NCBI GenBank assembly: GCA_026023565.1
Contig: JAPETS010000029.1
Coordinates: forward strand, 186,001-250,000
DNA length: 64,000 nt
Reading direction: 5' to 3'
Source: Cirrosporium novae-zelandiae
Lineage: Eukaryota
Shown here: positions 1 through 64,000 of the stretch, in pieces
Layout: each line of letters opens with the position of its first letter
Position numbering within the stretch: the stretch's first letter is position 1
Notes under the pieces: model-generated
What the model saw: the letters and a program-made list of their open reading frames with translations, nothing else
Databases searched by the model: none
What the model was told of the DNA's origin: nothing
Program-made: the position numbers and the translations under genes

Positions 1-865
1 GGAACATTTCTTGATCCACCTGTTTCATGGCATGGCAAATGCATTGTGTTTTATGGAATATGGCCAAAATCGAACCTTGCAACGTAAAACAGGGTGGGAA
101 CCTATAGTCCACACTGATCTCAAAGCGCCCAATATTTTTCTCGGGGCACCATCTCCTGAAACTGCCTTTTATCCAACAATAATGCTCGGGGATTTTGGGT
201 TGGCATATCAGATTCCCGCTCATGATCCTGAGAGGAAGCATGTCCTCAGGCTGAAAAAGACTTGGCATAGTGGAACGATGGGCTATGTGGCACCAGAACG
301 TATGCCTCCCGCGAAAGGCTTTCCAACCTCTGCTAGCGACGTCTGGGTAGTGGGCAGGATAATGCAGAATGTTGTCAACCAAGTTTTAATATTGTACGGC
401 CTCGAAGACCCGACTTTTTATGGAGACTGGGAAAAGGGCGACGCTATTGCCCACGAGCACTTCATCTACAATGATTCGCTTTGTGAATTGATCATGGCTT
501 GTACAAAAGATAATCCTGAAGATCGACCGAATGCCTTTAATTTGGTCAAGCGTCTGGAGAAGTTGATGACTCAAGTCAAAGCTGTAATGGAGTTGGCGGA
601 GCAGGCCACGAGAGCGAGGCATGGCAGGTTCCATGCACTTTGGGTGTTGTATGACAAGAGTGATCAGAAGATTTACAAGAAAAATGCCACATTTAGGCAT
701 GAGTATCAAAAGGCGAACCTGCAGATGTTCCAGGACAGTTTAGCGGACTATAACGAGGCTAAGGCCAAGGCCCAAGAAGGGAGCCAAGGAAAACGGAACC
801 AGAAACCAGGGAACCAAAAGCTAGGAAGTCAAAGGCCAGAGGGCCAGAAAAGCCAGAAACAATAG
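1..865 (+). CDS. Ser/Thr protein kinase domain protein, 5'-truncated by the window edge (non-RD, divergent fungal kinase)
   Basis: Kinase subdomains VIb-XI: HTDLKAPNIFL, DFGLA, GTMGYVAPE, SDVWVVG, C-lobe ACTKDNPEDRP. The N-lobe is absent and the frame is open to the window start. Ends in a Q/K/G low-complexity tail. Confidence 0.85.
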   Translation, partial: EHFLIHLFHGMANALCFMEYGQNRTLQRKTGWEPIVHTDLKAPNIFLGAPSPETAFYPTIMLGDFGLAYQIPAHDPERKHVLRLKKTWHSGTMGYVAPERMPPAKGFPTSASDVWVVGRIMQNVVNQVLILYGLEDPTFYGDWEKGDAIAHEHFIYNDSLCELIMACTKDNPEDRPNAFNLVKRLEKLMTQVKAVMELAEQATRARHGRFHALWVLYDKSDQKIYKKNATFRHEYQKANLQMFQDSLADYNEAKAKAQEGSQGKRNQKPGNQKLGSQRPEGQKSQKQ

Positions 866-3667
866 AACGAGCAACAGAAATCCGGTCAACCAAAACCTTA
901 GTGAAAGCCTACATCATCTTCATCACCGGTGGCTAGAGAGCAGGATCTTGTATAATTGAAAACTAGCGAACAGCGAAAGCACAGACACTATAACATTAGG
1001 CATACTAATGCTTCACCCGTGTGCTAAATCATAGTAATACAAGCGACATAGCTACTGTAACCACAGCAAGGAAGAGAAGGCTAGCGAAATATAATGTCAC
1101 AAAATTACAGAGTGAGCATCCTTTGGCTATGTTGTTTGATTCTTCCTCTTTATTCTAGAATCCAGTTGCTTTTTTAGAAAACAGGGACATTGTTTTCATG
1201 TTACGCTAATTAAACAATACAAGTACTCTTGATTACCTGGGTGCTTATAAATCGCCTATAGATTTGTCCATGTTTAAGTTGGTGATAGGATAGTGGTAAT
1301 TGCTTCGTGGACTTTGACACCATTGGTTGAAAACGCCAAGGCAGTCTTATATATACATAGGTCTCCAATCCAGTTCATTTTATCTATCCATCACAAGTTA
1401 ATTCCACTCGGAGTTTATTCACTTCCTCATTGATTTTTCATTTTGTGATTGATAAAGTAGTAGCTTGCATTCAAGCATAAAATCCTACATATGTTATGCA
1501 TTATGACCCGTTTATTCATTCTTAGAACCTCTCTTCTTCCATTTAAAAAAAACAGAGGGACTGCTCTTCTTCTTCTTCTTCTTTTTTCCCCCACCATCTT
1601 CTCCTCTTTGATATTTGTGCTATATACAACACATCCTCCCTCTCTCTATATATATTATCCCTCACTCTACGTATGTAGAGCCCTCCCAAACGAAAACATC
1701 TACAAAATCCATCCGTGTACTGAGACCACCACGCGCCCAAATAACAGAGAAGAGCACTTCAAGGTAGTAAGAGGTATTACGCCACCACTACTCCACCTTT
1801 CCCTATCTATCTATTCATCCACTCATCCATCTTTACTGGATTTGCAAATGCTTTTGTTACTGTATACCAGCCTAGAAATCTCTAGAAGCCAGTAAGAGTT
1901 CCCTCCCTTCACCTTCCTGCCCCTCGTTTCGACCCTTGAATCCCGAAGGCAAAGTTTTGACAAACTATGGTCATATCCAACACTAGTACTCGAGGATGGA
2001 AACCCAAGCATTGCTACTTCAATCCATCTTTCCGGCATTCTCTTTGCCATTAGATGGATGTTTCAACTGAGTCTTGTGGCCTAAAACCAACGACATATCT
2101 ATCCAGAAAATATTCATGTTTTATCTTCATTTCTTCTCTACTTGTTTGATCTAGAGTCCCTTTAGATCGTTATCACTGCCACCATTACCAGCAGCACAAC
2201 AACAAAAACAACATCTTCCACACTCTCTGTCCTACCACCACGTAATATCCCTTAACCCCTCTTGCTCTATATACCCTCTCCCATGCTCAAAACTATAATC
2301 TCTCCTCTCCTCTTCCAACCCGATCCGAAAACCCTCTACTACGGAGCGGAATTCTCTAACCAAGTGTCCAAGAAAGAAAGAGCTTAGAAAAACTTGTCAA
2401 TGTCTTTTGCGTGCTGTAGTTTCTCTGAGACTTCTTTAGAATATCATACCCATACCCTTCTCTCCTCTTAGCCCCCACTTGTCTTCTATTATTATTCATG
2501 AGTAAACCCCTCTACGAAGTGGGTGAGTTGAGGAGCAGGAGAAACAAGGTAAACATGTCTCCTCAACTAAGTTAAGTGAATGAGACCTCAAAGGTTTTCC
2601 AGAAAAACAGACCGACGTGCTTCCTCCCCACCCCCTCCTTTCTCTCTTCCTCTCTACACATACTTAGATCGGGGTCATCTTTATTATTATCATTTTACTA
2701 GAAAGAAAAATTACCCCTAAACCTCTGACAGTGGATGCGGCACAGAGCAGAACAGAGCAGAACAAGAGCAAGAGTAGAAGGCTTAATACGAATATGAATG
2801 GGACTCTACAATCAAGACAAGCAAGCAAGAACTAGAAGACCCCTTCCTCTCTCTCTACTCTTTTTGATTTTTTCTCCCCATTTTTCATTTTTGTGATACC
2901 CTAGATTCCAAATTTCCAATACTATCCATCTATTCATCTGTGAAGAAAGAAGTATTATGGAATATCGCCAATTGTATTCAATTACATTGCTATTGTTATT
3001 CTATTCTAATTGTGGGAATATGCCAATGCATCTTCCTCCCATAGAGATTATGGGTAAGGCATTCTAGTGTGTGTGTGTGTGTTGTGCGTGTATAGAGAGT
3101 TTGGACAATAGGACATTCGCACATACATTGATGTAGCGTTCTGAGTTGGGGGATTAAATCAATCAATCATTAATAGACAATAGAAGGAAAAAGATTTCCT
3201 TATTGAAGAACTCTCCGAACGTGTACAGTCAACCTACTTACCTTATTCATATTCAAAAGATCACTTATTGTATAATTTTCATCATCAATTATCAATAGGT
3301 GAATAAAGACAATAGCCACATACCCTATTCACATCCCCCCAAAAAATCTCATTCTATATGATACTCACAATTGACCAGACAATGACAATAGCCACCACCG
3401 CTATTGTCTATATACTTATTTACCTATTTACTCCTACTACTACCCTATTGTCCCTATTGTCCCTATACTACTCCCTCCCCACCAACAGACGTCTATATAA
3501 CCATCACCCAACTTCCTTCTTTCTTTCCTTTCTCCTTCACTTTCACTCCATTAATCGCATCCTAAACTCCAAACCTCTGCTCAGTTTTTTTTTAAATTAA
3601 ACATCTCAAACACTCCATCTTTACTTATCTCGCTGGTTCGAGATAACCCAAAACTTTCCGCAACCAA

Positions 3668-4258
3668 ATGACACCTTCAATCCACCTATTCGCACCAGCG
3701 AATCCTTCCCCCCTAACTGCACCACCTCTGAGCGCTGGCGCTCCAGAGGACGAGACAACCACCACCACCGCAACAGCACCTACCACCTCGACCAACTTCA
3801 CAAGCATAGTTCACTCTGCAAACGCGATCGCCATCCGCGCAGAGCGAGCACGCCTCTCTGAGCGATCTAAGCTCTACGAGGTGACAGCCACGGGCCGCAT
3901 CAAACCCATCCAGGGGGAGACCCGGAACCAGCTGAACCAGAAGTTGGCTCGACGGCTGAAGCGGGCAGCAGGGGCGGCGCAAAGCGCCAAGAAGGAGGCG
4001 GCCGTGACGACCCGCCTGAAGGGGCTTTTGACCGCCTCTCGGAAACGGGAGGAGGTTTTTAAGCGCAAGGTCAGGGAGCAGGAAGCGGAGATTGAGAGGC
4101 TGAAGAGGGAGGTGGGGGAGGCGAGGGGGGAGGTCGAGAGGGGGTTGAGGGAGAAGGAGGAGAGGGGGGAGGTTGTTAGTTGGGCGGGGAGACCGGTTAG
4201 GAAGTGTCGGGTGGGCAAGGGGAAGGGGTTTTATAGGCGCATTGCGCTGGGGAAGTGA
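3668..4258 (+). CDS. Hypothetical basic coiled-coil protein (196 aa)
   Basis: Single GC-rich ATG-initiated ORF inside AT-rich flanks, with a CT-rich leader. P/T-rich N-terminus and an R/E/K heptad-like C-terminal half. No family recognised. Confidence 0.55.
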   Translation: MTPSIHLFAPANPSPLTAPPLSAGAPEDETTTTTATAPTTSTNFTSIVHSANAIAIRAERARLSERSKLYEVTATGRIKPIQGETRNQLNQKLARRLKRAAGAAQSAKKEAAVTTRLKGLLTASRKREEVFKRKVREQEAEIERLKREVGEARGEVERGLREKEERGEVVSWAGRPVRKCRVGKGKGFYRRIALGK

Positions 4259-5899
4259 TGGGGTTTCTTTTCTTTCTTTCTTTTCTTTCCTTTACTCGGC
4301 TGGTTCTGGGTCTCATTGCTCTCTGTCTCTTCGGCTGGTCCCGAGGGGGTATGGGGTCGGTTGTGTGCTGTAGTTGTTAGACTTTCCATCTCTTACTATA
4401 ACCTATAATCTATAATCTACAATCAATTAATTAATAGGTATGTCGTAACCCTTTCCTTTCCCACCTTACCTTACCTCACCTATATTCCAAAGTAAAAGAC
4501 CCTCATTCCTCATTGCCTCATTGCTCTTTAGGATCGATCTAGAACGACGTCTTTTTGTTTGTCTGTACTTCAGAATCAAGCAGACGTACCATCACCATCA
4601 CCACCATCCTCATAATATCCAAGGAAGGAAGAACATATCGAAAACTGGAAAAATTAGAAAAACAAGATTCACGAAGCAAATTAGAATAAATTGGATAGGA
4701 TTAGGATAGGAGGAAATAGGAATGGATATCCCGAACTAGAGAATCTAGAGAATCAAGAGCATCAATTAATAAGTTAACCAGGCATATCACATCCTCCTCC
4801 TCCTTCCTCCACACCCCCCCTCTTCACGCTCCAATACCTAACTACCCAGCCAAACTCAACACTTTAACCCCCCCCCCCCCCCCCCAGCTAAGAGGAAAAA
4901 CCACCTAGGTAATTAGGGGCACAGTACAGTACAAGTATCCCAAACACCCTAGGCGTCCAAAATAACACAAAATCCATCCATCCATCCACCCATCCATGAT
5001 AATACCCTCAAACAAAAAAAAACGAAGAAGATTTTAGCAGAACCAAACAAACCAACATTTTAGTCAAGTCAAAATTGGAAGTTTGCATTTGTAATGTTGG
5101 AGTGGTTGGAGTGGTTGGAGTGGTTGGGGGTGGGTATGAGGGTATGAGGATATAAGGATGTGAGGATGTGGATTAGGGGGGTTGGTGGTGAATGGGTCTA
5201 ACTCTATTAGGGTGTTTGCATTGTTTGCAGCGGAGGCATCTCTACTATGGTAAAGGGACATGGAATTAAAACTTAACTAACCTCGCTGTAATTTATAGAA
5301 AATGAGACCAACTTAGTCTAGCTAAAATATCCGAATGAGTCTGATTTGATTTGATGTCAAGGTACCTGGCTAGCTCGCTATTAACCTACATATCTAGATA
5401 CTTGATTCAAAAGCCCTATGAGTTACAGATAATCGAACTCATACAAACATATACATACACACACAGTCAAAATCCCATTCAAGCTCAATCAAGAGCGGCA
5501 TAATTCGTTTCATTCGAGGCATAGCTATATGTAAATTTCCAAAAAAAAAAGAGGGAATCTTAACTATCTACAATCAACAAGGCCTAGGTTCAGGTCCGGC
5601 AGAGAAAAAACAACACACATACACGCACAAGACAAGACGAGACAAGACACACGCCTAGCATGCTAGACAGCTAGCTAGCTAAAGAACATCATTAATCAGT
5701 AGCTGTCCTACTAGTAGTAGTCCATCTTTTTTGGCAAATTAACCTTGCCTGACAGACCCAACGGCGCCATATTCCATGCTCCCTGACCTTGCCTCGATGC
5801 CGTCACCGCTCCTTTCATTCATCCATCCATTCATCCATCCAGAGTATACCTTTCCTTAATTTCGCACAGCTCATAAGCCGTTAATGCAATAAATACTTA

Positions 5900-8800
5900 C
5901 TAATCGTTATAAAACTTCTTCATGATAAGATGCAAGAATAAGTTAACGTTAACACGAAGCTCCCCCTTGAAGAAATCCATAAACTGCGTATTGTTGAATT
6001 GCGCTTGCAGAAGATCGTCCAGCGGAATCTGCGCGCTTGCACCAGGAATTTGGATGTTACCATTGCTGCCTTCAACAGCAAAAACACCAACTTCATTGCT
6101 TGATATGGTCAGATCGACCTTGTCCCATTGCCTTTCGGTATATCCCATCCAGTGGACCAGAACACCCTTGTCGGCAAGAGTACGAGCAGAGTACTTAAAT
6201 GAACCGAATTTGACCACCCTTCCAGATCGTTGAAGCTCTCGCTGGTGATCCCATTGCTTGGTGAAAGGCATAAGGAACCGTTTCTTTCCCTTCTTGTTCT
6301 GAAGAGTGACCATTGCTTGTTCGATATAGTCGTTGTATGTCTGGAGTTGTTGATCCAGATACACGGCTTGGTCATCTAGTCGAGCTAATGTAAGCCTAAC
6401 ACCCTCAAGTTCTCGCTGCCTTTGAATGCGGCGTCGATGTTTGGTTCGGATATCTATTGCAATAGCATTCAAAAGATCCTGATACTGGTTCTTTCGTGTT
6501 AATCGGCCAAATTGTTCCAGTTGAAGTATGTTTTCTAGGGCAGTCTGTTTCAGTTCGGCATAGGACATAGATGCAATATCCATGATGGTATTTTCTTCTG
6601 AATAGGCACCCCTTTTGCGACTGCCGGTTGATAATTCATCACGAACCAAGCCTTCCCAGCGTTCTTCGTCTTCTAGAAGAATGGGCTTAACCATGATATC
6701 CATTAGATTGGTTCCTTGTTGTACACGAATGATGTACAAAACACAGCGCTTGGTCTCCATGAACAGAGCATTGACTTCAGCGTCCGGATCTGTTCAAGTT
6801 AGCTAAAGTTATCATCACTTGGATCTGATCTATCCTACCCTCGACATCGTGATACTTTGGACTTAGAGTCAGGCCTATTTCCGAGGACCCCACGGTCATC
6901 ATCTCTGTCTCATTGGTTTTCGCACTCCCAAGTTCTCGCATCACTTCTCGGAGAACATCGTCCTGGTTCGGGGATATAGCAGCCAATTCGGCAATGACAA
7001 GCTGGTGAATAGAAAATATGTCGCCCATCTTGATATATAAGGTTGGCTTTGTTTTGGCGTAGAGATCGTTGAACTCATCAATATCAAAGTAAGTTTCCGC
7101 TTCTTGAACCGAGATGACTAGACCGAGTTAGTAAACTCACTTTCTAAATCTATGTCGGGAATATTCTATACTTACGGTGGCCCCATATTTCTCCGAGACG
7201 TGCAATAGATTCACTAACGTAGCTGTTTAGTGGCTGTAGGAAGACATTCTGAGGACCAAATAGCTTTCCGCCCGCTATTTGGGAGAGAAGTTTGATGACC
7301 TCCATCAAGTTCCTCTTGTGTTCTTGTGACAATCCTCTATCGACTACACCATGTTTCTCGGGTTCGCAAAGAGCAGGTGCAAGGTAGTATCTCCAGACCC
7401 ATTGTCCAACAACTTGTAGCAGGTAACCTTGATCTTCATTTTGGAACCGGGTACAAAGCTCTCTGAAAGTTTGCTGAGCGATATATCTTACTCCAAATGG
7501 CATTCTCATCAGCAGATCTTCTAGCGATGCATAAAATTGATCTGCAATATCACGCAAGTCTCTAAGATTGTTGACGAAAATATCTCTGGTCTCTGGGTCC
7601 TTGATTGCTTCTTCCCTAGTAACATCGAGTGGTCTTCGACTGCGCTGTCCGGTTCGTAGTTCCTCGTTGCTAATGGCACCTTGGTAAATCTGTAGAGGAT
7701 CACTCTCAAGGTTTAGGTGAGGGTTTTCTATGATGTTTCCTCTAATCAATGGGCCAAGGAAATCTCGCATGTATTTGCGATCCCTAGGAGATTTTGTATA
7801 AGCCCCAAAGAGCTTTATCCAGAAGAAGTTACCACGCAAGTAATCTTGCATGGATTGGCATTGGCTAACTTCCTCGTGTATCGACCGCGAGAGCAGTTTC
7901 AGAAGGTAGTATTCTTCACGTCTCTTCTGAGCATACCCAAACGTTCCCATCATGAGATGCTTGATCCTTTCACACTCCTTCTCAGCCGTCGTCTGCTCCC
8001 TGATCCTCCTGAAGAAACGTGCGAGATACTGAGGCTGAGTTTGGAGGAGGAAGAAAAGCTCCTGATAATGTTCAAGCTTCCTCCGGGAGGTCTTATTCAA
8101 AGCTTTAAGATCAAAGGGATCCTTGGAAGATATTTCGCTATTGGTCAGAAGATTGCTCACATGACCACCAAAGTGTTTTTGATGCTTGATAACTTCATCC
8201 AGTGTAATCTTATTCTTTACAAGGAGGGCAATCTTGATGTCAAGCTGCTGGATATACTGATCTGCCAGCTCGTTTTGTCGGACATGTTGAACAACAGTTT
8301 TTCGCAGTCTCTCGAATTCAATTTCCTCGTCAAAGTCGAAATCGCTATCATTCAGAAGATGGACAAAGTTTTTGATGGTACTAACTGGTGGGTTTTTGCC
8401 GCTGGTCAAGCTCTTATATGCCTCGCCTTGCTGTCTTCCTCTTACAAAGCTTTGCAATTTAACAACTTTCTGCATGTTCTCCTCGTAGTATCTTTGCTTC
8501 TCTGCGAATTGTGCTCTTAGAATGCAACCTCTTGCTAAAGCCTGTAGCTCGACTATGACCGGTTCTTCGTTTTCAAGGTGAGCAAGCACATCCCCAACAT
8601 CAATTCGAACAAGCATAGCACGACTAAGAGCTTGCAATAATGTGATTTCCTCCTCATGTAACCCTAACTCGAAGAGAAATTCCTGTTGTTTTGCTCTTGC
8701 TAGGCGTGCGCGCGCACGAGCCTGGAGTTGAATAATCGAACTGGTATGCGAGACAAGAGCTTCGAGATCGCTTCGCCATACTTGGCGAAGAAGGAACCCA

Positions 8801-11178
8801 CGAACAAATGATTGAAAGCTAGAAAGAGACTCTTCATGGCTTGCCAATTGCTCCCTCAAGTCTTGCAAATCTTTGCGAACCATTGAACCCCTCTGCGCGG
8901 CTTGAATCTGGGCGATTATCGAGGATTCACTTTTGAGCTTCATGTATCTATCCGCAACAACCTTTCGGAGCAGGAATGATTTCGAGGCAGCTTGCAAAGC
9001 GGTCCAGAGCATATCAAATCCCTCAAGCTTGGCCTTTGTGTCTGCAATATGTTTCCTTTCCATCATAGCCCTTATAACAGCTTGCAGTATCGTGGTCTTC
9101 TGCTGTTCCAGTGAAAGTAAATCGATTTGTCGTTGAATATTTTGTCGTTCAAGCATTCCCCTCACTGCTGCTTGGAGTTCGTCAAGGCCGGCTTCCGCCT
9201 CTTTTGTTTCTTCGTACTGATCGTCAAACTTCTTCCTTTGCAATGCGCCTCGGATGGCGGCTTGGAAGTTTCTTATCCCTTCCTCCTGCTTCCTCATTAC
9301 AGTTTGGATGTATTGCGTTTCTTGCCGTTGCAATGCTCCTCGGATGGCGGCTTGGAGCTGCCTTATTCCTTCTTCTTGATCCCTTGCGATACTTTGAGTG
9401 TTTTGTGTTTCTTGTCGTTTCAATGCTCCTCGGATGGCAGCTTGAAACCGTCTTATCCCCTCTTCCTGCTTCCTTACTCGAGTTTTGATATGTTGCGTTT
9501 CTTGCCTTGCCTTTCCTGCCCTGAATAGACTCTGCAACATTAGAACCTTATCTTCTTGACCTTTCCATCCCTCTTCCCGTCGCTGATTCCTAGACCTGGT
9601 TAAGAAGCCTCTCGCTGCACTTTGGAGATTCACAGAAAATCGTTTCATGTTAAGTCGATAGTCGGAGATCTGCCGTGCCCAATCACCACGTATTCTTGAT
9701 TGCAAGTCGATGAGCATTTCCTCGGCGTCCCAGAGGCCTTGCATAGTACTACCTAGTCGCAGTCGGACCATAGCACCCCTAACCTGAGCCTGTAAATCAA
9801 GAACCATTGCTTCCTGTTCACCTAATTCCCGTGCAGTGCGCTCTTCCTCTGTCTCTACTGGTTCGGGTTCGGGCTCAGGCTCTGCACCGAAGTTGGCACC
9901 TACGCCCGCGAAACTAGGCATGCTTATTCCAGCCTTATCAAGACCTTTTTGCATCTCTTCAAGCTCATGGTGTTCAAACTGCAGTTGACCAACAAGGTTT
10001 CCAATCCGGAAATCCACGATACCCTTTCGAAACAAAAGCCATGATAAAGCATGGATACAGTAGATAACTTTCGGTATATTTTTCTTTTCATACAGATCAA
10101 TCAGTTCAAACCGGAAGAGCTCGGGTAACTCAACTTCAGCTAGGTACCTGAAGAAAATTGCAATATTATCGGAGTGCCTGAACTGAAGTCTTGGATGTCG
10201 GAAGATGCGCATAGGCCGATCGGGGTTCAGTGCCTGGACTATTTCTGCCAACGTGACTCCATCTCTAAGCGCCTCCTCAAGCTGAATAATAGCCGGTATG
10301 GGTTTGTCAATGATATCTTCAATCCATTCTTTTGCCTCACCAATATGACAGAGATACTCGTATGCCTGTAGGAACTGTCTTTGCTTGTCCATCCAATTAC
10401 TTCCATTCCATGTATATCGATTTCTATTAGCCAATGGCCCGCCTTTGCCTGGTTTGATCGTGTCGGTGCGTTTTAACTGTCGCCGGCCTTGTAGACCCAC
10501 GACAGAGGCGATAGGCGAAGTAATGGAGAATTCCTCATCCTGTCCACTTTGCGCCAGCTTTGACAGATTTCTGAGATGAGATGTAGAAGACTTCTTCAAG
10601 TCCTGTAGCTCAGGCTCTGTTAAGGTGGGAGGAAGGCTTGGGTGTGCATGATGCATATGGCGGTGAGGAGATGAGAGCCCTGGATTTATTGAATCAGTTC
10701 TAGAAAGAGGGCTCTGCATGATATCTTTGGTGGAAGGAAGGTAAGGTGAGCCGTCACTCTGATACGCAGAGATGCTATCAACACTCTGACCGCGTACGTG
10801 ATGAGGTGAATAAGGTCTAGATGGGGGAGTTTTGGATGTTGGTGTCGATGGTGAAGCATTTGGTGGCTGGGATAGTGGCCTTAACGACTGGCGTATACTT
10901 TTGTATGCTGAAGAGGGGCTGGTTTCGGTGTTTTGATTGTATCCATCTCGCGAAACTCTTTCAGCAAGCTCACTCATCGCCCGCTTATGTCCAGCTTTAG
11001 GGCGGGCATACCCGCTGGAAGCCACGGATGATATAGTGCTAGTGCGGCTTGGTCCAAACTGGTTCGAATAGTTTGTGTAGGCAGAGGACGCTGTAGAGGC
11101 AATGGAGGGATTTCGCAACGGACTCGAGTTCGGCCAGTCTGCCGTTTGCGCTCGTTGAATTGGAGGAGGGTGCGACAT
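5900..11178 (-). CDS. IQGAP-related cytokinesis scaffold (Iqg1/Rng2/SepG family)
   Basis: CH domain (AYEYLCHIGEAKEWIE...LRDGVTLA...FRHSDNI), many IQ motifs, GAP-related domain and RasGAP_C. Exons 11178-7176, 7117-6839 and 6789-5900; introns 7118-7175 and 6790-6838 are GT..AG with CTAAC branch sites. Confidence 0.95.
9241..9510 (-). repeat. Three tandem 90-bp (30-aa) IQ-motif units inside IQGAP
   Basis: caatgcNcctcggatggc recurs at 9241, 9331 and 9421. The protein reads (K/D)QEEGIRx(F/L)QAAIRGAL three times. Confidence 0.9.
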
Positions 11179-12913
11179 TTCCTCAAAACTCTGACGTCTT
11201 GCGCAAAAGATACTCTATTCAAAACCGAGGATAATTAAGAAGTGTTCACTCTTCGTCACTGGGTCTGGTGTTCCATCCGAGATGCGCCTGCCTGGACGGG
11301 CTTTTGGAGTGTGTTGCTGATGGAAGACGAGGAAGCAGCGATGAAAATTGAATCATCGACTATCGATTGACATGCTAGATGCTTGAACAAAGCTTTGTGA
11401 TACCAAGCTACACACAGGTTGATGGCCTCAGCCGCGGTCGCTTTATGGGTCTTGAGGATAACTGAGTGTTGGGGGTGGGGTTTTGATCAAGAGTAGAGAA
11501 AAAGCAGATCAAAAACGAGATACACAACAAACCTCCAAAAGCGGTTAGCTTCAAAACAAGTGATTTTAGGTTTTGTGTCGCCTCGGACCAACTTTCCTTC
11601 CCAGATGGACAGAGATAACGAACTCCCCGCGTCCTGTCGTTGATCTCAGGGAGAAAATCATAAATCTTTCCTTAAATCCTCCTCGATCCTAAATGCCGAA
11701 ATTTATACTTATATTAATTAGGTACTTTCTTATTTTTTTGTCCTTGCAGAATCCCCTGACGTGTCAATCAATTATCTACTTTTCACCCCTGCAGGCTAAA
11801 CTTTTTTGGCGGTGAAGCCATGTTGTTTAGCCCACTTACACCTATCTCATGAGCAATCATAGCTTGGAATATTTTGTCAGCCGACTTGATCTTTGGATGT
11901 CTTTGGACGTCTTTGGCTGTCATCATGTTTACTCGAGTATGTTACGATCGCTAAAAGAGAATATACGGTTTATCTTTAATTCTATTGTCATTATTCTTTT
12001 CTCACAATATGTCAAACATCCGCCTTGCAGAGCTACTGTACAGTACAGTACAGTACAGTACATTGTAATACCATGTCTATTTCGTTCTCATCCTTCATTA
12101 TTACTGTCCACACATTAATCAGTCGAGGTAACATCCAATAAATGAGACCACTCGAAGTAGTAAAATAATGTACGCCCTCATAAAGCACCATGGATTCAAG
12201 GTCATTCATAATAAATATAGTAAGTAATACTACAAGTAGGCTATCGGTATTGAGGCATCCAAGGCGACATAATAGGCTGTTGGCCCCTCCCAGTCACATG
12301 ACCCACACCAAATAAATATTGGCATCCAGGAACCAAGGAGAATAATTAGCCCATTCCCTCCTCCAAATTCCAACGTCTAGGCGAACTAATGATAAGTATA
12401 CTTGTAGAATAATACTAGCATTAGACTTTGGAATTGAACCTCACCGGCCAAACTTGACGATTAAGTCGAAAGCAGTAGTCTATCAAATATCTATCATTTT
12501 TAGATCCTTCATCCGATAGCTAGGTCGGTACCTAGTAGTGACATGTATTAATGTACCAGACCTAATGTAAACTAAGCTTCCGTAGGTACAGGTTTGACGT
12601 ATAAGCCGTATATTAGCATAGAGTCTAAATTGTATTGAATGAAATTTTTATTTCAAAAGTTCTGCAGGTCTGAGCTCAGTCGAGAGCTAACAGCCGATGA
12701 GGCCAATATACGAAAACGGACTAGTCTATCGCACCACCTTCATTGATCAAAAGAGAAAAAAAACTTCTTCGTCTTTTCCTTTTTTTTTCCCTTTTCTTTC
12801 TTGGGAGAAGGACCCTTCGACCCGTCAACATATCTGCCTTTTCCTGAAGATTGCTGACTTCCCTCCCAATTACTTGCATCTCTCAGTCTTTTGAAGGGAT
12901 CGAAATCGCAGAA

Positions 12914-14766
12914 ATGCCTCTTGTCAACGGCGACGCGTCCACAAGCTCGGCGCAGCTTCATGATCAGGAGAAAACGATTCTTGACTACAAGAATGCCCTA
13001 GACGTCCTTAAAAACGAGTTCAAAGAGAAGGATGGACTCGACGTTCAAACATTAGTTGATACCAAGGCCCGTGGAGGGTTGACTTACAATGACTTCCTTA
13101 TCTTGCCAGGCTACGTCAATTTTCCTGCCAACAAAGTGTCCCTTGAAACACGAGTGACAAAGAGAATTACCCTCAAGACCCCTCTTGTTTCATCTCCTAT
13201 GGATACTGTCACTGAACATTCAATGGCTATTTACATGGCTTTGCTCGGTGGTCTTGGTGTCATCCATCACAACTGTTCGGTAGAAGAACAGGCTGAGATG
13301 GTTAGGAAGGTGAAGAGGTTCGAAAATGGTTTTATATTAGATCCAGTTGTAGTCTCCCCAAAAACTACTGTGGGTGAAGCCCAGAAGCTCAAGGAGACTT
13401 GGGGGTTTGGTGGTTTTCCTGTTACTGGTTGGTCAACATTCTCCTTCAATTTGATACACCTTGGTTTTTATGTGATGTTCAAATTTATTCTTTTAACTTT
13501 CGTTCATCCGCAGCATTAATAGTGCCATGGGGAACTAGTAATATTCCTTTCTGAGACAACCATCTTTCGCCAGACTTTCAAGCACAATCCTTGATGGCAA
13601 CATTAGCTGACTACTTGAAAACAGAAACTGGCTCTCTCAGGTCGAAACTATTAGGGATCATCACAACTCGCGACATTCAATTCCACCATACACCTGAAGA
13701 CCCAGTCACTGCCGTCATGTCAACCAATCTTATTACTGCTCCTGCTGGAACCACCCTCACCGAAGCCAATGAAGTCCTTCGGAAATCTAAGAAGGGAAAA
13801 CTTCCAATTGTAGATGAGCAAGGAAACTTGATTTCTCTCCTGTCCCGTTCCGATCTTTTGAAGAACAGCAACTATCCGCTATCATCGAAACTTCCCCATT
13901 CTAAGCAGCTCATCTGTGCTGCAGCTATTGGCACCCGTCCCGATGATAAGATCAGACTGGCAAAACTAGCTGATGCTGGTTTGGACATTGTTGTGTTGGA
14001 TAGTAGCCAAGGAAACAGCATCTTCCAAATTGACATGATCAAATATATCAAAGAGACCTATCCTGGTATCGATGTCATTGCTGGAAATGTGGTGACTCGA
14101 GAGCAAGCTGCTTCTCTCATCGCGGCTGGCGCCGATGCTTTGAGAATTGGTATGGGTAGCGGAAGCGCCTGTATCACTCAAGAAGTCATGGCTGTCGGAA
14201 GACCACAAGCTGCAGCGGTCTGGAGCGTATCCTCTTTTGCTGCACGCTTCGGAGTGCCAACCATTGCTGATGGCGGTGTTCAAAACGTAGGCCACATCGT
14301 TAAAGGGTTGGCTCTCGGTGCATCCACCGTTATGATGGGAGGTTTGCTTGCTGGTACCCGTGAATCTCCTGGTGACTCCTTTGTGAACAAGGATGGCCAG
14401 ATGATCAAAGCCTACCGTGGAATGGGAAGTATTGCTGCCATGGAAGACAAAAAGGCTGCAGGTGGTGCCAAGGATGCCCACCAACAGAATGCCGGAACTG
14501 CTCGATACTTCTCTGAAGGCGACAAAATGTTAGTCGCTCAGGGAGTTTCAGGCTATGTTCTCGACAGAGGCTCCGTCACACAATTTGTCCCCTACCTCCT
14601 AGCTGGTCTGCAACACTCTTTCCAGGATATTGGCGTCCAGAGCATCAGTGAACTAAAGATGGGTGTTCTGAAGGGAGATGTTCGCTTCGAGGTTAGAACT
14701 GCCAGTGCTCAGATGGAAGGCAACGTTCATGGTCTCCACAGCTTCGACAAGAAGCTTTATTCTTGA
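12914..14766 (+). CDS. Inosine-5'-monophosphate dehydrogenase (IMPDH)
   Basis: [24 protein letters not shown] pair, catalytic [12 protein letters not shown] and YRGMGS. Exons 12914-13427 and 13625-14766; intron 13428-13624 (GTTGGT...GCTGAC...CAG) joins the frames as ...PVT-E-TGS... Confidence 0.97.
13467..13558 (+). ncRNA. snR54: Intronic box C/D snoRNA, snR54-like (guide for 18S rRNA 2'-O-methylation)
   Basis: Box C-like GTGATGT at 13472-13478 and box D CTGA at 13551-13554, with flanking complementary TGGTT/AACCA. Guide TAACTTTCGTTC at 13494-13505 is complementary to the conserved 18S segment GAACGAAAGTTA. The host is an IMPDH intron, as for yeast snR54 in IMD4. Confidence 0.8.
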
Positions 14767-15761
14767 AAATAAGAAGAGGCAGATTATTAGATAGACGGGT
14801 TTTCCTTGACGACGGGTCGGTTGGCTTTTGTGCTTGGTTTGTACAGAGCACCTGAAAAATAGGCGCATGATCTAGGGTTGGAGTAGATAAAGGTGGAAAA
14901 GAAATAAAAAAAAAAGCAGAAACGAAAACGAAAATGAAAATGAAAATGATTTGCATGACTACAATACATATCTTCCTGTTGCCTTTCTATCATAATATAT
15001 TTTCTCTTGTACGGTTGTAACTCTATACCTAATCCATTCACCTACAGCCCCTTCAGTTGACCAAGTCATCCCAAGAGGTAGGTAAAATACAGTACACAAT
15101 TGTATTTTCTTTATTCCCAAGTCCAAACAAATACGAAAACTAGACACAAAAATCCCCAGGTATTCACGAAGCAAGCATATATTAACCATAACACATCATC
15201 ATCTATATCTCGCCTCCCTAATACAAATGCATGCATCCATTCATTTATTCATTTCCTACCCACAACCCTCTATTCATCATACACTATATCCTAGCTTTCC
15301 TCTCCATATTAATCAATTAACCTACTAACGTAGTAAGATATCTAACTCTGGTCCTTTAGATGAGATTCATACCAAGCACTAGGAGCTCATCGTTCTTCTA
15401 GAGGCAAGGTCTGTAGGAACACAACATGGTCTTTGGGGGGCGGGGATTTGTAAAATAATAAAGGAAAAACAGGATTAGAATATCAAATCATTAGATGACC
15501 GAGAGTTTGTGTCTTTAGTTCTACCTAGGAAATACTAAAAAGAGGGACGAACTTCACTCATCACTATCACCATGTGTATTCGAAGACTTGGAATAGATGG
15601 ATGTAATTCCCCATAGTGTTTATGCATGACCCGGCTATGCCGGTGTACCTCCTCGTTATTTTATCGTGACTTCGGAACTTCTTGCACCATCAAAGCATTT
15701 TCACTTTTTTTTTTGTCTCTCTTGTATAATAAGGGCAGCATCCCTATATCCTTACCTTCAA

Positions 15762-17400
15762 ATGATGCCAACACTTTCCCACAGTCATTTCCGGAAACCA
15801 AAATCATTACCATCATGCAAATACCTACATACCCCAGCTATCTTTCCAGGTACAAAAGTCCACCATCCCCCGAAGTATCACCAAATAACAAGACCGCGAC
15901 CAATCCGAATCCAACAAGGACTTGCATTCTCGTCCCCCTGCCCTCAAGTTCTCCCAATAACCATCTACAGAGGCCTTTCCCGAAACACCAAGGCTTATAA
16001 AAGAATAGATGCTACTAAAGATTCACCCACGCCTTGTACAAGGTTAGTTTGCGCTTTTTCTATGGCTAGGAAATATCTCCCTCAAAAAACTGACAAGCTC
16101 TTGACATCTAGCACCTTAATAATTTCTCCAAACAACGAAGTCCTCCTTCTTAAGCATCAACAGGAACTCCGGATTTCCCCATCGGATTCTTCGTCGCCAA
16201 ACACATCAAATGCGCCAAATGCGCTAAGACCACGATGTCTATTCCCAAGCGGAAGACTGCAACTCCAAGATGGCGTGTCCTTGAAATCCTTGCGCGTGCC
16301 CTACGATAACTTCAAGTGTCGACAAGGTGCGATTCGGGAGGTGTTTGAGAAGACGGGATTACTGCTCGTGAAGGATCGCGATAACGAGGAGCTGGCTAGC
16401 CTCAAAATAAAAGACCGGGACAACGGAAGGCTAGCTGTTATGAAACGGGTAGTTAAGTTTCATAGGTGGTTGAAACATAGGCGTCTTAAGGAAGCGAATC
16501 TGGATATAAGTATGCTATAGATATTCCGTCCTCCCCCCCCATCATTCCACTTTTACAATCCCTTCATCGCATTACGGAACACTCACATGAGGATCAATCC
16601 ACCTAGAAAGCTTCATTCCCTTCACCCGCTGGATCTCCCCACATTTCCTCCCCAACCGTACCAACACCCAAACCTACCTATATTTCCTCCCTCTCGCCCC
16701 CTCCACCCCACCAACTTCAACCGAACAACCAAAGGTCCCCAGCAACCCCGACCACCGCCTCGTCTCGGCTTCCACCATCCCGCCAAAGCACACAGAAATT
16801 CTCTCGACCAACCCCTTCAACGGCGGCACCAAAATAACCTCACTCGAATTCGCATCCCCATCCACCTGGCTCGAGCGCGCAAACGCTGGGGAAATAATCC
16901 TTCCGCCTCCAGAATACTACCTCCTACACCTGCTCTCTCAATTCCTAACCCCCCACCCCACGGAAGCCGAACAACCCCTCCTCCAAAAATACGAAAAAGA
17001 CCGAGCCGCACTGATGGGATTCATAACTAGCGGAACCCCGCCGTTCGGAAACCGGGCAATATGTCCCCAGAAACTAAACTCAAAAGAAAGTGCCGATAAT
17101 AATAATAAAATTATTCTGGCTCTCGACAACAAACCTGAACCTGGGACGGAAATGTGGAAAAGGGGGAATGGCGAGGTGGAGGAAACTGAAACGGGGGATC
17201 CAGATCGGTTCATCATTGCGGATTTTACGGATTTGGAGACGGATGGACCGAGGGGGCTGGAGGTCGTGTGGAGGGAGGAGTTTTTGAAGGAGATGGGGAA
17301 TGAGGACCAGGAGAGTGGGAAGGGAATGGAAGATGGAAATGAAAATGAAAATGTGGAGGGAAATGAGAAGATGAAGAAGGAAAAACTGGCGAAATTATGA
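15762..17400 (+). CDS. Nudix hydrolase-like protein (NUDT19-like), degenerate Nudix box, C-terminal PTS1 (AKL)
   Basis: STLIISPNNEVLLL, FPSG, AIREVFEKTGLLL, FIPFTRWISP...YLYFLP and GEIILPPPEYYLLHLL. Probable introns 16043-16111 and 16510-16606; exon 3 runs in frame into the 17014-17400 ORF, which ends LAKL*. Start codon uncertain. Confidence 0.75.
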
Positions 17401-18757
17401 TGAGTGTGTATCATTATCCCCCTACAAGGAAAAAAAAAGAACCTCAATTAAAACGAAAAATAGAAATAGAAAATACATAGACTACCTCGAAGAAACACTA
17501 AACCGAAGAGGGATGGAATAGCGAAAATATACTCAGGTACTTATTACTTTATACATACCTGACATGTATATATATGTGTGTGCATGTGTGTGATTTACGT
17601 AGATAGAATAGACGAACAATCAAAACCAAACCCTCCAAAATAAGTTCTTCATCATTACCATTCATTACATTCTGTCTGCTGTTACTCTGGTCCCTATACA
17701 CACACACACATAGCCACAGCCACAGCTCATCAAAAGCCCCAAGAAAAGAAAAGGACCAAAAAAAAATGCAAGCTCCGCTTCCCGCTTCCCCCTCGCCGGG
17801 GATGGAAGTGTGGGGGGTGGAGGTGGAGGTGGAGGTAGAGGGGACAAAAACAAAAACTTAAAATACAAACATACAGAATATGAAATAAACTTTCCCCCTA
17901 CAAATGCGATGCGATGTATAACATCCATCATCATCAATTAATTAATTCCAATCCCTTCCCTCTCCCTTCCCTTTCCCTTTTTTCCAACCTAACGGACTCC
18001 TACTCCTCTTTTCTTGTCTTTCCTTCTCTACAGGCCTTTTTCGTCCTCCTCTCCCCCGCACTCGCGCCATTCCCGTAAGAATATAAATATAAATATATAA
18101 TGTATGTATATGCATATGCAAGAATACATGTCATGACCATACCCTTTCCGGATAGGAGGGAGGAAGGGTAGGGTAAGATAGACATGCAGTGATTTTCGAT
18201 GGTGATTGTATAACCCGATTCGGTTCGGGTCGTCTTATATTGTAGGTATTTGGAATGTAGGAAATAATAGGAGTGATGGCTTTTTTTTTTTTTGAGAAAA
18301 TGTTTAATAAGGATGGAATGGATGGTCGGTTGGTTGGATAGTCATGAACGTCTAGTTTTGAGGATAGGTAGGCATGGTATGGTATTTGTGATTATTTCGC
18401 TGTCCTGTTTTCCTTTTATGGTGTTAGTTCGGAGGGGTTTGATTGAACATAGTATTTGGGGGGGGGGGTAATGCTTTTAGCCCTCTTTCTTTTTTCTTTC
18501 TTCTTCCGTGGATAAGGAGTGTGGGGAGGTATTTTTTATTCCATTGCTTGTAAATATGATGGAATGTGGAATTTTGGGGTAGAGTGAAGGAGGGAAGGAT
18601 GTTGGGTCCGAATGGGATTTTAGGGGTTTCGTTTCCAGATTGATGCCGTGCTAAATTCGGTGGCAGCCAATTTCCCTTGTAGCAAATACATACATGCAAG
18701 TCCACCTCTCTATTCAAGAATGATATTTAAGGGGCTCTGCCCGCCCAGTTCACGCAT

Positions 18758-20279
18758 TCACGCATTCCTGACTGGTCTCTCCGATCCAACTGGTGTTGGC
18801 GAACTCCGCGGTGTCTGCTCTGGTTGCAAATTCCCTGTATATGTCCTCCTAGGTCCATCAACAGGTGCAACATCTTCTGCAATAGCATCCTCATAACTCG
18901 GAGGTGCTTCATCATATGCTGGAAGCTGCACAGACTCCTGGTAAGACGGTCGACTAGAGCCTGCGCCAACGGGTCTACGTGGTGGCACGCCATTACTAAA
19001 GCTGGGCAGTGTTTGCGGAAGATAAGTAGAAGTGGCCATAGCTTCGAGAAGAGCTGGAGGTGGAGCGATGCCTGAGTATACCTCGACGTCCATGCGGAGA
19101 GGGGAGACGATATAATCAGGGAGGATGGCGCCGCCAGGGAGACCGCGGCCGATACCAATTCTTACATCTAAAGAATATCTTCGAGAGACGTTGCAGGCCA
19201 TAAAAGAGGGTGCGACGGTGGTAGGAAGGCGGATTGACTTCCACATACTGTTGTCGATGACAGTTGCTTTGTTTGGAGTCGGCGTTTGAATGGGGATGTT
19301 AAGGTTACTTTTACTAAAGAGTACCCAACTACCCATTTCTTCTCGTGCCAACTGTTGTGCGCGAAGAGTAGTGAAACCAATGAGTTCAATCTGTAGAGAC
19401 TGTAGGTATAATATTTCCGTACTCTCATTCACCTTGGTGAGTAACACCCGAAGTGGTATTGTTTCATTGCAGGTTAGGATGGGGGGATTCGGTAATCTGA
19501 TTTCAGGGCAGAATTGCGCAGGTGCAGTGCCTGATTCAGGCCTTGACTTTTTAGCAAATATCCCCTTGCTCCATGAACCGGAACTGTCTTGGAACTGCTG
19601 CGATCGTCTAGCATATGCCTCCTGTCTCCCATCTGGCGGTCGTGGAGGCTCGATAGGTAAAAACAAAAAGTTTGTCGATGCTCGAAAATTCTGTTTCAGA
19701 ATAGAAGCTCGAGCAACAGTAACTTTGACATAGTATCTGATACCTGCGTTTCCGTAGTCTAGAGATGGGGGCAAAGTTTTATGGACGTGTAGGGTAGGGA
19801 TCAAGCCTTGAAGTCCGTGGCTGTTCTTCTCGCAATCGTTGTTGAAGGGGATCTTAAATTTGAAGGGATACTCGTAATGACCTGGTGATAAAGTGTAGTT
19901 GTCACTTGAACCAACTTGTTGGAGGCCCGATGGAGGAAAGACGGACTCGACTCGGTATAGCAACTATAGGAGAATACCTTAGTTAACAAATTCTCATTCT
20001 GCGGGTGATATTACTGAGCGTAGCTTGACTTCCATCCCTTTTATGGCGATGGCCACTCACTTTATGTACTTCGGACTGACTGTCCATGTCATCAACTCCA
20101 GGCCTAACTCTCGTCGAGCTTTCACCTTCAAGCTTGACAGTAATGGCAGCTATTGTATCTCTGGTGGGCAGGTCCAGAATGACGCGACCAGTAATGAGAT
20201 CAAGATTGGTAAAATGCGCATAAGGCTTGTCGAGCTGGACTCGCACGGCTTGCGATGGATATTGCATAAATTGGGCCAT
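18758..20279 (-). CDS. Alpha-arrestin (arrestin N/C domains with PY motifs)
   Basis: FTNLDLITGRVIL, ITVKLEGESST, HKLLYR, YEYPFKFKIP, LPPSL, IRYYVKVTV, and C-terminal LPAY/PPSY. Intron 19964-20060 (GTGAGT..TAG). Confidence 0.9.
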
Positions 20280-20697
20280 GGTGGGGTTTGATTCTGATAG
20301 GCAGCAATTTATCAAGTTATTACGGCTTGCACTTGTAGTGCCTGAATTCTCCTCGAGAGCTTATGTGAAGCATAGTATGAAGAGTATCGTATATTTGTTA
20401 TGACATCAAGTGATAGGTTGGTAGTGGTCGATCGCGACTCGCGACTCATGAATGCTTTGAAAGGTCGAGGTCATTGTTGGATGGGGACGACTGGGTACGA
20501 CGGGGTGAAAGGTTCATCTTGAAGCTTAGCTATGCCGTCATCCAGTTTTTTTGCTCCGCCTCATCATCCGATCGGCTCGGATCATTTGGGGCACTTCACT
20601 ATTTGAACACTTTCTTCTAGAATGCACAGAATACACAGTACGGAAAACTCCCTTGTTCATTTGCTAAGCTAATCATAATCCCGTGTTTCTTCAAACC

Positions 20698-22797
20698 CTA
20701 CATTTTTATTTCCGAAGGTACTGAAACATTCAATGGATCAATACCGTTTTCCAATTCTGTTTTGGATGGCATCTTTCCTCTCCTCATAAGTTCCGCACTC
20801 TTTGACATGATAGGATCCATCATCATGCTAGCAACAGCCACAACAGTTTCACCTTTGCAATAATATGCCGCAAACTTTCCATTATCTGGATCTCCTTTTA
20901 AAACTAGATCGTCCCACCCGTTTGGCGTATTGCCGCAATATCTCAGCTGCGACCCTAGTGCCGACCAGAATATGGGGATGAATGACTTGGGCTTCCCATT
21001 AGGGTGAGTGATGGTGAATCCAACGCTTCGTCCTGCGTTTTGGGCCACATTCCAATGTTCAATCCTTGTCAAGGACCCATTCCCACCAGGTCCATGGTAA
21101 GGATAGGTGGCAATATCACCAATAGCATATACATCCTTCAGTCCACTCACTTCGAAGCTCTCGTTTGTCTTGAGCGATCCATCTTTTTCAAGCTGGGCAC
21201 TGGATCTTTTTAAGAATGCAGTAGCTGGCTTAACGCCTACGCCCAAAATGACGAGATCAGCATCGAGAGTGGTCCCGTCTTTAAGTTGAACGCCACCAAC
21301 ATCAGTGGGATTTTTTAAGGAAGGAATAGCCTTCTCAACCGATGCCCCCATGCGAAAATTCACCCCACTCTTTTCGAGAAGATTTTGGAATATCTGTCCG
21401 ACCTGCTTTCCCATCACCCTCTCCAGTGGAGCCTCTTCCATTCCTACCACAGTCACCGTATTCTCTTTTGCGAGAGCATTTGCAACCTCCATGCCAATAA
21501 AAGAACTTCCAATAATAACAATCTGCTTGCCTTTATTACCAACAGCACTTAGGATGCCTTGAACATGTTGAACGGTGCGCAGAAGAAAAACATTGCCCAA
21601 ATCCTTGAAACCTGGAAGTGGGAGCATATTGGGGGTTCCACCGGTTGCAAGAATAAGCTTAGTGTAAGAATAATCCTTCTCAGACTTTGTGGACACGTTT
21701 TTCCCGGAGAAGTCGACCTTGGTAACTTCATCGTTGATCAAGTTAACCGAGGCTGCTGAGTACCAATCCCCAGAACGTAAAGCGAGCTTAGACGCGTCAG
21801 GAATGAGCGCCTTTGAAAGCTTTGTTCGATCAATTGGAGGATAGCCTTCGGAACTAATAATAGTGATAGAGCCATTGAAGCCTTGAACCCGAAGACTTTG
21901 GACAGCCCCAAAAGCGCCATCTCCCCTATTTCGTTTGAGTTAGAACATAGAATAGATTGACTTTGTAAGGATTGGCTTACCCTCCAACGATGACAACCTT
22001 CTCCGGTCCCTGCACAGCACATTTTATACCAGGTGATTTCCTCATGTTTTTGATCGTGGTATTATTTCCGGTGATGTAAACTGCCCCATCCTTTTCTGAG
22101 ACTGGAAATTTGGCTAGATTATCTGGGGCCGGTGCATCTTCGACGTCTCCTGTCTTGATATTGAAGCAAGCTAATAACCAGAGTTAATTGATGTTCATTA
22201 AAAAAATACTTCCCTTGTATTGACATGAAGCGAAGTAATTTGCTAAATCAATCACTTCCGCACTATGCTTCTAGGTCCTAAGCAGGCTGAGATCCAAATC
22301 AAGTTTGAATTCAGACGGAGGGTAGAATGTTGTGTGATATTAGGAAGTGATTCTCGCGAGTTGTGAAAGTGATTGATTTAGTAGGGTAGTGGGAGTGGCA
22401 TAAACACGATAAAGGTATTAATTTGCGGGAATCACTCACCTCCATGCCAGGGACAGGTAAGAAAGCCGTCAGGACTCAAAACTCCGTTCTTCAATGGGGC
22501 TCCAAAATGGGTACAGTTTGGAGACATGGCATGAGTCTCCCCGTCCAGCTTGACAAGTAAGATCTTCCCACCCTCAATTCCCTCCACCTCAGCTTCACGC
22601 ATCTCGCCATTTTTCAGGTCGAGGGAGGTGAGCCCTTTCAGCTTGTAATCAATGTCCATACCGGTTACTGTGCTGACTGTTTGTTTGACCGCTTGCATGG
22701 AAAATGGATGATGTAAGAAAAGTATCTGTTTCCGAGGGAATCGGTGAGTAAGCTTTGGGTAGATAGTACGAAAGGAAATAGGTCGGATGAAGTACAT
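20698..22797 (-). CDS. Rieske [2Fe-2S] + FAD/NAD(P)H oxidoreductase (AIF-like, AIFM3/Aif1 type)
   Basis: Rieske CTHFGAPL...CPWHGACF, VIVGGGDG, IDRTKLSKAL, ILATGG, IIGSSFIGME, YAIGDIA and RIEHWNVAQ. Introns 22171-22439 and 21926-21980. Alternative in-frame ATGs downstream (MQAV, MDID). Confidence 0.92.
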
Positions 22798-24570
22798 GAA
22801 ACGGCTTCAGGGAGAATGATCTGAATGAATCTTCTCGAAGCTATGAGATAGAGTAGAGAGATGTTAGAGAATGATGATTAGAGGAGACTGATGCTATAGA
22901 AAGCGTTTGTATGTCGTCATTTAGGGTTTCGTGGATATCGATAAGATGGGGGGTGATGAGGAATTACCAACGGCCAATTTTGGCCAATCAGGTTGGACGA
23001 ATTGTTAAGATGCCAGCCATCACGGGACTCGGACTTCAACAAGGTAATTCCGTCATGTCATATCACGTGACTGTGTTCCGTGTCCCGTAATGTATTTTCC
23101 ATACCACGACAGGTCATCCAATAATGAGCTATCGGAGGTTCGGGATTCTTGGACCGACTCTCGACTCATACAGGAATTTTCAAGTGCAATTCACTGATTC
23201 ATGACAGAATTGTTTTGAATGTGGCCTGACATTTTGGTGGTACCTGTACCAGTTTGCTGGGTCTCGATCAGACTTCCGTCCCAGCCGAGTAAACGGAACA
23301 TGTGCCTATTTTGTGCCCAGTTTGCGCTCATCGAGATGGATCGAGATGATACAACCAATTCCCATCGACGGCATTGCTTTGCCTCTACCTTGAATCTTTG
23401 CATGAAATCATCATGATTCAGATAATAAAAGGTTTAGGCAGGGAACTGTGAAGAATCTTTTTTAGTGCAAATCATCAACTTTCAAGTTTAGTAACTCTCT
23501 GCTATCTGCTATCTGCCCTATTATATAATTAGAGAGATGAGACTCTGGTTCAAACCCAATACTCATGTCGGTTTGTTTCTCGCGGCAAGTCTAATCATTG
23601 GTGGACATTAAGGGTCTCCACGGGTCTCCCAAAGGTCTCTCGAGTTTCCCGGATCCCAACTGTCAAAAAGTCAAGTGGCCCTGAAGAGCTTGGTGCAGGG
23701 TACTAAGGAGAAAGACTTGTCTGCAGCCAGTTCAATAGTAGTCATTTGTTTGATGATTTGATTGGCTGATATGCACAAGTACCGGGAAACCGTGGAGCAG
23801 GTTTGCCCCTTTTCAGGATTTCCACAGAGGCTATCGAGGCTAACGAACTAAAGGATTTCGGTTAGTGGTAGGAAAATGGGAAAGGCGACTAAGGAGAGTA
23901 GTGGAGGGCGCCGACCTGAATACTAAACAGCCACCGAACCCTCTTTTTTCCCACAATTTGGAGAAAAAATGGGTGAACTGTTCAGGTCTTGTCCTGTTGT
24001 CAAAATGTCCAGCTTTTGACTAGGGCTTACTTACATGGTACAGCAGAAATCCCAGAATCCAGGAGTCCAGCAGTTTTCAGGAGATAGATCCAGAAGCGAT
24101 GCAGGGAGTTGAATCGACCCATCAAACGCATTCTCCATATGAGACCAGAGAAATAGCTGTATGATGAGCAGCATATTAATTGCATTGCATTGCAGTAAAA
24201 ACAAAATAAAATACAAGATAAAAGACCCAAACAATCCCAACATAGGCAGCAATGTGACCATGGACCATGTCGCAGGAAGATTCGTGGATAATAGACAATG
24301 GAATTCTTGGGGTCTTCTAGAGGCCTTCTAGTTCGTCACAGACCACCACTGACCAATTGGTGTCCTGGACTGGGAAGTGATATGAAATATGGACATGATT
24401 GGACGCCATCTCGACGGTGTAGTTTTCCTTGGTGTAGTGCACTATGTCAGTAGTGTAGTGTCTGTGCAGAGTTGTACCAACTATGAACTTTCCTATTCCC
24501 TCGGGTCCTCGGTTGCAGATCGATTTCGAATAATGTTGGATTCCATCTCCACATGATGTATTTTATTTGT

Positions 24571-24620
24571 ACTTTACTACGCTTTACTGCGCTTTACTGC
24601 ATTTTACCACACTTTACCAC
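24571..24620. repeat. 10-bp minisatellite, 5 degenerate copies (RYTTTACYRC)
   Basis: actttactac gctttactgc gctttactgc attttaccac actttaccac. Confidence 0.75.
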
Positions 24621-24877
24621 AGTACAGCTAAATTAGTTCATGAGCCATCTCTTTTCTTCACTCTTCGTTCCATTGTCGCCATCGACATCTTCGCCAACTT
24701 TCCCTTATCGCTCCATCCTGTTAGTGGAAATCTACTCCGAACAAATTATCTGCCTAAATCCACCTAATCTCTTGAATTTTACCATAAAACTACTCAAGAC
24801 CCGCAAATCTTCCCTCTTGTCTTCGCCCCCAAATCCCTCCATCTTCTTAAATGTTGGATTACTTATCTCCAGCAAAC

Positions 24878-25579
24878 ATGTTTTCGTCATTTTCCTTCCC
24901 ACCATGCGATTCTGAGAACCGCATTCCGGATCATATCTCTTCCTCTTATTCCACTTACTATGAATCTGATCCTGACTCCATCTCTCCTCGTTCATCACCA
25001 TTCCCTACATCGGCACCACCACTAGAACAGTCAGCAGTCTCCATGTCTGCTCTCTCGTCATTATTTTCTAGCTCTACCGTCAAGCCTCCATCAGCCTCAT
25101 CCTTGGCCTCTTACGCGGCTTTCTCTTCTCGACGCGCCGAACGCCAGATGCATCTCCAAACCCTCATTAACAGTCCATCTACTCCATCAAAAGGGTCAGA
25201 AAGTCTATCATCATCGTCACATGAACAGGCCTTCGCGTCCTCATCTCTCACTCGCTCACCATCACCATCCAGAAACAAGTCGCCTATGACCGATGTTCCA
25301 GCACTTAGCCACCATTCAGGATCAATGCCATATACTTCAATGCTGCAAGGATCCATGCACACATCCAACAGCCAGGGAGATGAGCCAGAAGATGAGGGTA
25401 TCGGCCTTGATCCGTCGTTTGAGGTGGGAAATGCTGCCGCTGCAGCCGCGTTGGAAGACTTGAGAGAGCAGAGGAGGAAGACTCTGAGAAGAGCGAGTGT
25501 AAGAAGAGATGTCAGACTGAGGGTTAGGAAACGGCCTGCACCAGTTCAAGAAAGGAACACAAGTACCGCCAAGCAATAG
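24878..25579 (+). CDS. Hypothetical Ser/Pro-rich protein
   Basis: Uninterrupted ORF from ATG 24878 (MFSSFSFP), low-complexity S/P region and basic C-terminus LRRASVRRDVRLRVRKR. No domain recognised. Confidence 0.65.
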   Translation: MFSSFSFPPCDSENRIPDHISSSYSTYYESDPDSISPRSSPFPTSAPPLEQSAVSMSALSSLFSSSTVKPPSASSLASYAAFSSRRAERQMHLQTLINSPSTPSKGSESLSSSSHEQAFASSSLTRSPSPSRNKSPMTDVPALSHHSGSMPYTSMLQGSMHTSNSQGDEPEDEGIGLDPSFEVGNAAAAAALEDLREQRRKTLRRASVRRDVRLRVRKRPAPVQERNTSTAKQ

Positions 25580-27570
25580 TTCATGTGTGTTGCTCTACAG
25601 CATAAGCGACGAGTAAGGACTAGGACGACCACACGAGCATGGAAAAGAAAATATATCTGAGTTTTCGAACCTGGAAATGGAGATGGATGGATTGATTATC
25701 CTTTGTGGATGACTTTTCTAACCGTACTCCTCAGACCCAAGGTGCAACAGGGTGATAAGTCTATCATCCTCAGGCCACATCCCTTTCGATTCCATTAGTG
25801 GAAATTAGTGGACTCTTTCCCATGAAGGATACGACACGATATGACATGGAGTCCTAGAATGGCATAGAGGATAGGAGATAGCCTGGTCGCGCCTCATCAA
25901 TATCTGTTTGTATCCAAGGATAGGTTGATTGATTTTATCGATCCCTCCAAGCTGCTCTATCCAACCAAAGAAACAAATCCTCTTATCAGTGGATTATCCT
26001 TGATGATGTTGATGGCGAGAGTACCAGACAATCTTCCAGGCCTACCTTTGAGCCTAGTCTCCCTATCCCGAGGTCACATTCAGGAATCAACTATGGTCAT
26101 CAATAATGAACACCTTTATTTCATCTCCAACCCTCTCGATCCGCAAGGAGTCACCCACCACCTCCAAGCATACCTCCAAACCCATCATCACCATAAGTAC
26201 AAAACCCGTATATACCCACAAAGGAAAGCAAAGGCATGGAAAGGAGTTAATTTGGTGTACACACAGAATACAGGCATGGGGCACAATGGGTACGTGATGA
26301 CAAAATGTGACATAGAATAGGCGTTTATTTCAACCGTCCAAAGTTTACATATGTATATATATATCCATACATATGCATAAACCGATTGCACTGCAAGCCT
26401 TGGCTTCTTTTTTTATTTGAGTCTTTGTGTGTTCGTTGGTATGTCCGTGGATGATTCAAATGGCATTAGCACTTGATACTGGTATACAGCACAGTATTAC
26501 ACTACACAAAGGCGAGGAGAGGGGAGGGTTCAAAAAAAGGGGGGGTTCAAAGATAGAAAGTTCCGTGAGCGTATTTATAAGCAAGCAAACATAAAGAGAG
26601 CCAACAAAACACTATTACATTGCTACCATGTATGTATGTATCTCCTTAGTATATGATAAAAACATATACATAGAAAGAAAACACGCACACACACAAATAG
26701 ATGAAACAAAGAAAGCAAACACCAAAAATAAATAAAAAGCATAACTCGATTTAACTTCGTACAAAAGTATAATTAATTATGTATTCTTGATAATTACAGA
26801 ACAAACACAATGCCTATCTAACTAATTAGCTAATCTAATCAATCAATCACTCTTTCTTCAACTAGTCTGTTAAAATTTCTACCACATCAATTACCACCAC
26901 CACCTACCTCCGTACCTAGCTATAACTATATATCCTTTTTACTTTACTTCACCCCCACTCCAGTCCACATATCTTACACTCTGCACCCCCACCATCTTCA
27001 TCCTCACTAAAAACCCCAACAAACCTTCCAAAAGTTCAAAATAGCTCAAAACTCAAATCCGATCCCAAAAAGGCTTGATAAGTTTGTTTTCTAGATTAAA
27101 TCTATCCTTAGTTCATTAGTTGGTTGCTATCTAACCCCCCTCAGTCCCTCTTTATTTTCCCCTTTTATTATCATCATCATTGTTATTATTGCTATTACTA
27201 TCACTATCATAACACACTAGTACCAGTTATATCAATATATCAATAAATATATCCACCAAGGCCTCACGATCAATTCACGATTCACGATTCACTTATCGAT
27301 AAAAACCATCATAGCTAAATACTCAATCTCTTCCTCCCCAAACAAACAAAACCCCTCCTAGGTTACGAAAAAGAGGACAGGACCCTTTTGCTGGCTCTCC
27401 TTGCCCGTTCATTCCTTTTTCTAAGGAACAGATATAAAATCCTACAACTTAGGTCGCTGATAATAGTAGTTCCGGCTTGTGCTAAACGCGCTACGCAAGA
27501 ACCTCTATATTCGCGACTCCTTATAAGATGAACTCCTCAGTAACAATCTATTGCATATACCATACCCCAG

Positions 27571-27842
27571 CATGCGGGTCCCAAAATAAGCGGGGCTCAC
27601 AAGAAGAACACTGATACCAGTGTGACCAATCACTAGCGCTCTTGGGAATCGAACCCAGCCTGGTCTTTATGGTATCCGACATCACATTCATCTTTCTTTT
27701 CTTTTTATTATTATTTTTCCTGGGGAGGCCTTCAAACAAATTAAATTGTTACTTCAAACTGATTTTGTTTAAAGGCCTCCCCAGAAACATTTCTCTAATT
27801 CCACCTTTGGGTATGAGTCCTGCTTATTTTGGGACCCGCGTG
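27571..27842. mobile_element. Non-autonomous TIR element (MITE), 272 bp, ~30-bp TIRs, 5-bp TSD CCCAG
   Basis: Left end catgcgggtcccaaaataagcggggctcac; reverse complement of the right end cacgcgggtcccaaaataagcaggactcat (26/30 identical). CCCAG lies directly on both sides (27566-27570 and 27843-27847). A related copy starts at 46774. Confidence 0.85.
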
Positions 27843-28473
27843 CCCAGCTTGCATACACCAATTCTCTTCTCATACTTATCCTCCACCCCAAGACTACAAC
27901 TATAGTCTTACACTCCTAAAAGAAAGGTGATGACTCTCGTTTACAGGTTATTTTACCCCTCCCTCATGTAGTAATCACACTTCAGATGAGATTCATGATT
28001 AACATTGGGAAGCTACAGAGTTCTCAGAGTGCGATTGAACCGTAAAATCACAACTTTATTAGAGGAACGAAGTTCGGGTATCCAACCCCTAGTCAATGGT
28101 AATTGACTAAGATAGCAAGGTATAAGGTAATGCTGAAGGATCTATTGGTCCAATGATAGGATATTGAGGCTCAATATTATTCGGCAAAGAATTTGATGCC
28201 TAACTATGCCTAAAAATGTTTATCTGACCTATTATGATCCTTACATGATACCCCTACTAGCGAGCGCCATTGGTATCCAGTTTAGGGGATTTCCCCTGTA
28301 CTGAATAGCGGGGTAGAAGTGCACATGCCATGCTCTGTCCAGCCTGAATGTTTGATCCGAGCCGTGTATATAAAGCTATAGAGTTCCCCTAAGGGACCGT
28401 AGTCGATACACACTGATCTGCCCCCCTGTGCAGATATTCCTTTCTTCAAGCAACTCTGCCTTTTCTCTGGTGA

Positions 28474-31353
28474 ATGTCAATCTGTCACGGGTCGACAATG
28501 TTGAAGCAACAGCTTGTAATATTTGGTGGGGAATTATTGATGCCGGAGGAATTTGAATGTCTTGATAAACAGAGCCAAAGTGCCTGCTTACTTCGTTATG
28601 TAGAGCGAAGAGAGTACGAAGCGCTCAAAGCCATTTTAGGCGCGCGATACGGTTATAATTATGTTGAGATTTGGAGTGATGGCCAAGTCATACCCCGGTA
28701 TTTGCATATACGGCGTACTTTACTTCGTGTTGCTGCAAATGCTGGCTATGAGTCAATTGTACAGCTTCTTCTTGCTCGAAGCGCGGGCGTTGCTGGCTCT
28801 GGTGGAGAACTAGCCCTACAAGAAGCAGCAGCAAATGGACATCAATCGATTGTGAGAATGCTTTTAGATAGTGGAGCAAACGCCAATACGCCAGTTATTG
28901 AATTCGGTGGGAAAACAGCATTCCAAACAGCAATAGAGGGTGGTTACGATTCGATTGTGAAAACATTACTAGAGAGTGGAGCAGATATCAATATATTTGA
29001 TAAAAAATTAGCGTTACAAACAGCGATAAGAGATGGACATGAATCGATTGTGAAGCTACTGTTGGAAAATAAAGCAGAGGTTAAAGCAATGCTGGCGGCT
29101 CGATTTAATGATAAAACAGCGCTACAAGTAGCGGCAGAAAATGGGCATGAATTGATTGTGAAAATATTACTCGCCAATGGAGCAGATATCAACGCAGTTA
29201 ATAACACAACGCTACAGATAGCGGCAAAACGAGGACACGAGTCAATTGTGAAGCTCCTCCGACAACTAAGCAACTTCACTCATAATACTATTCTAGAGGT
29301 CTTTTGGGAGGGTCTAGAATTCTATCAACAATGTAACGGTGCTTTGGGCGATGTTCTTACTATAACAAGAACGCACCCTAAACGCCATTGCTACATTGCC
29401 AAGTTGGTATCAGCCTTTCTAGACGAATACTATCCCTCTTTCGGACAGCAGCTTCTGACTTGGATTACAACACTTTGTGAGAAAATTCAGAAGGAAAGAA
29501 ATGCTATAAGCAAGCAACCTGATCGTCCAAGATATAGCGAAACCAAGAGTATAAAACAATCCAATTTGGACTTTGCTAACCCGGATATCTTGCAACTTGA
29601 TTTGGGGGAGGAACTTGGAATTTTCATAACAGCCCTAGAGTGGAGCAATCAAAGACTGGAATTGACTATTTCTGCAACATCGGACAATTCACTCATGAAA
29701 GTAAAGTCTGCTCTTACCTGGATAACATCTACCTTCCAACCTCGTAAGGGCCAGGCAACAGGTCTCTTCAAAGCTGGCTGTACAAACACTAACGAGTCAA
29801 TTGGTCCACCAAATATGGCGCAATTTAGTCCTACTCCGTCCGATTCTTATTGCTGGACCAATTTGTTCAAGTACGCTTGTATCGCAGAATTACCACTAGA
29901 TATTACTCCTACAGGAGACACTGAAGGGCTTGAGATTGATTTCAATTCCCTCTTGAGTCTTGCTGATGTAGACCGTGAGGTGACAACGGGCGACGATTTA
30001 ATGCTATTTGGTTTTGACACAGCCTTGGTCCCCCTTGACTCCGCGGCGAGTAAACGTTGGCATTTTTTATGCACCGATGGTATACAGATCACACCTGCAC
30101 GTTTGCGCCGAAAAATTGAGGGGCAAGAAATACACCTAGGAGGGAAGAGAAGTTATGGATACTGTGAAGGGAACGTATATGTTGGCTGGTGCGGTAACCC
30201 TATGGTCAATATTGGTACAGAAACTCAAATCGCAGATCCAAAGTTCGTAGCAGATGTCTTTATGTCTTCTGGCATATCTGAACACAAGAGTCTTGAGGAG
30301 CGATCGGAGAGGAGTTCTGCCAAAGATCTTTCTACTCAAGGACGGATAGGGTTTATGGGATCTGCACTTAGCTTCGGGGGTGGAATGAAACGGGAGCAGA
30401 AGTTCAAACAGGTTTGTGTAGTTGCTGCTCATTCAAAACCTAAAAGCTTTGAGCGCATGTTGGATGTCGCGTGTGCGACTCCATGTATCCTGTGGGATAA
30501 CTCAACGCAGCAAGCCACGATGCTACCGGCCGTGTCAATCCTCCTTTTCGCGTCGCTTTGCTATATTAAGTCAAAGGAATACGCCTTCAAAAGGCAGCAA
30601 AATGACCAATTTGAAACAGCCACATTTGTTTTTGCACAGTGTTCAGTTAATACGAAGGAATCTGCACTCGGTTGTTTAAGGAAAAACTATGCGTTGCAGG
30701 TAGCATCAGCGGATGGACAAAATATTGATGAAGAAATATTTTTTCATCAGATTGTTGGAGATATTTGGGCAAAAATGTCGGTGGGAGAAGACATTTGTTC
30801 TAGCAGCACTACAGGAAAGATGCACGAAAAAAAAGAGGTTTTGTTTGGCTATGACTTGAAGGAAGCTATTTGCGGGACTAAAATGCAGCTCCGGTCAATG
30901 AAAATAACTCATTCTCTCAAAAGTTGGGAACCACTTGCTCGAGTAAAACCCGTGCAGGTAATATTCTGTCGACGAGTCGGCCCTATCATTTCTTGCGCCT
31001 CCCAAACTTGCTCTAGCGCTTATTATAAGCAACCGTTGGTTAAAGGTGTTCTGAGTTGTCTTCTACAGGACCTCAAACGCTTGTATGGTGAACGGTGGGA
31101 TTCGTCGCCGCGGCTTCCAATTGGGGATGGTTTTGAGTGGATTCCTCAGGGACCTGAAATTTTCCACCATTCCGACGATTCTTCAGATGGTTCATGTGGT
31201 TGCTGCCCAAATCTAGATTGCCTGCAATCAATCCGCAGAACACCTCGGAATGATAATACGGCCAGCACGATGCAAAATGATAGTGGGGAAGGACCTTGGC
31301 TTGAGAGGATAGCAGCGTTGAGATTTGGTTTCGTAAGTAGATTACCGCATTAG
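28474..31353 (+). CDS. Intronless ankyrin-repeat protein (6 repeats) fused to an uncharacterised ~650-aa fungal domain
   Basis: Six xAAxxGHxxIVxxLL repeats (about 28720-29260). The C-terminal region has CWTNLF, GLEIDF, LFGFDTALVP, WHFL and YVGWC motifs. 959 aa without interruption. Confidence 0.85.
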   Translation: MSICHGSTMLKQQLVIFGGELLMPEEFECLDKQSQSACLLRYVERREYEALKAILGARYGYNYVEIWSDGQVIPRYLHIRRTLLRVAANAGYESIVQLLLARSAGVAGSGGELALQEAAANGHQSIVRMLLDSGANANTPVIEFGGKTAFQTAIEGGYDSIVKTLLESGADINIFDKKLALQTAIRDGHESIVKLLLENKAEVKAMLAARFNDKTALQVAAENGHELIVKILLANGADINAVNNTTLQIAAKRGHESIVKLLRQLSNFTHNTILEVFWEGLEFYQQCNGALGDVLTITRTHPKRHCYIAKLVSAFLDEYYPSFGQQLLTWITTLCEKIQKERNAISKQPDRPRYSETKSIKQSNLDFANPDILQLDLGEELGIFITALEWSNQRLELTISATSDNSLMKVKSALTWITSTFQPRKGQATGLFKAGCTNTNESIGPPNMAQFSPTPSDSYCWTNLFKYACIAELPLDITPTGDTEGLEIDFNSLLSLADVDREVTTGDDLMLFGFDTALVPLDSAASKRWHFLCTDGIQITPARLRRKIEGQEIHLGGKRSYGYCEGNVYVGWCGNPMVNIGTETQIADPKFVADVFMSSGISEHKSLEERSERSSAKDLSTQGRIGFMGSALSFGGGMKREQKFKQVCVVAAHSKPKSFERMLDVACATPCILWDNSTQQATMLPAVSILLFASLCYIKSKEYAFKRQQNDQFETATFVFAQCSVNTKESALGCLRKNYALQVASADGQNIDEEIFFHQIVGDIWAKMSVGEDICSSSTTGKMHEKKEVLFGYDLKEAICGTKMQLRSMKITHSLKSWEPLARVKPVQVIFCRRVGPIISCASQTCSSAYYKQPLVKGVLSCLLQDLKRLYGERWDSSPRLPIGDGFEWIPQGPEIFHHSDDSSDGSCGCCPNLDCLQSIRRTPRNDNTASTMQNDSGEGPWLERIAALRFGFVSRLPH

Positions 31354-32174
31354 ACTTCAGAGATAACACTCTAACCAGGCTTAGAAATCTCAATCTCAAC
31401 CTCAACGTCGCCGTCTTGAAAAACGGCAGCGGTAGTCTCGGGGTGTACTCTAGTAGGGTAACTCTACTCATAAATACCCTTAAAGTTTATCCTCTTTCTT
31501 AAATTTTTCTTTTGATTAATTATATTTTTTGTATTATTAGGTGATTGACGGTCTATAGACGGACTAGACTGACTAGATTGAGGGGGTCGGCCTGGTCGGT
31601 TTGGTCTATTCACAACACTGGTTATAGGTAAGGATAAAGTAAGGTGAAGTAATGTAATATAAATTGTATATATATATATATGTGAGCATGAGCATGCCGT
31701 CCACCAGCCCGATACCCCCCAAACCAACCCAAACAAACAAACAAACAAACAAACTCACCACCCAACCACCGAACCAACCGATGTCCAATAATGGGGCTTG
31801 ATTTATTGTATCAACCATATCCAAATAATCATCATCACAAGAAGAAAAAGAAGACACCAAACCAAAAAAAACGCTATCTTTTTGCTTTTTTGTTCCCCTT
31901 TTCCTTCTCACTTGGTGGTCATGTTTGCTATCACGTGTATATGTGTATATGTAAGTAAAACATAATCCTAAATCTACCATACCTAGGTAACTTGTTTTTC
32001 ATGAATGAATGAATCGAACCGAACCGAAGAACACTAGTCCTAAAAATCAAAACCTCCCAAAACCAAAAAAAAAAAAAATCAAAAACTCCCCCGGACTAGA
32101 ACACTGGACTAGAGAATATGAATAAATAAATTAAGGGAAGAAGAAGAAGAAGAAGCAAAAAAAGATTTACTATG

Positions 32175-35100
32175 TTACAGAGGCATGGACATGGACACGG
32201 GTGATGATGATTCCACCTGAGAATTGAAAATTGGATCGTTGTTGTTGTCATTGGATTGGGCCATGAGTTCTTCGATTTTTGGGATTAGGTCTGGGATTCG
32301 GAAGGGTTTGGATACTACGTCGTCCTGTTTTGAATGGAAGATGAGGATAATTAGTTGGGAGGGTTTTATTTTTATTTTGTTTTTTTGGAGGGGGGGGGGG
32401 GGGATGGAAGAAAGAGAGAGAGAGAGAGTGAGAGGGAAAAAAAAGATCTCACCATTCCCGCTTCCATAGCCGTCTGAATCTGTCCGCTCCTAGCATTAGC
32501 TGTAACCGCAATAATAGGCACATGTCCCACCAACGTCCCATCCTTCTGCAGACTCCGTATTTTCCGTGCGCAGGTCAACCCATCCATAACCGGCATCTCC
32601 AGGTCCATGAGTATGACTCCCAGATCCAGGCCCTTTTCCTCGTTGCCCCTCCAGTACCTGCTCATTTCTAGCTTGTCGAGGGCTTCGCCACCGTGGTTGG
32701 CGACGTAGACCTCGCAGCCTAGTTTTCGAAGCTGTTTTTGGAGGACGCGTTGGTTGACGAGGTTGTCTTCGACGACGAGGATTGTGAGACCTTGACCGCA
32801 TTTTTGGGGGTAGTTGCTGGGGGTTGTTGAGATTGAGGGGTGGCGAGTTAACGATAGGGGGCTTTTGATTTCGTTGTTGTGAGGGATGGAGATTTTTCGG
32901 CTGTTATTATTGTTGTTGTTTGTATTGGTATTATTCGGAGGGAGACAGTCCGCTAGACCCTGCAGCGGTGTTCTTGTCTTTTTAGCTTTGATATAAAATG
33001 CAAAGGTACTCCCTTTTCCGGCCTCTGACGTGACCCCGATTTCGCCACCTTGGAGTTCAACTAGTTCTCTAGAAATAAAGAGACCGAGGCCAGATCCACC
33101 ATATTGCACATGTGTTCTAGGGCTTGCTTGGGAAAAACGCATGAATAGCATTTTCTTTTCATTGTCACTGAGACCGCGACCGGTGTCCTGAACAGAAAAG
33201 TGCAAGAATATCTCTTCACCATCACCCCAGTCGGATCCGTCAAAGCTTCCAGCTCGTTTGGATCGACTTGGGAAATATCTCACCATTGCATTCTCCATTT
33301 TCGAAGGTGGTTGTCGGAATGCATCCAAGGAAACTATAATGGTCCGCTGTTCTTGGGCACTTGTAAATTTAATAGCATTGGTTGTCAGGTTAATCAAAAC
33401 CTGAAGAAGCCGTGAGGGATCCAAACGAACCCAGTCGACTTTCAAGGCATGATAACCCTCGTCGACGTGAAATTTCAGCCTGATATCAGCATTTTGCAGT
33501 TCACCTTCAAACATCTTGAGTGCTCTTTGAACAACCGCCACAGGCTGTACATCCACGGGTGTCACCAACAGTAGCGCAGAATCCAATTTAGATAATGTCA
33601 AAACATCATCTACAATCCTTTTTTGATGCTGAGCGCACAAAGTAATTGTCTGAGCAGAGTCAATCGCACTTTCTACAGATTCAAAGTTGAGACGTATCCT
33701 GCTATTCTCGGCCTTGAACTCAATCAGCGAGGAAGTGATTTCATCTGCGCATTGAAGAACAGCGCTGAGAGGGTTTCTCATTTCATGACTTGTGATGTCG
33801 ATGAAATTTTCTTGCTGGCGTTTAAGTTCCACCGCTTCTTCTAGTCGGCGCTTTACAAAATCTTCTGCCCATTTTTGCTGGCTGATGTTGGTCATTGAGC
33901 CAAACACGCTCAGGAGATGTCCATCCTTTCCAATCTCTGGATATGCGGCAGTAAGAACCCAAGTATCCCCTTCGTGCCCATGGTGGTCTTTCCATGGAGT
34001 TCTGAATCGACATTCCATTGTTACGGGTATTTTATTCTCGATAACATTGCGCCATGATTCCTCAAGCTTTGGTTTGTCCTCCTCCTGGACTGACTCCATC
34101 CAATTTTCCACCGATTGGTCGTCTCGAGGATGACCAGTTATGTCATACCACATATCGTTGCAGTATATAATCCGACCATCGGAATTTGCAATAAACATTC
34201 CGACAGGGGCATATTCAGCCATCCGAGTGAATTTTCTCTCGCTAAGTTCGGCTTCCTGCGTACGGGCTGCTAATTGTTGAGATAATTCTATTCGATCGAG
34301 TGCGGCTAATTTTGCAGCCTGCTGACCGCGCTTGATCTCTTCTTCAAAGAGAACTACAGATGCCAGGGAAGTTGCTAATTGCCGACTAAGTAGCTGTATG
34401 AATAGCTGGTAGTCATCATCGTACGGCCTGCGAGGATTGATACCCATTACCAGAAACCCTAGTACTGATTCTCCGGTGGTTGGATGAATTGGACAAACGA
34501 CGACAGATGTACATGGGTCACCGAAGCCCCGCCATTCTATACCATCAAGAAGCTCTGCTTGCAGCGAGCCATCTTGGATTTGAAGTAATGTCGGTCGATC
34601 TGTTTTCATTGACTCTCGAAACGAGGTGGCAAACCCTTCCATGCCAGTTTTCAAATCAATTTGAGCAACAGCAGCGGGATGACCGTCGGGAACACCTAAG
34701 CTTCCTTCTAAAATGCACTGTTTCGTTCCTAGCATGCTGCTTGAATGTATTGATGATGTATCACTGTCCATATCATCAGATACCGAGTAAAGTAGGGCAA
34801 ATGGTGCATCGCGTGCATTATACTCTAAACCCCGTAGCACTTGGACCCAGAACCCCTTCAATTCTCTAGCAGAAGCTGTTTTCTCGCCAACTTCTCGTAA
34901 TGTGAGCATACGCCTTTCGGCAACTTTTCTCCTTGTCTTCTCAAAGGCAGGGTTATAGATTCCGACAACAGAACCATCATCGCCTACTAATGGAATTATA
35001 GACCAAGAGAAATAAGTCTCTTCAAGAAATCCATTCCTAGTAACAAAAAGGCAGTCATCATCCTTCATCGTGGCTTGACCTGTTGTCCTAGCACTACTAA

Positions 35101-36916
35101 AAACTTCCTTAACTTCATCCCATATTTCGGACCAGGCTTCCATGTAACTTTGTCCCATCAGCTTTGGATGCTTGTTGCCCGCTAGTAAAGTATATGCTTC
35201 ATTATAGATCGCAATCAGATCATCTCCCCAGTACATTGCTGCCGGATGGGGGCTAGCCATTATCATGTTGCATGTTCCACGGAGAGCATTAGACCACTCT
35301 TCCATAGGACCTAGACTAGTCGCAGCCCAGTTTCTACTTTTGGCGAACTGAATATGGGGTGGGAGAGATTCTGATGGTGGAAGACGTGTCCAGTCATAGA
35401 AACCTGAACCGGACAAGGGAGTATCACTCAACGTGGGACTAACTGCCCCAGATTCAAGATATTCTATCCTCAATTGACCCACCACCGAACTATTTGCTTC
35501 GTCAAAAAGTGGGGGCTCTGGAAGAGTCGGCGATGGAGCTAAATATCGCACAAACTGGTCTGGCTCCATTGGGTTGAAGACATCTCTTGGGGCTTGACAA
35601 TCAACTGACCCATCTTTTTCCAGATCGGTCATCGGTCTGCAAGAACCCGGCGGAGTAGTCGAGGCAGACTGTGGTACTGGAGCATCTCCAAAGTAGTCTG
35701 CCGGTTCTTCAGCTATTACCTCATCATACCGAAATTTCCCGATATTTTCTTCGTTTTCTTGATAGTTGGGATGCGGGGACAAGGTAGTAAGACCAGATGG
35801 TGATCGAAAAGTCACATTTGGAGAGCCATGGTTTCCACTAATTACACGAAACCGTTTCCGTAGAGTAGAAGCAGTCCAAGTAACTCCGGCAAAATGAAAT
35901 GTTGGCAAGATAGAGCTCATCGGTACATGGTTCTTAGCTAAATTCAAAACCCAGGTTTTGAAATCGGTAAATGCAGTTAGCTCGGGTGTATCGGTTGTGA
36001 ATTTTCCGCAAATTGCATCCACCACTTCAGTTCTACCACGAAATGCTGCATTGGCAAAGAGAACAGATAGCGTATCCTGTAAATATGAAACTGAATTGCT
36101 TAGGTCGACTACAAAGATGGGCCTCTCGTCACATTCTAGGAGCTCTATAGCCCCAATCTGGGACAAGACTGCACTTCCGGTACCTTTAGACATAGGATGA
36201 AGCCCATCTGGAGTTGAGGTTATGGAAAAACTCGACCTGGCAGAAGACCGTCTCCCTGAAGACCCCTGGAGAGAGCGTGGAGAGCTAGTGCTCGGATGTG
36301 TTCCTCGAGGTAACCTCACTGTTTTGATCCCCCCCGGGTCTTCGCCTCCTTGAGCTTTACTCAGCATTGTTGCGCCTGCCTCAGAACCTGAGTACCTTGC
36401 CGGTAGCATCGGTTTTGTTCGCGATGTATGCGAAAAAAACAATGGCGACGGAGGTTCTTTGTTATCGACAGGGCCCTGTCTGAAAGCAGAAAGATCCAAT
36501 GAATGTCTTAATGTTATGCGCTGATGAGATCTCCTTGCAGAGTTGGTATTCAAGGGATTGGAAGGCTTTTCAAAGGTTTCAGAGCGAGGTCGTTTCTTTT
36601 CAGGACCCTCGATAGTTTGTCGAGGACTTGGAGTTTGCGGGAGGGAGATTCTAGAGGATTCGTCGTGATCAATCCTCTGGAACGCACGTCGGTCGTCGAT
36701 ACATCCCGTCGAGTGGGGGAAGTGCCTCGATTCGAGGCAAAATATGGGATTTTGCTGCGATTCTGGCAATCCTACAGCAGAAGCTCGTCGAGGTCGTTTG
36801 CGAGAAGGCTGATGTGAAGAAGACCGTAGGACAGTATTTTGAAATGAATTTATGTCAGCGCAATCTTGCGAATTTATGCTCTTGGAATCCGTAAATATAG
36901 ACCTAGGGCTATTCAT
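32175..36916 (-). CDS. Hybrid sensor histidine kinase (PAS-like/GAF-like/PAS, HisKA, HATPase, REC; resembles group XI HHKs)
   Basis: H-box TSHEMRNPL, N-box QVLINLTTNAIKFT, DTGRG, GGSGLGL, receiver LVVEDN...LMDLEMPVMDG. Intron 32325-32452 restores AGM-DDVVSKPF; stop at 32175. Confidence 0.95.
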
Positions 36917-37543
36917 GGAGATGACCTAGTATTCAACAGGTAGGTATCTTGAGCTGAAATCAACAAGCGCAAATAATGCCAAAGGCCATTGATTCTGAAA
37001 TAATATGGTATCTCAAGCTATAAAGGACTCGACATGAGGTGCGCAAACGTTTCAATATAGTTTTATAAGGGGTAGAAAGAGGAGCAGAGAATTCTGGTTA
37101 CAGATGGTTGGGATGCTGATCGATATACTATGGGTCAAAAGAACCGATGGTAGTTTAGGTTCTGCAAGCTTATGGATGTAAGGATCTTGTTACAAAGGTT
37201 AGTGGAAGTGACGCAGCGATATACTTTCTGTAGCGTTTTGGGGGTTTGGGGGTTTTGGAACTTGAACAGAGGCATGAGAAGGACGGGAAGGGTTGCAAAT
37301 CAAACAACTGGAATGACGAAATAATAAAAAAATCATAATTACCAGCTAAGGCAAGTAATTTTTTTATATCCTTAAACATACATAGGGCTAGGATCTCTCT
37401 AAATCCTTAGTAGAGAGATTGAGTCCATCATGACAGCTATGTGGTTGCGGGGATTGGCCTCATTGATACACAATAGAATTGTGGCTGTTTTGTTTGAGTC
37501 TGGGCCTGGAATGAAGATGATAGTTTAATGATGGGTTATGATA

Positions 37544-37579
<36 letters not shown>
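37544..37579. repeat. (GAT)12 microsatellite
   Basis: Perfect trinucleotide run in the divergent intergenic region between the histidine kinase and Ted1-like genes. Confidence 0.9.
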
Positions 37580-37580
<1 letters not shown>

Positions 37581-37921
37581 TGAAAAAGCAATCAATCTAT
37601 TAAAATTCCACAGAAATACTGTGTAGTTCATAAGAGATGAATCATGTTTGTATTCTCCTCACTTCGTATTGATCTGCACCCAGGATCTGTCAAGCTTTGA
37701 CCAAATCTAAGTAATTAATGATTATTGTTCCAGGTTCCTTCGTTCCAGACCCCGAAGATCTACCAGGATTCAGTGGCCAGTCAGCTGTGGTCCCTGAAAC
37801 GTTTATTGTCAGACTGTCAACAACCGCAATATTATAATTACTTTGCCTATTGATAGATATCTTTACCAAAAGAAAGAAAGAAAGAAAGAAAAAGAAAAAA
37901 AATTATGATGCCAACGTCTTC

Positions 37922-39535
37922 ATGTCATTCTTTTATTTAATCCGTCAACTGAGCTTGCTATCGCTCTTGCTCTCCTTCCTAAGCACAAGCTGGCTTTATT
38001 TATATCCCGTCTTCCATGGCTGTTCATTTCCTTCTCCTCGAGTGTCTCATACTACCTCCTACCTAGATACTGTCAAGCAGCATTTAGGACTTGATCCCAA
38101 GCGAGAATACCATGCCGCCCCTTTCCGATTACTCGCTCTCGGTGATCCTCAGCTAGAGGGTGATACCTCTCTTCGACCGCCGCCCCCTATTCGCTCGAGA
38201 TGGGAAGAACTCAAGCAACAAGATCCAAAGAATATAATCAACGAAATCCTTTACAACGATATTCCTTCCCACCTAAAATATTATCGAAAGTACATTGATT
38301 TGATAGGAAATGATTATTATTTGGGACACATTTATCGCACATTGCATTGGTGGACGAACCCGACACACGTTTCTGTGCTTGGAGATCTTCTTGGTAGCCA
38401 GTGGATATCAAATGAAGAGTTTGCAAGAAGGGGATGGAGATACTGGAATCGAGTGTTCAAAAACGGACTGAGAGTTGATGATGAAATAACAAAACAACCG
38501 TCGGTAGAGGACCTTGGAGCTGACCCGGCATGGGAAAGGCGAATAATTAATATCGTTGGGAACCATGATATTGGCTATGCGGGAGACATGACCAAGGAGA
38601 GAATGGAGAGATTCCATCGAGCCTTTGGAAGAGACAATTGGGAAATTTCATTTCGATACAACACTTCCAAGGGTCTCGATCCGGTTCCCCGACTTCGTAT
38701 CATTGTCGTCAATGACCTCAATCTTGACGGGCCTGCAATAGACAAGGATCTCCAAGCCGCGACATATGAGTTCATCAATGGCGCCCTGTCAAGATCGCAA
38801 ATGGTGGAAGATCGATCTGTTGGGACAATACTCCTAACCCACGTGCCTTTGTACAAGGAAGCTGGCGTCTGTGTCGATGGACCATTCTTCACCTTCCATG
38901 AACAACAGTTTGGTGGTGGTGTAAGGGAGCAGAATCATCTCAGTTACGATTCCAGCAGACAGCTTTTAGAAGAACTCTTCGGGCTAAGTGCGAACCCCAA
39001 AGCCCCCGGTGGAGGTCTAGGCCGAAAAGGCATAATAATCAACGGACATGACCACGAGGGTTGCGATACCTACCACCATATTCCATCGGAATCTAGGCAA
39101 GACGAGAGACCCTGGAAAGCGCGACGATGGGAGAGCTCCAAAGACCTAGTCAACTCCACGATCGCAGGAATTCGAGAGATCACCCTCCGAGCCATGATGG
39201 GAGACTATGACGGCTTCGCTGGTCTTCTCACCGCCTGGTTCGATGAACCGTCAGGCGAATGGAAATTTGATTTCTCATCATGCTCCTTGGGGAAAACGCC
39301 TCTTTGGTGGGCTGTCCATGTCACCGGCCTCATCACAGTGGTTTTGAATACATTATGGACTATATGTTGGCTATCGAGCTCTTCATCAGCCGCTGGTAAA
39401 AGCACACAAGCACCTAAACAACAACAAAAAATTGACGAGAAAAACGGAAACGCAAAGACAATGAATGGAAAGACAAAACAGAAACGACGTGTACAGGGAA
39501 GAAGTGTGGATAAGAATAACAGACGGAAAGCATAG
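37922..39535 (+). CDS. TED1: Ted1-like ER metallophosphoesterase (GPI-glycan remodelling)
   Basis: LALGDPQLEGD, GDLLGSQWI, GNHDIGY, LLTHVPL, NGHDHEGC and REITLRAMMG, with N- and C-terminal hydrophobic segments. Start taken at ATG 37922. Confidence 0.85.
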   Translation: MSFFYLIRQLSLLSLLLSFLSTSWLYLYPVFHGCSFPSPRVSHTTSYLDTVKQHLGLDPKREYHAAPFRLLALGDPQLEGDTSLRPPPPIRSRWEELKQQDPKNIINEILYNDIPSHLKYYRKYIDLIGNDYYLGHIYRTLHWWTNPTHVSVLGDLLGSQWISNEEFARRGWRYWNRVFKNGLRVDDEITKQPSVEDLGADPAWERRIINIVGNHDIGYAGDMTKERMERFHRAFGRDNWEISFRYNTSKGLDPVPRLRIIVVNDLNLDGPAIDKDLQAATYEFINGALSRSQMVEDRSVGTILLTHVPLYKEAGVCVDGPFFTFHEQQFGGGVREQNHLSYDSSRQLLEELFGLSANPKAPGGGLGRKGIIINGHDHEGCDTYHHIPSESRQDERPWKARRWESSKDLVNSTIAGIREITLRAMMGDYDGFAGLLTAWFDEPSGEWKFDFSSCSLGKTPLWWAVHVTGLITVVLNTLWTICWLSSSSSAAGKSTQAPKQQQKIDEKNGNAKTMNGKTKQKRRVQGRSVDKNNRRKA

Positions 39536-40101
39536 CATTCATTTATCATTGGAAAAATGTTGTCTATAAGAAGACAAGACGGCTTTGGGTATTCAAATAT
39601 ATATATATGGGTGGAGTGGATAACCCTGAAGCATATATAAACGAGGAAACAAAGTGCGTAGTGAAAGAAAAGGAGCCCGAAGATCTATAAATAGGGCCGT
39701 GATTGATTGAAGAAGAAGAATCGTGCATATAGACCTTGTTTTGAAAAATTTTAACTTGTTAATAGACCAATTTTTTTTTGCATTTTGAAATACCTTTTAC
39801 ATGGGTGGTTCCGGCCTATATCTATCTGCATGCATGGCATTCTGCATTTTATTTTATTTTGTCAGGACATGTCAAATATAAATGGTCGATTTCCATGGTT
39901 GTCAAACTAGGTACTTAACCAAAACCTGATTTTGCTTGAAGAGAAGAGCCTTCCCCAATAATGTGAATTGTTAGATATGTCTTAAAAAAAGCCCCACCAT
40001 GTTGCTAGGTACCTAGGTAGGTAGGCAAATGCTAATAGGCCTAGTCATTTCCAATAACTACAAACCAACCTCCCATGCACCTAAACTCCAAAGTAAACCT
40101 T

Positions 40102-42120
40102 CTACCTCGCCAACCCCTCCTTATACCTCTCCAACGCCCTCTCCCTCCCAAACTTATGCTCAACAACCAACCTGGGATACCCCTCCCTCTCCACCACACT
40201 CCCCTTCCCCCTCCCATACGGATCGTGCACGGCTTTCCCCTCCACCCTCCTCAACTCCGGCACCCACCTCCGAATAAACTCCCCCTCAGCATCAAACCTT
40301 TCCCCCTGCAACACCGGATTAAACACCCGAAAATACGGCTGCGGATCCACTCCCACCGAGGCGCAGAATCCCCATCCACCGTTATTGGAAGCGAAATCCC
40401 CGTCGATGAGATGCTGCATGAAGAATTTTTCGCCGAGACGCCAGTCCAGCAAGAGGTCTTTGGTTAGAAAGGAGGCGACGATCATGCGGCACCGGTTGTG
40501 CATGTACCCGGTGTGCAGGAGTTGGCGCATAGAGGCGTCGACGATGGGGGAACCGGTTTGGCCGGTTTTCCAGGCGTGCAGGTGGTGGGGGGAGTGGTTC
40601 CAGGTTATGTTTGTGTAGGCTGGTTTGAAGGGTTTGTTCATGCTGGTGGAAGAGGGGGGGTTAGTAGGGCTGATGGCTGATGGTTGAGAAGGGGATTTTG
40701 CTTTTTTTTAAAAAAAAAACTGGGAAAGATGAATAGAAGAGAAACGGAGCACGAACCATACATAAGGCCAATAAGCAAGGACATGTCTATAAAAATCCCT
40801 CCACGCGACCTCACTAATCCAGCAAGCGATTCCCCTATCCCCACCATCAAGCTTCTTCGTACTATTCACATCTCTAGCGTACCTAACCGCCGTTCTCGCG
40901 CTCAGCGTCCCCGACGCCAGATGCACGCTCACAACAGCTGTGGAATTCGCGCCGGGAAAATCCCTCATATCCTTATACCCCCGAACTTTCTCATGCAGAA
41001 ATCTTTTCAAGCGAGCATGCGCTTCGTGCTCACCCGCGGGCCACAAGGATCGAAACCTCTTCTGCTCTTCGGCGGAGAGTTTTTTGTTTTCGGGGGCCGG
41101 GGGGATGCGCGATTCGAAGAGGTGTTTGTGGGTTGTGCGGGTGCTAGTGGAGTTTTTGTCTGGGGGTTTGTGGAGGTCTAGGCGGATTGGGTTTGAGTGG
41201 AGGAAGGATAGCCAGGCTCTGAACCAGAGGGAGTAGACTGCGAATTGTTTTCCGGCCTGGGTGTGTAGTTTTCCAGGGGCGACAACGCATGTGTCGGCAA
41301 CGGCACTGAAGGCGATTCCTTTCTCGAGACATTTACGCACTAGAAGTGCTTCTCTCCGAAGCTCGTCCACCTCGTACTCGATGTTCGCGTACACGTGAGC
41401 GGCGCTCCATTGCTCGCAGAGCGCAACTAGGCGGTCTGGAATCGTTTTCCGTTTCTCCACCACCTCTACGTAAAGCGGAATATCCAGCATCCCCAAATCC
41501 TCTTTCAGCACTTCCAACGACCTCAGAATAAAATCCACCCTCGCCGGGCTTGTCAAATGCGCCTCGAAATCCTGCGGACTTACTAAGTACAAGCAAATTA
41601 GCGGCACGTCCTTCTCCTTTGCCTTTTCCGCCGCCATGTGTAGCGCCGTATTATCCTGAATCCTTAAGTCGCATTTGAACCAATGTACCACGGAATCCTT
41701 CACCGTGACTCCCTCACGCTCTTGCGCTGTTTCTGACATGGCTGACTCGAGAACCTCGATGGGTCGCGGGATCTCGTTGTTGTTGTATTGGTGACAGCGC
41801 TCGTTTGTCATTTCTGGAGGATAGAATTTACGCTGCACAATGCCGTCTTCATCTTGTTGGGGAGAGCTTGGAGACTCGGATGTGTCTACATCAGGCCTGC
41901 TGCGTTTGTTTGGAGGGTCGGGGGCTGTAGTCGCTTTACGCTTGGAGGTACTTTGAAACTTTTTAGGAGGCATTTGGAGAAGAGTAGTTGTATGAAAGCG
42001 AGAGGAGGCCAATTGGGGAAATTGGGTCTGAGACAGACGTGAATGATGGATTAAATACTGTCTAGAACTAGAAACTCGTGAAAGGTAAAGTTGAAGATAT
42101 AAATAAATAGTAGTCCTCAT
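40102..42120 (-). CDS. phr1: Class I CPD photolyase
   Basis: VHWFKCDLRIQDN, SVHLASGTLSAR, WISEVAWRDFY, GYMHNRCRMIVASFL, DGDFASNNGGW and PYFRVFNP. Intron 40643-40756. In-frame ATGs at 42120 and 41973. Confidence 0.95.
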
Positions 42121-42297
42121 AAATGGGAATTGAAAAAAAATGGATTCTCTCACAAGTCCACGAGGGCAAGATTATTAGTAATAAAACCAAATAAATATTT
42201 GGCATGAATGGAATGCAAGAACGCGGGAAATGAAACAGTGTAATCATAGTGTAGCCATGCAGCCGACAGGCTACTAAAAGCTCAAAAAGGACCTCAC

Positions 42298-42478
42298 GAT
42301 CGATCGAGATTTCAGAGCAGAGGAAATGGAGTTCAGATCGATGACGTAGTCAACCAAGAAAGTCCAGCCACAAGCGGTTCGAGAACGTCCCCCCTTAAGG
42401 TGATTTTATATATTTGTGCTGAATCGCTCGCTCGATTGCTAGTGTAATCGGGATCGCAGAATAGTCGGTCACGATCGA
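42298..42478. promoter_or_regulatory. Cluster of GATCGA motifs (candidate light-response elements) upstream of the photolyase
   Basis: GATCGA at 42298, 42302, 42336 and 42473, plus GGATCG at 42451 and TGACGT at 42342. Confidence 0.5.
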
Positions 42479-43309
42479 TATGTCTATCCATCTTCATTGC
42501 AGCCTAGGTAGAATGACAATAGTACCACATAGAAAGATGTAAAAAAGATTACTGTAATTCAAATAAGATATTGGACAGTAGGAAGTGTAAGGGGCTTATA
42601 ACCTAACTATTGGAGCAACAGAAGCAAAATACTGAGGATGGATTCTGGAAGTAGAGGCCGACTACCTTGTACAGCACATGTATATAGAACCTAAGTGCAC
42701 AGGCCTCCTAGGTGGTTACTTGATAAGCTAGGTCCTAGGGCACTGCAACAGTACAAAGAGTGATAAACATATAGATAATTATATAAACTAAATAGTTCTT
42801 TGGAAAATAATTAGGTGGATTATTGTGCTGTTTAGGGCGTGCATGGATAGGATGAATTGAGTAAATCAAGCTTTAAGTTTCAACTCTCAAGTCTAGACAG
42901 ATTTGAAAAAAATAAGACGGGTTTGGGGACATGGATACTATATGTGCAGATAAATGGATTGAACAGAATAAATTCTTAGTTTTAGTCTAACAAGAGAGAA
43001 TACGAAAGTAGAAGAGAATAGAATACTCTACCCGAATCCCCCCATCACCACACGCTTATTCCTGTTTCTTGTTTGATTCAACTAACAAACCTAATACTTG
43101 TAACAACTTAACAACACCCCTATCCCATATGATATGGATGTATCAGTCGGTCCAGCCCTTTCAGCCGTCCATCAAAACACCTGAATCCGCCGCTGCTCCT
43201 GTTTACATATGTTGTGCCGTGCCGATCAATAGATCCATGCATTTGGCATAAAGAAGGCAAAAAAAACACACATCCTTCCCCCCTTAAAGAATAATTAAAT
43301 CAAGGTTAA

Positions 43310-46162
43310 CTAAGGCTTCAATAAATTAATAAACACTGTGAATCTTTCCATTTCGATATCTCCCCCCGTCCTGGGAACCCCCCTCAGTGGTCCAGCCACT
43401 GCCTCAATTTCCAATTTATTGACTCCTGTCTCGATTCTGTTCTCGTAGACGCTCTGGCCCTGAGTGGGAGCCTGACTTTCTGCCCTACCATTGTTATTGC
43501 CACCGGGGATACTGGCTGGATGTAATGATGGGTTCAACCTTTTGACTCCCATGTTGGGTCCGGTTAGACTGACAAAGAGTTTTGATTGGCGGTTCTGGAG
43601 AGATGGTGCGATGTCGAGGAATATTTGAATGTAGTAGTGGGTGTGTGGGACGGTTATTGTGATGGACTGTTGAGAGAGGGTGGGGTGTGCTGGGATGTTG
43701 AGATGGAATGCACGTTTAAGAGAAAGGCCGGGGTGACTGCGGATGGTCACGTTTCGGATGAGTGCATGGGATAGGTCTTTGCCTGGTAGGCGGAAACGGG
43801 TCTCGAATGGAGATATCGTTGGGCGTACGTTGTGATTGGATGGCTGGCTTTGTGGTTGGGGGCTACTACTAGGTATACGGGGTGTGGTAGTACTTGGAGG
43901 AGGCATCACAGCTGTATCTGCTGGTTGGCTAGTCCCTTTACCTTCTTGAGAGCTTTGGCTTTCACTTCTTTTTTGCTGTGCGGCGGTGGTGTTTGGATCT
44001 TGATTCGGCACCGCTTCAGATTTAACAGCATCGGTAGGAGATGTAGCAGATTCGTTCTGTTGGCTATCATGAGATGGACGACGGAAAGCAGGCACGGGCA
44101 TTGTAGTTGGCGTAGATTGCGAGCCCCCAAAGGGATTTCGAGAACTTGGACGACTACTGGAGGTTTCCGTCGCAAGTCCGTTCGTCCCTGCTTTCACAAG
44201 TTCTTGCTGTCTTCGGAGAGCTTCTTGGTCAACACCTATATCAGGATTTGCTGAGGGCTTGGGCGTTGATGCAGGACTCGCTTTTTGACCCACCCAGAGC
44301 TTTATCTTTTGTTTTAAAGGCTCAGGTGATTTGGCATTTCCCATCTTAAGGTTGATACGAGGAGTAGGCTCAGCAGGAGGATCAGGTACGAATTTTTTAG
44401 CCTCAGAGACTCGCTTCTGGAAATAGGCCTAAGGTAATGGTTAGACCTACATGTGATATATGTTTGAGTGAACACCAACCTCTAATTTGCCGACCAGCTC
44501 TACAATTTCCGAGCCTGCTTCATTGAATTCCCTTGCATTCTTCCATATGAAGCTAATCTCGTGCTCAAAGGCTTGCCATGTCCTAAGTTGTGTTATTCCG
44601 CTCGGACGGCCTCTACCAACGCCTGATCCACCTTGGACCTTCTTTTTCATCTCTCTTATAGACATGGGATACTTTATGGATTCATAATAGCCAGGGATCG
44701 ATTTAGAAGGCAGGTTGCGGAAGAATTGAGATACATCTCGCCCGCTGTTTTGATTAGCCTTAGATCAGGCTTCAAGAAAGCAATCAATACACTTACCTGG
44801 CATCTCTTAAGTAGAACATCTCATCTATTATCTTTTCTTGTGCTGCTTGAAAAGAATCTCCTTTGAAGCTGGTCCCAGCAGAGGTGACTTCAGATGATAC
44901 TCCTTCCGCAGTATATCTATTAGCAGAAAGCTTCAAGGAGACGTGATGAGAGGGAAGACTTGGTGAACGACCATTGACAGGCTTCCCTGCATCAAGATCT
45001 TCTTCACCCTCAGCATCGGCATCATCACCATCGACGTCACCTTCTCCGTCTTCTGTTTTACTTCGGTCGGGAATAGGTGTAGGTATGGCAGAATATGAAG
45101 GATCCTTATATGCTGGATTGTAATAGGGCATTCTATTCGATATTGTTTTCCGGAGACGCTCTGCATCGGCATATATTAAGGAATTTTTCTCATTGAATGA
45201 CTTTGCATTGCTGATCATTCGTTTCAAATCGCTTTCAAAAGCTGACATGGAAGGGTATTCCAATTTGTCCAATTTGGCCTGTAGGAATAGCCACATTGTT
45301 AGAATCAACTCCTAAACAGAAAGGTGGCGGCGTAATGATGAAAGAGTAAATGGTGGCATTATCTGGGAATCTTTCTAGTTCGAGGAACAGGCGTGTTGTA
45401 TTGAATCGACCGCAGAAAGCCACATACCTCGATTGTGTCAATTGCAATTGGAAGCCGAATTGCTTCATAGTATTGAGGTAATAAAGACTACCAAAACTCC
45501 ATCAGTATGCGGAAAATCAAGCGATATTATTCACTATTCTACCTTATCTGGAAGTGTAAGGAAATCTGGTACGACGGAGCGACCGCTATAGTATCACAGG
45601 CTATGTTAGCAATTGACCTTATGGCTGGTAGAAGTTTACATCCAAAGATGTTAATTCACCAAGGAGTTGGATGCAATGCATCAAAAGAAGGCCTACTGTT
45701 TATCTTTGGTAGCTTTGAAATCCTTCTCCAAGAACTCTCGGGCTGTCTGTGCCACCCATTCTGGAGTTTCTGTGGCAGGAAATTCGTCTTCCTGAAGATT
45801 GAAGAAAGGTCATGTCAGTCATGGTGGGCTTTTGGGAGCAAATGGGCGGTTTGCGCGCTCAAAGGGTTCAAGGTAGTTTCAAAGTTGGGCGAAATGCGAG
45901 TGAAGCGCATCAAGAGGGTCGAGGGGGCTAGGAGTCATTGCCTTAAAGATCGTGGTCGCGGCTCATCCTGGCTGGTGAACTTTCTTCTACAAACAACCAA
46001 CTTCCTCCTCAACCTTTCACACCACTCCCCTCATGCAAATACAATGCACCCACGAAACTGAACATCAACAGGTAGGAAACTCACAGGAAATCGTCTTCGC
46101 TTTGAAGCTGATGCCGGCGAATCAGGTGAAGCTGCAATGGTCGCTTTGCGCTTTGTACTCAT
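43310..46162 (-). CDS. Tandem-bromodomain chromatin protein (RSC complex Rsc4/polybromo-like)
   Basis: Exon 1 MSTKRKAT...KRRRFP (46162-46085). Bromodomain 1 is FLTLPDK/PQYYEAIRLPIAIDTIE/AKLDKLEY...MISNAKSFN; bromodomain 2 is YPMSIR...IWKNAREFNEAGS. Several GT-AG introns, the first at 45792-46084. Confidence 0.85.
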
Positions 46163-46773
46163 TTTCGGTGTTCACGACGTCGCATCCACCTCCAGTCGAT
46201 TCGTCAGAAAAAAGATGATATCTTAACACGACCCGATAGCTAAACTTGAATCTCAACAAGACTTTGGAAGAAGCCTCTTCTAATTTGCAGTTGATGATGG
46301 GCGCGTCGTAGGTGTGGATATTCCGCCGAACGGGTGGGATGGTCGAATCTGGGGATCTGTACAGGTGCTACCTGGGGGTTTTTAGGTGTCGAAAGCTGCA
46401 AGGAACTACTTAGCAGACTACCGCAAACTGTAGAACACTTATGAAGTCCTATGAATGGTTTCGGATATAAGAGTTATGGTGAGGAATTATTATTGATCAA
46501 TAAATCAATATAAATCACTTCTTTCTCTCTAAGATACCATTATCGCAATGGACGAATCGCGAATCGAGTACGAGTACACACTTACCGTGATCTGCTTCGG
46601 TATTGTGTATGGTATTTGCTGGTTGGTTTTGGCGGAAAAACCCTTGTTCCAGCTGTTCCTACTTACCATGTATTATTATCCCCTGTGTTTTCGTATTCAC
46701 GTGATATATGTTGTATTGTGTCAATTAACCTTGGCTACTCGATAAATTACATGTAATTAATTACCTTAATTAC

Positions 46774-46945
46774 CACGCGGGTCCCAAAATAAGCCGGACT
46801 TACAAATTCTTTTTTTACTTCTACTATTATTTTTCCTAGGGAGGCCTTCAAACAAAATTGACTTTTATCTTTTAGGCTTTAAAGAGGCCTTCAAATTATT
46901 ATTGAAAACTGATTTTTGTTTGAAACCGGAGGATGAGTCGCCTGT
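46774..46945. mobile_element. Second, truncated copy of the 27571 MITE family
   Basis: cacgcgggtcccaaaataagccggacttacaa matches the TIR. It is followed by tattatttttcctagggaggccttcaaacaaa and aaactgatttttgttt, matching the internal sequence of copy 1. No intact right TIR found; right boundary approximate. Confidence 0.75.
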
Positions 46946-47788
46946 TTGAATAATTATGTATTCGCTTAATTTCTCAATATCGTGATTGCACATTCAAACA
47001 TACGACTCACCTTCACCTTCCGAAAAATTATTATAACTGCTATGTTGTTGCCTTTCCTATTAATTGTAACTACCATATTAGAATTGATTTTGAGCACAGG
47101 GCGTTTTGGAGGAGTATATAACTAGCACCTCTTCCTCTATAAATCTACATCCTTTTTACTGTACATCACACTTTTAATCCCCAACACAAATAGTCAAGAT
47201 CCTCTTACTTACCTAAACTGTCCTAAAAATACGGTACCGCGGCAACTTCCACCCGCGCTATGTACATGTACAGTACCTACATACCATACAGTGCATACAC
47301 AATAATTACCAGAAACCTACCACCATCAATAATAGACCCAGCAATAGGTCAACCATCAGAAGTTCTTCATCCCGCAGTGAATAGTTACACTTGCCCAAAA
47401 ACCAAATTTCTATTCACTTTGCTCTTCTAATTTCAATTCACCCGTATTGCTCCTACAGCCTTTTCTATCACTTGAATCAATTTGACTCGCTCAATTTTAA
47501 ATTTCCCCTCCACCTCTATTCTACCCCCAACCTCTTCGTACTCATCCCGCTTCGTCCTTACTGTCGCACTTACTCCCCCCACCTCGTACGCTGAATCAGT
47601 CATTTTCAACATTCTACTCCTTACACTACCTGAAAATCATTTATCTTGGGTTAAACGTCTTTCTTCTGTTAGCCGTCACCGCGCAATCTAGGCGACAGTT
47701 CTTGGTCCTTTACGACCACTTCGCGCAGTGAGCTTATCGGGCTCCTAAAACATTCTTAAGCTTTCTTGACCACAACACATTTGCAACC

Positions 47789-48418
47789 ATGGTTGAAATT
47801 GATATCGATGTGTCTCGACGTAACAAGAGACCACGCATGCTGTCCGAACCCGAGAGAGAACGACTGGACGAATTCATTGATTCCATACACTATTCTGCCA
47901 GGTGGGCCAGTTTTCCCCTACTCAGAAGAAAGCCACAGCTGTCGCACAATTTTCCTGAACAAGTGACGGCTAAAGTGCCTTGAATATATTAATTTTTTTG
48001 CGAGAGTTCATTTCCGGTCGTTGCTCGCTTCTTGACGAAACTTGTCATATAGAAATACTAACATGCTGAAATAGATACTCGGATGACGAATTCGAATATC
48101 GCCATGTACAGCTCCCAAAGGCTATGCTGAAAAACATACCCAAAGACTATTTCGATCCTGTCAAGGGAACACTAAAGTTGCTGTGGGAAGAAGAATGGAG
48201 AGGGCTTGGGATAACACAGGTCAGATTTTGAAATGTATGAAGTTTCGAAGCTTGTTGCTGACTGTTTTGAATAGAGCTTAGGATGGGAGCATTACGAAGT
48301 TCATGAACCTGAACCACATATTCTCCTCTTCAAGTAAGAATCCTCGTCCGATGACACGTCACAGCAAGTCTAATACCCTAGCAGGCGTCCAATCAACTAC
48401 CAACCTCCTCAACAATGA
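47789..48418 (+). CDS. CKS1: Cyclin-dependent kinase regulatory subunit Cks1/Suc1
   Basis: [21 protein letters not shown]...[36 protein letters not shown]. Exons 47789-47901, 48075-48219, 48275-48333 and 48385-48418. Confidence 0.96.
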
Positions 48419-48777
48419 ATGTCGACCCGGTTGATGTCTACTCGAGTCACGACTTGATTCTTAATTGATTCTCCACCTCATTCATCTCGACTTCCGAGAG
48501 GCAATCACGAAACTACGTGTTATGCCTGGACAGAGCGGGGACCAAATGTAATTAGCCCTCATTCTCCGATCAACTTTCTACTACTATTGAACAAGGAAAA
48601 TGTGGGAAGAACAAGGGCATTTGCGTGGAGTTCATCTTTGCGGCCGCTCTCTTTGTTTGTATGGAGGTCATAGTGATGCAATCTCTCTTACTGCGATCAA
48701 GCATGAGAACGGTAATTGCGGTGGAATTATTGAAGCCGAAAATGAGCTTTTGGGGGCGATGTAGGTATCAATAAAAA

Positions 48778-49697
48778 TTAGATGACATTCTTCTGAAGCC
48801 ATTCCTCCCATTGTTCTGCGGTCCAGCCGCTACTGATGCTCTTCTCTTCGACCCCCTATAATTTCGTCAGTTTAAATAAGCAGCGAGCTTTTTGGGACTT
48901 TGAACATCTTACATCAAAAAAGACAGTTGGAGAAACATGTACACTCATCGCCCTGGCCGCCTTGATCAAAAACTTCAAGTCATCAGTGACCTTATTCCCA
49001 ACATTCAAAGTCCCCCCATCCCCAGGCTTATCCGGAACCTCCAACAACCCAAAGATGTCCTCCTCGCTCACTCCCACCGACTCTTTTGCCAACATCGCCA
49101 ACCTCCTATATGTGTCATTCCTACTCTCCCTCACCACATTGACATCAAAATACTCGGTCTGGTGCTCAAACAGGGCGGCGCTGTACTCCCAGAACTTTTC
49201 GGAGGCTATCCTCTGCACGGCAACCCCAGATTCGTGGGCTAGAATGCTGGACGGATGCCAGGGTTGGATTTGGTGACGGAAGATGACGGAAAGGTTTTGG
49301 GATTGCTTTTTGGATATCTTGGGTAGGACGGACGTGAAGAGTGTCTTGAAGAGTTTGGCGGAGTACTAATGGGTGACGAAGGGATGGGTTAGCTGGGTGG
49401 TGTTTGTGGTGGTGAAGGGGGGAGGCAAGTAGGTTAGTTGCTAAGAAACTAGGAAGGGATATGTACAGGGCAGACGTAGTCGAGATCTAGGATTGGGTTG
49501 ATTGAGAGGTTAGCAATTATACATTGTAGAGATGTGTCAATATGGATGATGAGGTTAAACAATAGATAGATAGATGAATAGATGGACATACAAATCTCGA
49601 GCGTATGAACAACGGGCGGAGACGGGGACGCTGCTCCTGCTCCTGCAGCATCCGCAGCCATGAACTTTTGCCCGGAGAATTTAGGTGCCAGAGCCAT
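48778..49697 (-). CDS. DsbA-like thioredoxin-fold protein
   Basis: MALAPKFSG, HTLEI/YLDYVCP/YSAKLF, IFRHQIQPWHPSS, cis-Pro-type VHVSPTVFFD/GVE, ISSGWTAEQWEEWL*. Four exons. Confidence 0.85.
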
Positions 49698-49800
49698 TAT
49701 TCTTGCTTGCTTGTTTGTTCCTTGTCTGTTCCTGCGTCCGAACTTAAAAACTTCCCGGATAGATGGTAGATAATTAGAGAAAGATGGGAGGTTTTGAAAT

Positions 49801-49804
<4 letters not shown>

Positions 49805-49832
<28 letters not shown>
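49805..49832. repeat. (AG)14 microsatellite
   Basis: Perfect dinucleotide run just upstream of the DsbA-like gene. Confidence 0.9.
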
Positions 49833-49836
<4 letters not shown>

Positions 49837-50719
49837 AGAAATAGACTAATAGAAATCGAATAGATTAATAATTAATAGGATGATGGGAAACAATTGAGGA
49901 TTTTTACTTGGTAGAAACTTCGTTTAATTATTACCAAGTAGACTAATGTACTGTACTGTACATGCACATGTGCTTAACTATGTTATGTACTTTACTTTGG
50001 TTTAATCGAAAAGGGATAGATAGGCAAGAAGCCCTAGACTATCTACTGTACCTCGAGGGGCTGTGTAACATTCCTCCTTGTTGGAGTTCTTTACTGTGTT
50101 GTACTTGTAATCAATCTTACCAGTTGCAATAACAGGCCAGGCCATGACGTAGATATAGTGGGGTAAAAATCCGGATATGTAACCGTCGCTGTGGAGGGGG
50201 GGGGCCTGGAACTTCATCGCCCCCCTGGGAGTAGGTACTAACTTACTGGATTGTGCAAGGTAAGTTACAATTGGATGGCTGGCTAGCTAGGTGACGAACT
50301 TGATTACATACATACATGGTCTAGGGCTAGGGCTATTTTTTTTATTTCTTCGGATACGAAGATTTGTATTTTGTTTATATAATTACAAGTAATTAGATAG
50401 ATAATAATAATACATAAAGGGGGGGGGAGGGGGCACTCTTGTCTTGTTTTGATTGGTGTTTTTTTTTATAAAAAGTTCTTTTTATTTTGTTTTTTGTGAG
50501 GATATACTTGCTTATAAGGAAGGGAAAAGGGGGTGATATCAATTGCCTTTAGGGGGGTTATCTTTGTTTATCTTCTTGGTGGCCTTTGGCGAGAAAGAAG
50601 AAGGAGAAGAAGAAAAAGGATAGAACCGTGATAATTCTATTTCTATGCTAAAGGCTTATTTATACTCTGTCATCGCTTAGCGCGTATAAACGGTTTTCTT
50701 GTACCCGTTTACCGTACCC

Positions 50720-52035
50720 TTATAATATATTTGTAACAGTTATGATTGCTGTATAGTGCCATATTGCGTCTACACATATCTCCGTCGAGGCTCCGCCCTC
50801 GTCTGGATTTCTGACAAGATGTACATCGTAGTAGCTACCAGCGTAGTTATGGTACCTAATCACTCACGTCGGTAATTAGATTTTGGGCATTTATAGTTAA
50901 TAACCAAGGATGTGAAGAGTGATGAAATCGATAAGGGATCTTCTTCGCATGTTTTTCTCTCGTCTTCTTACCAAGCATATGCACCAGCCTATGATTAGCA
51001 TCCCGAATTCCTCTCACTACTACCGTGAATCCGGTCATTATATTCTCATCCACCTTTATTGTCACGGGTCCCAAAGCTTTATGGGCCATAAAGCTAATGA
51101 CATTGAATGGAAAGGTAATGGTGATACTGAGAAGCAGGCGCATGTACACCACACACATTCCGAGAAGGCCTTTGTTGGCATATGCCCCATTCCAGAGGAC
51201 CGATATCTCTTCTGTAGACCAGGCCATGAATAGCGCCTTGAGGGCTGCTAGTAAGGACATCCAGAAGAGAAGTTCGAGTGCGTCGAAACGGACCGCAGAA
51301 CACCTTGTTTGAAGGTAACTGGTGGTTATTGATTTGAATCCACTCAGGGCTCCTTTAAGACACACTACGACGATGCTGAGAGCGGTGATTGGAAAGTCAT
51401 GGTATGTAGCTAGACCAGCCCCGAGTATCAATAGTAATAGGGAGGCTGAGGTTCTCCGGGAGAATTTCTGACGATAAAAAATATACGTCATAACTGCGGT
51501 TATGGCGGGGGTGATGGCGTGGACATTCTGGTGGAAAGATATGGACCCATAGACCCTGTGCAGCTGTTTTAGTGGAAGGGTGGATGAAACTATATCCATA
51601 ATAAACAAATACTGCTGAAGGGGAACACATAGTGTTGCTGTTGTAGTTTTGGTATAAGGATAGTCACATACGTCACATCCAAAGAAATATAATTGAATAG
51701 TACGTCAGCCGTGTCGAGGAGAGAGAGCAAGACGATATCCAAAATATCGATTATCCCCCTTCTTTTCAAGGAGAAGTTACCGGCGGACCAGAGCAACAAG
51801 CATCCGAATATACAAGTAGAGGCGTGAAGAGTTGCGAGGATGAATGGGTATGGAAACTGGACACGATGATAGCGACAACAACTTAGCAAACTACCTAGTC
51901 ATAGAAAAGTAATATCAGGAGCTGTGCTAATCTGACCTTTGTTAAGACAAAATGGTTATAGAATTCCATCATCGAACCGAGAGAAAAATAGTTCCAAAAA
52001 TAGATATACTGTTCTTGGGCGTTATGCGTTTCCAT
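50720..52035 (-). CDS. Divergent triose-phosphate/nucleotide-sugar transporter (TPT/DMT family)
   Basis: Splicing at 51857-51936, 51557-51671 and about 50856-50971 yields one open frame: YNHFVLTK/FPYPFILATLH...NYISL...SFHQ...LGAGLATYHDF...FKSIT...LELLFWMS...LG/TITTLVATTMY. Multiple hydrophobic helices. Confidence 0.7.
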
Positions 52036-52675
52036 CGTCTCGATTCAGTGGTGATATAGAATCTTATTGTTGTTCTTTTTGAGATTCTTTCTCCTCTTTA
52101 TAGTTTTATTGTACATGTGATAATGCCTTCTCTCTTTCCTTGGCCGTTCCTTCCCTCGTAATAAGTGCCCTTTTTGGATCAGGCCGCTAGTGTGTTCGAA
52201 TGTTGGTTATCACATTGAGAGGAAGGTTTCTCTAACAACATATAGGATTACCTTTCAACCACCAACAGAAAAGTGTATTAACTATATTTCGTTCCTATTT
52301 TCCCTCATTAATAAAGTGAGAATTAATATTGGAAATTTGATGCGGCATACAGATTGAAAAATCATATTGTTTGGCCGTTGTGATCAGGGGACTGGCCAAA
52401 TTTGCAAAGTCAACTCGATCTATTAACCATCTTCCTGGAGAAGCAGCAAAAGGACGCCCTTCTAAACACTGCCCCGTTGGTATCTCATGTGGAAGGGCCC
52501 GCAGTAGGCCCGGAAAACCATTTACCTGAGCTCCTCCAACGCCATGCTAAGATCCCATCATATCAATTTCCCAGGAGGAAAACGGTGAACATAAATAACC
52601 CCTCACGAATACCCAAGGTTCCCGCACGCTTTTTTCTTATCCATCCTAATGCTATTTTAAAGATTATGTTTCAGA

Positions 52676-53985
52676 CTACTCCCTAAATAACCTAATATTT
52701 GTCCATTTATTCTCACTAGGATCATAGCAAGCTAGGACATGAAAAACATGGTGTCCCCTTGGTTCTTGGATCTCAATCGTTCCGCCCAAGATGACACCGC
52801 CTCGCGGAACAAAGAATTTCGTCCGCATTCGCCTAAAAGCTAATTCACGCCTATAGAAAGCTATCGCTTTCCGAAAGTCGTCAGGAAGTTGAGGGATTGA
52901 AACAATAGGTGGCAAAAATCCTTTCGAAGGGGAGGCTGTAGAGTTATCTTCCGAAGCCGTTGTACTTTTAGATTGTATTACCTCTTTTGAATTTGCCGAA
53001 GATGAAGAAGGGTCACCAGGGCTGGTCTGAGGTTGTCCTTGATGCTGATTGCCCGTGACTGGAAGAACGGGTCTTGCAATGGATCGTGCTGCGGAAGGGT
53101 TATGGTGCTGCTCATGCTGTTGCTCTTCAGACCCAGAACTAGACAATTTTTGTATTTTTTCAAACTGTAGTCCGGCGAGATAATGCAGCGCTTTCCCTAG
53201 GGAGACAACGATATCATCAGGCCAAAAAATTCTGTTCATTTTGGCTGCATATTCTGGCGATACGGATCTCAACTCTATACTGAACTCGTCTTCTTCGGTG
53301 ATTGTCAGGCTATGATCATGCATTAGCGTTATGTCGACAGGAATTTCATGCAAACATACCCCGGTTGATCATATTCTGGATATGGGCTATTAGGGAATTT
53401 CCAGCGAAGCCAATGCCGCAATGGTGTTGCTGGACTCCCAAACTTCATGCCCACAAAACCCGTGACAATGTCCACCAGCTGGTCTATTATTTGGTCAGCA
53501 TCACCAGTATAGAAGCCGGATTAACGTCATACTCCTAGCTTGATTCTGTGCCCGACCATTGTTATAAAATGACACAAACCCTTTCCACTCTGGACTATCC
53601 CGATCAAAATCATGTGGTTGGCGTTCTTGTGGGAACCAAAGAGGTATGAAAATTGTGTTTAGTACATGGCCATTTTGGTTTTCTTCCTTGTCGTCTTTCT
53701 CGTCGTCGTCTAGAAATGAATCAAGGTATTTCATTGCTATAAACGTTAAAATCATAGTAGTGAATCCATTTAGGAGTCTAGGGACATGTTAGGATGGCTC
53801 TCATCTTTAGAGATATGGCCCGCGAACCTTTGACGGTACAAATGCCATGGCTGCACTATGCGTACTGGTTGGTGAAATATCAAGCCAGCATGCCCACGAT
53901 GAAGCTGCCTAGTTGCGATAGGTTGTCGTAAGGGCGGTCGAGCACGAGAGGCGAACCTGAGAGGAGTTCGCACGCTCTTATACAT
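52676..53985 (-). CDS. Conserved hypothetical protein, probable mitochondrial presequence
   Basis: R/S/L-rich N-terminus (MYKSVRTPLRFASRAR). Spliced segments FIPLWFPQ...DSPEWKGF, WLRWKFP...EYDQPG/LTITE...RIFWP and PRGGVILGGTIEI...ACYDP. Exact introns and 3' end less certain. Confidence 0.7.
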
Positions 53986-54434
53986 TAGTAAGGCTAGAAC
54001 GCCCGTTGCGGAAGTCGGGGATTAAATGAGAGTTGCGAGTATGAATGTAGAAGACTGTAGAGTTCGATTAGATTGAACAAATACAAACAGAAAGACAGAA
54101 CCTCTGCTGTGAGGGGGGAATTCGGTGTAATGGATGGAATACTTGAAAAGATACGCAGCATACAGTATGATAATAATGCGGGATGATCTCGGGCTGGGTT
54201 CTCCGTCCACGGATAAGATTTAGGGATTAAAGGACTGACGAACTGGGGACGCGAGAGATTCCTCTGCCCGGCGGAATTTGCCGATCTTGGCTTGGCTCGG
54301 CTCAACTTGGGAAGTCGGCCATCCACCATTGCCTGAAGCTTCTAAGCTATCACTATTACAACTTGATACGAGAATACCCAACTTTCTATCTTGAGCAGAA
54401 TAAACTTCATGCTGCTTGACATTTCGCCAGCAGG

Positions 54435-55848
54435 ATGAAGCTTCTCTCTACCGTCTTGGTCTCAGGACTTTGGTCCTTGTGTTCTGCTACACAGCAACAA
54501 ACCCACGTCTATCTCTTCGACTCTTCAAGCTCCCCGTCCCCGGTAAACGACCTTCTCCAGGACCATGTTGCTACTCTTGTACTTGCCCAGCGGCTTGGAC
54601 TATCTGATTCTTTCTTATTAGAAGGCATCGATGAGGCAAATTTCGAGACCTTGAGAACCTATGGTGGGGAGCAACGTCCACTCTTTGGAAATGATGCAGC
54701 TGCAGAGTTGAGTAAACTACTCTTGCTAGTCGAAGGCATCTCAGACCCGAAAGGTATTATAACTCATCTTTTTATAATAGACTATATTTTGGAATGTAAA
54801 AGTAGATGCTAACGCGTAAGTCCAGACGTATTTCCGTCGTCGGCCAGTGATGATATGTCCACAAGGTCCTTTGCTGTAACCGGAAACTCAAACAACATTG
54901 GGGATGAACTCGAAGAAGCTTTTGATCAATCAATTGCATCGACTGAGATGCGATGCACCTACTCTATGCAGACTAGTACTGGGGTAGCTGGGAAATGGAG
55001 TTATGCCAGAGAAGTATGCATCTCAACCTACAGCTACTCTTAAACGAGACTAATTTAAATAGGGCCTATCAAAATGCCCCTCCTCCAGCCAAACGGTAAA
55101 TGCCTGGGAACAGACATCAAATACTCTTGCAAATCTCGAGACCTTTAATAAATTAATGGATGCGGGTGTATCGGGCTGGGCTACCGAGGGCACCACCGCT
55201 ATCTTTCATGTTTCAGTTCCTAACGATGACTATTCCAAGGTTATGGAAGTTCTTAGGACTACTGTCAAGTCTTTGAAGAGTCTCGCGAAGAGCGGACAAC
55301 AAGAGAGCACCATTATACTCCTACCTTCAACCTCTACCACGGGTAAGACCATGACCAAAAGATCAAAATCTCCTGTCCTTGTACAGCACGAGCAGATTCT
55401 CTCCTCTGCTGAACCCGAGTCCTCTTCTCCAGCGAGCAGTCCAGCTCAGCCACTCGCAAGTAATACTCTTTCGAACGCCGATTCCCTTACCATTTGCCAT
55501 TCATCTATGGACACATGTGTTTCGGCTACCAACAATTGCACTGGGCATGGTAGCTGCTTCTTGAAGTATCGCACTAACGAAGGTGCATCTACACCTCGGG
55601 AGTGTTATGCTTGTGGCTGCGAAGCAACCTACTTGGATAATGAGGATGGCACCAAAAGGGCTCTCCGATGGGGTGGGGCCGCTTGTCAGAAGAAGGATGT
55701 CTCAAGTCCCTTTATTTTGTTGGCGGGTTTTACTATAGCCATGATTGCCGTTATCACATGGGCAATTGGCTTGATGTTTAGTATGGGTAGCGAGGAGCTC
55801 CCCAGCGTTATAGGAGCCGGTGTTGCAGGACCAAGGGCTCAGAAATAG
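54435..55848 (+). CDS. Type I membrane protein with C-terminal DUF3844 (Vps3844-like)
   Basis: Signal peptide MKLLSTVLVSGLWSLCSA; Cys-rich CVSATNNCTGHGSC...WGGAACQKKDVS; TM helix; EELPSVIGAGV. Two short introns (about 54753-54825 and 55014-55061). Confidence 0.85.
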
Positions 55849-56414
55849 ATGTTTTTCTTACTGGACATTGGGTTCTCTTTGGGGTGCACGTGTACTGTGT
55901 CATATTCAGATGATGGATTGTACTACCATGGGCGTTGAGATATATGTAAAGGTTATATAATAGGGGAATACTACCGAAGTCCATCTTAGGCTCTTGCTAA
56001 GATAGGGCTACATACCTTGGGATTGGGCTATTTGAAAGGGATGAACGGATATCAAACCTTGCTGTCTTATCATGTTGATCGAGATGTACCCATGAAGCAA
56101 TCTCAATAGGCCAAAGGTGGAACTAAAAATGACAATACATTGTTCTTCATGAGGCCACGTCACTCGCCAATCTACCCGAGGGCTTTCCTAAGGTGTAATG
56201 TGTATATACTATAGGATCACTTTTTGGATTCACCCTTGGATTGGAAATATGTTATTAAATTAAACACATTATGTCGTAATAATCTTGGTTAAGATCCTTC
56301 CCTCTTGTTCACTATACTCCAAACCATGGTTTCAATGGTATTTATGCAATTCTTACTTCCTTCATCCAGCGCTTTCCAAAAACAACACAATCGAAAGCTG
56401 TTCTAACATCCAAA

Positions 56415-57113
56415 CTATTCTATGTCCATGGCATCTGGGTCCTCGCTAATGGGTGCCTGAATAAAGGAGGGGAGCTCTGGAACTTTGGCGATTTCAGTTA
56501 TTTTTCCTTGTTCACTTCCATCTACAGCTGACACTTGATTGGCTTGCAATTCGAGAGCGGCTATCTTTGCGGCTTGTTTCTCGCGGATGCGTGCCCTCGT
56601 CTCGATGATAGCCTTTCTCACATTGTCCTGTCCCTGGGGAACAGAAAGAGACTCTGGAACATGATATAGGATCATATCGGTTGATTTTTGCGGCTCATTC
56701 GTGCCCTTTAAAATAGCTCTGGGGATTTTATTCAATTTCCTTTCAATATCTGGAAGAAATATTATTTTCTCGTCTTCGGATTCAACATCTGCGAGTTCGT
56801 CATCGAGATTGTATATGTAAATCTTATCCTTTGTATCATCGAGCAGCATTGTATCGTCATTGTTGGAACGTGGTGGGGGTGAGGGTTTTGAGGCTGGGGA
56901 TTGCGGGATGTAGAGATGATCATTTTCGCCTGTGATTTAGTATGATTAACATGATATTATTGATTGCGAGATAAGGTGTATGCGTATCGACTACTCACTG
57001 AGGCTGAGGAGATGAAATCGTTTCGCTAGTCTTTGTTCGCGGTTCAATTCGTCTTCGGCGAGTCGCTTTTGTCCATGGAATACACCAGAGGTCCCTTCAC
57101 CCACCCCTTCCAT
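56415..57113 (-). CDS. Conserved hypothetical protein
   Basis: KRLAEDELNREQRLAKRFHLLSL, an intron starting GTGAGT at 56998, then LDDTKDKIYIYNLDDEL...IFLPDIE...LYHVPESLSVP...VRKAIIETRARIR...DAMDIE. Start uncertain. Confidence 0.7.
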
Positions 57114-57257
57114 CCTCCATATTTTATTTGCCTCTACCTTCTTTCTGAATTGCTGGGATTGGTCGTAACAAGATTGTTTATCGGCCTCGATCAATTGCGT
57201 CCAAGACATTCGCTCCGATAAGAGTGAGTCATTCACTATCTGCTGGGCGCCCGCTTG

Positions 57258-60200
57258 ATGCGAGTTGCATTGGTATTTAGAAGTTGCGGAGTTTTGAGTC
57301 ACGGAGATCTCAAAGCCGCGAGAACATTCCACACCGTCGCCCCTCCGCACTTCTTCAGACGTCACCATCAATTCAAACTACGCCGATTAAGGCCCTTTCA
57401 ATATTCTATCCCTCGAACCATGGCCACTTTGACAGATGGAGTCCCAGAGTGGACCGCCACCCGAGTACGACAAACATTTCTCGATTACTTTAAGGAAAGA
57501 GGTCATACTTTTGGTGCGTGGGCCAGAAATGATATCTTGATAAGAATTTCACGCTGATGAAAATCTAGTCCCCTCGTCCTCCGTTGTCCCTCTTTCTGAT
57601 CCAACCTTACTTTTTGCCAATGCTGGTATGAACCAGTATAAGTCTATCTTTCTGGGTACAGTTGACCCTCACTCGGATTTCGCACACTTAAAGAGGGCTG
57701 TGAATTCACAAAAGGTTGTTACAGGCAACTCCAGCTTTTTGAGAGTATACTAATTAATTCATAGTGTATACGTGCTGGGGGAAAGCACAATGTATGATCG
57801 ATACCCCACCAACCCACATTATTCGACTCACAGGAATTTTAGGACCTTGATGATGTCGGCAGAGATAGTTATCATCATGTGAGAGATCCTTTGGCTCTAT
57901 TTTGTGAATCTAATTGACCAAAGGAACCAGACATTCTTTGAAATGCTCGGGAACTGGAGTTTCGGGGATTACTTTAAAAAGGAGGCGATAGATTATTCCT
58001 GGGAGCTCCTCACAAAGGTGTATGGATTGGACCCCGAACGTCTATATGTTACTTATTTTGAGGGAAACGAGGCGGGTAAGCTTGAGCCGGACTTGGACGC
58101 AAAGAACTACTGGCGTGGAGTCGGTGTCCCGGAGGATCATATCCTTCCTGGAAATATGAAAGACAACTTCTGGGAAATGGGCGACCAAGGCCCCTGTGGT
58201 CCTTGCAGTGAAGTCCATTATGATCGGATTGGAGGTCGCAATGCCTCACATCTCGTCAACCAGGATGACCCCAATGTGCTGGAAATCTGGAACAACGTTT
58301 TCATCCAATACAACCGTGAGCCTGATAAGTCGTTGCGCCCTCTTCCAAGCAAACACGTCGACACGGGTATGGGATTTGAGCGATTGGTTTCAGTTCTTCA
58401 GGACAAATTGTCAAACTATGACACCGACGTTTTCACGCCCCTTTTCAAGAGGATCCAGGAAGTCACCGGAGCAAGAGAATATACAGGCAAATTTGGTGCC
58501 GAAGATGCGGACGGTATCGATACTGCATACCGAGTTATTGCAGATCATGTTCGCACCCTGACATTTGCCATTTCCGATGGTGGTATACCAAACAATGAAG
58601 GACGAGGCTATGTCGTACGACGTGTCCTCCGAAGAGGTGCTCGCTATGCCCGCAAGTACTTCAATTCCGATATTGGCGATTTCTTCTCGAAAATTGTCCC
58701 GACGCTGGTTGAGCAGATGGAAGATATGTTCCCCGAAATCAAGAAGAAGGAATCCGAAGTCAAGGAAATCTTGAACGAGGAAGAAGAGTCTTTTGCCAAG
58801 ACATTGGATAGAGGAGAAAAGCAATTCGAGACGTATGCACAACTCCCGCTTACACAAAAGACGAAAAGATTACATGGCGCCGATGTATGGCGATTGTATG
58901 ACACATTCGGTTTCCCTGTTGATTTGACAAGAATCATGGCCGAAGAACGGGGCCTAGATATTGATGATAATGAATTCGAAGAAGCAAGATTAAAGGCGAA
59001 GGAAGCTAGCAAAGGAGAGAAAAAGACTGTGGCTGATCTTGTGAAGCTGGACGTTCACGACTTAGGTACCTTGGAGAAGATGACCCATGTCCCCAAAACT
59101 GACGATGCCCCCAAGTATGGCAAAGGAACCATTAAATCCCAAATTAAGGCTATTTATCATGCCAAGAAATTTGTTGACGATACCAAAGAGATTCCTGAAG
59201 GTGACCAGCTTGGTATCATTTTAGACAGAACCAACTTTTACGCCGAATCTGGCGGTCAGATTTTCGACACGGGCAGTATTATTATTGATGGGGTTGCTGA
59301 ACTTGATGTTCAGAATGTCCAATCGTACGGCGGTTACATTCTTCATACCGGGTATATGAAATACGGAAATCTTTCTGTGCCCGATACCGTCACATGCGAC
59401 TACGATGCTATCCGGCGACGGCCCATCAAGAACAACCACACCGGCACTCATATTCTTAATTATGCCCTACGAGAGGTTCTCGGCGACGGAATCGACCAAA
59501 AAGGTTCCTTGGTTGCCCCAGAAAAACTCCGCTTCGACTTTTCCCATAAATCCGCCATCTCCGACGCCGACCTTGCCAAGGTCGAAGACGTTTCGACCAA
59601 GTACATCCGCCAGAACTCCCCCGTTTATGCTGAAGATGTACCTTTGGTCACCGCCCGCGAAATCGAAGGTGTACGTGCTGTCTTCGGGGAGACCTATCCT
59701 GACCCAGTTAGAGTTGTATCCGTCGGCGTCGAAATCGAAGAGCTTCTCAAGAATGTCAAGGATCCTCGATGGCGAACAGTCAGTATCGAATTCTGCGGCG
59801 GAACGCACGTCGATCGTACCGGCGACATCAAAGAGCTCATCATTGTCGAAGAAAGCGGCATCGCAAAGGGAATCCGACGAATCACCGCGGTGACGGGCAC
59901 CGAAGCCTACGAGGTCCAACGTATTGCAAAAGAATTTGACGAGAAGCTCGCGGGGCTCGAGACAATGGCGCATTCAACTGAAAAGGAACAAATTGTCAAG
60001 GCTACGCAGGTGGAGCTGAACCAGCTTGCCATCTCGACGGTCACGAAAACCAAATTGAGTGATCGGTTCCAGAAAATCCATAAGAAGATGCTGGAAGCTC
60101 AGAAGGCTGCACAGAAAGCAGAATTTAAAAAGGCTGTTCAAGCCATTAATGATTTCTTCAAAGTTAGGGATTCCGAGGTCCCGAAGAAGGCCGCCGTGCT

Positions 60201-60616
60201 GCGATTACCCATGGGCGCCAACCAAAAGGCCATTACCGATGTGCTCAAGCACGTCCAGAAAGAAAACAAGGATAAGAGTGTCTACGTATTCGCTGTAGGT
60301 GAGGATGAGGGGAAGGTTATTCACGCTTGCTACGTTTCCAAGGTTCGTACACTCCCCTCCCCGCTCCATCATAATGTCCCTTTTCCTTTTCCTTTTCCTT
60401 TTCCAAAAAAAAACTAATCCTTATCTCCTCCACAAAAAATAGGAAGCAATAAAATCAGGCATCTCCCCATCCGACTGGGCCCAAACCGTTACCCCTCTCG
60501 TCGGCGGCAAGGCCTGGGGTAAAGCTCCCACCATCACCGGAAACGGAACCAACGTCGACAAGGTTGATAAGGCTATCGAAGCTGCAACGAAATACTTGGA
60601 GGGTTTTAAGTTGTGA
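57258..60616 (+). CDS. ALA1: Alanyl-tRNA synthetase, with an upstream ATG encoding a likely mitochondrial presequence
   Basis: [58 protein letters not shown], editing motifs HTGTH and EFCGGTH. Introns about 57514-57568, 57715-57763, 57792-57843, 57879-57930 and 60343-60442. Second ATG at 57420. Confidence 0.97.
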
Positions 60617-61128
60617 GGATGGATACTACAATTGTGGCTGCGATCGCGATGGGAAAGAAACGTTACGTACGGGACGGATCTTGAAGAATGGATGGGTTTC
60701 AAACCTAGCTTCAGGTCTCAGGCTAAGGACTTTCGTTTTCAAAGAAGAAAGGAAAGGGACATTTTATTCGATAGACGGACAAGACGAGATGAGTAGAATG
60801 GATGAACGAGTAGAAGGAAGGGGATGTTTGTATGTATGTACGTATGACTAACGAGTACGAGTCACACACGGCCTAACAATGAAAGTCCTTTTTTTTCAAG
60901 TCTGAGTAGCTTATTTACGGTCATACCGAATCCTAACGTTTAGTTACATTTTGTGTCATTTTTTTTTATCCTTCTTCAAACGAAGAACTCTAACTAACTA
61001 AACTCCCACCCCAACCCAACACTCCCTTTCATTCACAACTCCCCAATCCTCCTTCCCCCTCTCCCATCCAACCCCACAAAAACTCACACCCCGCTCCACC
61101 CCAACACAACCGACCCAATCCACCCCAC

Positions 61129-62303
61129 TCACATCTCCCCACACATCCCAACCACAACATCCATAACCGGTCTCTCATCCCTTCCCGTCCTAGTCCCCTC
61201 AATCATCCTCACAACCTCCATCCCCTCCACCACTTTCCCAAAAACAACATGCTTGTTATTCAGAAATGGTGTTGGGACCGTGGTTATGAAGAATTGACTG
61301 CCGTTTGTGTTGGGGCCCGAGTTCTGTTTTTTTTTTTGGATAGTGAGTATATATATAAGAGACAAAAAAAAGGATAGTTTTAAGATTCGGGATAAAACGT
61401 ACAGCCATACTGAGTAATCCAGCGGTATCATGTTTTAGTTTAAAGTTCTCGTCTGCGAAGGCTTTTGTGCCGTAGATGCAGGTGCTGCCGGTGCCGTCAC
61501 CGTGGAGGAAATCTCCGCCTTGGATCATGAAGTCTTTGATCTGGGAGGGGTCGTGTTAGTGGTGTGCCGTGTGAATGGGAAGATGAGGAAGATGGGGGGG
61601 GGGATTTGGGTTCGTATAGGAGGATAGATAAATGGATGGATGCATAAATAATACTCATTCCATCCCATCTCACCAAACCTCAAAAAAAATAAAAAAATAA
61701 AAAAACTTCCCACATACCACACGATGAAACTTGGCCCCCTTATACCCCTGCGGTCGTCCCTGATGATCCTTTGTTTCGCCAGTGCAAAATTGGCGGAAGT
61801 TTTCTGCTGTGCGGGGAACGATATTGGCGAAGAGTTCCATTTTTATGCGCCCGAGGGGTTCGCCTATCGAGGGGAGATGGGGGGTTAATGGGGATGTGGA
61901 GAGAAGTGGATTTGGGGGATTGGAATTGGGATTGGGATGGCCATGATGATAAGGATGAGGATGAGGATAGGAATAGATTCATAACGCACAGAATAACATC
62001 CGATAAAGCAAACTCATGAACTCCATTTCAAATTTTTTTTTTTTTTCAGAAATAGAGAAAGAGAATTAAAACAAATCCATGATACATTTGTATACCAAAA
62101 TTATAAGCTTCCAAGTACCCTTCCAAAAATTGAAGCCCAACATCTAAAGTACCCGCATATATACGATGATGACCTCACCACAAAAATTTCACATCCCATC
62201 CAACAAACTCAATTCAAATCAAATGAAAAGAAACACACGTACCTCCAAGTTTGATATCGAAAAAAACGATGGGATTAGGTTCTGCTGCTGGACTGTCTGC
62301 CAT
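61129..62303 (-). CDS. Cyclophilin-type peptidyl-prolyl isomerase (cyclophilin H-like)
   Basis: [23 protein letters not shown]...[11 protein letters not shown]...[15 protein letters not shown]...[18 protein letters not shown]...KHVVFGKV. Introns 61864-62242, 61541-61717 and 61324-61402. Confidence 0.93.
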
Positions 62304-62913
62304 GGTTTTCGAGATCTTTGTTGTTTGAAAAAGCAAATAGATGGTTTCTTGACTATCTCTTAGAAAATGAGGAGGGTTGTGGGTTTGAATTGATGGGCTG
62401 GGAATTGAGATGATATATAGAACGAGGGGGACGAGGGTGGGGAAGATTAGGGTTGGCGTTTGGATTGATACTTGGTGCAGGAGAGGATATTTGTAGGCTA
62501 GCCGGATTGGCTTAGTCTATATCTATGCCTGAGGCTGCAATACCGACTGTTTTTGTTACTCTACTACCACAGTATCCAGACACTTTTTGAAGGCCTATGA
62601 CGAAATAGTTTACTTATGATAATTGGAGCATCACTCGTTGTTCCATTTTTAACGCAAATGAAATTATCGTACAAATTATGACCGTAGAATTGCCCCTGTG
62701 AAGTAGCTCCTTTTGTACGAATACAAAAGGAAAGCAGGAAAGCATCCAAGGATATCAAAATGAACAGAAATCATGTTGCAGGTTTCAGACCATAGTGCCC
62801 GAGAGAGATGCTTCTCTCCGTATATTTATCCCCACCAGAACCTTACCAATTTACCTTCCTTTTCCCTTGATATTTTGTACCTTTGTTTTTATTTTGCCTC
62901 GCGCCTTGAACCT

Positions 62914-64000
62914 TTACACGTCATCCTGATAACTATCCCTTCCATGCCTTCCAGCAGATCCACTACCACTCCCACTTGTAGCGCCATTAGACTTCTTCGC
63001 GCGACCGGAGAGATCCTGCCAGGTCGCCCCAAATCTTCTCCCAGTGCTCGCCAGGAGACCTTCTTCCTCAGCTTCTTCAGCATCCTCATCAAGTTCACTC
63101 TCGTTGAGTCTTGGAGTTCGGAATAAAGATAAAAGAAAGACAATTAGGAAAACACCTATATCCACATAGTTAGCCAGTATTCTTTGAAGTAGTTAGGGGC
63201 TATAGGCTGGTAAATAGAGAAGAGACGAACCGAGGAAAAAGAACTGGCCCCAGAAATCGATAATCCCAAAGAAAGGAAAGTTAACAGTAATGCGGTTCAG
63301 GAACGTGCTAGCAACACTAGGTGTGCAGACATTCTTCGCTGCTGGACTATCAGTCACCTCAGTACAAGGTATGATGTGGCTCTTATGACTAGAACAGTCA
63401 GGTTGTTCTCCAGGGTGTCGTGGAGGATGATCGCAAAAGGTCTGTGGCCCGAAGGTGGCATATTGTGGAGCAACGAGCATGGCGAGAGCATAGTTGCTTG
63501 CGAGAGAGAGTAGGATAAGCATGACAGTCGCCATCAATAGAGCTTGAGGGGATGTATGTCCTTTACGTATTTGGAAAATCCGGACCCAAAGGAAACGAAT
63601 TCCAATGCTAGCAATACCGACAACGGATGCACTGAAGAACACGAGTGCCAGCAGCAAGAAGAGGACATAGTCAATTGGGAAAACCTTGGCGGACTGAACA
63701 AAAACCCAATTCATTGGCTGAAAGACATTGATGTGTCCAAGAAGGTAGCCACAGTGTCGTCCACAGATGGAATTCTTCGCCTTGTCGATGCCCGTGATGA
63801 GCATTGAAACCCAGATGATAATGGATAGAAGCATTAACAAAAGACCACCGATGAGCTTAAGAGGTCGGAAGAAGGCTTCAATCTTGAGCCAGGCACGCAT
63901 GAGCCGACTTTGGCCTTCACCAGTAGCTTCTGCCGCAAGTCGCTCTCGTCGCACCAATGTCCGCTCTTCACGTACCAGAGCATCAAGCTCGCGCCGGTCC
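62914..64000 (-). CDS. LMBR1-family membrane protein (probable lysosomal cobalamin transporter), 5' part outside the window
   Basis: [52 protein letters not shown] and [13 protein letters not shown]. Intron 63156-63230; the last exon ends at 62914. Confidence 0.88.

Follow-up and report, generated by a model that had tools for sequence, protein, structure and literature searches.

Transib transposons are the source of the enzyme that rearranges our antibody genes. In the published accounts available to us, they are defined by GC-rich 5-bp target-site duplications, a conserved terminal CAC, a CACAATG heptamer and a nonamer (PMC1131882); Hztransib has little or no nonamer, so this last feature is not universal (PMC4840297). 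From the accessible text, fungal Transib was restricted to soybean rust in one study (PMC1131882), and a survey of fungal genomes with PF12940 gave Transib as the sole DNA transposon superfamily missing in Fungi (PMC5751038). Twenty fungal Transib-like proteins have been listed in a paper whose ascomycete example has no identifiable terminal inverted repeats (TIRs); TIRs are given there for neither Erysiphe nor Austropuccinia (PMC9435367, text and supplement as accessible). One Sporothrix genome bears two automatic CMC-Transib labels (PMC9281073, in part). Transib has been grouped with EnSpm, Plavaka and ESTA in a CMCT clade with CA..TG ends and duplications of 2-5 bp; its fungal members, in the accessible sections, make 2-3 bp or TA duplications, and fungal EnSpm ends read CAC..GTG (PMC12730594). 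Transposase evidence outranks duplications and TIRs, as one preprint cautions, and a genuine Transib transposase without domain hits is reported in the same excerpted source (bioRxiv 2026.08.26.747230). For ends alone, the Repbase rule, as quoted, allows one mismatch to a known family over the first 11 bases (PMC4455052). Epichloe festucae, a filamentous ascomycete, harbours 13 MITE families with AT, TA, TWY, 8-bp and 9-bp duplications, none of 5 bp in the part of the paper at hand (PMC3227409). In the open literature we found no ascomycete family described as having CAC ends together with 5-bp duplications, and Repbase, Dfam or subscription journals may hold one. Here, we examine such a family, hereafter the CAC family, from a window of 64,000 nucleotides (the whole stretch of DNA analysed) and across the genome of its host, Cirrosporium novae-zelandiae.

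The window contains a non-autonomous TIR element (MITE) of 272 bp at 27571..27842, with no strand assigned, between CCCAG target-site duplications at 27566..27570 and 27843..27847 (both plus strand). Its extent, its TIRs of about 30 bp matching at 26/30 terminal bases and its flanking CCCAG had all been given in the initial annotation, and we recovered identical coordinates and the same match count. The left TIR (27571..27600, plus strand) is CATGCGGG and the right TIR (27813..27842, minus strand), read on its own strand, is CACGCGGG. The right end thus opens with CAC and the left with CAT, as annotated; the latter we interpret as a decayed CAC, given that C>T at TIR position 3 occurs in 8 of 73 genomic ends. 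Both junctions are spanned by contigs of the sole sequencing run that contains the stretch, a run that may be the source of the assembly rather than independent of it; no empty site was seen there. The element is intergenic, and the gene content (IQGAP, an RSC4-type domain, a hybrid histidine kinase) is in keeping with a filamentous ascomycete. An ankyrin-repeat ORF begins ~630 bp further on (28474..31353, plus strand) and encodes 959 aa, the ankyrin repeats being N-terminal and the long C-terminal part matching no Pfam family. Another dispersed repeat, covered by ~30 contigs of the run, lies immediately to the right of the MITE (28126..28281). ARAGORN returned no tRNA within the window, and Rfam yielded hairpin matches below threshold only.

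Part of this element is foreign to it. An 80-bp repeat of another family (27602..27681, minus strand), whose ends read TG..CT and which carries a motif resembling a tRNA B box, entered the MITE where the left TIR meets the interior, an event that had escaped the initial annotation. It is bounded by TCACA on the left (27597..27601, overlapping the inner edge of the TIR) and on the right (27682..27686), both on the plus strand. Since this segment is a separate insertion with its own duplications, the MITE proper measures ~187 bp. Elsewhere in the genome, where the repeat pattern has 34 matches, exact 5-bp duplications flank 13 of the 26 other copies examined; none of the 34 matches are paired at retrotransposon spacing, and no parent element was seen. 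The repeat is probably either a SINE-like element or, as we would guess, a solo LTR.

A genome-wide TIR search, as the annotation had recommended, places the element in a family. Across the 31.4 Mb of the genome, the 21-nt TIR recurs 73 times when ≤3 mismatches are tolerated, whereas the same pattern reversed, as a control, gives 0 matches; its repetition is thus not due to chance. A longer, degenerate version of the pattern gives 81 matches. Thirty-six of the 73 ends belong to two-ended copies and 37 are single. The two-ended set (n=26) comprises 24 copies retrieved by program and two with a decayed end added manually (C52:295383 and C64:214420), and spans 156-785 bp. By eye, several subfamilies with common ends can be distinguished, of ~210-270 bp and ~400 bp. 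The terminal C, A and C are kept in 99, 96 and 89% of the 73 ends, values inflated by the pattern itself, which selected those ends. Best-hit identity among copies is 71-92%, with a median of 86% (22 of 24 copies tested), indicating that the CAC family is old. Dozens of its ends reside on long contigs amid ordinary fungal genes, which makes contamination unlikely. With copies that are short, non-coding, TIR-bounded, dispersed and flanked by a duplication of fixed length, the CAC family is a real, old, decayed, non-autonomous family of cut-and-paste transposons. Two side observations concern the assembly and one of the copies: contigs C35 and C47 show the same matches at the same coordinates (e.g. 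223670, 66094, 9945), which suggests a duplicated contig, and the 785-bp copy hosts a nested element of ~335 bp that has inverted ends of its own and may be flanked by an 8-bp duplication (L038:1890-2230 and L096:1501-1833). A second copy in the window, from the longer subfamily (46774..47202, plus strand), starts with CAC at 46774 and has no preceding G, as had been annotated; the bases before it are ATTAC. Its left TIR is intact. It aligns with the first ~380 bases of the ~415-bp copies and has lost the right TIR along with the rest of the final ~36 bp, a loss missed at first reading; lacking a right end, this copy is useless as a test of the duplication.

Duplication length was therefore scored over the two-ended copies, with the element boundary set at CAC and with flanks shuffled among copies as the null (5000 rounds). 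Exact 5-bp duplications occur in 12/26 copies, against a shuffled mean of 0.12 (maximum 2), and 16/26 copies agree within one mismatch, against a mean of 1.24 (maximum 6). Exact matches at other lengths (one at 2 bp, two at 3 bp, two at 4 bp and none at 6-10 bp) never rise above chance. In these 26 copies, then, there is no 8-bp duplication as made by canonical hAT (0/26), no excess of the TA kind made by Tc1/mariner and pogo, and no 2-4 bp signal of the EnSpm/CACTA (CMC) kind; the annotation had named TA, 3-bp or 8-bp duplications in other copies as what would overturn its reading, and no excess of any of them appeared. Ten of the 26 copies are without a 5-bp duplication even at one mismatch, one of these ten having an exact 4-bp repeat. 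Three more decayed copies, recognised by eye and kept outside the set, gave 5/5, 4/5 and no 5-bp match. Among the loci examined, the flanks of the copies led to no paralogous empty site. The duplicated bases are rich in GC: 41/60 (68%) versus 41.2% in the flanks (binomial p 2e-5), and versus 26/65 in the 5-bp duplications that the 80-bp element makes in this genome (Fisher p 0.002). Once symmetrised, the targets trend toward T-W-G, then S-C-W-G-S, then C-W-A, over 12 sites only. The proposal first drawn from a single copy, of CAC..GTG ends with a GC-rich 5-bp duplication, is thus borne out by the family.

That single copy had also been given another parse, with GCAC..GTGC ends and a 3-bp CCA duplication of EnSpm type. 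Copy 27571-27842 fits this parse, and fungal EnSpm does make 3-bp duplications (PMC12730594, as accessible). Yet just 7/26 copies have the required G on the left and C on the right. Of the 12 exact copies, only 4 have complementary outer bases, while the direct repeat extends over all five bases. We reject the GCAC parse as extremely improbable and retain the boundary at CAC.

The interior of the element tells a different story from its ends. An internal palindrome (27717..27787, no strand assigned), with 31-bp arms that are 84% complementary, has a pattern with 125 genomic matches. We examined 50 regions, of which 49 surround listed matches that lie apart from known TIRs, and found 11 two-ended copies bounded by TA, which would fit a TA duplication, and five with CCGAGG-type ends, whose duplication length is not readable. 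These MITEs, seen within loci L139-L188 (e.g. L146, L151, L143, L147), share 46-123 bp with the CAC family at 71-89% identity. The presence of the palindrome in MITEs of two further end types, which the annotation had not remarked, suggests end swapping or nested origins around a common module. Such a module offers no clue to the autonomous partner; the ends alone inform. The silence of the interior also lends something to the view that the mover came from another or unnamed DDE group and that the likeness to Transib is convergent. In the accessible literature, lineages vary internally in duplication length and TIR ends (bioRxiv 2026.08.26.747230), and Kyakuja, another fungal group, has CA..TG ends with a 7-bp duplication (PMC12730594). 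Against convergence, CAC ends, 5-bp duplications and GC-rich targets are combined only in Transib and RAG-like elements among the groups described in the available parts of PMC12730594, PMC9435367 and PMC1131882. We thus regard a convergent origin as unlikely.

The annotation had also recommended a search for long copies with the same TIRs and a transposase. No autonomous partner was found, nor a partner of ordinary Tc1/mariner or hAT type. By eye, the inward-facing ends spaced 1.5-10 kb apart are all ends that already close short copies. ORFs on the inner side of all 37 unpaired ends, over 1.0-3.1 kb, look like host genes, as do those within ~9 kb of seven ends and in 12 further 10-kb regions (judged by eye, not with Pfam), the exception being a Tc1-like fragment near C52:996636. 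Profile searches of the genome for RAG1 (PF12940; 0 candidates), CACTA (PF02992) and DUF6589 (PF20231) gave no match and are weak negatives, their controls having given no signal; Plavaka (PF18759), again a weak negative, had no match either. Thirty small contigs (23 read whole, 7 partially) contain retroelement, kinase and other pieces and no intact TIR, with one stray 5-mismatch match inside a reading frame. By eye, some of these contigs hold Ty3/Gypsy-like pieces (L201, L212, L214, L217), Starship-captain-like frames (L202, L205) and a reverse-transcriptase fragment (L206). Beyond this genome, viral and prokaryotic genomes yielded 0 TIR matches, and three metagenome matches were rejected as chance, located as they are in prokaryotic contigs. 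The TIR is likewise absent from the supplement text of PMC12730594, which may lack some sequences.

The profile PF05699 recovered a single hAT above cut-off (C40:276343-279682, L110), near-intact with an internal stop in its reading frame. Its residence counts in favour of a mover from a fungal hAT lineage whose stagger had shifted to 5 bp, and CA..TG ends are compatible with hAT. However, its ends are CAGTG, its duplication is of 8 bp, TAAATGAC, and the TIR is unmatched in it within 7 mismatches; with other ends and another duplication, it is not the partner of the CAC family. Its ends and 8-bp duplication were read out properly, and so the method handles other footprints. Within hAT at large, duplications of 5, 6 and 7 bp are known, hAT5 making 5 bp and hAT7 being fungal, yet hAT5 is placed among animal hATs (PMC12730594, accessible sections). 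The targets of hAT are AT-rich in the main text of PMC1131882, with a supplement legend stating the opposite, whereas those of the CAC family are GC-rich. A shifted fungal hAT is, in our judgement, an improbable mover, on a par with convergence.

Overall, we suggest that the CAC family was probably mobilised by a transposase from the clade in which Transib/RAG1 are grouped with EnSpm, Chapaev, Plavaka and ESTA (the CMCT clade of Kojima); within this reading, we are about evenly divided between a true Transib and another fungal branch with a 5-bp stagger. A DDE transposase supplied in trans would have bound both TIRs, cut at CAC and excised the element, which would then have been inserted at G/C-rich sites with a 5-nt stagger; hairpins on the flanks would be expected from the analogy with Transib and RAG. 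The autonomous element may since have been lost, have decayed past detection or be absent from the assembly. More specifically, and only tentatively, the family could have been left by a native transposase lineage related to Transib/RAG1, active in several bursts in a filamentous ascomycete, which also placed its ends on the internal module of other MITEs. The CAC family carries a Transib footprint in ascomycetes, where surveys report either no Transib or isolated proteins that lack TIRs, and its TIR provides a probe for the partner in related fungi. Such a partner would reveal either RAG-related transposons native to ascomycetes or the same footprint evolved in another fungal lineage; without it, this remains an unclassified, old MITE family.

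How far, then, does the family resemble the described systems? With Transib it shares the terminal CAC, the 5-bp duplication (12/26 exact) and the GC-rich targets (41/60). Of the heptamer CACAATG it has only 4-5 of 7 bases. The A-rich, RSS-like nonamer of Transib (positions ~30-38) is absent, positions 34-35 being mostly T, and the first 11 TIR bases show 3 and 4 mismatches to two Transib TIRs compared position by position, where the Repbase rule has one. A variant end, CACGCTGGTCCCAAAA, agrees by eye at 11/16 bases with a Transib TIR in the accessible supplement of PMC9435367. Hence the annotation's Transib-like family stands in its CAC..GTG ends and GC-rich 5 bp but not in a Transib mover, for which partner and nonamer are both missing; with a Transib-like footprint and no transposase, we do not file the CAC family as Transib. 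Within the CMCT clade, fungal EnSpm (CACTA) has the same CAC..GTG ends but a 3-bp duplication, and Plavaka and ESTA have the CA..TG ends of the clade with duplications of 2-3 bp and TA, respectively, versus 5 bp here. The MITEs of Epichloe festucae are likewise old, low-copy, intergenic and mostly parentless in a filamentous ascomycete, the CAC family differing in its 5 bp. Non-autonomous Transib elements, namely Transib-N of Anopheles and Hopper of Drosophila, also occur as short non-coding copies with CAC ends and a 5-bp duplication, and they display the same preference for GC-rich palindromic targets; the CAC family departs from them in its fungal host, in its lack of an RSS-like nonamer and in a transposase that was not found.
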